The position numbers and the translations under genes were made by a program. The notes under the pieces are model-generated. The model ran no database searches. It was given only the letters and a program-made list of their open reading frames with translations, and had not been told where the DNA came from. DNA of 64,000 bases from the NCBI RefSeq assembly GCF_001194135.2, contig NC_068984.1:54419524-54483523 (forward strand). The letters are read 5' to 3'. Shown in pieces: positions 1-64,000 of this stretch (positions are counted from its first letter, which is position 1; every line of letters starts with the position of its first letter). Origin of the DNA: Octopus bimaculoides. Its lineage: Eukaryota.

Positions 1-24
1 TATATATATATATATATATATATA
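1..24. repeat. (TA)n microsatellite
   Basis: Pure TA run at the window start. Many similar TA/TG runs occur throughout and are not all listed. Confidence 0.95.
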
Positions 25-859
25 ACTTTAGAGTACTTGGGACGTATATGGTAAGAATAAGTAAAATAATTATCTTTTCAGCAGAGAGGAGCTTTTTAAA
101 TAAGGAATGGTGCTTAACTATGGTTTCATAGCATCATACAGATGAGAGAGAAACCTTCACAAGGATCACACAGCAGTTGATGACAGATAACACTCCAAGA
201 TGATCTAGTACCTATTTATATGAAGGAGATAAACTGAGACAAAGTAGAATGGAGTAATTTGTTTGTAGCAAAGCAAATTTTAACTCACAAGCTTTGAGCA
301 GGCAGTTCTCTTAAATTATGTCATACATATGGTATTACCATAAATTACTCACAAAGGCATTTTGTGAGAAACTTAGAGTGAAGTAAGAGAAAATAATACT
401 GATTGCAAACAAACAGATTTAAATGTAAATTTCTTGTTGATCAAACAACTGCAATCAATTACATCATATAAAGACTAATTTTGTTTTAATTTTTTTAAAG
501 TTAATTTTAAAGCTCTTAATTTTCACAATCTAATTTGTCTTATTAGGTAATGAGATAATGAATATAACTGTTGATTAAGTGTTAAGTCTAGAGGTTTATC
601 TAGTGGACATTTAACCTGTATATATTCTGGTTGAAGAGTACCAAATGAGCAGGATCACAAGTAATAGAATACTTAATGAGACTATTCCAGGCATGCACAA
701 TGGTTTGAGAGTAATCTGCTCCCATAGGTTTAATAAAGGGTTTGGTTCTAAATTTCAAGAGTGTTAACTGATGTGACAAGTACTTGAAGACCAGAAGGTA
801 CAATAGCCAAAATGTTCTAACTATGACAACCATGACGACGATAACAGACTAAATATATT

Positions 860-1445
860 CTTTTCTACTCCAAGCACAAGGCCCCAAATTTTTGGGGAGG
901 GGGCCAGTTGATTAGATTGGTCTCAGTACATAACTGGTATTTAATTTATCGACTCCTGAAAGGATGAATGGCAAAGTTGACCTTGGTGGAATTTGAACTC
1001 AGAACCTAAAGATAGACGAAATACTGCTAAGCATTTTGCCTGGCATGCTAATGTTTCTTATTTCTTTATTGCCCACAAGGGACTAAACATAGAGGGGACA
1101 AACAAGGACAGACAAAGGGATTAAGTCAATTACATTGACCCCCAGTGCATAACTGGTACTTAATTTATCGACCCCGAAAGGATAAAAGGTAAAGTTGACC
1201 TTGGTGGAATTTGAACTCAGAATGTAATGCAGACGAAATACCGCTAAACATTTCGCCAGGCATGCTAATGCTTCTGCCAGCTCGCCGCCTTTAAAAGCTA
1301 GAAAAATATTCTTTTCTACTCAAGGCACAAGGCCTGAAATTTTTTAGGAGGAGGGCTAGTCGATTAGATCGACCCCAGTATGCAATTGGTACTTAATTTA
1401 TCAATCCCCGAAAGGATGAAAAGCAAAGTCGAACTTGACAGACTA
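860..1445 (-). mobile_element. Cluster of three tRNA-derived SINE copies (family A), the last truncated
   Basis: Repeated unit ...ggtacttaatttatcgaccccgaaaggatgaaaggcaaagttgaccttggtggaatttgaactcagaa... The reverse complement carries A-box-like (tggcagaa) and B-box-like (gagttcaaattcc) motifs. The same unit recurs more than 20 times in the window. Confidence 0.85.
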
Positions 1446-1858
1446 AATATATTAGCGTATAAAAGTTGCTGCTTGGGTGGTGTTTTACTCGGATATAAAA
1501 GTACCTCTGACACAAAGAATAAAAAGCTTAAGCCAACAAGAAGCCTCTATATTGTTGCTCAATGTGCTAGAAACAGTAGCCGTATCTCTCTCAAATCACA
1601 CCTTACTATTTTAAAAAGAAAATGACACATTGAATAGTGTATCCCAGGATATATATAAAAAAAAGACTGAATGTCTTTGATCATAAATCAGCTCAAAGAT
1701 GATTTGGAATAAAAAACAACAAAAGTAAAAAAAAAATCTAGATTCAAATGTTAACAAAATAAAATATTGATGAGCTTAAAAATGTAAAGCCTTGTAAAAA
1801 GTTGAAAGAAAATCTATACTTGAAGAAATCAATATTTTAACAAATAAAGCCAGGTAAC

Positions 1859-2003
1859 CTGATTTTGATAAAATCTTCCTGGTTTTTTAAATACTTCACA
1901 CTCCATAGACTCTTCAGCAGACACATCCTCCTCTTGAGCATCATTAGGTTCCCAACAATTATCTACAAGTTGACGTATATTTTTAAGATAATCAAACCGA
2001 TTT
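1859..2003 (-). CDS. SNUPN: Snurportin-1, second coding exon (145 nt)
   Basis: Acceptor ttttttcag at 2004-2005 and donor CAG|GTTACC at 1858. Translates NRFDYLKNIRQLVDNCWEPNDAQEEDVSAEESMECEVFKKPGRFYQNQ, matching human snurportin KRLDYVNHARRLAEDDW...KKLPKHYANQ from memory. In frame with the upstream exon (CA+A = Gln). Confidence 0.92.
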
Positions 2004-2371
2004 CTGAAAAAAACAGGAAAAAAAATATGGTGACACAACTTCAAAATATTACAAAATGTACATTAGGTACGTATTTTAACTTCACCTAAACAACTTCCTC
2101 TAAATAGCTTGAAATTGTGAAATAAATACGTCATTGAAGTTTATTATGGTTAACAAACAGTTGCTGAGAAGAATCCATGAAATGGATCTTACACCAATGC
2201 CTGAGAAAGCCACTTGATTGATTAGCATTAAGTCACTTATAAAAGACTGATTGTTATTGACTTCCCAAAATGAGAAATAAGATATTTTGAACTTATTCAC
2301 TGCTACAATACTACTTTTGCAGGACATTGATAGTTTCTACACTTCTTTCTATTGAACAACGCGTTACTTAC

Positions 2372-2529
2372 TGTTTCTGTACTTGTAATATCCTCTGCCG
2401 TCGCTCATTTTGATCCAAAATATTCTTTCGGCATTTATATTGGCTGAGACGAGGGTGTACAGCATCAGTTGAATTGGGTTCAAATTTGACTTGAACAGTC
2501 TCAGCTAATTGTTCTGCAAGTTGTTCCAT
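2372..2529 (-). CDS. SNUPN: Snurportin-1, first coding exon (importin-beta-binding N-terminus); the exon extends as 5' UTR to 2569
   Basis: ATG at 2529. Translates MEQLAEQLAETVQVKFEPNSTDAVHPRLSQYKCRKNILDQNERRQRILQVQK, containing the snurportin signature HPRLSQYK...Q.ERR.R.L..QK. Perfect donor GTAAGT at 2371-2366 and acceptor ttttctatccag at 2570-2571. Absent from the ORF track because it is under 60 aa. Confidence 0.93.
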
Positions 2530-2708
2530 TTCTTTTAAGTGCAATAGTATTGGGTCCTGATGAAATAAACTGGATAGAAAATACTACCAACATAAATTAG
2601 ACAGAAAATAAATAATTTTTCCTTTTATTTTGTTAGTTTTGTTTTTATATATTTTCAATACTATATTTACTATTTTGTTGCAAATATCTTGATATATATG
2701 CATATTGC

Positions 2709-2740
<32 letters not shown>

Positions 2741-2746
<6 letters not shown>

Positions 2747-2925
2747 CATTTAACGTCCGCTTTCCATGCTAGCATGGGTTGGACGATTTGACTGGGGACT
2801 GGCGAACCAGATGGCTACACCAGACTCCAATCTGATCTGGCAGAGTTTCTACAGCTGGATGCCCTTCCTAACGCTAACCACTCTGAGAGTGTAGTGGGTG
2901 CTTTTTACGTGCCACTGGCAGTGAT
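2741..2925 (-). mobile_element. Short element carrying the RTE LINE 3' tail
   Basis: Reverse complement reads ...ggttagcgttaggaagggcatccagctgtagaaac...gcatggaaagcggacgttaaatgatgatg, the same tail as the RTE LINE at 38860-39052. Confidence 0.75.
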
Positions 2926-3051
2926 CCTGCTCGGATGGTGCTGTTAGCGCTCCACTGGCACGGGTGCCCGTCATCGAATTAGGTTCAGTTTCAATCTCAC
3001 TTGCCTCAACTTGGCTACACCCTTGGTAAAGGCCATGGGTTATATATATAT

Positions 3052-3335
3052 ATCATCATCATCATCGTTTAACGTCCACTTTCCATGCTAGCATGGGTTG
3101 GACGATTTGACTGAGGACTGGTGAAACCGGATGGCAACACCAGGCTCCAATCTAAATTTGGCAGAGTTTCTACAGCTGGATGCCCTTCCTAACGCCAACC
3201 ACTCAGAGAGTGTAGTAGGTGCTTTTACGTGTCACCTGCACGAAGGCCAGTCAGGCGATATTGGCAACGGCCACGCTCGAAATGGTGTCTTTTATGTGCC
3301 ACCCGCACAAGAGCCAGTCCAGGGGCACTGGCAAC
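3052..3335 (-). mobile_element. Short element carrying the RTE LINE 3' tail
   Basis: Near-identical to the + strand copy at 36676-36930, with a (GAT)n tail. Confidence 0.8.
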
Positions 3336-4198
3336 GATCTATATATATATATATATATATAATGAGGGCACATTGTATTGTCTAGTGGTAGGATGTTGCA
3401 CTCACAATGTTGACATTGTGGTTTGAATTCCTGAAATGAGTGTTATTGTGTTGTGTTCTTGAGCAAAACATTTCATTTCATGTCATTCCAGGATCACATT
3501 GACAGCAAGCTTACGGGACATTGCGCACAGGCAACGTCAATTTGATGGAGCAAATGTGCAGACAAACATTTGATCACTATGAACTATAGTGATGATGAGC
3601 CAGCCATGTCTTATGTGGCCACTTCTTAAAAACGGTTGCTCATGCCTGGTCTATGTTGTCCAAAAATTAACATCAACTAATCTTATTGGAGATATCTCCT
3701 TTGCTTTTTTTTTCAAATTTTTTTTTTAAACACACCCTACTACGGTTTTTTTAAAATTTTGTTTCCAAATTTTTTGGATAATCTCAGTTGATTGAAAATT
3801 TTCCCCTCACTTATATCGATCGTAGTAAGTTATGAGGAAAAAAACTTGAAAGAGGTGCAGCATGTAGACCGAATCTTTACTTTGTAGTTTCTTCAGTGAG
3901 AAGTCATTAACGAAGTTTTCACAAATTACAAATGAATTACGTAGTCTAATACAAATCTAGACCATTGAAGGAAATTACATAAATTGTGGAAAAAAAAAAA
4001 GGGACAACACACTGTTCGTGTTCTTTTAGTCTTGCACAAACACAGTAGAAAGGTTACTGCAAAACAAAAAGTTTAGGCTATGCAAAGTATCCCAGTTGCT
4101 ATTTTTCAGAGTTCCATGAAGGATTTCGTTTTTTATACAACAAAAATCTGATGGAGTTGGTACTGGACTGGACCAAACAATACTATCATTGCTATATA

Positions 4199-5079
4199 TC
4201 AGTTTGGTAAGAAAGTTCTTGGACACTTTTAACATACCACTTTATTAATAATTAAAAAGACAACAAAGAACAATCAATCTAAAAGTAATCACCATCGTTA
4301 TTGATCACCTTTTGCCATCTTTCAGGCAAAGTTTTGAATCCTTTCATCCAGAAATTGCGTGGTTTTGAATCAATAAAGTCGTAAAGGAACGATTTCACAT
4401 CATCATCGTTTTCGAACTCTGTATCGCCAATCGCGCATTGCAAAGCAGAGAATAAATGGTAGTCAGAAGGGGCAAGGTCAGGAGAATACGGTAGGTACAC
4501 CATAATCTCTCAGCCAGCCTCCTTCGGCTTCTCTGACGTCTTAATTGCACAATGTGCTGGCGCGTTGTCTTGGTGGTAAATTATCTGCCTCAAATTTGAG
4601 CGTTTTTCAGCCAGCGAGATCTTTAGACAGTCAATTTGTTCGCAGTCAACGGTGGTATTGCTTGGGAGAAGATCCAACATGATCACACCACGGCAATCCC
4701 ACCAAACTGAGATCATAACCTTCTTTTGCACAAGCGGTCCTTTTGGTGAAGCTTTTGGCTGTTGACCTTTACTACACCAGGATCGTCTGCGCCTCACGTC
4801 GGAGTACAGTAGCCACTTTTCATCCATGTGATTACTGACTCCAACCAATCGAATCTTCGGTTTCGCTAGAGCAGACTTTGACATACAGTGACACGTGCTT
4901 GTTGTTTGTTAGCTTCAGTCAATTCATGTGGCACCTATTTTCCAAGCTTGCTGACCTTGCCGAGACGATGCAGGTGGTTGATGATCGTGACATGGGAGAC
5001 GCCAAACCGTACAGCAAGTTGACGTGCAGTTTGCATTGGATCGGCAACAATGACTTGTCCAAGAACTTCCTAACCAATG
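4199..5079 (-). mobile_element. Internally deleted mariner (DD34D) transposon
   Basis: Fragments DEKWLLY...KKVMISVWWD, YHQDNAPAH and YSPDLAPSDYHLF. TIR-like ends tcagtttggtaagaaagttcttggac (4199) and gtccaagaacttcctaaccaatg (about 5056-5079), flanked by TA. The N-terminal DNA-binding region is missing. Confidence 0.88.
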
Positions 5080-5083
5080 TAAT

Positions 5084-5324
5084 GGTACTACTAAAGCAGC
5101 ACGGTCCCGAACGCGCAGTCGCGTTTCCGCGCCAGCTAGTCTTGAGTGGTCGATCCTAACCCCAACCCTATCCGCAACACTAACCCTAACCCTAAACACG
5201 TATTCATTTGCACACGCGGGTTAGGGATAGGGTTAGGGATCGGGTTAGGGTTAGGGACAGGGCTAGGATCGACCACTCACGACTAGCTAGCGCGACTGCG
5301 CGACCGTGCTGCTTTAGTAGTACC
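5084..5324. mobile_element. Foldback/MITE with inverted telomere-like repeats
   Basis: Perfect 23-bp terminal inverted repeat ggtactactaaagcagcacggtc plus further imperfect pairing. The interior has CCCTAA-like units on the left and TTAGGG-like units on the right. Confidence 0.85.
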
Positions 5325-5799
5325 TATATATATATATATATATACACACAAGTTTTTTTATACAATTACATTCAGATAGTTAAAATTCGAAGAAAACTGT
5401 TAACTGTACAGGCATACCTACACAAGTGTACCTCTCTCTCGAGTTTATTTCCGCATAACTTACTGTAAAATGAGCACTTTCACTTCTGACAGCTAATAGC
5501 ATGACAGTGCCTTTTTTTTCTAATGAATCTTTCAGATGATATTGTTTCTAATTATATTGAAATTTCATGTGGAAAAAGGGGGAAAAAATGATGGGCGCGC
5601 GTACATCACAGAGATATCTACGAAATGAAGCTTGAAATTTTGAAAAACTTTTGATTAAATTCTGATATAATTGTAATCTACACCATTTGAAAGGTATTTC
5701 TTGAAAATGTTCATTCAAAAAATAACCATTTTCTGAAAGTTATAAGAAAGCATATTCTAGAGGTTGGGGGAGGGGGGAAACTCGTATAGGCATGCCAAT

Positions 5800-6340
5800 A
5801 TATATGCTTGAAGAATTGCTTCGTTAACGAATTTCGTGACGTTCATGGCTGAATTGTTCTGTCAGTCTGGTTACTGTTTGTATGTTTTTGTCCCGAGAAA
5901 GGTTATCCTTCCTAAACAATGTCAATGAAATGTCCTTCTAAGGAGACCACATTGTTTATTTTCATTTTCGATGTCGCTTCTATACGCTTGACAATTTAAA
6001 ATTAAAACTGTTAATGCAAATATCAATTCACACACATAAAAAGCATCATTAAAGTATTTATCTTGATACAAAAAAAAAACAATCTTTAGAAACGTTTGGA
6101 TCAGTAGTTATACCAAAAGACTTACTCGAAACGTAAATAGTGTCCTCTCTAATGTAAACGTTCCAACACAACTCGCATGTCGACCATGACACAAACGAAA
6201 GAGATCGCCATCAAGGTAGGTAACTCCTATTTTAGTAGCATGTGTCTTCTTTTCTCTACATATTTCGCGCGCTCTCTGGTGTCTCTGTTGTGTCTGTGTA
6301 CATAAAATGCGCAAAAACCTATTTTGTAAATATTTCACAT
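5800..6340. promoter_or_regulatory. Probable bidirectional promoter region with the SNUPN non-coding first exon (donor at 6125, minus strand)
   Basis: CpG-retaining unique sequence. Minus-strand donor CGA|GTAAGT at 6125-6120, + strand donor AAG|GTAGGT at 6216-6221, and an ATGGCG motif on the minus strand. Confidence 0.5.
6177..6215 (+). CDS. Candidate first coding exon or uORF start of a + strand transcript (MSTMTQTKEIAIK)
   Basis: ATG after an in-frame TAA, 13 codons, ending in phase 0 at a consensus donor AAG|GTAGGT. Protein not recognised. Confidence 0.4.
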
Positions 6341-6519
6341 AGTTATCTCTGTTACTGACTCTATTTTTGTGTTTATATATATATATATATACATTTATCT
6401 TATTTACTTTTGTTACTTGACGTGTGTTTTACCTAAAAGTTGTTTACTTTTAAGTGAATGTGAGTGGATAAGAGAATAAATGAGAGAGAGAGAGAGAGAT
6501 TATTAGTGAAATGTTTGCC

Positions 6520-8887
6520 ACAGTTCCCATATGCTCAAACTGAATCGTCTACTATTTTGCTTCCTGTACGTGTTCCTCTGACCACTCTGTCCCGCTCTCT
6601 CCGGAAGGCGGGCTTGGCATGCTGTGGCTGTTGGTAGCCAAAACTTGCGCTGAAGCTGCTTCACCTGCAGATTATCCTAGACGCTGAGTTAGTGTTCTCC
6701 GTTTGTAAAATACCTTTCTGCAGCTCGTCTCTTGACGGAGCTGTAGACCTCAATCAAATAGCGATTGAGGTTTTGGCGCCAGGCATTTAGAATGTTGTCA
6801 AGCGCACACTGCTCTTTACCAGTCGGGCAATGCGGTGGGTGGAAGTTCTATGATAGCAATATATAACTATCTTGCGGTGGATAAGAGCGATGATGTTCTC
6901 GAGAAAACTTAAGGTATCGACGAGGACGAATTAACTGGTCAGTTTTGGAAGACATTCGACCCGGAGATTACCATAGATAACTTCCAGAAAACTCTCGCCA
7001 AGTAGGGCTACCGATGACCTCTGCCGGTTCGAGATAAACTTAAGTGGCACGGAAATTCGGTAATTTTTCAGATTAACGCCCGCACGATTACCTCACCCTA
7101 ACCCTAACACCCTAACCCTGACCCTAAAACCGTAACCTTAACACTAACCGTAACCCTAACCCTGACCCTAAAACCCTAACACCCTAGTGAAAATCGTGCG
7201 GGTGTTAATCTGAAAAATTACCGGAAATTCTGCCTGGTGGCACTGTCCGAGTTATAAGCAGAGCGACGAAACCGAACTGCATGCACTCGTGTCACACCCG
7301 AGTATTGCTGACTTGTGCAGTTATGTTGAACAGCTGTTGTCGCTGTTGACCGAGTCCGTCGTGATGATCGCTCCTCCACCCAAATTTAACAATGCAGTGC
7401 AGGTGGTGCTCCTCTGTCAAATGATTTTGGGGAAAGAGGTTGCATAGTGGACGAGGCCGAAAGGATTGAAAACAAACACTGTTGCCTTTGATCAAACAAA
7501 AAAACAAGCGAAAACATTTAAACGAGATTGAAAGAGATGTTAACAGAAAGGGAATTTGCAGATATGGGAAACTGGGAGGGGTGAGGAATACCGTGGAACA
7601 GATAGATGCCTACACTAACGAAATTAGGCGGCTCGGTCCAGCAGGATTTGTGAGAGAAGGGTTTGAGAAATTTCTCTCAAAAGAGGAAAAAGCTAGAGAG
7701 ACTAGTGAAACTTGTATTTTTAACCGATTTCTCGGATCGTATTTCAATAGTTGCTTTGTATAGGACACCATAACTGGATTGTTCATACGACACAGGACTT
7801 TGAGAGAGCCGGCGGAATGGGTAAGAATGACAAAACGCAGATGGTGAGGAACCAAGAGAAAGCAGTGAGAAAGTATAAACATTTAACGGGCAGTGTCTTA
7901 AGACCGCACATGGTTAAAGACTGCAGTGGATGTGAGGCCTGAAATCATGTGTTATTGGTGTAAGTCAAGCGGGTCAACTAGCAAAGTGCTACAACCACAG
8001 AAACAGGTAAACGAGCGTTATTTACACCTTCAACTCACTTAGACCGTTCAACGCTTCTTGCCAACAGTGAGGATGATAATAGGTGTAAGTGTGGCGGGTA
8101 CCTCCTCGATACTGGTTGCAGTATTAAATTTGTCATCCAGGGATCGGTTGCAGGGAGGAGAGGGGAAAAGCAAGATAAAGACGGTAGACAGAAGGAAGAC
8201 CGCATGCAGATACACAAGGTGAAACCAAAGGTAGATTAGGCACCGTCGGAACGCCAAGTAATCGCGAGAAATCATATTTCGAAAGTGTTGACACGGGGTA
8301 ATAAGAAACCTTAGCAAAATTTTGGTTTGAAGGCACGAAAATAAAGTCGTTCTTACTTAGACTTGTATTTGGGTACCGTCAGTAGATTGTTCAATTGTTA
8401 ACCTGTTGTCACGACCTCTCTTCGCCACGTCTCGCCTCTATCGCTGACAGCATGAAAAAGTGGGAAACTTTTCTTTTCACTTGCCGAGGTGATGTTATCT
8501 CTCCCCACTTTCGGCCTTCCTTCCACCACACGCCCCTCTGATCTAAAAATCACTGCTCCCCTGTTCTGTCTCGTAATCGTCCATCCACCAGGGGTGGGGA
8601 GGCGACGTTCCCTTTGAGATCTCTATAGGGTCACGGGGGCTGCCTTCCCCTCCCCTTCGTCATCGGAAGAGCTAACGCGTCCTTCAGCCGCTCTTCAGGT
8701 TTTTCCGCCTCATCCATCTCCAGATAGAGATTTAGCGCACTGCCTTCTAAGTACAACGGCATAAGGCTAACCACATTTATTCCCTGCAGTTTTCCACGAG
8801 CCTCACCTTCTTTATTCAGGCCACCATAGCACCTTCCCCAGTGAAAAGTCTCAACACATCACTACCGATTCTGATTTTTGTGGTCAT
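6520..8887 (-). mobile_element. Heavily degenerate Gypsy LTR retrotransposon internal region
   Basis: From ATG at 8887: MTTKIRIGSDVLRLFTGEGAMVA*IKKVRLV...SLMPLYLEGSALNLYLEMDE, resembling invertebrate Gypsy gag N-termini. Only weak pol-like remnants (LTPPSFPYLQIPFLLT) follow. The lower boundary is uncertain. Confidence 0.6.
7059..7222. mobile_element. MITE with 31-bp TIRs, 8-bp TSD and a telomere-like (CCCTAA)n core
   Basis: TIR ggtaatttttcagattaac(g/a)cccgcacgatt with 1 mismatch. Direct repeat GGAAATTC at 7051-7058 and 7223-7230. Confidence 0.85.
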
Positions 8888-8888
8888 T

Positions 8889-8890
<2 letters not shown>

Positions 8891-8936
<46 letters not shown>
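8891..8936 (+). repeat. 46-nt poly(A) run
   Basis: Uninterrupted A tract 3 bp from the Gypsy gag ATG. Confidence 0.95.
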
Positions 8937-8940
<4 letters not shown>

Positions 8941-10689
8941 AAAGCAAGGAAAAACAAGAGCAATAGGAAAATATTAAAAAATCCACTTCTCGAACGTATC
9001 TTCACAGCTGGTAAGAAAGGTTCCAATCAATTATTTACAACCTTTGGTCATTACACTATATACATATACAACGCCGGCTCAAGGTACCAGCAACTCGGGC
9101 AGTCACCCAGAACGCCATGTGCTAGGGGGTGCCAAGGAGGGCGTGACAAAGACAAGGAAATTTTCACGGTCATCAGCTTCTGAGGCGCCAACAACCCTAA
9201 GGCCGGGCCTGGGCATATATGAGTTCGACTGTTGATGGTTCATTTCTTTCATCAACTAAAATTAAATTTTAAAAGTATAATCAATGACGTAATACAATGA
9301 GAGATTCCTGTTTATATTTCCAACCATAAATCGGCAATTCATCTGAAATTATACCTATCAACAAGTGTTGAGTATCGCTTGTCCTAACTGGCTTCAATCA
9401 ATTGATTTGATTATTTTTCTCAGTTGTACAATAAAGGGAAAAGCTTTCTTTGTTATCCGCATTTGGCATCACGTATCTAGGTCCTCATTACACGAAAATA
9501 TATCAACAACCTCATACATGTTGTTTATAAAATGTTGATATATTTCCTGAGTTTGTTGTCTATTTCATCTTTCATACACAACAAAGACTGTCGGTAAAAC
9601 TATTGGAGGTTATTGATTATTACACTAGAGTCTTTTATACTTATCAGACTGTTGGTTCTTCTAGATAAGACTGAAAACATTGTTTTATCATTAACCTTGT
9701 ACCGTTCGGTAATTCTTCTATCGTAAATGTTTCTTTTAAAATCTGATTCTTTGCCAAATAGTGGTAACTTGACTGTTTTTAAACCCAAAAGAATCAGCAA
9801 TTGCTCTTCTTAGTATACATCAGTGTAGTTAAGAAATATAAGCATATTATTTTCAAACTAGAAATATAATCGAATTCTTTGCGTTTCCTGACGACATTAG
9901 GATAATCTGTACCAAAATCTTATGATGAACTTCATGGTTGCTCAAGTCAACAAAATTTCAGAAAGAAATTTCAAAGATATTAACATGTTGCAATACAATC
10001 CTAAATAGTAATTACAGATTATTAGGCAGAATGCCAATTCAGATGTTCAGTAACCAACTAACGAAAAAGAGCTTCTATTACGGCAGCTCTCATCTGTCTT
10101 GTCACACAAGGCAAAACAGAAAAAAAAAAAAACGATAATGTTTTGTAATAGTTATTTGAACAAGATGATAACACGTCAGTAATAAGATGATATCACGTCA
10201 GTAACAAGCTGATATCACCTTAAAGGACAAAGGACAAAATTCAACATAGATTTTCGCTCACCGCTTGCCCTAACCACTGGGCCATTGCACCTCCACTAAC
10301 CAAATTGGTACAGTATTTTTAAATCGTATTAGTGAGGATAAGTTCGCTTTTATCATTAAGTATCGCATTTGTCGTTCATCTCAAATCACACGTTTATACA
10401 TTATTATAAAAAGTTTATTCTTTTTCGAATCCTAAAGACGCTGTTATTTTTCTAATTTTTTTCAGTGTCAAACGGATGAGAGATAACTATACCCTTGAAT
10501 AGGATGATGGTGTGCTGTAAGGGGATATATTTTTTCTCTCCCCGAGTTGTTGGCAACGGCAAGCTAAAAATCCGTCCCCATTGAGAAAACCTATGACCAA
10601 AAGCATTTCAGATGTGACCATCTCGTCTTTTTTGCATATCTAATACTACATTATCTAATGTATTTCTCTACTTTCCGGATCTAGGGGAA

Positions 10690-11830
10690 GGTAAAGAGCC
10701 GTTAATTTTCATAGACCATAGTCACTACCTTTTCTGCTTGAACTGTTGCAAGTTGACACCCGCAGGGAAGACATAGGCAAGGAAGGATTCCAAAGAGACG
10801 ATGTTCTGAGGTAAAATGAAGAGACAGTGTGGTTAGTGCAGGGCTTGTGAGGTTGGACACAATACGGGTGATAGAAAACGAATGAGTCGGGAGTACCTAA
10901 ATGGAGATGAAATGAAACTATCTCTAAGGTGCAGAAGCCATTACAGTACCGGAAGGAAAGGCAGAGTCAGGAGAGAGAGCGTCTGTAAGCCAGGGGCTGA
11001 GGCGTGTGTGTGAGTGACTTTACCTATCAGTCGAGTGACCTTTCTTTGGAAGCAGTCTTAAGATACCTGTATGTGTAGCAGTACCACCGACACAAATGTC
11101 CTCCACTGTTGGTCTCGCCCGAGCTTCGTAAAGTTTCAATAATTTCTGCCCTTGAAGAGAAAAGTCAGAGCGATAGGAAGTAGTCGGAACGATGTTGAGC
11201 GTGTGCTTTCGCCTCGAGAGACAGTGACAGCTAACATTAGAAAGCGATTGTGAAGGCTCGAGGTGCGTGCTGTTAATGTTTCGAGAATGTGTGGCGCCAT
11301 GATATCTAATTGATATAAAAAGCATCTAATGTTTCTTGGCTGTTGAAAGAAATAAAATTAGCATGTTTCCTTCAACGGATACTTCCAAGGTTCCTGTTTA
11401 TATTATCAGTGCAGGCTTGGCACGTGACATCTTGATTGCGCATGGATGGTGTATGGCTAGAGTAGATTAGAAGAGAATGAAGAGTGATATCATCAGTTGA
11501 GGATGAACTTTGTTGAACACGACAGTAGAAAAGTTGTTGATGAGCAGCAAGAAACGAATAGGAGAAATCTGAAGCCTGGAACACATCACATTGATAGAGT
11601 AAGAGACAGAAAATGTCTGTTAAACACCACGAAAGCGCGATTTGCGAATTCAATAAAAGCCTCCGTTCTAAGAGAGGAAAGACGACTGAAAGCTATATGG
11701 AATAGGATATTGGCACGTCGAATATGGCTTTGCTGATATTGAGGATAACAACATAGATTTCGCCGAATTTCTCTAAGGTGTAACAGCAGCACTGTCACAC
11801 TGATGAATGACATAACAGGTTAAACGATAA
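10690..11830 (-). mobile_element. Degenerate CR1/Jockey-type LINE 3' fragment (RT and C-terminus)
   Basis: Remnants VILNISKA(I)FD, ISPIRFLLLINNF, TDDITLHS, LKLYEARARPTVE and RTSSLWN, in the expected RT order. Confidence 0.75.
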
Positions 11831-13399
11831 CCGGTTATAACTCCCGTAAAAATCCAGAGGATCAGGTTTTTACGGGAGCTGTACCGATGATTGTTAAGAG
11901 AGAGAGAGAGAGAGAGAGATACTATTGTAGTTGGTTGGATCTAATGGGTTACCTTTCTTGAGAATGGGGCACATAGTTGTGTTTTTTAAAGATCAAGGTA
12001 TATCTTTGTAGAGCGGAGAGGTCGAAAAGCTTGAAGCGTAAAAGGTCTAACTCTGAATGCCATGCTGGAGAAAGACTGAACAAATATTGTTAGGGCTAGT
12101 GACCTTGTTGATTATTAAAGATAATAGAGTACACTTGGTGCACTTTACTGTGCAGTCTGTCCCTAATCCTAATCCCAAACCCAACCCTAAATCCTAGCCC
12201 AAACTTTAAACCCAATTCTAAACCAGATGAGGTCATTTCACAGTGTTGACTACAGATACGCTAAAGTAGCAATGCGCAGTCTAAGAGATTTGATCGTGCT
12301 ACCGAATAGAAAATTTGGTTGTTGTTGGCAGTTGTGAAAATAATACCAGCTGTCATATAAATAATACTTGGCTGTCATATAAACTTTATTAACCGACAGA
12401 TGATGAAAATGAAATCTGAATAAGCAACAAATCTAATGATTAAAACCCACAATGACAAGCTCGTTTCTATAAAAGCATATGAACATTAAAAAAAATATGG
12501 TGAATACATGTACGAGAGGTAAGTCCAGGAAACCTACTTCCATTTCATTTCCAATATTCTTTACAAGAACACTTTTCTTTCTACAGAAGCGCTCTATCGT
12601 CTTTAATAACTGACAAGGTCACTGACCCTGAAAATATTCCTGCAATTTTTCTCTAATTCCCTAAGCATGTATTTATGACAATGTGTCTTTGTAATATTTT
12701 AGGTTTTACATTGATTACTTTTAGATAAGATGGTTGTATATCACGCGATTGACTTTTGAATACATTTCAAAAATCGTTCTTGCGTCGTTGTTTCTTTCTT
12801 TCAATAATACCCAAAATAATGTGTTTGTAAACGTGTTATGGCGTGTTTGCACAAAAATAGCTGGCTAAAATACAGGTAGTCATTTGATAGATTTTATGAT
12901 GAGGGAGATTTAATTGCTAACTTCTAGCTTGTCGAGCGACTGCATAGAAGATCAATCGTTAATACACCATAGTACATGTTAACTATATACATGCTTTCAG
13001 AATTTTACAAGTGCTTTATTTTTTTTCCACTCTGGATAAACCCCAAATAGAGCTTAACAGAACTTAGGTCAAGCATTGGCAATTTTTCCGAGAAACGGGC
13101 CGTATGAGATATGGTCATCATCACGCAGGTCGCACTATTTAAATAATTCAGAACTTTTCGTAAGACAAGCTGCACGCGGCCAGCGGTTTGCCCAATATTG
13201 AACTAGGAGATATTGTAAAATGTCACCAGAGAAAAAGGTTGCTAAAAGAAGTATAAAAAGACTTTAACTGCGGAAATCCAAACGAGCCCCCACCCCTTCA
13301 AATAAAAATACTTCCGCTTAAATGAATGATAAATTTAAACATTTTACTGGTTATAGGAAACTTCGTCTTTTGCTGTGACCAGTTCATGATCCGCTTCAT

Positions 13400-13740
13400 G
13401 ACAAATCTCTTATATATGTGGGATGGCGCTACAGGCATACACCCAAATCCCCATCCAGATCGTATCTAAAAGGTCTTTAATCTAACTGTAAAGACACGTT
13501 CACAAATAGACAGCAGATGCTATTTCTCTTCCTAGTCGCTTCAACCGTAACTATAAGAGCTTCTGCTCCTCTGATCTGATGGTATGCAAGCTGTGTATCG
13601 TCTCCCACCTGGTGAGTCTAATTGTCTATCATCTTTTGCCATTTCTTCAAGATTCTCCACCACAGATCCTGCACTAAACACTTACTTCCCCGAATCCTCA
13701 GTGCTACAACCCAATGAAAATCTCTTCCAGCCTCGTTTTT
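13400..13740 (+). mobile_element. Very degenerate fragment of the same LINE family
   Basis: YMWDGATGIH...DRI*KVFNL resembles the LINE C-terminal motif, and it shares cctgcactaa with the 10.8 kb copy. Confidence 0.4.
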
Positions 13741-14271
13741 TAAAATTTTATTTTACTCAAAATGAACTTCAAACGCATCAGTCTGAAATGTGAGCGTTGC
13801 TCTTTCTCATTCAAAAATAATAAAAAAAGGTGGCGATCTTACGTTACGTGTCCTTTTTGATCGCCGTAAGTAACAAAAAAGCCAGAGACATTAAAGCTTT
13901 GAAATTCATTAACTTAGAATAAATTACTAGTTCTGATTAATAAACTGTAGTTTACTTATCCATTTAAGAGTGCATGTTCGTTAAATGATTTAGTTTTATC
14001 CATTTATTTAATTTCCACAGCTAAAATACGGAGTAACCCGCCTAAAGCCATGTTGCTTTCAGCTGTCTGACCTTGTACGAAGAATTCTTCGAGACGAAGT
14101 TATATTTCTAGCAAAGAGCAACAACAAGTGTAAGCAATAAACACTTTCCTATGTAGTTACAGCTACTAGCTGCTGCATCACAACCACTATTACTAGATTC
14201 AAACAAACGTCAGTAGCCCAGATTCTCTGTTCGTGACAAGTTCGTGGTAATCCGACGTAAGCTTTTCACAC

Positions 14272-14649
14272 ATGCCTGCCAAAACGATTCCACCTAACCC
14301 TAAACTAAATGGGGTACCTATAGTGGACATCGGAGAACAAGGATTCAGCAGGTATGTCCTATGCAAAGTATACGATGGAAATAATCCTAAAGACTTCCAG
14401 TACATCGTTCGCGGTTCTACAATCGCTAAATTCCATGCAGACATTTTCGACTTGGTGGATGCTGAACTTGAAATCCATGGGCTAAACTGTATATGTGTGG
14501 GTGGTGGCAAAATGGAGCACTTACCCGAGGCTGGAACGATTCATGTGTACGGTCGATCTCAAGGATATGGCCGAGCTGACCACTCAATCACGACAGAGCT
14601 TGTGCGAGAATCATATCCTCATTACAACAGTATCACTTGGGATGACTGA
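14272..14649 (+). CDS. PHPT1: 14 kDa phosphohistidine phosphatase (PHPT1/Janus-ocnus family), intronless CDS, 125 aa
   Basis: Intact ORF with family motifs IVRG, KFHADIF (the human catalytic His53 context is EYHADIY), CVGGGK, IHVYGRSQGYGRADH and the terminal ITWDD. ATTAAA at 14729 and AATAAA at 14764, each running into an A tract. Confidence 0.93.
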   Translation: MPAKTIPPNPKLNGVPIVDIGEQGFSRYVLCKVYDGNNPKDFQYIVRGSTIAKFHADIFDLVDAELEIHGLNCICVGGGKMEHLPEAGTIHVYGRSQGYGRADHSITTELVRESYPHYNSITWDD

Positions 14650-16869
14650 CTGATGTTTCAGATATTTTTATCTTCGTTTTTGGAAGATACAAGAATCTCT
14701 ATGATTCCGAACTAAGTACAGAAAGTAAATTAAAAAAAAAAAGGTAAAACAATTCTAAAATGGAATAAAAAAAAAAAGAAAAATGTTAAAATTGTTGAAG
14801 ATAAAACAACTCGAAGTTGGAAAAATATTTTCGAGAAATATACACATCTATTTTGAGAAATTTACTTTTCTAAACGAACAATGACAATAAGTGATTAATA
14901 CGTTGTATCCAAAAGCAAACAAAATTTTATTCTAAAATTGCTAAAAAAAAAAGAAGATAATGTTGAACAATGTAGAGCTAAAAGTAAACAAAACAAATCA
15001 AAAAGAAACAAAACTGAAAAGTCGCTAATTATCTTATGACGTTAGATTGGATAAAACCGTACTTTAGGCAATTAACAAAATTATGAGGTAAGTTCTTTAA
15101 CTTGCAATTTCAAAAACTTATAAAACTTTTTCGATTAGCAATGGAAATTAAGAAGAACTAAAGATGATTTTAAAACAACAACGTAAGGTAAGGATAATGT
15201 GAACTTTGAGGAAGACATTTTAGCTTTGCATTTATTTGTTACATTTTTTTTATTAAAAAAGAATATTCTGAATTAATAACTGATTTGAAATTTACAGAGA
15301 CTATTATTGCAAGTCTTTGTTTCAAGATTTTCAATAACGTAGTTCCTACACGCATGAACAACAAACACTCGCATGAATATATACCACACGCACTGACAGT
15401 ACAAAGTATCCCAAAACATACTATTTTGTTTTCACATTTACTTATCCTCTGTTTTACTGGATACACCTGAAATTTGAACCACATCAAGAGTAGAATGCAA
15501 CAGTTCTTTTTTTCTTGTTTACTTTTCAAAAATCTGTGTTTGTGTGCAAACGCGTGTGTAATTGAGAGCATCCATGTGTATGCATTAGTTGAAGTGTGCT
15601 CGCAACCTGGCGGCAAACTGCGTATTATTTTTGTTTCTTCTCAGTACGGAATTATTTTCATGACGTAGTTCTTCATTCTGCAGGAATCTTGTGTCTTAAA
15701 AAGTACTTGCTTGAGAGATAGTACTTACGAGATTTAAGATTATTTCTTTAGCTTAAAAATTTTCGGCAAAATTCATTTACTTTTCTAGCAGAACAGATTA
15801 TGTGGTACCTTTAGATATAGCTTTATCATTCCTAATTAAACTGGTTGCCATAATAATTAACTGTTACATTTGCTCAAATAAGGAATCTTATACCTGATTT
15901 TTCCGTCTATTCGCAAATAAAACTTCACACATTAAAAAAAAAACCAATAATAATAATGAGCTTATAGTACGCAGCGCTCAAGTGCGGCATGTGTTTATCT
16001 TCCTTTCAATATGCATAATAAATGTTAAAAAAGATATTACTTGCGAAGATATGACTTCAGAGTACTATAAAAATAACTGAGTTCCTGATTGACGTAGTTG
16101 CTGCCAGACACCTGATTTTAATATACAAACCATAAAGTAGAGGTAGTCTTAAACGTTTCAACGTGTTTTGGGTAAAACAAGTCTAAGGGAGGCAATTATG
16201 AAATGTTTTTCTTTTATTTACCTGATTTTATTCATCATAAAAGTTATAAATATTTGACATTAATTAAAAATTTAAGGAAAAGTAAAAACATAATTATATG
16301 ACTAATTTAAAATAATGACTTGAATTTGATTAGTATTGCTATAGAAAAATTAACACCTCAAATCCAGTAGCTGAATATATTGTAAGTGAACGGAAGTTTA
16401 TTTATGTAAACATTTCTATTAACATTAGATTAGACACTTGCCTATTTGTGGGCATATACGTTCTAGCAGCATTACCTGGCCTTTTCGGTTTATCAATGTC
16501 TTGAAAAGACGCAGTCACCTGAATTTATTATATTTGTGATAAATTGTTGTCAAAAGAAGCAGAAATTTTCATTTTGTCCGGTGAAATTGCTTCACTCAGA
16601 ATTGTTGCATCCAGACTATCCAGGGGAATATTTACAAGAAGGCGCAATAAATGAATAAACAATATACAACCTAAAATATATTTTTTACTCTACTTTAATT
16701 TGTGGGATAGTATGTTCTATTTAAAATACTACATAAATTTGCATAATTAGTTTCAATTATGTTTTGTAAGCGTAATTTTCCCTATGTCTTTTGTAGCAGT
16801 GAGGGAAGATACCAGATTCTTAGTTATATATATAATCAAAAAGTATCAGAAAATGTCACGTAGCCTATT

Positions 16870-17225
16870 GTTTCAGTCAGTAGACCTGGACCATGCTGGA
16901 GCACTACCTTGAAGGTTTTTTTTTATCAAAAAAATTGAACCCAGGAATTATCTCTTTCTTAAATTTGGTTTTTATTCTATCACTCCCTTTTGCTGAACCG
17001 CCAAATTAGCACCTGTCGTGTGTGTGGGGGTGTCAACCACAACAGCTGTTGTGGTTGACACCCCCCCCCCCCCGACAGGCTTCTTTCAGTTTCTGCCAGT
17101 CAAATCCACTCATAAGGCTTTGGTTGACCTGAGGCTATCATAGAAGACATTTGCTCAAGGTACCACTAAGTGGGACTGAACTTGAAACTATGACATCAGA
17201 AAGCAAAATTCTTACCATACAGTTG
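16870..17225 (-). mobile_element. tRNA-derived SINE family B, rearranged copy
   Basis: Contains ggcttctttcagtttc...aaatccactcataaggctttggt...agaagacatttgctcaagg...gtgggactgaac. The middle is replaced by a palindrome. Confidence 0.75.
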
Positions 17226-17599
17226 TGATGCTAACAGCAAATAACTTTACTAATCTTTCAAACTTTATATTCATTAGTCTTTCCTGACTCAGACCATCAG
17301 TATTTTTTTAGATTTCAGATTTCTTTACTATTTAAATATGGTAATGACTAGGTTATATATCGCTGAATATAAAATATTTTATACAGAACCTGTGGTTAAT
17401 GGTTTTGTAGCTTAGTAAACTTATTGTTAAAGTGTTAATAGCTAAGGAAAGCAATTGTTAAAATTTACCACAGGGTACTCATGGTTGTAATTTATATATA
17501 TATAAACTTTAAGATGTTAGTGATCAGATTGACATTCTTAATTACATACTTACCAGTACACACACAAACACATCAGTCACAAAGGAAATAGATGATATG

Positions 17600-17985
17600 A
17601 TTGGTTCTGATTATTGGGATCAACTTGAGAAGCTCAGAGTTTTATTCCCTCTAATGTTAGTGTTAGCGCTTTATCATTTATATGATATGAAAAATTTTCT
17701 AACAGCTGCCCAAATGATGCTGGCATCAAATTTAAAATTCACCCAAGTTTTTGTCCCTGTGTCCAACTCATGCTTGCATTGCATCACAACACTAAGACAG
17801 AACTAATTCCCCTCATTTGGCACTGTTCTCTTTAACACCATATCAAGACACAAGGGAAGATACAGATCTCATAACATTCAAATGATTTCTGGATGAATAT
17901 CTCCAACAAATTCCAGATATACAACCTACAGCTGGATATATCTCTGCAAACAATTACTCTTTACTTGAATAGGCTTTGGTAGCCA
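17600..17985 (+). mobile_element. Degenerate LINE 3' end
   Basis: GTVLFNTI...FK*FLDEYLQQIPDIQPTAGYISANNYSLLE resembles CR1/Jockey ORF2 C-termini. Confidence 0.5.
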
Positions 17986-18081
17986 AAGAATGACTGTAAT
18001 ATGAAACCTCATTAAATATCTTTTCCGGGTGGTGCTATCAAGTTTGTCATGTCATGGCCTGGGCCAATTCTAGCCAAAACT

Positions 18082-18136
<55 letters not shown>

Positions 18137-19269
18137 ATGCATGCATGCACTCAGACTCATTGATTTAGTGAACAAGAATATAAGTAGAATATTTCTTTCT
18201 TAATCTTGTGGTTTTATGCCAAACTTTATATTGTTCAGTATAATATTGGACTGTACACCAAGCTCTGCCATCTATTATGCAAAATTTAGTTGACATTCTT
18301 TGTGCCTGAATTACTTAGAATCTCTCTTATGCAAATGTGTGCACACCTTCACGAAGTCCTGATTTCTTTCTAATTGAACAGCACTTGTGAGAAAACTGAG
18401 ATCGCTGTAGCTGAGGAGAAAACTAAGTCACATAATTCAACCATTCACTGCATTAGCCCAGTCTGTAACAGTTTCTAGCAGAGTTTATGAAGGTGATGGA
18501 ATTTTATTAAGTTATATGTGAAATATCCCTTGAGTGTAAACATGCAGTTTCCCTTCTGATAGGAATCCTGTTAAAACTGTGTACATTGACTTCCTTCACA
18601 TTTCATTACAATGAATGGTAACAAAAGAATCAAGAAACCCACTGATGGCTGATCAAGTGATTACTTCAGCAATCAATTAATAAATTGGTTAATTCGGTTA
18701 TTAGTTGGCTAATAATAATGAAAAGAAGTGAAATAGAACCAGTATCAGTGTTCATATTGGCAAATTGACCCACATGCGATACAACAGAAATAAACATTAT
18801 TGCTAAGTAAGGTAGATAAATAAAATGGCATATTTTGTAATGAGACAAGATAATATGGTTTACAGTGATTAGTATTGGTTCACTACATTCTGAGTTAAAA
18901 TATCACAGCTGTTACATATATATATATAAATATTACTTCTACCTGTTCAAATCCCACCAATGCCAACTTCTGAGGTTGATTAAATAAAGTACCAATGAAA
19001 TACTGGATCCATTTGTATTTCTCTACTTCATTACGAATGGAATAAAACATAGGGATTCACTCCATGAAATACACCTCTTGCTTTCATCAAAAGATATTAT
19101 ATTAGAGCTGTTGTTAAGATTTTTTAAAAGAGATTTTATGCATTATACAATGTGTCCTTCACCTTTCAAGGCTGTAGATTATGATTTGTGGGAGATTTCA
19201 CTGCTATTTTTAGCAGATAAAGCGACACATTAGGGCTAGGATATATAACTATATCTATATATAAATGTG

Positions 19270-19442
19270 TATGTATCTTGATATTATTTAAAATGTGTGT
19301 GTGTGTGTACATATATATATGTGTATTGTATATATATGTATCTATATATATGTATCTATATGTATGTCTGTCTGTATGTATCTATGTGTATGTATGTGTG
19401 CACATATATATCTATGATTATGTATGTATATGTGTCTATATA

Positions 19443-19481
<39 letters not shown>

Positions 19482-19560
19482 ATATATATATGTGTGTGTT
19501 TGTGTGTGTGTACATATATATATATATATATATATCTGTACATATATATATATATGTACA
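19270..19560. repeat. Complex (TA)/(TG)/(TATG) microsatellite
   Basis: Low-complexity tract that produces several spurious Y/I/C/V-rich ORFs. Confidence 0.95.
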
Positions 19561-19771
19561 GATACTTGTGTTATATACAAGAGGGTGCCTCTGTGCAGCC
19601 CCTTGAATTGCTACAAGTAGCATCCAAATCTCCATTAAGTTACACATCATAGTGCTTTTTAAAAGTGAAGGGTGCATTGGATAAGATGCTCAGTGTTACT
19701 GCCAAGTAACACAGTCTTTATGATACAGGATGTGCATGTGTGGTGTGAGTGCATGTGTGTCTATGTGTGTG

Positions 19772-19820
<49 letters not shown>

Positions 19821-19949
19821 TAGCTGGTGTACCCCGTAATTCCTGGGAATAAAGATGCTCTATTGAAATACCTTATTACTCTGATATAAGAAAGCAATTT
19901 CATTATAACTGACACAAAAGGTGCATTTTCTGTCATGAAAAAGTAGAAA

Positions 19950-20870
19950 AACTGTCAGTTGGAGGATTGCTGGAGGTTGGCGAGAGAGGTTTTTGGAGGT
20001 TGGTGAGAAAGGTTGTTGGATGTGGTCAAGAGAGGTCATCGGAGGTTGTCGAGAGAGGTTGCAGAAGTATCCCTCACTCAGGTTTGATGGACAGCTGCAG
20101 ACAATATGTTCCTGAGTCATCCTCCCCTGTCACAAAGAGTAAGCTGGTAACTCCAATTCCCTCCAACAAAACAATTTGGATGGCTTTAGTAGATGTCATA
20201 GACAGGATTAAGAATCTTATTTGATTGTATTGAGCTTTTCAAAGCTGAAACTATTAGACTGAGCACTCCACCGTTTACTCCCATCTTGTTCAGGTTCCTT
20301 TCTGTCACATTCCAACCATCCTACAAGGTTATGCCTCCTCAACTGTCATTTGCATCTCATTGTGGATCAGTAGCCTCCAGACATATTGAGGAGTCGCACT
20401 GCTACCTTGGTCAATCCTTTCCTGAGTACATGCAGTTACCTACACTCTGTCTTAGCCACAACTCGTGCCATACATCCATAGCTTCTGCTGTCTTTCATTC
20501 TATCTTGTTCTGATTACAATTCTGGCTTGAGAAAATTTTGGGTTGTAAATCTTTTGGTATTGTTGCATCCCACTACAATGAGTCATCACAAATTTTTCTG
20601 TCAGGCTGCTGATGGGGAACTTCTACTTGTTTTGCCTACATGGGGTGATGTTGATCAAGCTTTGTAGTTGTCCCAGTCATTTTCATAGAAGCATGCTGAT
20701 CTTCAGTTCAAAGCCCTTGGTTATGGCTATCAGGATCCCATAGATCAATAGGAGTCAAAAAATATGTGGCATGATAGCATACAGGCCTTGAACTTTCCAG
20801 ATAGGCTTGTCTTGTCCACTGTAGATAGCAACAACTTTCGCCTCTTGGTTTGTTGTATCTGCAGTCAAAC
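19950..20870 (-). mobile_element. Degenerate RTE-type LINE fragment
   Basis: Weak remnants (EGYFCNLS; VVAIYSGQD...GKFKACMLS) resembling the RTE endonuclease-RT linker, with many stops. Confidence 0.35.
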
Positions 20871-21690
20871 ACCTATACATATATATACATATACATACAC
20901 AAGCATACATACATGTGTATGTATGTGTGAGAGAGACGGAGAGAAGAAGGAGAGATTCAAGGTTGAGGCATTAAAATAGATAAATAGCAACTTTGAGATA
21001 ATTCAACCAATTGTAAAATCCTGCACAAACACTAATTCATTTGTAACCTAATCAAAAGAAAACACATTTGTATATATACAAGATACTCATATGAAAGAGT
21101 GTAGGAACTATGACTTCTAGAGTCTCTCCCAAAGACAAATGACACTTTGATGACTTGTTTGATGATGGTGTCACCAATGCAGTTGGTGTTTAGTCTCAAC
21201 ATTTCTGCATTGATGTCTATTGTAAAAAATGTGGTCCAGGAATGAATCATTGAAGATTATAGTTCTGGCTGTTGTCATATTTACTGAAAAGTTTTGGAGG
21301 TGAGGGTGCTGGGATGAGAGATGGTGTGGAACAATAGGTACAGGTGGAAGAGTTACACAGCTATCACCTAGTTCAGAATAGCTATTGTTGCAGCCATAAG
21401 GGAATAGGCTTACATCAAGCTTATCACAGATGATCATGTTTTTTGGAAAACCTATTCCTGCCGATCTAGCAACTATTTTGTTATGTGTTAAGATCAGAAA
21501 TGTTAGCTGGCATTTTAGATTTATTATTCATGTTATAACACTGAGTTTCTTCTCTTAAATGTAACATTTTATGTGTTACTCTGATATTAGTAGGAATGCT
21601 ATTATGTGGCTGTATGTGGATCTACAATGTGTGTGTGTGTGTATCAGTTTACATAAATACACTCTTCTGTGCACTTGTGATATAAAAATA

Positions 21691-21790
21691 NNNNNNNNNN
21701 NNNNNNNNNNNNNNNNNNNNNNNNNNNNNNNNNNNNNNNNNNNNNNNNNNNNNNNNNNNNNNNNNNNNNNNNNNNNNNNNNNNNNNNNNN
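21691..21790. other. Assembly gap (100 N); other gaps at 22894-22903, 38764-38773 and 57053-57080
   Basis: N runs, mostly next to TA microsatellites. Confidence 0.99.
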
Positions 21791-21821
<31 letters not shown>

Positions 21822-22850
21822 GGTGTATAAAAAAAAAAAACCAACGTAAGCTTGACATAAACTGTAGTTTTGTTTAGCCATTAACTGTGTAACTTTAAAT
21901 ACGTGTGAATATTTCGTGTTATTTTCTTTATACACAGAAAAATAAAGGAAGACATTGTCCTGATATGTTCCATCGTTCATTGACCAGACATTATATGTCA
22001 AGTATCACTTCTTTTCTCTGTCCTTGAGGAAAACTTATTGTAGTAAATAACTATTTAAATTAAATATAAGCTGAAAATTAGGTGTAATGGGTTAGGCTAA
22101 TTTGCATACTGTGTGTGCTTCTTGGTGGTGTGATTAAATAATTAATAAATATTTATGTACAATACTGTATGCACAAATCAGTGCTAAGAAATATAACATT
22201 ATTCATATAATTTGTCGTTGCTTATGATTAGAATTGACCAGTTTATATAAAAATTCCAGTGTTTATGAAACAATTACAAAATTCATTTTTTTCACCCATC
22301 TTTAAATTATGGAGATATTCTTAATTGATATAATATAAATTTTAGTCTTTTTTCCTATATTTGAATGTTTTCTATTATTATCTCTCAAGCATTTACATTC
22401 TAAATTATTCTTTAAGCTCTTATAGACAAATACAGAAGTAGTTTATGGACTAAATATATTACTTTTCAAAAAAACAATAATTCAATATATACTTTACTTT
22501 TGCGCTGCCTTTTTTAACATTAAATGTTTGTAAAAAATTACTATGTAATACCAAATGTTTTTCACACTTCTTTGTCTCCCCTTGTTTGTCTATCCATCTG
22601 TTTCTAACGCTCTCACTCACACTCTGTCTCTCTATATAGATATGTGCGTGCACACACACTCACACATACAGACACACACACCACCACCAACAACAACAAC
22701 AACAACAGCAACCTTCCTTTCTTAATATCAGATATTTACTTCTGATAAGTAAATTGCTTATTCAATTTTCTGAATAATGTTAGATTTTTGTATTTTCAGA
22801 TTTATACTGACATGAAACCAGCCAGATAAACATCTGGCACATTTATATGA

Positions 22851-22893
<43 letters not shown>

Positions 22894-22903
22894 NNNNNNN
22901 NNN

Positions 22904-22944
<41 letters not shown>

Positions 22945-23925
22945 GGTTCACGCATATACACACAGAGCCCTAAAATTCCTGGTATCCAGTGACTTAATTA
23001 AATATGTACAATGTGCTGTAGAAATATTCATTTATATATTATAATTGTATGTAAACAATTTCACAGACAAAGTGCAGTGTTTTTAATATTCTTTGAAAAA
23101 AGAATGTATTTTGAACTTCATACTTTTCTAATATAATTTTTACCCCAATTGCAAATATGAAAATTCAGAGTATTTTTATTGTAATGAATGACAAAAGATT
23201 TCTCTTCCACACAACTGGTGGGGAGTATTATGTGATCATAAATTCAAAGTCAGTTTTATATATTTACTAGCATTTTACCAATGCTTCTAAATGATACCTT
23301 TTAAAGGTACAATTATTTGGTAACTTTGGCAATTTATTTTATTATTTTGAAATCTTTTCGAAAATATTGCCAATAAGGTAACACAGTTTTTCTCAATGTA
23401 ATGACAAAGAAACAATAGTGATTTACTATTGTTGAATTATATTTATATTGTGCATCTATTTTGGTTTATATTGAATCAATATATCAAGATGACAAATTTC
23501 TTAGATTATTATTTTTATCTGGTTACCTGTCTGTTCTTGCTGGTAAAATTCTAAAGTGATTTTTAAATGATTTTTCTTTACATCTTTTAAGAACTAGAAA
23601 TTAAACTGTGATATTTGATACTTAAGTGTGAATTTCTTTAAATAAATGTATTGAAAATGTATATGCTTAAATGCTCTTCATTAATTATTTTAGCAAAGAT
23701 TTACTTTTCAGTCTTTCAAATAAAATTTCCTGAAATGTATCTATAATAATAATGAGGTTGCAAACATGTTGATACATATAATATGTAGCTGAAAAAACAA
23801 AAACGAGAAAACCCTTCGCTTCTATCATTTTCCTAAGTCAAAACTCATAGTCTCTAAAAGAATCAAATGAACCAACTAGCCTGTTACTTTAATCACCTAA
23901 TCTGAAGATATGAAACTGGAAGTGC

Positions 23926-23962
<37 letters not shown>

Positions 23963-24629
23963 ATTGTTCATAAGCAGTTCCATAGTTGTTAAATGTTTCA
24001 CTATCTTAAATAAAAGCTATGTTGAACAATATAATTCATGATATACAATAAATGGGATTATCACCATTGGAGTGCCTTTCACCATAGTTTTGTTTGACTT
24101 CATCTGATCTGGAACAGAACAATAATAAAGTTTACTTAGCACCAAGAAGGCAAGGGCCTATGCATGGTCATTTGGCCTGCTAGATACAGTAGCCAAATTT
24201 CCTTCAAATCACACCCTACTATCTTAAATCTGAGAAGTACACATTGGAAAATACAGTTCTATTTATGTATACAGAAAAAACTTATGTTTGTATACTTGAC
24301 AGAATGTATTGTTCAGAAATCAAGGTGTCTCTCTATGTTCAGCTGCTCCTTCATCACATCAGGACGTTGCAGCTCTGGTACTATGGACATGATTAGAATG
24401 CTGCTGTAGAAAAATTGCAAGATGGATTCTTCAAGCTGAGCCATCCAGTGAGAAAACCTAGGGGGATGACCAACAGTATATCCATAGTCTCAGCTGGTCA
24501 TGCTTAGGAATCCAACCAGAAAGTCTCATGATGGTTGCTTCTTATAGGACCCTATGGAGGAGGTGCCGAGGACTTTACTACCCCTCATGAGTCTTCCAGG
24601 AATAGTGGGTAGAGAAGATGGCTGACTGG

Positions 24630-24671
<42 letters not shown>

Positions 24672-27107
24672 AAAGGAAATAAAGGAAGAGTGTGTGTGTG
24701 TGTGAGAGAGAGAGCAGTATGGAGGTTCTCTTTCAGTCTTGTGGAATGTGGAGTGTGCTTGTGGAGGAGGATGAGGAGAAACTTTTGAAGCAACTGTAAA
24801 ATCTAAGCCTTGATTTGCAGCATTGGACATTGGTCAACTTTGCCTTTCATCACTTGAAGGTCAATAAAATAGTACCAGTCCAGAGCAGTGGAGTTGGAGA
24901 AGTGTTAGAGGGTTGATGAAATGCTTTGGTCTCTCTTCTGGCTGTCTGTGTTCTGACAGCAATGCCTGTGATGACACTAACACCAAGCTGTATTGGCCCT
25001 ATGTTGGTGGCCTTTCCTTTGTATACACACTAGTGGTGTGGACTTGCAAGCATGGATAACTGCCAGTCTTCTTCATAAAAAAAAGTCTTGCCCAGGCTTT
25101 CACAAACATGTACAGCTGCATGTTAAAACCTTGGCAGATGGCAGCCCTATTAAAAACCAAAGCATAATAATATGACTTGCAGAAAACCACCCAGAGGACT
25201 GAGTTTCTGCAAATATTTATGAGTTTTAGCATATTTCACTTCAAGTAGTTGATTGAGGATTTAATCCAGATTTTTAATTTGCTTAAAACAATCACTGCTT
25301 GTTTTGTTTGGCATGTAGCTGCTTTCTACCTATCCAAATAAACAAGAAACGAATGTTAAACTGTGATTATTATTGAGTATAAAAGATATATTGCAATTAA
25401 TTATACATTATAAAAATATAAACAATATAAATTTGTTTAAGTACTTACACTAAGTTTGCATTTCATATTTATATTGTACATTATGAGATCAGTTTTGGTA
25501 GAAACCAATAAGTGCAAGCAAGACAAGGAGATTGAAGCAGAACTGGCAGCTGAAAATTTACTTTGAGGAACAATTTTCATGTGAAATGGTGTTAGAAGTA
25601 TCTTCCAGTTATTGGATTTCAACTGTAAGGTTAGTACATGAAGTGTGTCTAAGTTTATATGTTTTGTCCTGTCTCATTTCATTGTAATAACATGTATACA
25701 TTGCCAATTTACATATACATGAATATAAAAAAGTAATACCAGATATTTAAATCTCTTACTCTGGCTCTAATACCTTAATGTTTGTTTGTTACCTTTCTCT
25801 TTTATCCATTAATGCATTCTTCCTTGTTGCATTGTACTTATTTTAATCCAGAATCTGTCAACCTGATTATGAAAATAGGAATAAAATGGTGAAAAAAATT
25901 GCAACAGAGTAATGAATGAAAAGAAAATTAGCAATGGAATGGTGAGAAAAATAGAAATAGAATAATTAAAAAAAATGATCAGTCAGTAAGATAACCATTA
26001 ATAGTTTTTGTTTCTCAAAAAAGAAAGAAATTTTTCTTTGTTCTTTGCTGTTTTAAACTTTGATTTATTTTCCCTATTAAAAATGTGATAGCTGATTAAA
26101 CATAAAGAGTTTGACTTCCAACCCAAAGAAAATTACTACTGATATTATAATAAGGCATCAAGGATGATCCTATATGATTGATAAAGTGTCAGATTATGTT
26201 TCACAGTACTTTGTTCATAGTTACACATTTCTTCAATAATGTCCCATTGTGATTTAATTTTATAATGTATGGAGGATTGCATGCGTGTGGTTTAAGGTGT
26301 TGCCTTCACTATAGTTAGGTCATAGTTTTAGTTCTTGGACCAGTTAGGCTTTACCTCTGCAATGGCCTAGTGACCTGTTAAGTGGAGAGTTCTTTTACTT
26401 TTAGGAAACTCAGATAAGCTCCAGCTCATGAATCTGTGTTTGTGGCAAATTTAGGTAGAAGGAATATAGACTGGTTAATATTCCTTGCTCTTGAAAGTTG
26501 TACTTTGCACTTATGGAGAAAAAAATTAACTGGATATAGAAATATTAAGATTTAATCCACCATTGGAGTCATTAGTTTTTTGTTACACAATCTATCTATT
26601 TGACAAAATATATCAACCTCACAAATACATTCAGTTACTGAATCTAGACATGAAATAAAATGATAACTATATAGAACTGTTTTGGCAATGAGATATTGTT
26701 TGGCTATAATTCATTTCAGTTCAGTACAATTAAATGAAATATATCATCATTGTATTTAGAATGAAAATATAATTGCTGCCTGAGTTGGATTATTGATTTA
26801 TTCATAACACTAAAAAACAACAAAAAAACAAAAACAAAAACAAAACAAAACATAACTTATCACAGCAAATGTAATGGTAATAGAGAAAACAAATGTATGG
26901 AAATGAAACATCAGTAATATATCTTATTACATATTCAGTATCACTATGTAATTATCCACATTCTTTAATATAGAATCCAGCTGTATGACACTCTTAATTA
27001 AGAGATTGTTAATGACCTCAGTTGTCCAGAGTTAAATACCAGAGAGTAGCAAAAAGTACAACCTTTTGTTGAGATGACTACTGTCAGATTGAATGTTTTT
27101 TTTAGGC

Positions 27108-29471
27108 CAGCTATGGCAAACCTATGGCACAAGCATCTAAAGTAGCACTTTGGATTAGAAATGATGCATTATTCATTCATCCATAATTGTTCAATATGTG
27201 TTTGATTCTTGCTTGATTTTGTTGTGACACCAGCCCATTACAGTTTTTTAGCTGTCAGATTGCAGTAGGCACTCCTATGCTATACAGTTGTACTTTGTTT
27301 GATAAGGGTCTGTAATTTTTTGAAAATTAGGCCTTGTTTTAATTTTTTTCCATCTCAGTGCAAAAGAAAAACAGTGACAGCAATTGTGAATTCAACAAAC
27401 AGTGGGGGGAAAAAGCTCTTGTAGTAGGCAATTCAGGAAAACTTTTGTGAATTGTTTGTGAAGATAGTTTCACATATTAAAAGACATGATCTTAACACAC
27501 TGTACAAAACATAACATAAGACTTAAATAGAAGGTAAGCTGAAGTTAGTGCTTGGGTGTGAGTTGATAAAATATATGTGTTGAAAGAAATTGTGAAAGTT
27601 TGGTGATAAGCATTGGTAAAAGAATAGTAGATATTCTTTGATGGAAGGAGAAATTGTTAGGCTGAGGTTGCAAATAAATTTTGGTAATGGAAAATATTAA
27701 GGAAAAAAGTAAATGGAATTAGTATGTGAAAGCAAATGGTTATAAGACACACCAACTGTCTGTCTATCTATCTCTGTCTGTCTATCTATCTCTGTCTGTC
27801 TATCTGTCTCTGTCTGTCTATCTGTCTCTGTCTGTCTGTCTATCTGTCTCTTGATGTATTTGAGCAACTGAAAGGATCTTTCCATTCTGGTGCTTTATTC
27901 CCTGTAGCTTTGGATAAATCTACTGACATATGTGATACACCCCACATAAGAATTTTAATAAGAATTTTAGTGACTTTGAATTACTTGTCTTGAGTTCCTT
28001 CATGGAAAAATAATATCAGACTTATTTAACAAAGTGAAGTCATTCTTGGAAAGTCTAAGTAAATTCATCTTTTTAATTCTGATGACTGGTAAAGCTGTTG
28101 AGATAACAATTTTGCTTGAAAATGTCTGCAATCATTCTCAAGTAAAAATATCACAGCATTGTATGCCAAGGACTTTAAACCTGCAGTGCAAAAATATTGA
28201 GTGTTGTGAAATGTTGGCATAAAATTGGGACAAGAACATTAAAAAGATAAAAATTCAGAGGATACTACAAAATGGTAGATTTGGAATATGGCAATCATGC
28301 CAGCTCATCTATTATATAGGAAAGCTAACCCACCTTTCAATTATTTAGCTAGTTTTCTAGAGGGCAGGTTCTAAGTAGATTTTTGGAAAATGAAAAATTC
28401 TGCTAGTAATGTTCTAGAAGACGAAAATTACTTGCTTAACAGTAGAGCCCTTTTATATTTTTTTTTACTTGTTTCAGTCATTTGACTGCAGCCATGCTGG
28501 AGCACAGCCCTGTAGAGTTTTTTAGTTGAACAAATCGACCCCTGGACTTATTTTTTTTAAAGCCTAGTACTTATTCTATCAGTCTCTTTTGCCGAACCAC
28601 TAAGTTACAGGGATGTAAATACACCAACACCGGTTGTCAAGCAGTGATGGGGGACAAACACAGACACAAAGACATACACACACACACACACACACACATA
28701 CGATAGGCTTCATTCAGTTCCTGGCTACCAAACCCACTCACAAGGTTTTGGTCAGCCTGAGGCTATAGTAGAAGACAGTTGCCCAGGTGTCGTGCAGTGG
28801 GACTGAACCCAGAACCATGTGGTTGGGAAGCAAGCTTCTTATCACACAGTGATGCCTGTGCCTATAATAACAATTTTTTATTTGATTTAGATTTTTATTT
28901 AGCTGACATTATTAGATGTATCAATGATCTAAATCTGAAACTACCAGACAATAACAAATTATTTCCAAGCTTAGTAAATGATATATCACCGTATTCATGA
29001 AATTAAAGCTGTTCATTTCCCAGCTTCAAAATGAGAATTTGCGCCAGTTTTTGCTCTTAAGAGCAGCGTGACGGTGCTGAAGATAATGGCACTTTTATAA
29101 AGTATGTTGTAAACAAAAAAAATCAGATTAGTGCTAGAGCCATTTAAATGTTGTTTTCATGATCTTGTTAGAGAGGAAAACAGCATACTCACATGACAGA
29201 AACTGAAAGAAGCCCGTTGTGTATATATATATATATATATATAAAAGAATGAGATCAAGAGACCAATGGCATTAAAATATAAATTTACTTATGCCATTGG
29301 TCTCTTGATCTCATTCTTTTTTTATATATACACACGCTAATACACGACCCATGTTGTATTCATCACTCATGTTGCAACCACGTCAGGGGCAAAACTAGTC
29401 AGTATACAGTACTTACTCGGTATTACCTGTATCTTTAGGGTTTGATTGACTCCATTACCCTTCGTAAACTT

Positions 29472-29502
<31 letters not shown>

Positions 29503-30410
29503 GCATATGTTTATGTGTGCCTGTCTTTATGTCTGCATTTGTCCCCCACCACTACTTGCACCAGATGATGGTGTATTTACATCTCTGTACTTTAGTGGTT
29601 TGGTAAAAAGAGACTGATAGAATAAGTACCAGGTTTTAAAAAAATAATTCCTAGGATTGATTTGTTCGACTAAAACCTTTCAAAGCAGTGTCACAGCATG
29701 GCTGCAATCTAATGATTGAAACAAGTAAGAGGTTAAAGATAACATGCAGATGGAATTTTTTGATGTTTTCTTAAAAACAAATTCATTATTGAAAATGAAA
29801 TTTGACTGACCTTCTCTCAGTTCCAAATACTGTTGACATGATTAACTTCTAGCAATTATAACTGAATATTTTTTAGAGTTACGAAAATTTGCCAAGAACT
29901 ACATCTGTCATTTTGAAATAACCTACAGTTTTGAAAAAAATATTTTTATCTATGAAACTGATAAAAAAAAAAGCACAAGATAATGACTGAAATTTTATAA
30001 AATTCTTTGTTGCTCTCAGTAATTAATTTAACTCCAGATATTAAAAACTTGGTTAAATCAAAAAACGAATTTAAAACGCTTATTAAATTAAAAAAATCTT
30101 CATCCTTAACAAGTGACTTGTTAACCAAGTTTCGATATTTGATATTCTTTAGTTGGTGAGAAATATTGAGTCTTTCCCAAGGCGCTGGAAGTTCAACCAC
30201 AATGATTGTTTTTGCACTGCTGAGAGCACAGGAACATGTCTGATCAAAGTACATAGTTATGCTAAATATATCTAATGTAAACATTTTATACAAGAATTAA
30301 ATGAATGTGTAAGACTTGTATGGCATGTTTGAATTTATCTGTGATAAAATAGCTACATGCAATGTAAAATGGTAGCTGTTCCTGTCTTAGACAATGCCCA
30401 TAGTAAGCTG
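27108..30410 (+). mobile_element. Degenerate hAT (Charlie/GTF2IRD2-like) transposon interrupted by SINEs
   Basis: Left end cagctatggcaaacctatggcac. Transposase remnants in order: PVALDKSTDICDTPHIRILIR (27.9 kb), QHCMPRTLNL (28.15 kb), DLDFYLADIIRCINDLNLKL (28.9 kb), AKNYICHFEITYSFEK (29.9 kb). The right end is uncertain. Confidence 0.7.
28455..28862 (-). mobile_element. tRNA-derived SINE family B, full length
   Basis: Full consensus-like sequence inserted into the hAT transposase. Confidence 0.85.
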
Positions 30411-31419
30411 ATATAGAATCCAACGATATTGTGGGAAGTTTTCACCATCTGCTGAAGTTGTTCTTGATCTGATATCGAGCAGTTGCATCATTAGAGAAGG
30501 AATTATGCATATTTAAATGTGGTATAAGATTGTAATATGTGATAATACTACCATATTAAGTTATCAGCAGACTTAATATGATGAATTTTCTGAATATATA
30601 GCTATAGTGTGTCCAGGCATCACTAGTTTTTTTTTACTAACAGGCTATGTAGAGAGACACTACTAGAAAAGATACCAAAACATTAGATTTAGTATCTTTT
30701 CTAGTAGTAGTAGAAATCTAAGGGGAATTTTGTGTATTAACAATCTGTATGGGTATTCCTAGTTATGTAGTAATAGTTTTGGTGAAAATATCATTAGTTA
30801 CATATAAACATTGTGTATATATAGAATATGTAATGGCAATGCATGTGTAAAAGTTATATTTGTGTCTATGAAGGGGAATTATAAAGTGTTTATATATGAA
30901 TTAGAATTACAATAGCCTAAATATGTTTTAATATTTACAATTATAACACAGTATAGACATGTATGTATAATTATACAGTTATATGTCTATTCACAGGATT
31001 GGCTGTGTAGTTAAAAAGTTTGCTTCACAACCATGTGATTGAGGTTTCAGTTCCACTTGATGGCATCTTGGCAGATGTCTGCTATTATAACTTCTAGTTG
31101 ATCAGTGCCTTGTGAGTGAAATTTGGTAGGCAGAAACGAAACTGTATGGAAGCTTGTCATATATGTGGCTTGTGTTTGTATTTTTGTCTCTTTGTGTTTT
31201 ATGCAAAAACACAATGAGACATTTGTTTATGTCTCTCATAAGCAAAATGTTATGCTTAGCATTTAGTCATTCAAAAATCATTGGAATAAAGTACCTTGAA
31301 ATCAAGTACCCTGGAATAAAGTACCTTACTTGAAAATAAGTAAAATACTTGTAAAACATACTGGCTGGCATTTGGCCTTCAAAATACTGCCTTGAGAAGT
31401 TTCTAACCCAGGCCAGATT

Positions 31420-32288
31420 TCAAATTTAGCCACAAGGCCAGCAATTTTGAGGGGAAAGATTGGTCTTTTTTTTTATTGACCCAGAAGGAGTGAAAAGCAA
31501 TGTTGACTTCTGCTGGAATTGAACTCAGAATATAAAAAAAGCATAGCTAAATACTACATGGTACTTTTTCCAATGCTCTAACAATTCTTTCAGCCTCCCC
31601 TATAATAATTCTTTCTAATTTCGGCACAAGGCCAGCAATTTTGAGTGGATTGGGCAAGTTGATTACATTGACTCCAGTACTTTTTTACTGGTACTGATTT
31701 TTACTGAGCCCGAAAGGATGAAAGGCAAAGTCAACCAGTGCAAGATTTGAACTCAGACTGTAAAAAATTTGTAGAAAAGCTACTAAGCATTTTGTCCAGC
31801 ATGATAACAATTCTGCCAGCCTGCTGCCTTTGATAATCCTTTCTACTATTGGCACAAGGTCTGAAATTTTGGTGGAGAGGGCTAGTTGATTATATTGACC
31901 TCAGTGCTCAAGTGGTACTTGTTTTATCAACTCCAAAAGGATGTAATGCAAAGTCAGCCTTAATAGAATTTGAACTCAGAACTTAAAGCCAGCAGAAATG
32001 CTGTTAAGCACTTTGTCTAATGTGCTAATGATTCTACCAGTTGGCTGTCTTAAGCCCACTATTGATGATAAAAATCCTTTCTACTATAGGTACAAGGCCT
32101 GAAATTTTGTGGGAGGGGGCTAGTCAACTACATGGACCCCAATACTTGACTGGTATTTATTTTATCAATCTTGAAAGGATGAAAGGCAAAAGTCAACTTC
32201 AGTGGAATTTGAACTCAGAGTGTAGAAATGGACAAAATGTTGCTAAGCATTTTGTCTGGCATGCTAGCAATTCTGCCAGACAACCACT

Positions 32289-32320
<32 letters not shown>

Positions 32321-32547
32321 TATAATTATTATTATTATAAATCTTTGTCACAAGGGCAGCTTGGGGGAGGTGGGGATGAGTTGATTACATCGACCCCAGT
32401 GTGTAACTGATACTTATTTCATCAACCCTAAAAGGATAAAAGGCAAAGTTGACCTTGATGAAATTTGAACTCAGAACGTAGCGACAGACAAAATACCATT
32501 AAGCATTTCACCTGGAGTGCTAACGATTCTGCCAGCTCACTGCCTTA
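31420..32547 (-). mobile_element. Head-to-tail array of five SINE family A copies
   Basis: Five units of about 200-230 bp in the same orientation, separated by (TAA)/(TGA) tails and CpG-eroded. Confidence 0.85.
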
Positions 32548-32896
32548 ATGATGATGATGATGATGATAATAACAATAACAGCAACAACAATAATAGTAGA
32601 TCAGATGTAATCTAAAGTAATTTGAGATTATGGGGGTCTAGTTCTGCCATAAAGGGATAAAACGAAAAGTTTAGAATTCAAGGAAAAGGTCTCAGGAACA
32701 GAAAAAAATCAATTTCAAATACTATTACAAAGAAAACTTTATAATTATAGTTTAATGTCGACAAGGAGAAAAAGAAATGAGAAGTGTTCTGTGTTTTGGA
32801 CATTAACACTATTTCAAGGAAAAGCAGAGAAGAAAAGAAGGAAGGAAGAGCAAAGTTTCATGGAAAGATATTGCAAAATTATGTGTATGTATGTAT

Positions 32897-32927
<31 letters not shown>

Positions 32928-32991
32928 CACACACACATAAATATGTATGTGTGTGTATGTTTATATACATGTATATATTTACATACATAAA

Positions 32992-33339
32992 CAGGGTTTC
33001 CCAAAAGTCACTAATGGGTTTCAATTTTTAATAACTTCCCTAAATTTACAAATAAATGCATGAAATTTTGATACAATATAAAGGAGATAATGGAAATTAA
33101 TATGCAAAAGTCAAGTTTTGCAACACCCCTACATCACATATGAAAAATGACATTGCTTAAATGGCAGCCATTTGCAGCTTTGTATGCCTGTGCTCTTTCC
33201 AAAACTTGCACCATAACACCCTCAAGGGTTTCAGACCCCACTTCTCTGATTTCTCTATTGATGTTCTCCTTCATGCATTTATTTGTAAAGTTAAAGAAGT
33301 TATTAAAAATTAAAAGCTATCAGTGATTTTTGGGACGCC

Positions 33340-33342
<3 letters not shown>
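32992..33342. mobile_element. Tc1/mariner-derived non-autonomous element
   Basis: TIRs cagggtttcccaaaagtcact and agtgatttttgggacgccctg. Confidence 0.75.
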
Positions 33343-33382
<40 letters not shown>

Positions 33383-33443
33383 GCTGTCTAAGAATCCATA
33401 AGTCAGAAAAAATATGCACTCATTTATTTGTCAATACAGTAGG

Positions 33444-33727
33444 TATATTAATTGAAGTGTAAAATATTATATATCCATTATGGCCAACCATACCAATTGG
33501 TTTCACATTAGGGGTTCAACAGAGTGTGATGTAACAGCCCAATTATGTAACCCTGCACTCTTCAGAGATGGCAGTCACCGTATTTCCTTCCATAACTACT
33601 ACCTCTGAAGAGTACAGGGTTACATAATCAGACTATTATCTAACACTCTGTTGAACCCCTAGTGTGAAATTGATTGGTAATATCAGCCATAATGGATATA
33701 TGATATACTGCACACCTCAGTTTATAT
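33444..33727. mobile_element. Palindromic foldback MITE
   Basis: Arms of about 130 bp, roughly 80% identical by eye (e.g. ttcacattaggggttcaacagagtgt and acactctgttgaacccctagtgtgaa), around a spacer of about 25 bp. Confidence 0.8.
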
Positions 33728-34666
33728 TTGTAGGTGCAGTATAGCAAAATGGTTGGGAGGTTCACTTTTCAACCACATTACCTCTAGTTCAATCCCACTG
33801 CATAGCATCTTGGGTAAATGACCTTCCCCAATCAAACCACTATATCATCTCTCCTCATGCTCTGTGCTTCTCTCTCTCTCTCCCTCACAACTGCAGTGTG
33901 CCAAAAACATGTCATCCCTTTCCTCCCTCTGTCAACTGTATCATCATTACTATCCTGCTACAAGCATCTCTCTGCATTCTCCAATTCATACACCTCCAAC
34001 TTCTGTATCCATCACTCCCTCCACCCATCCTTCAATCTTTCCCAGTCTTTACAGATGTTTCTTACCTCACTTTTTCCCATTTCCCCTATCTCTTCCCCTA
34101 CCATACATTCTTGTAAACCCTCACTCACTCCTAGCCTCTCTGTTCCCACTCACTACTATGTATGTGTATAGGTGCAGTATAGCCTAACTGTACACCTTTA
34201 TCTTCATGTTGTGGGCAGTGTTATGGTTGTTCCATAGATGCTTCTTGAGGGACCCAAAAGATTATGTAGCAGACTGTATTCGCCTCTCAACTTCAAGGTC
34301 AGAAAAATTAGTACAAGTCATTGCACTACTGAAATAGGTAAAAGCCTTGGTGTACTTTAGGGGCTCTCTCAATCTATTAGGACATCTTGGTAGAGCAGCT
34401 CAGTTTTCTTGAGACCAGACATGTCTGCTGCTCAAGAAAACTGGTCCACAATGTGTTGCATTGTCTTCAATATTGCTAGTTATGTGCACTGAGTCATATG
34501 TGTAGGGCCGTTTCCAGGCACACACTTCCCTGATTTTGATGGAAGCATGAAGATGGGCAAGTACTAAGAAGCCCTTTGCCTTGTGTACCAGGGGTACAGT
34601 GAAGATGCCGACAACAGGACATTGGATAACCAACACACATACATATATAAACATTATATGTATATA

Positions 34667-35918
34667 CAAGGTGTTTGGGATAAATTTGACAGTTTACATA
34701 AAAGGGAAAGAGAGCTCAATATCCCATCCAAAAATAAAAGTATTTTAAAATATCAAAAAATATCGACTAGATTATGGCTGGGAGATAATAGATCACTTGA
34801 AGTAGCTGCCTTCACCACAGCCTCAAGATGGTACCAGAACCTAGTATGTGTTCCTCGCATACCAGGTTCTCATGCGTCCAGGGGATATATTTGAAATCTT
34901 CTTGGTCTTGGCCTCCAGCTTGGCCTGCTGTTTTTCTCAACAACACCCAACACATAGTAATCCATCTAATTACAACTGGGGGAATTAGGAGGCCAGAAAC
35001 TGGGGCTGGTGAAACCATAGGAGTGGCTGCATGGTAAGTAGCTTGCTTATCAACCACATGGTTCCGGGTTCAGTCCCACTGCGTAGCACCTTGGGTAAGT
35101 GTCTTCTACTATAGCCTTGGGCCGACCAAAGCCTTGTGAGTGGATTTGGTAGACAGAAACTGAAAGTAGCCCATCGTATATATGTATATATATATGTGGG
35201 TGTGTGTATATATTTGTTTGTGTGTCTGTGTTTGTCCCCCGAACATCGCTTGACAACTGATGCTGGTGTGTTTACGTCCCCGTAACTTAGCGGTTCAGCA
35301 AAAGAGACCGATAGAATAAGTACTAGGCTTACAAAGAATAAGTCCTGGGGTCGATATGCTCGACTAAAGGAGGTGCTCCAGCATGGCCACAGTCAAATGA
35401 CTGAAACAAGTAAAAGAGTAACCACTTCTGACTGTTTCTGGAGATATAGCAAGGAGTTGTGAATCCTGCTGGAACACATATTGCATTCCAGCAGCAACCC
35501 TTTCCAGCTAAGGTTTGACCACAGTCTCTAGCAGCTTCACATAACCTTCAGAATTGAGCTTAAGGCCCTGTTCAAAGGTGTAGGGTGGCATGACTTCACC
35601 CTCACTGGAGACACACCTAAAGACCACCACAGTTTGGGTTTTTATGACATCCATGTCACATCTTAACCCTTTACAGTGCTCACAGAACATTGAGCAGCAG
35701 TCATGACATCAGTATTTTGATACCTGCATAAATCACGATTCACGTAACATTTTTTCCAATATTCAGATGGCTTCTGATCCTCCATGTCAGCTAAGTTTTT
35801 CTCAACTACAACTTTAATTTTTATGCTTTCCAATGCCATTGACTGTTTACCAATATGAAGTTGTTACTCAAAAAAGAAGACATAAAAAAAAATCATCAAA
35901 TTTAGCCTGAACACCCTA
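34667..35918 (-). mobile_element. Deleted maT/DD37D-type Tc1/mariner element with a SINE B inserted at about 35014-35420
   Basis: Remnants VSSEGEVMPPYTFEQGLKLNSEGYVKLLETVVKP, YVFQQDS, FWPPNSPSCN*MDYYV and HLEAVV. TIRs caaggtgtttgggataaatttga and tcaaatttagcctgaacacccta, with TA flanks. Confidence 0.8.
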
Positions 35919-35934
35919 TATACATACATACATA

Positions 35935-36153
35935 TGGGGCGGGAATGCTGAAAAATTCCCTGGCTTTGAGTAAAAGAAAATACAGGAGGATTAGTTAATT
36001 ATGATTTTATTCAACATATTCCCCTCTCAGATTTGAACTTATTGCAGCAGTCCTTCAGTTTTTCTAAGCCCTGTAAAAGAACTCAGAAGGTTGGGCCTCC
36101 AACCAGGCCTTTCATGATACCCTTAAAGCCAAGAACTTTCCAGCACCCCCTCA
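35935..36153. mobile_element. Mariner-derived MITE
   Basis: TIR-like ends tggggcgggaatgctgaaaaattccctggcttt and aaagccaagaactttccagcaccccctca, with TA flanks. Confidence 0.65.
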
Positions 36154-36675
36154 TATGTATGTATGTATATATTTTGTTTGACATTTGAATTAATTTTTTT
36201 TATATCCAATTTTTAAAATAAATAATTCAAAATAAATATGCAAGATTTTAGTGTCTGTTTTATGTTTTCTTCAACTTGATTTATTTGTGCCATGATTAAT
36301 AGCAGACACATACATTGTTTCCTGACATGATGTGCTTCCATATATCATAGCTGGCAGTTCATCAAAACATCAACACTCTTCAACACTATAACACACACAG
36401 TGATTTATGTAAGTAAACAAGATCGCATTGAAACCATTCTTACTCACTTCTGTTTTACTGAAATATTTTTAGTTATTCATTTTTGTTTTTATTTTATTAG
36501 TATTTTTTTGCTTCTAATGTTTCAAGGTGATAAATAAGTACTACATGTTGTTATTTTGATTTTACAACAGAGTGTGCTACCTCTAAGCAATTTCTGTTGG
36601 TCAAAGTTACACTGAAAATGAACAGATAAAGATTTATTTGCTTTTAACATATTCATTTAGTTAGTTAGTTTTTTT

Positions 36676-36930
36676 TTTGTGCGGGTGGCACATGAAATGC
36701 ACCATTTTGAGCGTGGCCGTTGCCAGTACCACCTGACTGGCCTTCGTGCGGGTGACACGTAAAAGCACCCACTACACTCTGAGTGATTGGCGTTAGGAAG
36801 GGCATCCAGCTGTAGAAACTCTGCCAAATCAGATTGGAGCCTGGTGTAGCCATCTGGTTTCACCAGTCCTCAGTCAAATCGTCCAACCCATGCTAGCATG
36901 GAGAGCGGACGTTAAACGACGACGACAACG
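36676..36930 (+). mobile_element. Short element carrying the RTE LINE 3' tail (young, CpG-retaining)
   Basis: Near-identical to the reverse complement of 3060-3310. Ends in (GAC)n. Confidence 0.8.
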
Positions 36931-37489
36931 ATATTTGCTTTCAGCATTTTATTAATTAATTAATTTATTTTTTGCACCCTCATAATATCTTAAAACTGCA
37001 GAAATTATAACATGAAGCTCTCATTACCATTGCTGCTGTTGCCTCCAATGTCGCCAACAGCAACAGCAGCTTCGTCAACATCATTTTAGCCCTTTGGATA
37101 CAAACCCACCCAAAACTGGCCCTGGTTCTTTGATACAAACTTCATGATATAAAGCGATCCATCTTAAAAACCATTCATCAAAATTTAATGCTAATTTATG
37201 TTCCAAATACCAGCTTAATAAAAATAAAATTATTCTAATAATTTTTTTATTATTTTCAAAATTAATTGAAACAAAAGCAGTGTATTTCAAAAGAAATATG
37301 ATAAGAAAGAGGTTAATGAACTAACAAAGGGGTCACTACCTGGTTGGTAGACCCGCTATAAATCAGTAAGGGACACATTGTCCTTAAGAAAAGGAACAAC
37401 ATTTTGGAGTATGTAATTCTAGATGTGTGAATAAAAGATTAGATTGACATAGTTGGAATGTCCTTAATCATAGGTTTACTTTATCAAGG

Positions 37490-39052
37490 CCTTTGTTGAC
37501 TTGTCAATGCAGAAACCAGGGATAGATGAATGGTTGGTGAGAGCTGTACAAGCTATGTACAGGGATACTACCCGGAAGGTGAGGTTTGGCAATGAGTACA
37601 ACAAAGAATTCAGGGTACAAGTAGGGGCTCAGCCCCCTCTTGTTCATCATAGTCTTCCAGGCAATAACAGAGGAATTCAAGACAGGCTGCTCTTCTATGC
37701 TGATGACATTGCTCTTGTAGCTGAATTACTACCTGAACTAGAGAAGAAGTTCCAAGTATGAAAGCAAGGTCTAGAATCAAAGAGCCTTAGAGCTAACCTA
37801 GCAAAAATCAAAGTCTTAATAAGTAAGTAGGCAGACAAATCACAAACCTCTTCAGGTAGATGGCCTTGCTCAATCTGTAGAAAAGGTGTAGGTAGAAACT
37901 CTGTAAGATGCACTCAGTGTAAACTTTGGACACATAAAAGGTGCAGCAATATCAGGGGAAGCTTAACATGGAAACTAGCTTTGCATGCAGAAAATGCATA
38001 GGTACAATAAACATTGAAAATAGGCAGAAAATAGACTCCATCAACTGCCAGGGGAACAAGCTAGAGGTAGTAGATAGCTTCCATTATCTGGGTGACCAAG
38101 TTAGTAGTAGAGGTGGAAGCTCTGAAAGTGTAGCTGTGAGAATAAGATTAGGATGGGCAAAGTTCAGAGAGCTCCTACCCCTGCTGGCAACAAAGGGCCT
38201 TTCTCTCGGAGCAAAAGGCAGATTGTTTTATGCCTATGTGCAAACAGCTATACGGTATAGTGAGCTGTGACAGCTCATGAGCTGTGACAGATGACATGCG
38301 TAGGCTTGAAAGAAATGAAGCCAGTATGCTTCGCTGGATGTGCAATGTCAGTGTGCATGTTTGACAGAGTAGGCATCAGATGTGGTGTGCAAGAGAGATG
38401 ATTGTGCTGGTATGGTCATGTGATGTGTATGGATGAGGACAGCTGTGTACAGAAGTGCCAGTCTCAAACTTTGGAGGGAACTTGTGGTAGAGGTAGGCCC
38501 AGGAAGACATGGAACGAGGTGGTGTAGCATGATCTTTGAACTTTGAACCTCACAGAGGCAATGACTAGTGACCGAGACCTTGGTGATGTGCTGTGCTTGA
38601 GAGGACCCATCAAGCCAAGTGCAACTATACTGGTAGCATGTAAAGAACACCTTTTGAGCGTTGGGCCATACAGAGGCAAAGTGGCTGAGTTCCTTTCGAG
38701 TGTTGGGCCTCATGGAGGCAATAACCGAGACCTTTAGCATTATGTTGTGCTTGAGAAGAAGACNNNNNNNNNNAATAACCGAGACCTTTAGCATTATGTT
38801 GTGCTTGAGAAGAAGACCCATCAAGCTGAGCAAAGTTGCAGTTGTGGCAGATACCAGTGGCACACAAACTGGCACCCTTGTGTCACGTAAATGCACTCAT
38901 TACACTCTTGGAGTGGTTGACATTAGGAAGGGCATCCAGCTGTAGAAAACTATGCCAAATCAGACTGGAGTCTGGTGCAGCCTTCCAGCCCAATCAAACC
39001 ATCTAACCTGTACCAGCATGGACAATGGATGTTAAATGATGATGATGATATA
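37490..39052 (+). mobile_element. 5'-truncated degenerate RTE-clade LINE
   Basis: GIDEWLVRAVQAMY, LLFYADDIALVAE, VVDSFHYLGDQV...RIRLGWAKFRELLPLL, then a 3' UTR ending in a (GAT)n tail. Frameshifts and stops are present. Confidence 0.9.
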
Positions 39053-39880
39053 TATACACACATACACAGACACACGTACATATATATGTATACATATGTT
39101 CCACATATTTATTCAAGCATATATACTAATAATACAATAGTGTACATTTTGAGAGATTTGGTTAGTTTTCCATGCAGAGGCCTCTTGTTGGCTTGTACCA
39201 CATGAGTTGTTTATCTCCAAGTCAAAGGCATACTATCACCACCCCAACTTAATTTTAAGTATAATGTAACTTGGGCATTGCCACTCAATGTGTTCTTTTT
39301 CAAAACAGTAAGATATTATGATATTAAGTGCAGCACAACCATATTGTTATGAAATTCATTTCTGAATCATAAGATCTATGGTTTTGATTGCATTGTGTGA
39401 CATCTAAGGCAAGTGTCTTTTACTATGATCTTGAGTTGATCCATTCCTTGTGAAATTGGATGGATGAGAAGTCTGTAAAAGCTCCTCAGATTGATTGAAT
39501 CTGTAGTTAAAAAGCTAATCTTTGACACATTGTTATGCTGATTCTGCTTGAGAATTAAAATAAGGGTACATGTGTCTATGGAATACTCAGCTACTTAATA
39601 AACATTTATTGAACCTGATTGAAGAACTGTAAACTCAGGGTTAAGATTCTGACCAAAATACCAAAATGCAAAAAGTCATCTGAGTAAGAGTTAGCTTTTA
39701 TTTCTAGCAGCCTAAGCAGCAATATAGAGATTCCCTTGTTGGTGTAATGTAATATGGGGATGTGATAACTTAATAAGTCTCCTAAACTGGATTTATTTAC
39801 TGTGGAATTTGTTCCTGGTCTTTGAGTTCTGAGTTCAAACCCCACTGTGGCCTGCTTGGATGGTAGACTTAATACATCAC

Positions 39881-39937
39881 CTGGTTTAACGCCATCCAGT
39901 GATTTTTTTTTAGGTGCTTTAGAATCCTCTTCAGCTG
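39881..39937 (-). CDS. Candidate 57-nt internal exon of an unidentified gene (AEEDSKAPKKKSLDGVKP)
   Basis: Acceptor tgttatttctag and donor CAG|GTGATG. Symmetric phase 1-1, open frame with protein-like composition. Confidence 0.4.
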
Positions 39938-41660
39938 CTAGAAATAACAGCTATATAGATTTGATATTAGTTGGTATTAGTTCTTTTAACTCTGAAGCAC
40001 TTTATGATACAAAAGATTTTGTTTCAGAAATCTAGAGAGAAAACTAAGGCAGCATCTGTATGTCTCCTATCATTGCTGTTTGAGACTTCTTTACTGTGGA
40101 ACATCTTTCATGATAGGCCTGCTCAATCAGAACAGATCAGGTGCTACACAACATACATTCAAGTAGAAACATTGTTTTCAATGGGACAAGGCCTGTTTTT
40201 GTTGAGGAGGGAAGTAGTCTTGTTGTTTAGTGCTGTGTCAGCAGTGGCCAGGTAGACCTATGATCAAAGGTCATACATCAATGATCATCCCAACACTTTA
40301 TTTTTTTAGTGCATCTAAAGTGTCCTATTGTATGTGGGATATTTGTCTGCTAAACAAGTTGAGTGACCACATAAAGACTTCCCTTTTTATCAACTCTGGA
40401 GAAAGAGAGAGTAAAACTGATTCAAACTTGGAATAAAGAGGGACAGACTGATTAAAAGTAATAGGATGATAACATTTACTAAACTGTACCAGTCAATGTG
40501 GAGTAACATGAAATACCAAGCAATAATTAACAGCATCAAAAAGGTATTGAATAATGTCAACTATTCATCAAACAATGAAGAAAATCTACATTAAACAGCA
40601 GTCAAGAAATAACAAAAGAGAGCTATGAAAAGTGATTTTGTGAAATCAAGCTTTTACCCTGACTACATCTTTTTTTGTGGTTGTTATATAGTATCTGAAA
40701 TCCACAGATATTTAGAAAACAACTTTGATTATCATCAAGATTTTAGGGAATTTATAAAAATCAGTCTTATTTTTTGTTTTTGAAACAATATGTTTATCCC
40801 AGTGGCGAAACAATAGACTGTTATTAATGTATTGTTTTGTCAGATTTTACAGAACTTATCGCTTTGTCAGTGTAATTTAAACTGTAGTTTCTTGAAGCAA
40901 GTATGAGAGAGAGGTCATCATTTGATTGAAGAAACATCTAAAGTAAAGTCTTGGCAGACTAGTTGACTTGATTTTTTAAATAACTATTTCGATAAATATT
41001 TTTAAGAACTATTTCGATAAATATTTTTAAGAACTACTTTCATACACATATTTGGTGATTCAATATAATGTATCTGGACAAGAAAATGAGATAATTACTT
41101 ATATTTAAAAAACAAAACAAAAACAGTAGCTCATATTTGAACTTTCTGCAGAACCTTGTTTTATATTTAAAAGAGAACATTCGTAACGTGATAATATTTT
41201 AGCTGACCTGTGATCAAAAACGTCATTCCAGCCGTGACAATCCCATTTTACTTTTAGGCATAGCATAACTAGCAGTACTTTAAGGTAGTCATTTTTTATA
41301 AGACGTCTTTATGCAATTATATAGAACATCTGGATGGTGATTTGGTAGCGTTAGTAGAGCATCAGACAAATTACGTTGTGGTGTATAGTTATGTCACTTT
41401 AGCTACAGCAATTCAGATCCCACAGCGGTCATTTCTTCATTTCACCCTTCTTAGTCATTTTAATAAAATTGACACATTAAATAAAGCTCCGACATCGGCA
41501 GTCCTTTAGAAACAAACCTCTCTAAGACAATGAACTGCAATAAAAAAAAGTTATGGAAATGGAAAATATATACAAAATAAATAATTTATGCAAAAAATTA
41601 GAAAGATTCATCTATTTTAAAATATTTTATACCAAAAAATAAAACAAATGGAAAACAGGC

Positions 41661-42255
41661 ACTCGTGAATATAAACAAACATGTTGGACGATACAAGGGG
41701 CGGTAAATTGCTTATACCAGTAAAGTAGCCACTAAACCTTTTTTTATTTTCTCTCTGTTTATTTCTGTTTCTTTCTGTTGAAGAGCATAGGCTCGAAATG
41801 TAAAAGACTTTCTCACTTCCCGAGCGTTAAACTAATACATCTGTTTGTTGTTTATACACCCGTCTTCGTCTTTTGTTTTGTTTGTTTTATTCCAACTATT
41901 AGTAATGATACGTGGGGCCTGACAATATCGTCTGCGAATTGTAAGAAGACCGTTTCACGATCTGTTTCTTGAAATTTAGTTTATAACCAATACATACTAT
42001 TATGTCAAATGTTGTGCCTGAACGTGGAATTTTTAATTCTTTGACCTTATTTCGTCTCGGAAGAGATTTTGGGAACAATAGAAAAGGCCATTAACTAACC
42101 CTAACGAGTATGCACAGTACAGAAAATCTAATTAAAAACAATCATGAATTTGCAAACGATATTGTCAGGCTCCTTGTATCATTAATAATAGTTGACCGGT
42201 AAAAGTAAATTACCGCCGCGTGTATCGTCCGACATGTTTGTTTATATTCATGAGT
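41661..42255. mobile_element. Penelope-like non-autonomous end with a 61-bp inverted repeat
   Basis: gaagagcataggctcgaaatgt tail motif at about 41780. 41661-41721 is inverted relative to 42195-42255 (53 of 61 identical). Confidence 0.55.
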
Positions 42256-42364
42256 ACCCGTTTTCCGTTTGTTTTATTTTTTTGGTATAAAACATTTAAA
42301 AATGGATGAATTTTTCTAATTTTTTGCATACATCATTTATTTTGTATATATTTTTTAAACGTTA

Positions 42365-42830
42365 CATTTCATTGTCTTTGAGAGGTGCGTTTCTAAAGGA
42401 GCTCCCCGACATCAAGCAACTGACTTGGTAGACACCTACAAGAATATCCACCGTCTTTCCAACAACAACCTTGGGCTCCTTTTTGAATTCCATACGTTTA
42501 ACATCCACGGAGTTGCTAACAAAATCAGAAAACAGCACAGCATCCATGACTTTCGGAAACATTTTTTTACGCTCAGAATTGCTGAAGCATGGAATTATCT
42601 AATCGTATCGGTTGTTAGCTGTCGGGACAACATCCTTCAAGACGTCCGTGCTTCCTGAAATTCGCCAGCACTACACTAGATGTTCTTTTTAAAGATATTT
42701 TTGTGACTCATTCCCTGTTCGTTGTTTCTTTGTGCATTATTTGTGTACTGTGCGTGCACTTTTGGCTACCTTTTCTGATGGGTTATAGTGCATCTGAGCA
42801 CTGTATAAAATAAGTTCATTATTATTGGCT
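42365..42830 (+). mobile_element. CR1-type LINE 3' end
   Basis: DLVDTYKNIH...HDFRKHFFTLRIAEAWNYL, ending in a (TTA)n tail. Confidence 0.75.
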
Positions 42831-43225
42831 AGCTGGCAGAATCGTTAGCATGCCGGGCAAAATGCTTGGTGGCATTTCGTCCGTCTTTACATTCTTAGTT
42901 CAAATTCCGCCGAGGTCGACTTTGCTTTTCATCCTCCAGGACCGATAAAATAAGTACCAGTTGAGCACAGGGGTCGATGCAATCGATTCACCCCTCCTCC
43001 GATTTTGCTGGCCTTGTGCCAAAATTTCAAATCATTATTATAATTATGAAGGCGGTGAACTGATATAATTGTTTACGTTCTGAGTTCAAATTCTGCTGAG
43101 GTCGACTTCGCCTTTTATCCTTTCGGGGTCGATAAAATAAGTACCAGTTGGACAGTGGTGTTTGTGTAATCAGCTTATACCTTCCCCAAAATTGATGACC
43201 TTGTGCCAAAATCTGAAACCATTAT
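42830..43225 (+). mobile_element. Two tandem SINE family A copies
   Basis: tggcagaatcgttagc...gttcaaattccgccgaggtcgactttgc...gtcgataaaataagtaccag, with CpGs retained. Confidence 0.85.
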
Positions 43226-43829
43226 TATTATTGCACGCGTGTATACTCACAAGTATGCGTGAACTTAAGTCGATACAAATATATGCATATATAAGTAATT
43301 ATTAGCAAGTGGCCTAATTTTGAAAAACACCTCTCCAATTTCTCGACATTATTGGCAAATAATTAGGATAACAACCACAGAATTAATACAGAACAACCGG
43401 TATATTGAGTTTCCCACCCTCTCCAGAAGAAACTTGATATGCATATTGTTAGAGTATCTAATGATAGATGTAATTTCGAAAGAAGGACACATTGGTAAAT
43501 AGAGAAGCAAGGCAGAAAGGTAAGACGAGAGAAAGAAACAAAGAAAAAGAGCTGGAGACTGGGGAACATAAGTGGTTGTAAAAGAAATATAATGATGGTG
43601 ATGAAATATAATGAATAAGTAGAATGGGATAAAGGAGACAAGAGCCAGAATGACGAAGAAAAGAAAGTGAGATGAAAAAGAAAACGACAGAAATGTGAAC
43701 GAAAAATAGAAGGCAGAAAGTGAAGATGAAGATTTTAAAAAATGCCGAGAAGGAAAAAAAAAAAAAATAAGAAAACGGTAGACGAGGAGAACAAAGAAGC
43801 AATGACAAAAAGAATAACGTCATAATATT

Positions 43830-44035
43830 TCTTTATTGCCCACACGGGGCTAAACATAGAAAGGAGGGATTAAGTCGATTACATCGACACCAGTGTGTAA
43901 CTGGTACTTATTTAATCGACCCCGAAAAGATGAAAGGCAAAGTCAACCTCGGCGGAATTTGAACTCAGAACGTAACGGCAGACGAAATGCCGCTAAGCAG
44001 TTCGCCCGGCGTGCTAACAATTCTGCCAGCTCGGT
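43830..44035 (-). mobile_element. SINE family A copy
   Basis: Consensus-like, with CpGs retained. Confidence 0.85.
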
Positions 44036-44091
44036 TTTTATAGCGGCCATAATATAAGGATCAGTAAAAACAAGTGTGTTGAAATAGTTAT

Positions 44092-45600
44092 TATAGAAGG
44101 TTAACAACATGTTGAGACTAGATATTCTGCACATATTTAAATATATCTAATATCTATCTTTCGTGAAAATTTCAAGTGAACGGAATAAATATTTCGTAAT
44201 TTATGAAGAAATAAACAAACAATCTTCCAAATCGCTGCGGCTAAAAGTTAAGGGTCACTTAGAAAAAAATGAACTACTAACCAAGGTATTTGTTGTTTAG
44301 AAGATTGTTAATGGGTTAACAGTTACTTCTTATGATATTACATTATTGGAACATTCAACTGGCAACATGGCAGCTTGTGAGAGATGACCGGTGTCCTGTG
44401 ATGAAAAACAAAGGATTGTGTGCCTTCACCGAGAGGGCAAGTCAAATCCTGTGATAGCAACTACTGTAGGAAGGTCTAGAAGTTTTGTGCCACGAATTCT
44501 AGCTCGTTTTAAGTCACCAGGTTCGACAGATGATTAACCCCAAACTGGTAGACCTCGTAAGACTTCACCAAGACAGGATCGTATTATGGTTAGAATGTCA
44601 CTGAAGGATAGGTTTAAGAGTGCTGCTGAGATATTCCGCGAGTTTAGCTTCACTTCCGATGTCAAAGCAGTTCCTCGAAGGCTACGAGGTTCTGGGTTGC
44701 TTGCTCGGGCTCCGGCAAAGAAACCTCTGATCGCCAAAAAGAATCAAAGAGCTCGTCTTCATTTCACTCACGAACATGTCGTTTGGACAGAAGAACAGTG
44801 GTCGTAGGTTCATTTTAGCGATGAAGCGAAGTTTAATGTGATTGGTTCCGATGGCGGGATGTACGTCCGACGAAGAAGTGGCGAAAGGTTATCTAGTGTA
44901 CGTGTGAAGAAGACAGTGCAATATGGAGGAGGCAGTGTGATGGTATGGGGAGCGATCTCTGCTGCTGGTCCAGGTGTATTCATACGCCTACAAGTGACTG
45001 TCAACTGAAATCTACAAGCAGATTCTTAGACAGCATACCCCTTGCACATTTCCGATCCTCGTCAGTTCAACTTCTTTTCTTCGTGCAGGACAACGCTCCC
45101 TGTCACATTGCGAAGAGAGTCATAGGCTTTATGAGTGATGAAGGGGTTGATCTCATGGACTGGTCACCTCAAAGTCCCGATCTCAGCCCTATAGAAAACG
45201 TTTGGAAGATTACTGGAGATGGGGCGCGAAGGAGAAATCGAAAGAACCAAGATGAACTCTGGTAATTATTGGAAAACAAATGAAACAATATTACTTCATC
45301 ATTTTGCAAGAAATTAATTAAGTCTTGAGATAACAGATGTCAGGAGGTTATTGATAGTAAAGGGATGTTCACAAAATATTAATAGTAAGGGTTTCTTTTT
45401 TGTTTTTAGTCCATTTTCATTGTTTTTCTAAGTGACCCTTAACTTTTGGCCATTGCAGATAGAAAGATTATTTGTTTATTTCCTTATAACTTACGAAATA
45501 TTTATTCCATTCACTTGAAATTTTCACGAAAGGTAGATATTAGATATATCTAAATATGTGTAAAATATGTAGTCTCAACGTTTTGTTAATCTTATCTATA
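44092..45600 (+). mobile_element. Tc1-like (DD34E) transposon, defective, with inverted repeats of about 200 bp
   Basis: VHFSDEAKFNVIGSDG...VRRRSGE...QYGGGSVMVWG, FVQDNAPCH and DWSPQSPDLSPIENVW. Arms at about 44092-44290 and 45395-45600. Stops and frameshifts are present. Confidence 0.92.
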
Positions 45601-45801
45601 AAAGGCAGATTTTTCTATGTGTGTGTGTGTTGAAAATTCATACATTTACACAACAAGCATACATGTATGTATGCATGTATGTATGTATGTTTTAAATAAA
45701 AAGTATGAAACTCTACTCATATTTAGTATTGAGTGCTACATATCAAAGTTATCAATTTCGATTGAACCAATTTCAGCAAATTAAATACATCTCGCTGTCT
45801 G

Positions 45802-45847
<46 letters not shown>

Positions 45848-46059
45848 GGTACATTGTTGACATGTAAAATTGAATGACGTCATAAACGCTTCTGGAGGAG
45901 TCGAAATAAAGACTTAACGATTTAATCTCAAACAAGGAAATATCGAAAAGACGAAGCGGTTGATATTAGAGATGAAGCTACACTGGTGTGAGCAAGTCGT
46001 CGCTAAGGAAAGTGAATTTAGAACAATAACCCCGTATAAAACGATTTTTATCCTTGGGT

Positions 46060-46340
46060 AGCAACTATTATTTCTTACTTGTTTACCCCTACAAAATATG
46101 AAAAATGGCTAATATTTCCTTCAAACTTTGCTTTTGTTACATTTATTCAAACCCCAAAGAATCCCTCTCAACACATGGCTATGATGCTCCCCCACTACTG
46201 CTCATGATCAGAGATGCACATACTATCAGCCACTAAGTGACATGCTCAAGTGGTTATGGTCAAGCAACTGACAAAGCAAATTCGTGGTATTGAGCAGAAT
46301 ATTTGCTATAACGATATTTCTACTTCAGCAACTCAATGCT
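46060..46340 (+). repeat. Interspersed repeat, inverted relative to 63130-63700
   Basis: ctctcaacacatggctatgatgctcccccactactgc...gagcagaatatttgct matches the reverse complement of about 63240-63390. Confidence 0.7.
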
Positions 46341-46902
46341 GAATCTATCTGAAATGTAATGGAAAATAGGCCAGCTTCAAAACATAGATGTCCAGGTCAC
46401 AAAAGCAAAGTTTGAAGGGAATAATAGTAATTTTCTTTGATTTCTGTATTGAAGCAAATAGGAAATAACACTTACTGACCCCACTCCCCGCAAAAAGAAA
46501 CAAACTCCATCTCACACAGTCTACCGTAAATGCCAACGGTGTAAAAACGCTCCAGGTATTTCTATCGTTCTCTTTCAATATGTACTTTGTGAGTTACACA
46601 CAAACGTAAAGAAGGATATAATTGATTCATAAAAATTTGTATAATATCAGTTTATATTTTCATCTGAAGAAATGACAGGCTAAATTGACTTCAACAGGAT
46701 CCAAACTCTCAGAAAGAAAAAATATTTATTCCAGAAACCCTGTTACACATCTAACACCCATACTTACAAGTCAAAAGAGAAGGTCTAGGAGGTTACACAA
46801 GCCTGCTAGACTTAGCAGCAAAATTTCCTCAAGTTACACCCTGCCATCTCAGAACACGAAATGCAACAAATGGCAGATATCGCAAAGCACGCGCACACAC
46901 GC

Positions 46903-46939
<37 letters not shown>

Positions 46940-47479
46940 GACAAGGCTTCCACCTTTCTATGTCCCAATCAGTATTCTTGACATAGATTCCAAACAAGAT
47001 CACGGTCAAGGTGACTTATGATCAAAAGTGTTTCAGTTATGATCACAACTATTTTGGCACCAATCCAGATTCGCCTATCACTTAACAGTTTTACATTTCA
47101 TTTGACAGCTAACAGTTTTGCACTTTTTCACACTTTCACTTTACCTTTGAAATTACATTGTACGCTCACCATAACAGCTATAAGATCGCTACTCTTGCGA
47201 GAAATAGCAGCCAAGTGTACCTCAAATTACATCCTAATACTTTTAAAAGAAGAAAGTACACATTTCTAATGATAGTCATTGCTGGGATGCCTGACCAAGT
47301 GTTAACAACAGCTATAGAAGATGAGAACTTTCTTAAAGGTTTATTAAGGTAACCTAAAGCTAAAAAATAAAAAGAATTACGAAAATCCTTTTATAAAATT
47401 GAATAAATAAATAAATAAATGAGCGGAATATATTTTTAAACATTTTAAATAAAGATGAAAACAGGTTCAGTTTGGCTCA

Positions 47480-49570
47480 ATTTCGCAGTACTTGACTGGT
47501 ACTTATTTCATCGATCCCTGAACGTGATGTCGACCTCAGCAGAACTCGAACTCTGGACATAAAGAACCAAAAGAAGTGCTGTTAAACACTTTGTTCGATG
47601 CGCTAACGACTCTACCAGCTCGCCACCTTTAGGCAGAGTGTAATTTAATCCTTTCTTCTCTAGGTACAAGGCCTGGAATTTTGGGGCAGAGTATAATCGA
47701 TTACATCTACCCCAGTACTCAACTGATACTTGATTTATCGACCCCGAAAGGATGAATGGCAAAGTCGATCTCGTAACGTAGCGACAAACGAAATACCACT
47801 AAGCATTTCGCCCGGTGTTCTAACGATTCTGCCAGCTCGCCCCTTATGCAGACTGTAATTAATTGTAGAAAGTATTAATTTTTGAAATCCTTTTGAAAAA
47901 AAAACGAAACACGAAACCAAATGTATTGTTGCAAATATTGATTGTATCAGAAAAAAAAAAAAAAAAAAAAAACATTCTATACAAAAAAATTTTGGTTTAC
48001 TTTGAAATAATTTTAAATCATTTGTAAGAATGATGGAAAGAATTTAGGGAAACACCTTAGATGAGAAACGAAACATTCCGTTTGCAAAACTTTTTGTTGG
48101 TTTGCCGTGAATCAGGAATTTTGTGGACCCAGTAATTGCAACTAGCACAAACAATGCATAATCTATGTTGCAAAAAGCTAAAAGTACGAAGGAAAAAGTA
48201 AATATATGTGGTTCTCATTGAACTCTACTTCGTGGCTATTTAGAAGAAATGTCGTGACAAACATGAAAATGAGCATATTGCTTTTTGCACAATATGAATG
48301 ACATCCATTCGTTTTATCAAGCTTTTTTGTAACTATATTTGGAACAATAATGCTTCCAACTTTTGTATTTTAGTTTTCAAAATACTGTATTTGATGACAT
48401 AAAACGCACTTTTCCCAAGAAAAATAAAGAAGTCTCAAAGAATCACCCCGGGTCCTACATGCAAAGCTAATTATTTCTTTGAGGTTTACTACTGTGGGAT
48501 AATTTCAACCCTGACAGTGTCTTTTACTTACTCCGACTCCATAATAATATTTACTAGAAGATTATTGGTTTCAGATTTTGGCACAAGGCCAGCAAATTCG
48601 GGGCAGGGATTATGTCGATTACATTGACTCCAGTGATCAACTGGTACTTACTTTATGGATCACCAAAGGCTAAAAGGCAAAGTCGAACTCGGCAGAATCT
48701 GAACTCAAAACGTAGAGAAGGACGAAATGCCGTTAAGTGGTTTGGCTGGCGTGCTAACGATTCTGCCAGTTCACCACCTTAGAGATTGCGTTAAAGTTTT
48801 TACTGTATTTAAAGTACATAAATGCTTTAATACAGTAAAAAAAAAAGAAAAAAAAGAATTATTGAATATGCACTGCTGAAACTGGATGCGTAAGAATGGC
48901 CGTGTATCTTTTATGCTTTCAGATACAGTTATAGGATAATTCTGATATGAAACCTTTTTCCATGTAGCTTGCTTGAAACGATATCATATATTGCCTTCGT
49001 GTTTTTCAGCCCAATCTAGAGTTCTGAATGTTGTAAATATTTTTGTAACAATTCTACTGTGGTATCTAAGTTTTGAAACTAATAAAAAATTCACATATAA
49101 ATTGTTTTTTTTTTTTCATACAGTATTTACGACAATAAATTTTTCTTTTGTGTTTCGTTTTCTTTTTTTTGCCAAAATTTGGTGGGAGAAGACTAGTCAA
49201 TTACATCGACCTCCAGTACTCAACTTGTCGACCCCGAATAATGAAAGGCAAAGTCGACCTCGGTGGCATTTAAACTTAGAATGTAAAATAGGAAGAAATG
49301 CCGCTAAGCATTTTTCTCGGTGGAGTAACGATGCTGCCAATTTGGCACCTTTGAGGCTAATTTATAATCCTTTCTACTGTAGGTACAAGGCCTGAAATTT
49401 TAAGGTAGGAGACTTGTCGATCATATCGGCCCATTACTTAATTTATCGACTTCGAAAGGACGAAAGGCAAAGTCAACCTCGGCAGAATTTAAACTCAGAA
49501 CGTAAAGACAGACTAAACATCGCTAAGCATTTTGCTCGGCGTGCTAATGATTCTGTCAGCTCGCCGCCTT
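47480..49570 (-). mobile_element. Dispersed SINE family A copies (about 47480-47845, 48570-48782 and 49170-49570)
   Basis: Five recognisable units, with CpGs largely retained. Confidence 0.8.
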
Positions 49571-49657
49571 AAGGCTTAATTTATAATAGAAGGTATTACC
49601 AGTTTTAGGAATCATCTTTATATATATATATATATATATATATAAATCTCAGATAGC

Positions 49658-50065
49658 TTGAAAGACGGTGACAATATTGTTGAAATATATCATTCTAAAG
49701 GATCCAACAAAACAGATTACCGATTAAACAAAGCCTCGGATATTAGAAATCAAACGGAACATCATGAAAACAGAATCAAAAAGCTGCCAGATAAACATAA
49801 TAAGAATACGATTAACTGCGCATGCCGTAAAAAATCCGCATGTCCACTCCTGAACCAATGTGCTCAAAAAGACATAGTATACAAATGCACAATCTACACA
49901 TCTCAACATATTTACGTGTACATAGGTGCCACTGAAAACCAATTCAAAGTCCGTTATCGAAACCACATCTCGTCATTCCGAAAAATAAATAGACGGCACA
50001 CGACCTCGCTGGCAGACTTCATATGGAGACTGAAAGAATCAAAAATTAAATACCAAATAGAATAG
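49658..50065 (+). mobile_element. Penelope-like retroelement GIY-YIG endonuclease fragment
   Basis: CACRKKSACPLLNQC...DIVYKC...VYIGATENQFKVRYRNHISSF...TTSLADFIWRLK, the CxCRxKxxCPL...VY...YIGxTE...FKxRY.NH pattern of Penelope-like endonucleases. Confidence 0.85.
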
Positions 50066-50173
50066 TCAAGAATATAAAAACACATCCGTACTTACTCTTC
50101 CTTTTGACTCTTTTATTTTACTTTTTACATATATACACACACACACACACACACATATATATATTAGCATATA

Positions 50174-51412
50174 TTGGGCTATCCCATAAATAATGGGTTT
50201 TTTTCAATTTCATGAACTAAAAGTCGGAGGGGGAAGGGATAAACTACCTGCATCAACTTGTTATAAAAGCAGGTTGTAATTTAACTTTGGTTTTATTTTT
50301 AGTGTAAGTTTTGAAGAGTGCAGTTCTATTTTCAGTTATTTTTTCAAAGCTATAATGAAAGTGACAAAGGAGCATATTCGGTATATATTGCTTTATGAGT
50401 TCAATGAAAGCAACAACGCAACGGAAAGTGCGAGGAATATTAATGCAGTATATGGGGATCGGACAATAAGCGTAAGCCGGTGGTTCCAGAAATTCTGAGC
50501 TGGAAACTACAGCCTAGAGAACAAACCTCGTCCTGGAAGATCTGTAGAGCTCGACGAGGAACAAAATTCCAATCGTAACTGTTGAAGAACTAGCTTGGAT
50601 TTGGTCATTCAACCATTCATCGACACCAGTGTGCCATAGGAAAAGTCAGCAAATTGGGTCAATGGGTTCTTCAAAAACTTTCCGAGTCTAATCGCGCGCA
50701 GAAAGTGAATGTGTTCTCTTCTTTGCTGTCACGTCTCACGAATAAACTTTTTTTGGACCGAATAGTAACTGGTGACGAGAAATGGGGTTTCTATAAAAAT
50801 GTCAAGGGCCGAAGAGAGTGGGTAGGGAAAGGAGAAACACCGGCATCCCAGGCTAAAAAAGGTCTTCACTCACGTAAGGTGTTATCTGTTTGGTGGGATA
50901 TGGAAGGTTTAGTCCACTTTGAACTTTTAAACCCAAACTAAACGATAAGAAAGGGGATCTACGGTGAGTAGCTTGAGCGACTTAAATCAACGCGAGGAGG
51001 AAAAAGATCATCTTTGGTTTCAAGACGAAAGGTGTTCTTCCACCAGGTTAATGCTCGGCCACATACAGCAAGGATGACATTCCAAAGGCTGGAGCAGTTT
51101 GAATGGGAAACGATGCTCCGCCCACCATATTCACCGGACATTGCCCTTTCTGATTACCATTTATTCCGCAATCTTCAAAATGATTTGGACGGCAAAAATA
51201 TGAATTCTGTAGACGAGATCAGAACTGTACTGGCGGAGTATTTTTCATCACGGACAACTGAATTTTGGAAGAGGGGCCTTGCAAGTTTACCAGATAGATG
51301 GAAGAGCATTGTAGAAAATGAAGGAGAGTCTATTTTAAATTAAAAAAGAGCTATATCTTAATTTTGAAAAAATAGAAGTAGTATAAAAAAATCGCATTAT
51401 TTATGGGATGAC

Positions 51413-51416
<4 letters not shown>
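50174..51416 (+). mobile_element. Near-full-length defective mariner (DD34D), 1243 bp
   Basis: TIRs ttgggctatcccataaataatg and cattatttatgggatgacccaa, with TA flanks. ATG at 50355, IVTGDEKW, SVWWD, FHQVNARPH and PYSPDIALSDYHLF; stop at 51343. Frameshifted. Confidence 0.93.
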
Positions 51417-51452
<36 letters not shown>

Positions 51453-52319
51453 ATGAGAGGTAATGGTGTCAGTAAGACCCAAAGGTGTCAGGTAATGCTG
51501 AGTAAGTGGTATGGATAGACCATAGTTAAGCTCCTGGTTCGGTGATTATGCGAATAAGGAGTCAGCGTGTGTATATAAAAAAATTAATATATATATTACA
51601 CACACACACCACATATATATATACACAAATACACATACATACAAATATATATATATATGTGTGTATATCTATGTGTTTGACAACCGGTGTTGCTATGTTT
51701 ACGTTCCTGTAACTAGCAGCTCATCAAAAGATATCGGTAGAAAAAGTACAAAGCTTAGAAAACAAACTGACAAACAAAAATGTAAGTACTGGGGTCGATT
51801 CATTCGACTAAAATTCCTCAAGGTGGTGCCCCAGCATGGCCACGATCTAATGACTAAAACAAGTAAGATAATTTTTTGCGTTAGAAGTAGGAGTGTTCAC
51901 GCTTGCTCTTGAGGGTTAATTCCCTTATTTATTTGTATTTTGGGGTCTACAGTAACAGCAATGAGTAGGTGAAGAATAAAACACTCGAGTTGTTTCCCTT
52001 TAATTCAAACTATCAATAACGTTTTGTAGGAGAAAGGATAGTTTGAATAAAAAAAAAATAATCTTAAACTTACTTTTAATTAACAAATTTTGGTACTGCA
52101 AGTTAAAGACTATATCATTTGTTTTATAAATAATTCCAAGTAGGTTTTAATCCAATTTTCAAATAGCAAGTTTTAAGTAATAACATTTATATTTTCTGAC
52201 ATAAAATACTAATGACTTTAGTTTTATAATTTGTTTGTAAAGGTTGGTATGCTGCAGAATTGTTTGGATATCAAAAGAGAAAAAGGAAGAACAAAAAATT
52301 AGTGATATTTTATCTGACT

Positions 52320-52620
52320 TATGACATTGTGAGTTCAAATCTTACTGAGGTCAACTTTGCCTTTCATTCTTTTTTTCTGTTTTTTTTTTTGGGGGGGGGG
52401 GTCGTGGAGGTTTGATAAAATAAACTATTAATCTCCCTTAAAAATTGCTGATTTTGTGCTAAAATCAGAAACCATTAAGATGGCGAAGTGGCAGAATTTT
52501 GCAACGTCGAAAAAGAAGAAAAAAGAAAAAGATGTCGCAAAGTGTTTTGTTCTGGTTTGCTCCGAGATCAACTTTTCCTTTTCATACTTTTGGGGTCGAT
52601 AAAATAAAGTACCACCCAGG
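52320..52620 (+). mobile_element. Two degenerate SINE family A copies
   Basis: gagttcaaatcttactgaggtcaactttgcc and tggcagaatttt...ttttggggtcgataaaataaagtacc. Confidence 0.65.
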
Positions 52621-52640
52621 TATTTTGGGTCGATAAAGTA

Positions 52641-52989
52641 TCCCTCAAGTATTTTGCCTAAGGTACACTTGCTGAATCCTTGTTCTCCGATGTCCTCTAT
52701 AGGTACCCCATTTAGTTTAGGGTTAGGTGGAATCGTTTTGGCAGGCATGTGTGAAAAGCTTACGTCGGATTACCACGAACTTGTCACGAACAGAGAATCT
52801 GGGCTACTGACGTTTGTTTGAATCTAGTAATAGTGGTTGTGATGCAGCAGCTAGTAGCTGTAACTACATAGGAAAGTGTTTATTGCTTACACTTGTTGTT
52901 GCTCTTTGCTAGAAATATAACTTCGTCTCGAAGAATTCTTCGTACAAGGTCAGACAACTGAAAGCAACATGACATTAGGAGGGTTATTC
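52641..52989 (-). pseudogene. PHPT1: Inverted 5' fragment of PHPT1 (5' UTR plus about 36 codons)
   Basis: 52670-52971 is the reverse complement of 14049-14350 with 2 mismatches, and weaker homology continues on both sides. I found no further PHPT1 sequence by eye. Confidence 0.9.
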
Positions 52990-53064
52990 TGTTTGAACTA
53001 GAGAAAAAGTGAGTGAGTGAGTGAGAGAGAGAGAGAAACATTGAACGAATATGTACATATAGAC

Positions 53065-53395
53065 GTAGGCGTGACTTTATGGCAAGAAGTTTGCTTCCCA
53101 ACCACATGATTTCAGTCCCACTGCGTGACACCTTGAGTATGTGTCTTCTACTAAAGCCTTGCAAATGAATTTGGTAGACGGAAACTGAAAGAAGCCCGTC
53201 GTACACACACACGTGTGTGCGTGCGTGTGTTTGTTCCCCCACCACTACTTGACAAGCGGTGTTGTGTGTTTACATCTTCGTAACTTAGTGGTTCGGCCTG
53301 AGAATCGATAGAATAAGTACCAAGCTTAAAAAAGACAAAATAAGAACCGGGGTTGATTCAGTCTAATGCCTGAAACAAGTAGAAGGTAAAAGAAA
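53065..53395 (+). mobile_element. SINE family B copy
   Basis: gtttgcttcccaaccacatgatttcagtcccactgcgtgacaccttgag...gaaactgaaagaagcccgtc. Confidence 0.8.
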
Positions 53396-53399
53396 TGAA

Positions 53400-56215
53400 C
53401 TGACAAATAGTCAATGTAATCTGCATATTATTGATTAGAATTTCTAATTTCCAACAAATCAATATTGTTACCAATATTAAAAAGAAAAAAAATTGTTGGA
53501 AGACGAAGAACAACGTTGATGACCTTCCAGATGAGTCAATGATGGTCAGTTCATGCACAAAAGAAGAAACATGGCGAAAAATCGGTAAGCCGAAATTATT
53601 TATATATAAAAAAATGTAGCATATGGTGTTACAAGAAAGAAACTATATTTCATCGGCGAATGTATTTGCAACGTAACTTTTCGAGATGAAACGAAAAGAA
53701 CAATCATTTATGTATTGAAAAAAATTACTAAACCTATTTGGCACAGAATGTATAGAGTTATTTAAAATGTGGGATACTCCCATTAGTGTTCTCTGTGAAA
53801 ATGTAGTCGGCACGGTTAAAAGTTCGAATGAAGTCGAATAATTGAAACAAAAAATTAAAAAAATGTTTCCAAAAAATTGTTTCTTGGAAGGATTAGGCTG
53901 TTGCACCAAAACAAAAGCGAGGATCGTAGTAAAAGAAAAGGCAACGCCTGTTTTTAGGCCCAAACGGAATGTGCTGCTTGCGGCGTTTGACTAGGTCAAT
54001 AAGAACTTGAAAGACTAGAAAGTTTAGTTATAACTGAAAAATTCGACCATTCAGACTGGGCAGCTCCGACGGTTTTAGTCGAACACAATTATTCATTACC
54101 AAGCCCAGAAGAAGTGTTTTCAAAACTGAATGGAGGAAAAGTTTTCTCGAAGTTAGACCTCTCGGAGACCTATCTACAGATACAGGTAGAGGAAGATTGC
54201 GCACACCTTTTAACAATCAACACACACACCGTAGATTGTATAAATTCAAGCGGTTTCCTTTGGGAGTAAAAGTGGCACCTGCTATAAATAAATGAATACA
54301 GGTTTAGACTAACAGAGGAAAAATGTGAAGATGGCAGCCAAAAGGCTATAGCTCATGCATCAAGGACGCTATTGCCAGCGAAAAAAAAAAATATAGCCAA
54401 ATTGAAAAATAGGCACTGGCGATTATATTTAGAATAAAAAAGTTCCACAGGTCTATACATGGTAGGCGGTTTAGACTACAAACAAACCATCGCCCGTTGC
54501 TAACGATTGATGGATTCAAGAAAGGAATCCCAGAACATACAGCAAACAGGTTGCTGCAATGGAGCACCATACTACCAAACTAAGACTACACAATGGAATA
54601 TTTACCTTCAAAAAAGCTAGGACATGCTGACGGCCTATCTAGGTTAATATCCAGAAATAGCAAACCATTCGAGGACACAGTAAGAGCCGAAGGGGAGATG
54701 AAACACATAGTGTGGAACATTGTACGAGAGTTACCAATAACTCTGGAAGAGATAAAGCGACACGCGTCAAAAGGTAGGTTCATTAATGAAAAAAAAAAAA
54801 AAAACCCCTCTACAGTCAGCCAAAGAAAACAAAAATAGGTTCGGTAAGAAAAAACAGTAATAGATAAACATGCATTCAACATGCGACGGCGTACTGATGT
54901 ATGGTCAAAAGGTAGTGATACCTGAAACTTTACAAAAAAAGAATGTTGAAAATTCCATATTGGACATCCGGGAAAAAAGCGCTTATGCGCAGTTATGTGT
55001 ATTGGCCGAAGATGGACAAGGAAGTTGAAAATGTAGTAAAAGACTGCAGAGGATGTTGCTCTGGCAGCGAAATTTCCTACTCAATAATGGCCAAAAGTAA
55101 AAAAACCATGTTCAAGATTACTTATCGATTTTGTGAGGCTGTTAAATGGTTATTACTACTTAGTAGTAGTTGACAGTTTTACAAAATAGCTGGAAATTGT
55201 TAAGTGCAAAAGTCCAACTGCCTCGATTTTAATAAATTTTTTTGCATGAATTATTCGCAAAATTTGGCATCTCGGACGTGATTGTATCTGATAATGGAAC
55301 ACAATCTGTGTCTAGTGAATTTAGAAAATTTTGCGAAATGTTCATCGTAGAACATAAAAAGATAGCGCCTTACCGTCCCAGATCAAATGGACAGGCAGAG
55401 CGTTTTGTGGACATTTTAAAAAGAACTTTGAGAAAAGAAAACAAGGAAGGCACCGACGAAGTTGCTCTGCAGCAATTCCTAAGGGTATACAGGGTGACAC
55501 CGAACCCCAATACACCAGCAGGAAGCTCACCAGCAGAACTGATGTTTGTGAGGAAGGTGAAATCAGTTTTTAATAGACTGTTAACTGGCAAAGAAAGAAT
55601 AAGTACCAGGAAAGACAATCCCAAATTTTTGAAAATTGCTGATAAGGTGTACATGAGGTCGTATAAAAACGGAAAACAGTACTGGGAAGAAGGCAAAATT
55701 ACAAAGTACATAGGGAAAATGATGTACGGAATTAAAAGTAGAAAAGGTATTGAAAAAAGATACAGAAAGCAATTGAAGAAGAAATTCATAGAAAATAAAC
55801 CAGACAGATTAGAAGAACCTATGGAATGGCTGTATGACACATTCCAGGTACCAACACCGTTACAGGTGGTTGAACCCACGCGTACAAGTGGAAGAAAAAA
55901 GAACACAGAGTTCCTAAAAATAGAAGCCAAAAAGAAAAAAAAAATATTAAGTTGCAAAAAAGAAAAACCGCTAAAGAAGAGGAGGGGTGAATAAAGTAAA
56001 ATAAAATTACTTGCTTCCCAAAGTTTTTTGTTGGAGTCTTCTTCCAGTGTTCCCTGTTGGAGTCAGTGTCAATTACCGTGTTACATATGAGTTCGAGTTA
56101 CCGTCATAGTAGACGCTTCAAAGTCATTGTCTTGCGGAGCTATTAGCGAAAGCACGATAGACGAGTCAAAGAAAATAAGACTCGGAATACCGACACAACA
56201 TAATAGTGGCGACAA
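53400..56215 (+). mobile_element. Degenerate Gypsy LTR retrotransposon (K02A2.6-like pol), with a PPT, one LTR (55988-56200) and a PBS-like motif
   Basis: RT remnants (LPSPEEVFSKLNGGKVFSKLDLSETYLQ), RNase H (YSQIEK*ALAIIF...TNHRPLL...HADGLSRL), integrase zinc region (YVYWPKMDKEVENVVKDCRGC) and integrase core. A purine tract precedes a TG...CA segment. Confidence 0.9.
55242..55994 (+). CDS. Gypsy integrase core open frame (part of a defective element)
   Basis: IVSDNGTQ...APYRPRSNGQAERFV...YRVTPNP...SPAELMF. Confidence 0.75.
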   Translation: MHELFAKFGISDVIVSDNGTQSVSSEFRKFCEMFIVEHKKIAPYRPRSNGQAERFVDILKRTLRKENKEGTDEVALQQFLRVYRVTPNPNTPAGSSPAELMFVRKVKSVFNRLLTGKERISTRKDNPKFLKIADKVYMRSYKNGKQYWEEGKITKYIGKMMYGIKSRKGIEKRYRKQLKKKFIENKPDRLEEPMEWLYDTFQVPTPLQVVEPTRTSGRKKNTEFLKIEAKKKKKILSCKKEKPLKKRRGE

Positions 56216-56324
56216 GAATATTACAGTGCTGACAATAACATGCAAGTGGACTAGGATCTCACGTTATAAGAGATTGGGTAAATCATTTAGATGAGGATCT
56301 CTCTATATGATACTACTATGTCTC

Positions 56325-56705
56325 TTAACTTTTACTTGTTTCGTCATTGGAGTGCAGCCATCCTGGGACATCAACTTGAAGAGTTTTAGTCGATCAAATC
56401 GACGTCAGTATTTATTTTTTTAGCCGGGTACTTATTCTATCGGTGCCTTTTGCTGAACCGCTATTTCATTGGGACGTAAGCAAACCAACACCAGCTGTGA
56501 AGAGGTGGTGGACACGTGCACACACGCACATACACATGTGTACGACAGATTCTTTCAGCTTGAATCTAGCAAATTTACTTACAAGGCTTTGGTTGGCTCG
56601 GGGCTATAGCAGAAGACACTTGCCAAAGGTGCCGCGTAGTGGGACTGAACCCAAGGACTCATTGTTGGGAAGCAAGCGTCTTACAGCACGACTACGCCTG
56701 CGCTT
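56325..56705 (-). mobile_element. SINE family B copy
   Basis: Consensus-like, with CpGs retained. Confidence 0.8.
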
Positions 56706-57146
56706 GTTGTCACTGTTTTGTTATTTGTATTTGTGTAACATTTCTCCGTTTTTTTCGTCCTTGCTTTCGTATACATTCGCTTGCTTTCTTCCGAAGAATC
56801 TAGTGTTCTTAGCTTATATTTTCTTGGTCAGATTGGAGCAGTCTCAAGTATAACCGGCCGAAACTGAAAGGATGATCTGGAACTCGACTGACAATAGAAG
56901 GCTCCGAATGACCCGTCCTTGTTTTTTCTTGTCTTTCTTTGAATCCTCTAACTGTCCGGATGTTTTGTTGTCGCCTGTTACGTTCTTGCTCCATTTTTTA
57001 TTTATACATATAGCGGCGTACGTACACTTTTGGTCTCATATATATATATATANNNNNNNNNNNNNNNNNNNNNNNNNNNNTATATATATCAAAGATCTTA
57101 CAAAAAATATGATACATCTATATATGAAAACTGGAAGATCTTGTAG

Positions 57147-58191
57147 GAATGACAGAAGGATACGAGATTATTGGATCCATGAGGTAACTTTCTGTCCAGC
57201 CATAACCAACGACTACATAATATATAGCGGATCTTGTGTGTAGAAATAGATGTACAACTGCTACTGTTAAATATAATGTTCCACGTAAATTACCATCGTC
57301 CAGTCTGTTTCAGTGGTAATCAACTACTATACTTAATAGTATTACTAATGATGAACTATAGTGCAAATATAGGAGAAATTAAGATAAACATAAGGTTATA
57401 TTACAATTGAGACATTAGTGCTCTGCAACATAAGGCAGTAACGTGTTCCCTGGTGATCAGTGGTAGTGAAACATCCAATTGCAGTTGAAACACCCAATGC
57501 AGAGCTCCAAAGGAACCACAATGATGAAACGTACGTGGGAACTAACAATCCTTTCTACTAAAGGCACAAGGTATGAAATTTGATGTGAGAGGAATAGTCA
57601 ATCACATCAATCTCAGTTCGCAACTAACACTTATTTCATCGACTCCGAAAGGATGAAAGGCAAAGTCGACCTCGGTGGAATTTGAACTTAGAACGTAATG
57701 ACGGACGAAATGTCGCAAAGTATTTTACCCTACGCGCTCACAATTCTACCAGCTCACTGCCTTAAGACGTAGGAACTAATAATAATATAAACTTGTGTTT
57801 ATCTTAATTTCTCATTTGTGTTTGTGTGTGTGTGTGCAAGCGTGTGTTTGTGTTAAGAGTCATGTCTCCGTCCGTTTGTCTATCCGTTTATCCAACTGTC
57901 ATACCACACCGTATTTCAATGATTTCATAACTTGATAAATGTATTATCACATCATTTCAACCATGATGTTTTCAACAGAAAAAATTAAAAGAAAGTAATT
58001 TTGCTTATATTTTTCCTTTGCTTTATATTTCATTTGAAAAATTTAACACATTTCTGTTATGATGTCATAATGTGCTGATTACTCTTATAATGAGACTAGA
58101 AGGTTACTGATACCTGTGGAGAATCTCCTCCCATTACAATAATTTTTTGTAGTCTTAGGATTCTGGAACTCGAAGAAGAAGAGGCTTACAA
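57147..58191 (+). CDS. Two candidate small exons (57147-57183 and 58159-58191) of an unidentified + strand gene
   Basis: Donors GAG|GTAACT and CAA|GTGAGT, second acceptor ttttttgtagtcttag. The join is open as MTEGYEIIGSMRILELEEEEAY. Confidence 0.3.
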
Positions 58192-58538
58192 GTGAGTGCA
58201 ATTCAATGGTTGTTTATTTGGTTCTCATTTCATGGGGTTTGCTCCCGGCGACCATCTGTATGTCAGCGCGTAGTTCGTTAGCTCAGTTCGTGAAAGGTAC
58301 ATTACCTCTGGAGATAATGGGTAAAGTTAGAGCCGGTTAAGAATCCGCTGTGAGCTGCTAGATTGCTGTGTTGTTCAACGTGAGTGCCAACGCGAGAGAA
58401 GAGAACGGGTTGCTCAATAACCTCCTTAAATAGATGTTGCCCATGAGAGCCTCGCTGTGGTCTCGAGCATAGCAAACATGGTTGTAGGCGAGATCTCGCT
58501 CTTGTCTCGGACCTGGCAATGGCCGCCGGCGTGATCTC

Positions 58539-58656
58539 GGTTTCAGGGTTAGGGTTATGAGCATTTTTGCCAAATTTGGTGAAAATCTGTTCAATACACC
58601 GCCACAAATTTTTCACCAAATTTGGCCAAAATACTCATAACCCTAAAGCTAAAACC
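58539..58656. repeat. Hairpin with arms of about 48 bp ending in telomere-like repeats
   Basis: ggtttcagggttagggttatgagcatttttgccaaatttggtgaaaat pairs with ttttcaccaaatttggccaaaatactcataaccctaaagctaaaacc. Confidence 0.85.
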
Positions 58657-60939
58657 AGTACAAACGCACGAACGATGTCATAAATAACAGTACCGCCGAT
58701 AGTTGTTGTTGACAAACAACGGCAGTAATTTTATTCAAGGGAAAAGATCCCATTACACCGCCACAACGTGTTGTTGACAAACCACAGCAGTAATTGTTTT
58801 CACCTCAATAGACGTCAGTGATTGGTTGATATTGCCGAAATACACAACTTTTAACATGAAATAACTTCGAATATAAACATTTTTCTCTGTTCTATAAGAC
58901 AAAATATACAAGTATACGAAGTTTTAAAGTGTTTCGGTGGAAAACACACTAAATAAAAACTAAATAAAAAATGGTGTCCGCCAAATTAGAAAGATCCAGT
59001 ATGGCTACCGTTTGTTAATTTCAAACTTCCCAAAGATGAGGGTTTTCCAGATCCCCCCCCCCCAGTGCCCCTTTGCTCCAAAACGTCCTCCTGTTGCTCC
59101 AAATGCACCCCGTTGAGTACCTTTGACTGAGACCATAAATAGTAGAATTCACACGTGAAACATTTGTGAATACATATTCTTAGAAGGATGAATAGAAAAT
59201 TGGGAAGAGCCAAATGATTATTGAATGTTCTGATTAATGTCAATCATGCCATTTGTCTTACACTAATTGTCAGTTTATTTAATGTTTTATGTCTATAGAA
59301 CATTTTCAATAATTATAATGGTATTCCTCACATTAAGTTACAATGCTTGAGCTCTATAATTTTCGCCATCCCAACTACGTGACTGTAAAGCTAATCAGTA
59401 GAGAAGCGGTACTCTGCATAGAAAGTACAATGCAACAAGTCATTAGTGACTTAGTATTTTGAAAGTGAATGCTTGCTAAGCAGTCTGTAGAGAAGTAGGA
59501 AAAGTCCATCTACGCTTTTATTCATGAGACATTCCAACAGTTATATAAAGTTCCTCAAACAGATATGGTGCGTTGTTGAAAGGTTAATAAATGTAAGTCT
59601 ACTGTAAGATGACTGTGAAAGTATATTGTAAAGAAGTGATAGAGTACGCTGTACAAGCGACGTACTCCAGTGGGAACGCAGTCCAAAGCGAAACAATATA
59701 AAGTCATTCTACACTTTGTTTTGTAAATATCATAAATTGTTAATAGCGGGACTGAGTCAGTCCCATTGCTGCTGGTAGTAGCAGGAATAAAGAATTTGCT
59801 AATCCAACCTGGAATACGGTATTAGCGGTAAACAATTTTGAAAGGAATGTACGGTATGAAATTAACTAGCACATTAGACAAACATACTAACAGAGAAAGT
59901 TGGCGTCGCAACAGGTTAAAAATGAAGTTCAAATATAGTTGTCCTTAGATACGATGAATGTAAAGAGACTTTAGTAGAAAGTGGGTTATACATCTTTAGA
60001 TGTATACCTGACTTTCCTACTATAAAAATTAGAATATGACGGAACGCTGATTTCCAGACTATCAACTTAAACAACACTTTATTCAGGTGGTAAATATATA
60101 CATCTTTAGTTCTTGTTGTTACAGCTTCTGTGTGTATAAGCATAGTTGTTGGGACGTTGTTCTGTAGTTGTGAGCGAGCTGTCGAGTGTAAGTCCGAAAG
60201 ATGTAGAGAGACAGCTTAAATACGTCCATGCTCAATCGCTGGCCAGCGAGAAAGAGAATGAATTGAGCGGGAACGCTTGGTTGTTTAATTCTACGCATGC
60301 GCACGGCGTTACTACAAGACGATTAGTTTGTGCGTATGTGTATGCATGTGTGGAGAGAGAAGGAGAGAGATATGAAATAGGTAGGCAAGCGATAGACAGA
60401 TGGATAGAGCTCTTGTACGCATAGAAAAAAAAAGACTTAGGAGAGAGGAAAAAGCTATTTCTTTATTAGAGTCTTTCTAATTGTCTTCTTTCCTCTATCG
60501 TTATTATTGTTTCTGTTTCACTGTCTCCATCTAATTACACCTCTCTTTCGCATTTGCGTTTCTATTACTCATTTCTCCAAGTAAACCTTCTCACGTAGGG
60601 TATCTATATTTCCGTTTATTAAACAGGGAAAATACTGTGAGTACAATTCATAGACAATTTCTTAATGGAGTCATGACGAGACAACATGAACTGTGACAAT
60701 ATAATAATAACGAAGGAAATTGTTGCATACAGTGTTCAGGTGCACTTGTGACTGTAGAATAATCCTAACCAGTCGCCCCCAGGTCTGCTCGTTATTGGAT
60801 GGAATGATCCTAGAAATGACAACGAATGCGTTAAATAAGTTAAAGAATTGATATGAACACGAATTATAATGATTTTGTCCCTTTGCATAACAAATGCAAC
60901 ACCAACATGCATACATAAAAAAAAATATATATATATATA

Positions 60940-61156
60940 TATTACTCTTTTACTTGTTTCAGTCATTTGACTGCGGCCATGCTGGAGCACCACCTTTTAG
61001 TCGAGCAAATCAACCCCAGGACTCATTCTTTGGAAGCCTAGTACTTATTCTATCGGTATCTTTATCCGAACCGCTAAGTTACGGGGACATAAACAGACCA
61101 GCATCGGTTGTCAAGCGATGTTGGGGAGACAAACACACACAGACACCCACACACAC

Positions 61157-61188
<32 letters not shown>

Positions 61189-61352
61189 ACGACGGGCTTC
61201 TTTCGGTTTCCATCTACCAAATCCACTCACAAGGCTTTGGTCGGCCCGAGGCTATAGTAGAAGACACTTGCCCAAGGTGCCACGCAGTGGGACTGAACCC
61301 GGAACTATGTGGTTCGTAAAGAAGCTACTTACCACACAGCGACTCCTACGCC
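60940..61352 (-). mobile_element. SINE family B, full length, young
   Basis: Very close to the consensus, with CpGs retained. Confidence 0.88.
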
Positions 61353-61767
61353 TTGTGAGCTTTTATGTATTCACACGTCCTTGATTCTATATTGATTATT
61401 CTTTTTTATTTATACGTGTGAGTGAAAGACATGTACTAAGGACAAACATAGAATTAAACATTTATTGTATATATTTGCATACGCAATTTATACCCCCTCA
61501 CTATCCGACAAGAGCGCGAATTATGAAGCAAAACAAATTCGCAGTTGAGAGTTAGCTACCTTTATATTGATCTTTTCCATCGAAATCAAATAGATTCAGC
61601 ATTTTGCCAACCAATGAATATTACGGATAATTTATTGTAAAGTGGAAATTAATTAAATTTACCAAGTTATATGACGCAACTACTGAACTAATCACTCTAG
61701 TTTCTTTTTATATCAATGTAATTTCTTTAAGGAGGCTTTTAACTATATATATATATATATATATACG

Positions 61768-61837
<70 letters not shown>

Positions 61838-61974
61838 GTGGTGATTTGTTAACAACTTAATGTGGCAGTCTCAGGAAAGGGAAAACTGATACTGCTATTT
61901 AACCCCAGGAAACGCTGTTTCCTGCTGGACATGTGACACAAGCGTTTTGTCTCCTTATGTTTTCAAACAGGGGA

Positions 61975-63117
61975 GAGGGTTAAATAACAATTCTACTAGC
62001 TTGCCACATGAGGATTAAGGCCAGCAAGTTTAGGAAGTTGGGGTTAGTGAATTGCATCAACCCCAGTGCTCAACTGAAACTTATTTTATTAACCCTTAAA
62101 TGATGAAAAGCAAAGTCAATCTCAGTGGAATTTGAACTCAGAACATAAAAAGCTAGAAGAAATTCTGCTAAGCATTTTGTTTGATGTGCTAACAATTCTG
62201 CCAGCTTGCCACCCTTAATGCTAATGATGATGATGATGATCCTTTCTACTATAGGCTCAAAGTCTGAAATTTTTGGGAAAGGAAGTAGTTGATTGCATCA
62301 GCTTACTCTTTGACCGGTACCCTGAAAGGATGAAAGGCAAAGTCAACTCCAGTGGAATTTGAACTCAGAATGTAAAGATGGACTAAATGCTGCTAAGAAC
62401 TTTACCCAGTGTGCTAACAATTTTGCCAGCTTGTCACTTTAGATGATAATGAAAATATTGATTTCAAATTTTTGCACTAGGTCAGCAATTTTGGGGGAGG
62501 AGTAAGTCGATTATATTGACCCCAGTGCTTAACTGGTACTTATTTTATTGACCTGAAAAGGTGAAAGGTAAAGTTAACCTTGGTGGAATTTGAACTCAGA
62601 ATGTAAAGAGGGACAAAATGCTGTTAAGCATTTTGCCCAGCATGCTAATGATTCTACTAGTCCTCTGCTTATAATAATAATAATAATACTTTCTGTTATA
62701 GGCACAAGGCCTGAAATTTGTGGGGAGGGGGATAGTTGATCACACCTCAGTACTCAACTGTTACTTAATTTATCGACCCTGAAAGGATGAAAGACAAAGT
62801 TGACCTTGGCGAAATTTGAATTCAGTATGTAGCAGTGGATGAAATAGCGATAAGCATTTCATCTGGTGTGCTAAGGATTCTGCCAGCTCGCCACCTTAGA
62901 ATCTTTTCTACTAAAGGTACAAGGTTTGAAATTTGGTGGGAGAGGACTAATCGATTACATTGACCACAGTGTTTTGCTGGTACTTAATTTATTAACCCCA
63001 AAAAGATGAAAGGCAAAGTTGACCTAAGTGGAATTTGATCTCAGAACATAGTGACAGCTGATTTACTGCTAAGCATTTCACCCAGCATGCTAACCATTCT
63101 ACCAACCCACTGCCTAT
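61975..63117 (-). mobile_element. Head-to-tail array of five SINE family A copies
   Basis: Five same-orientation units separated by (TAA)/(TGA) tails, mostly CpG-eroded. Confidence 0.85.
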
Positions 63118-63129
63118 AATAATAATGAT

Positions 63130-63700
63130 GATGATAACAAATGCTCTGATTCAATATCAGGCAGTGGCTTTCATGGCTTTTGATCTTAACTGATTGGAAG
63201 TGTTATCATGTACGTTTTGTCTTGGTACAAAAGATGGGCTACAGCAAATATTCTGCTCAATGCCACAGATTTGCTTCTCAGTTACTTGACCTTAACCACC
63301 TGAGCATGTCCCTTAGTGGCTGATGATATGAGCAACTCTGATAACAAGCAGGAGTAGTGGGGAGCACCATAGCCATGTGTTGAGAGGAATTCTTTGAGAT
63401 TAGAATAATTCACCTCTGGAAACATGGGTGTTTTGTTCATCATTCTGAAACAGACCTTATTCAGGGATCTTTTTTTTGAGTGGGATGGGCTACTTGACCT
63501 GAAGAAAATTCTAGGTGTGCCCCTCCTGCAAAGTCATGCTCTGTTTATCTTGATATGAAATCACCATGTTGCACACATATGGTTGTGGTGCATGTGTCTG
63601 GTGTACCATTATCAGACAGGTGGTCATGATGAGTATATTGGGCTTCATATAGTGGTACCTCAGTGTCACTTTGATGGCATACATTGCTCTCTCAGTTAAT
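63130..63700 (-). repeat. Interspersed repeat related to 46060-46340
   Basis: Shared segment in inverted orientation; this is the longer copy. Confidence 0.65.
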
Positions 63701-64000
63701 AATGATAATGATAATAATAATAGTTTTAAATTTTGATACAGGGCCAGCAGCTTTTGATGAGGAGGGGAAAGTTGATTACAGCAACCCCAGTACTTGACTG
63801 GTACTTATTTTATTATCCTCTTGTAATTTTTATGTTGTGTTCGTGATTACAATCATTATCAGCAAAAACCTGCCAGCCTTCCTTGATATGTGCCAGCCCT
63901 TAACAATTTTTGTAGTCAATTTAAGTGGTGTAGGTGGAATTTCTGTTGTCTCTTCTGTATTCTTAGTTTTTTTTTTCTAACAACATCAGCTTCACGTTAG

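What the first reader, a model, noticed from the sequence alone, without database searches (positions are those of the whole stretch)
52641..52989. Inverted PHPT1 fragment with a near-identical core inside older diverged homology: a probable long-range gene conversion tract
Seen: 52670-52971 is the reverse complement of 14049-14350 (302 bp) with only two mismatches, a C/T in the UTR and a T/A giving Val->Glu. Identity then drops abruptly but does not vanish. The next 29 nt on the coding side match ungapped at 18 of 29, and 8 of the 11 mismatches are transitions (KCTLGKILEG versus RYVLCKVYDG). The 18 nt on the UTR side match at 14 of 18. Both copies also have a pyrimidine tract plus AG about 10 nt further upstream. 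Inference: this is an old inverted paralog, truncated by SINE sequence, whose core was recently homogenised with the functional gene 38 kb away. If one transcript spans both copies, or the fragment is transcribed, it would form about 300 bp of dsRNA over the PHPT1 5' UTR and start codon. Coleoids are established to have extensive ADAR editing. Caveats: the coding-side flank also resembles the SINE A tail, and consensus cross-polishing during assembly could mimic conversion.
Basis: partly seen in the sequence, partly recalled or inferred. Interest (0 to 1): 0.8.

Follow-up and report, generated by a model that had tools for sequence, protein, structure and literature searches.

The report
Old PHPT1 fragment kept identical by conversion
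A 350-base inverted, untranscribed leftover copy of the start of the octopus PHPT1 gene, 38 kb from the real gene, whose middle has most likely been kept almost identical to the gene by repeated copy-correction (gene conversion); a real but ordinary piece of genome evolution.

Summary
52670-52971 is the reverse complement of 14049-14350 (302 nt, 2 mismatches). The adjoining flanks match at 16/21 and 18/29, then similarity stops.

It is not an assembly artefact. K-mer contigs from seven individuals reproduce both junctions and both diagnostic letters with no differences, at two-copy depth.

It is not young. The same fragment sits at the same SINE-flanked site in four other coded octopus taxa, one of which matches O. 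vulgaris. Non-coding DNA here differs by about 6-7% between species.

The flanks are about 30% diverged. One flank site keeps a letter otherwise seen only in Argonauta. Lineage-specific changes in the fragment lie only at the edges of the homology block, with none in the central 260 nt, where about 8.6 are expected. One parental variant (14144) appears to be shared by gene and fragment within each species.

The best reading is an old DNA-level inverted partial duplicate, cut off by a 5'-truncated SINE, whose centre is homogenised by recurrent intrachromosomal gene conversion (confidence about 0.7).

The dsRNA/ADAR idea finds no support. All 33 RNA reads over the diagnostic site carry the gene's letter, and no A-to-G changes appear.

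This is a known kind of event and of low interest.

The parts
14272..14649 (+). PHPT1 coding sequence (125 aa, one uninterrupted ORF); the functional parent gene
   Evidence: ORF list. Pfam PF05005 Janus/Ocnus, E=2e-33. 98% identical to annotated 14 kDa phosphohistidine phosphatase-like proteins of Argonauta hians and O. vulgaris. Covered by RNA reads.
14021..14271 (+). 5' part of PHPT1 exon 2 before the start codon. It is the long-isoform 5' UTR. Most RNA cover starts only at about 14230-14246, so much of it acts as proximal promoter for the main transcript.
   Evidence: The X16 RNA contig joins 12518|12519 (AG|GTAAGT) to the acceptor ccacag|CTAAAATAC at 14020|14021. Raw RNA depth is zero before about 14171. 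The O. vulgaris mRNA contig ends at the position equivalent to 14246.
14049..14350 (+). Parent arm of the near-identical core (302 nt)
   Evidence: Only 3 differences from the O. vulgaris parent (14060, 14144, 14308), against about 6-7% in surrounding non-coding DNA.
52670..52971 (-). Fragment arm of the core: an inverted copy of promoter, 5' UTR and the first 26 codons of PHPT1
   Evidence: Junction-spanning k-mer contigs with 0 differences in 7 individuals.
52697..52956 (-). Central 260 nt that are letter-for-letter identical between gene and fragment; the inferred actively converted tract in this species
   Evidence: A single shared 260-nt contig whose depth equals fragment plus parent (X10: 102.8 = 50.7 + 52.1). 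Zero differences, where about 8.6 are expected for one lineage since the species split.
52696..52696 (-). Fragment-specific substitution (Val to Glu codon), 27 nt from the 3' edge of the core. Derived in the fragment and inferred to be shared by the fragments of organisms B, C, D and F.
   Evidence: All parents (O. vulgaris, L002, Argonauta) have T. Separate fragment and parent contigs persist through 52679-52710 in the other species, which requires a difference there. RNA reads all carry the parental letter.
52957..52957 (-). Fragment-specific substitution, 15 nt from the 5' edge of the core; arose in this species' lineage
   Evidence: Parents of all species have C. The fragment-linked contigs of organisms F and D carry the parental letter.
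52641..52669 (-). Diverged 3' flank of the fragment (18/29 to codons 27-36 of PHPT1); old homology
   Evidence: All 11 mismatches are shared by the fragments of organisms B, C, D and F, which add 52643 and 52657. The first letter (AAG, Lys27) equals the Argonauta state, whereas all Octopus parents have AGG.
52972..53056 (-). Diverged 5' flank of the fragment. It comprises 21 nt at 16/21; with a 2-nt gap, an aligned pyrimidine tract and AG; a (CT)n/(CACT)n low-complexity stretch; and a possible further collinear match at 53036-53056 to intron 13970-13990 (17/21).
   Evidence: The outer 17/21 match is only suggestive: 2.7-5% of nulls reach its score before allowing for collinearity. At 6 of 6 sites where the two species' parents differ, the fragment has one of the two states.
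14351..14379 (+). Parent sequence (codons 27-36) that matches the diverged 3' flank
13970..14048 (+). Parent sequence matching the diverged 5' flank: the intron 3' end, the acceptor at 14020/14021 and the first 28 nt of exon 2
52300..52644 (-). 5'-truncated SINE with an internal partial duplication, abutting and truncating the old homology
   Evidence: BLAST against the many SINE copies in the window: matches start at 52614, a few at 52634-52644. Very high k-mer depth.
53058..53230 (-). Second, unrelated short interspersed repeat bounding the fragment on its 5' side
   Evidence: Matches to 35018-35205, 28629-28866, 61188-61353 and 56501-56702 end at 53058-53066.

Best explanation
The locus at 52.6-53.06 kb is a non-functional relic of an old, DNA-level, inverted partial duplication of PHPT1. 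The duplicated piece covered the end of intron 1, the acceptor site, promoter and 5' UTR, and at least the first 36 codons. The relic lies 38 kb downstream of the gene on the same chromosome. A SINE removed or replaced everything beyond codon 36, and low-complexity sequence has overgrown part of the intron side.

The outer parts have drifted to about 62-78% identity. The central block stays almost identical to the gene. When a break in one copy is repaired, the other copy is used as template. This is non-allelic (interlocus, intrachromosomal) gene conversion, and no crossover is needed.

Conversion needs good homology. Mismatches that arise near the edge of the block are therefore not corrected, and the block erodes inwards. 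Mismatches in the centre are erased again and again.

Shown:
- the anatomy;
- that the fragment is real;
- its presence at the same site in other species;
- the edge-only distribution of lineage-specific changes;
- the absence of detectable transcripts in organism A.

Inferred: the conversion mechanism itself, its recurrence, and the donor direction (mostly gene to fragment, because the gene is under selection).
For: 1. Identity step. There are 0/260 mismatches in the centre, 2/42 in the outer core and 16/50 in the flanks, with nothing beyond. The flanks are non-random (p about 1e-5 each) and are not SINE.

2. The fragment is real. Fragment-specific contigs 52586-52726 and 52927-53034 have 0 differences in 7 individuals from 3 studies. 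The shared 260-nt contig is at summed depth.

3. The fragment is old. Contigs of organisms B, C, D (X20) and F span the same SINE/core junction (52300 or 52400 to 52776). Contigs of D and F run from the core into the same 5' flank, to 53025 and 53036. Non-coding divergence between organism A and O. vulgaris here is about 6-7%.

4. The flanks are older still. All 11 mismatches of the 3' flank are shared across species. At 14351 the fragment keeps A (Lys27), as Argonauta does, while the parents of all three Octopus taxa have G.

5. Lineage-specific fragment changes lie only at block edges.
- In the A lineage they are 52957, 52972 and 52974, with none in the central 260 nt. At 3.3% about 8.6 are expected, so P is about 2e-4.
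- In the B/C/D/F lineage they are 52643, 52657, 52678, 52746 and a 26-nt deletion at 52711-52736. None is seen in 52747-52979.

6. Concerted state at 14144/52876. It is C in both copies of A. In B, C, D and F only the T state is seen, including in contigs that continue into the fragment's own flank (X51, X45).

7. The tract edge differs between species. D and F carry parental letters at 52972 and 52974.

8. Conversion between linked paralogs in either orientation, with tracts of tens to hundreds of bases, is well documented (PMC3966223).
Against: No complete fragment sequence from another species was obtained. The states in the shared region of other species come from Logan contigs, which pop bubbles and clip tips. 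Isolated paralog differences there could be hidden, so the 'concerted' 14144 state is not proven.

The sharing of 52696 across species is inferred from graph logic. It was not read directly, because the tool did not list that position in contig mode.

The parental core is itself strongly conserved between species (about 1%). Part of the low divergence could therefore reflect constraint or a locally low mutation rate rather than conversion.

No polymorphic conversion tract was caught in 7 individuals.

The homology block (about 300 nt) is short and 38 kb from its partner, conditions under which conversion is expected to be infrequent.
Confidence: 0.7

Rival explanations
1. Duplicate of moderate age without any conversion. 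One duplication of about 350-415 nt happened shortly before the species split. The core has stayed similar by chance, by a low local mutation rate or by constraint. The flank mismatches were made at or near the time of insertion by error-prone repair synthesis, or the flank resemblance is microhomology that guided the junctions.
For: The parental core is very conserved between species, at about 1% against 6-7%. In the B/C/D/F lineage the 3' part of the fragment does decay at about the neutral rate. Evidence for concerted states rests on contigs.
Against: No known repair synthesis gives 24-38% mismatches over 20-30 nt, and 11 of the 16 mismatches are ordinary transitions.

The Lys27 letter matches Argonauta.

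Zero changes in 260 nt against about 8.6 expected, while 3 fall in the adjacent 18 nt.

Constraint on the fragment is contradicted by its 26-nt deletion in four taxa.
Confidence: 0.12
2. The fragment is kept by selection because it does something. One possibility is a duplicated PHPT1 promoter that drives an antisense or hairpin-forming transcript, giving dsRNA over the PHPT1 start and an ADAR or small-RNA substrate. Another is a regulatory decoy. The centre would then be conserved by purifying selection.
For: The core contains the proximal promoter, the main start site at about 14230-14246 and the start codon. The fragment has persisted in at least five taxa. One RNA-labelled O. vulgaris run (X45) holds low-depth contigs across both fragment junctions, at 2.1-3.2 against 36 for the mRNA.
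Against: In organism A, 33/33 RNA reads and the RNA contig over 52696 carry the parental letter. There is no RNA cover of 52399-52569 or 52855-52968, and no A>G or T>C changes over the overlap.

No indexed RNA run holds the junction words beyond the core share.

Four taxa carry a 26-nt deletion and extra substitutions in the core.

The X45 signal is compatible with genomic DNA or intronic RNA.
Confidence: 0.06
3. Young templated insertion or recent segmental copy of 302 nt into a SINE-rich site, specific to this species, with chance flank resemblance.
For: Only 2 mismatches in 302 nt, with sharp edges.
Against: The fragment is present at the same junctions in four other coded taxa. Flank similarity has p of about 1e-5 on each side. 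The flank mismatches are shared across species.
Confidence: 0.02
4. Assembly artefact: a collapsed or cross-polished repeat, or a chimeric scaffold join, created the near-identity.
For: The window is a gapped scaffold with runs of N.
Against: Independent k-mer contigs from 7 individuals in 3 studies reproduce both junctions and link each diagnostic letter to its own flank. Depth is twofold in the shared part.
Confidence: 0.01
5. RNA-mediated origin: a chimeric retrocopy made by reverse-transcriptase template switching from a SINE RNA to a PHPT1 transcript. This would explain the 5'-truncated SINE abutting the fragment in the same orientation.
For: The SINE is 5'-truncated, co-oriented and directly adjacent. 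The parent has CAG|GTATGT at the core's 3' edge.
Against: Homology continues past exon 2's start into the acceptor site and probably the intron. It also continues 29 nt past the CAG|GT. No poly(A) or target-site duplication was seen. In any case this would explain only the origin, not the identity step.
Confidence: 0.05

Closest known systems
Interlocus (non-allelic, ectopic) gene conversion and concerted evolution between a gene and a linked pseudogene or partial duplicate. Examples are the inverted or tandem paralog pairs reviewed for Caenorhabditis in PMC3966223; from my own knowledge, also CYP21A2/CYP21A1P and the arms of Y-chromosome palindromes.
   Same: Two linked copies, here in inverted orientation. 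A tract of near-identity lies inside older, diverged homology. The tract length of a few hundred bases is in the usual range. Species-specific states appear to be shared by both copies. The identity block erodes from its edges.
   Different: The partner is a tiny relic of about 350 nt rather than a whole gene. The copies are 38 kb apart, further than the 1-8 kb range over which conversion frequency was seen to fall in C. elegans. No phenotypic or diversifying role is apparent. The event is inferred, not observed.
Duplicated (non-processed) pseudogene fragments
   Same: DNA-level copy including an intron end and an acceptor site. It is truncated, frameshifted or deleted in other species, and not detectably expressed.
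   Different: Ordinary relics decay uniformly. This one has a centre that does not decay.
Inverted-repeat dsRNA substrates of ADAR in coleoid cephalopods
   Same: Inverted near-identical sequence on one chromosome, in a taxon with heavy RNA editing.
   Different: The arms are 38 kb apart. No transcript of the second arm was found in organism A. No A-to-G mismatches were seen.

Membership tests
Interlocus gene conversion / concerted evolution | Two paralogous sequences at distinct loci in one genome | tested here: met
   The arms 14028-14379 and 52641-52992 are each linked to a different flank in reads of 7 individuals, at two-copy depth.
Interlocus gene conversion / concerted evolution | A tract with significantly fewer differences than the flanking homologous sequence (GENECONV-type criterion) | tested here: met
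   2/302 mismatches in the core (0/260 in the centre) against 16/50 in the flanks. The flanks themselves are non-random.
Interlocus gene conversion / concerted evolution | The duplication predates a speciation, yet the tract is more alike within species than between species | tested here: inconclusive
   Predating is shown: the fragment is orthologous in organisms B, C, D and F. Within-species likeness rests on one informative site (14144) and on contigs that can hide paralog differences, plus the edge-only pattern of lineage-specific changes.
Interlocus gene conversion / concerted evolution | Non-reciprocal transfer observed directly (polymorphic converted alleles or pedigree events) | tested here: not met
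   Seven of 7 individuals have the same two fixed diagnostic letters. The only polymorphism is 52980 A/C in X7, flanked by unconverted sites, and it is not a clear tract. The sample is small.
Processed pseudogene / retrocopy | Lacks intron sequence, starts at a transcript 5' end, and ends in poly(A) with target-site duplications | tested here: not met
   Homology runs through the acceptor at 14020/14021 into intron-side sequence. The fragment stops in mid-exon at a SINE, and no poly(A) or duplications were seen.
Young templated insertion / recent segmental duplication | Lineage-specific presence and unrelated flanks | tested here: not met
   The fragment is present at the same site in four other taxa. 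The flanks are related.
Natural antisense / inverted-repeat dsRNA substrate of ADAR | Both arms transcribed (on one RNA or on opposite strands), with A-to-G mismatches clustered over the paired region | tested here: not met
   In organism A, 33/33 reads and the RNA contig carry the parental letter at 52696. No fragment-specific RNA cover and no A>G were found. Depth was low, at about 9-18x from 6% of three runs. An RNA-labelled O. vulgaris run has weak junction contigs of uncertain origin.
PHPT1 (Janus/Ocnus family, PF05005), for the parent gene | Significant full-length match to the family profile | tested here: met
   The parent ORF matches at E=2.2e-33 over profile positions 2-108 of 108. 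The fragment's 106-aa ORF matches no family.

The most novel reading that the evidence does not exclude
The fragment carries a near-perfect second copy of the PHPT1 proximal promoter, start site and start codon, and has survived in at least five octopus taxa. It could be a conserved regulatory element. For example, it might be a tissue- or stage-specific promoter that fires on the minus strand and yields RNA complementary to, or competing with, the PHPT1 5' end, acting as an ADAR or small-RNA substrate. Conversion would then be the means by which it tracks the gene.
Probability: 0.04. Interest if true: 0.55.

Novelty: new member of a known kind. Interest (0 to 1): 0.2.

Why it matters
If the reading is right, this is a clean small example of concerted evolution. 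A relic of about 300 nt can stay in register with its parent gene across a species radiation while its edges erode.

It has three practical uses:
- It is a caution for annotation and variant calling at PHPT1, because reads from the promoter and first codons map to two places.
- It is a caution for RNA-editing screens, because the paralog difference at 14324/52696 (T/A) could be mistaken for a variant.
- It is a possible natural marker for estimating conversion rates in cephalopod genomes.

It does not reveal a new mechanism and shows no sign of function.

Tried and rejected
1. Assembly cross-polishing: rejected by junction-spanning contigs in 7 individuals.

2. The 3' flank being SINE tail: rejected. 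SINE matches begin at 52614-52644.

3. A wider ancient inverted duplication. A sensitive BLAST of 9-19 kb against 47.7-57.7 kb found only the known pair and a weak near-collinear match, 15046-15115 to 52156-52088. That match is not better than 10% of random genomic controls.

4. Further intron homology at 13970-13990 to 53056-53036 (17/21) is only suggestive.

5. Fetching the fragment of other species:
- The fragment's ORF hit only PHPT1.
- The neighbouring integrase ORF gave only paralogs of 79% identity or less.
- Loci fetched through PHPT1 orthologs reach only 10 kb on either side and hold no second copy.

6. ADAR hyper-editing of an RNA intermediate as the source of the flank mismatches: rejected. 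The changes go in all four transition directions (by inspection).

7. The 'other letters' table of read laying failed to list differences that must exist, such as 52696 and 52957 between the two copies in organism A. I therefore relied on piece counts and contig end-points where the table was silent.

Full report
**What is there**

In the register p + q = 67020, 14049-14350 on the plus strand equals the reverse complement of 52670-52971. The only two mismatches are 14063 C/T (52957) and 14324 T/A (52696, Val to Glu). The pair is the longest inverted repeat in the window (352 nt, 95%).

In the same register the next 21 nt on the upstream side match at 16/21. The next 29 nt on the coding side match at 18/29, and 8 of those 11 mismatches are transitions. 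Beyond that, identity falls to 20-37%.

Each flank is far from chance. Random window k-mers reach the observed match in about 1-3.5 per 100,000 trials. Anchored gapped extension beats 500/500 shuffles on the 5' side and 498/500 on the 3' side.

**The parent gene**

The ORF 14272-14649 is a 125-aa member of the Janus/Ocnus (PHPT1) family, with E=2e-33. It is 98% identical to annotated proteins of Argonauta hians and Octopus vulgaris.

An RNA contig joins an upstream non-coding exon ending at 12518 (AG|GTAAGT) to an acceptor at 14020/14021 (ccacag|CTAAAATAC). Most RNA cover begins only at about 14230-14246. The 'UTR' part of the core is therefore largely proximal promoter for the main transcript.

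With a 2-nt gap, the fragment's own tract and AG align to that acceptor. A further collinear 17/21 match (13970-13990 to 53056-53036) is suggestive but not secure. The duplicated piece thus included intron-side sequence, which points to a DNA-level origin rather than a retrocopy.

**Boundaries**

On the coding side, SINE homology starts firmly at 52614 and reaches 52639-52644 at most. The 29-nt diverged flank therefore ends exactly where a 5'-truncated, co-oriented SINE begins, and is not itself SINE. On the other side, an unrelated short repeat ends at 53058-53066. Low-complexity (CT)n/(CACT)n sequence fills part of the gap.

No other convincing collinear homology exists between the two neighbourhoods.

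**Real, not an artefact**

K-mer contigs from seven individuals of the same species (three studies, 2015-2025) behave identically:
- One 141-nt contig covers 52586-52726 with no difference, spanning the SINE/core junction and 52696.
- One 108-nt contig covers 52927-53034 with no difference, spanning 52957 and the core/flank junction.
- A separate long contig carries the parental letter.
- A shared 260-nt contig (52697-52956) has a depth equal to the sum of the two, for example 102.8 = 50.7 + 52.1.

**Old, not young**

Contigs of four other coded taxa (B, C, D, F) align from the SINE flank across the junction into the core, from 52300 or 52400 to 52776. They carry their own changes: 52643 C>A, 52657 C>T, 52678 C>T, 52746 C>T and a 26-nt deletion at 52711-52736.

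Contigs of D and F run from the core out into the fragment's own 5' flank, to 53025 and 53036.

Organism D matches the O. vulgaris chromosome assembly at private sites 14000 and 14060. Non-coding DNA around PHPT1 differs by about 6-7% between the window's species and O. vulgaris. The source species is probably O. bimaculoides; this is inferred from the names of transposon-protein hits and was not shown.

The fragment therefore predates this radiation.

**The flanks are older than the centre**

All 11 mismatches of the 3' flank are shared by the fragments of the other taxa. At 14351 the fragment has A (AAG, Lys27), the state of Argonauta. The parents of all three Octopus taxa examined have G (Arg27). 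This is one site, so it is only supportive.

Flank divergence of about 24-38% is several times the between-species divergence.

**Where the centre changes**

Polarising with the other species gives the following:
- The A-lineage fragment acquired 52957, 52972 and 52974.
- The fragment-linked contigs of D and F show the parental letters at those three sites.
- Position 52980 is variable: A in the reference, C (the parental letter) as a heterozygous allele in individual X7, and T in D and F.
- None of the A-lineage changes lies in the central 260 nt, where about 8.6 are expected at 3.3% per lineage (P about 2e-4).
- In the B/C/D/F lineage all four substitutions and the deletion lie in 52641-52746, and none is seen in 52747-52979.
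- The older change at 52696 is derived in the fragment, since all parents have T, and lies 27 nt from the edge.

In every lineage, mismatches therefore survive only near the ends of the uninterrupted homology block. After the 26-nt deletion, the new edge moved inwards.

At 14144/52876, both copies of A have C. In B, C, D and F only the T state is seen. That includes contigs that continue into the fragment's own flank.

Together these findings are what recurrent non-allelic gene conversion with eroding edges predicts. A uniformly decaying relic does not predict them.

**Caveats**

The other species are known only through Logan contigs, which pop bubbles and clip tips. Isolated paralog differences could be hidden in the shared stretch.

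The sharing of 52696 across species is inferred. The fragment and parent contigs stay separate through 52679-52710, which requires a difference there.

The tool's difference table omitted some differences that must exist.

The parental core is itself conserved, with 3 differences in 302 nt from O. vulgaris. However, constraint cannot explain the fragment, which tolerates a 26-nt deletion in four taxa.

I could not retrieve a full fragment sequence from another species.

**Function**

In three raw RNA-seq runs and one RNA assembly of the window's species, all 33 reads and the contig over 52696 carry the gene's letter. Fragment-specific sequence has no cover. No A-to-G or T-to-C change appears over the overlap.

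No indexed RNA run holds more of the locus than the gene itself explains.

One RNA-labelled O. vulgaris run holds very low-depth contigs across both junctions, at 2-3 against 36 for the mRNA. These may be genomic or intronic carry-over.

The dsRNA/ADAR idea is therefore unsupported, though depth was modest.

**Comparison with what is known**

Conversion between linked paralogs in either orientation is textbook, with tracts of tens to hundreds of bases and a frequency that falls with distance (PMC3966223). This case is a small, tidy new example.

It is unusual only in two respects: the relic is short, and it lies 38 kb from its partner. I found no report of it or of similar cases in octopus, but that search was shallow.

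**Verdict**

- The interpretation as a gene-conversion tract inside older homology is supported as the best explanation (about 0.7), with the correction that it is recurrent and partly ancient rather than a single recent event.
- The functional speculation is not supported.
- Interest is low.

Noticed in passing
window 12495-12518 and 14020-14021: PHPT1 has an upstream non-coding exon ending at 12518 (AG|GTAAGT), spliced over a 1.5-kb intron to an acceptor at 14020/14021. Most RNA cover starts only at about 14230-14246, which suggests two promoters or isoforms.
   Followed up: partly
window 14815: Every RNA read (36/36 in three runs) and the RNA contig show T where the window has A. This is either a fixed difference of the sequenced animals from the reference or an assembly error in the PHPT1 3' UTR. 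It is not an editing-type change.
   Followed up: no
window 14743 and 14953: Partial G>A differences, and a 1-nt deletion at 14743, appear in RNA of one run (X41) only. These are probably heterozygous variants in a poly-A-rich stretch.
   Followed up: no
window 13958-13986: Seven of the roughly eleven differences between the window's species and O. vulgaris upstream of the core fall within 29 nt. This is a local cluster, just where the possible outer homology with the fragment lies. At the six aligned sites the fragment has one or the other species' state.
   Followed up: partly
window 14348-14356: The 3' edge of the core coincides with CAG|GTATGT, a near-perfect 5' splice-site motif inside the PHPT1 coding exon. 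No RNA joint uses it in the runs examined.
   Followed up: partly
window 52980: A three-state site in the fragment's flank. It is A in the reference, C (the parental letter) as a heterozygous allele in individual X7, and T in organisms D and F.
   Followed up: partly
L001 1-9400 (O. vulgaris OX597817.1); window about 4.5-13 kb by synteny: A Snurportin-1 gene lies head-to-head upstream of PHPT1 on the minus strand in O. vulgaris. The window aligns collinearly there at 87-91%.
   Followed up: no
window 44945-45265, 50654-51343, 55242-55994: Transposon relics surround the fragment: a Tc1/DDE_3 transposase piece, a mariner Transposase_1 piece, and a retroelement integrase ORF (250 aa). The best relatives of the integrase are 66-79% identical proteins of O. 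bimaculoides and O. sinensis.
   Followed up: partly
window about 21.6-21.8 kb, 22.9 kb, 38.5-38.7 kb, 57.0 kb: Runs of N show that the window comes from a gapped scaffold.
   Followed up: no
run X45 on window 52466-52689 and 52774-53025: An RNA-labelled O. vulgaris run contains low-depth contigs across both junctions of the fragment. This may be weak transcription, intronic RNA or genomic DNA carry-over.
   Followed up: no
Read-laying output: The 'other letters' table did not list some contig differences that must exist, such as 52696 and 52957 between the two copies. Absence from that table is therefore not evidence of identity.
   Followed up: partly
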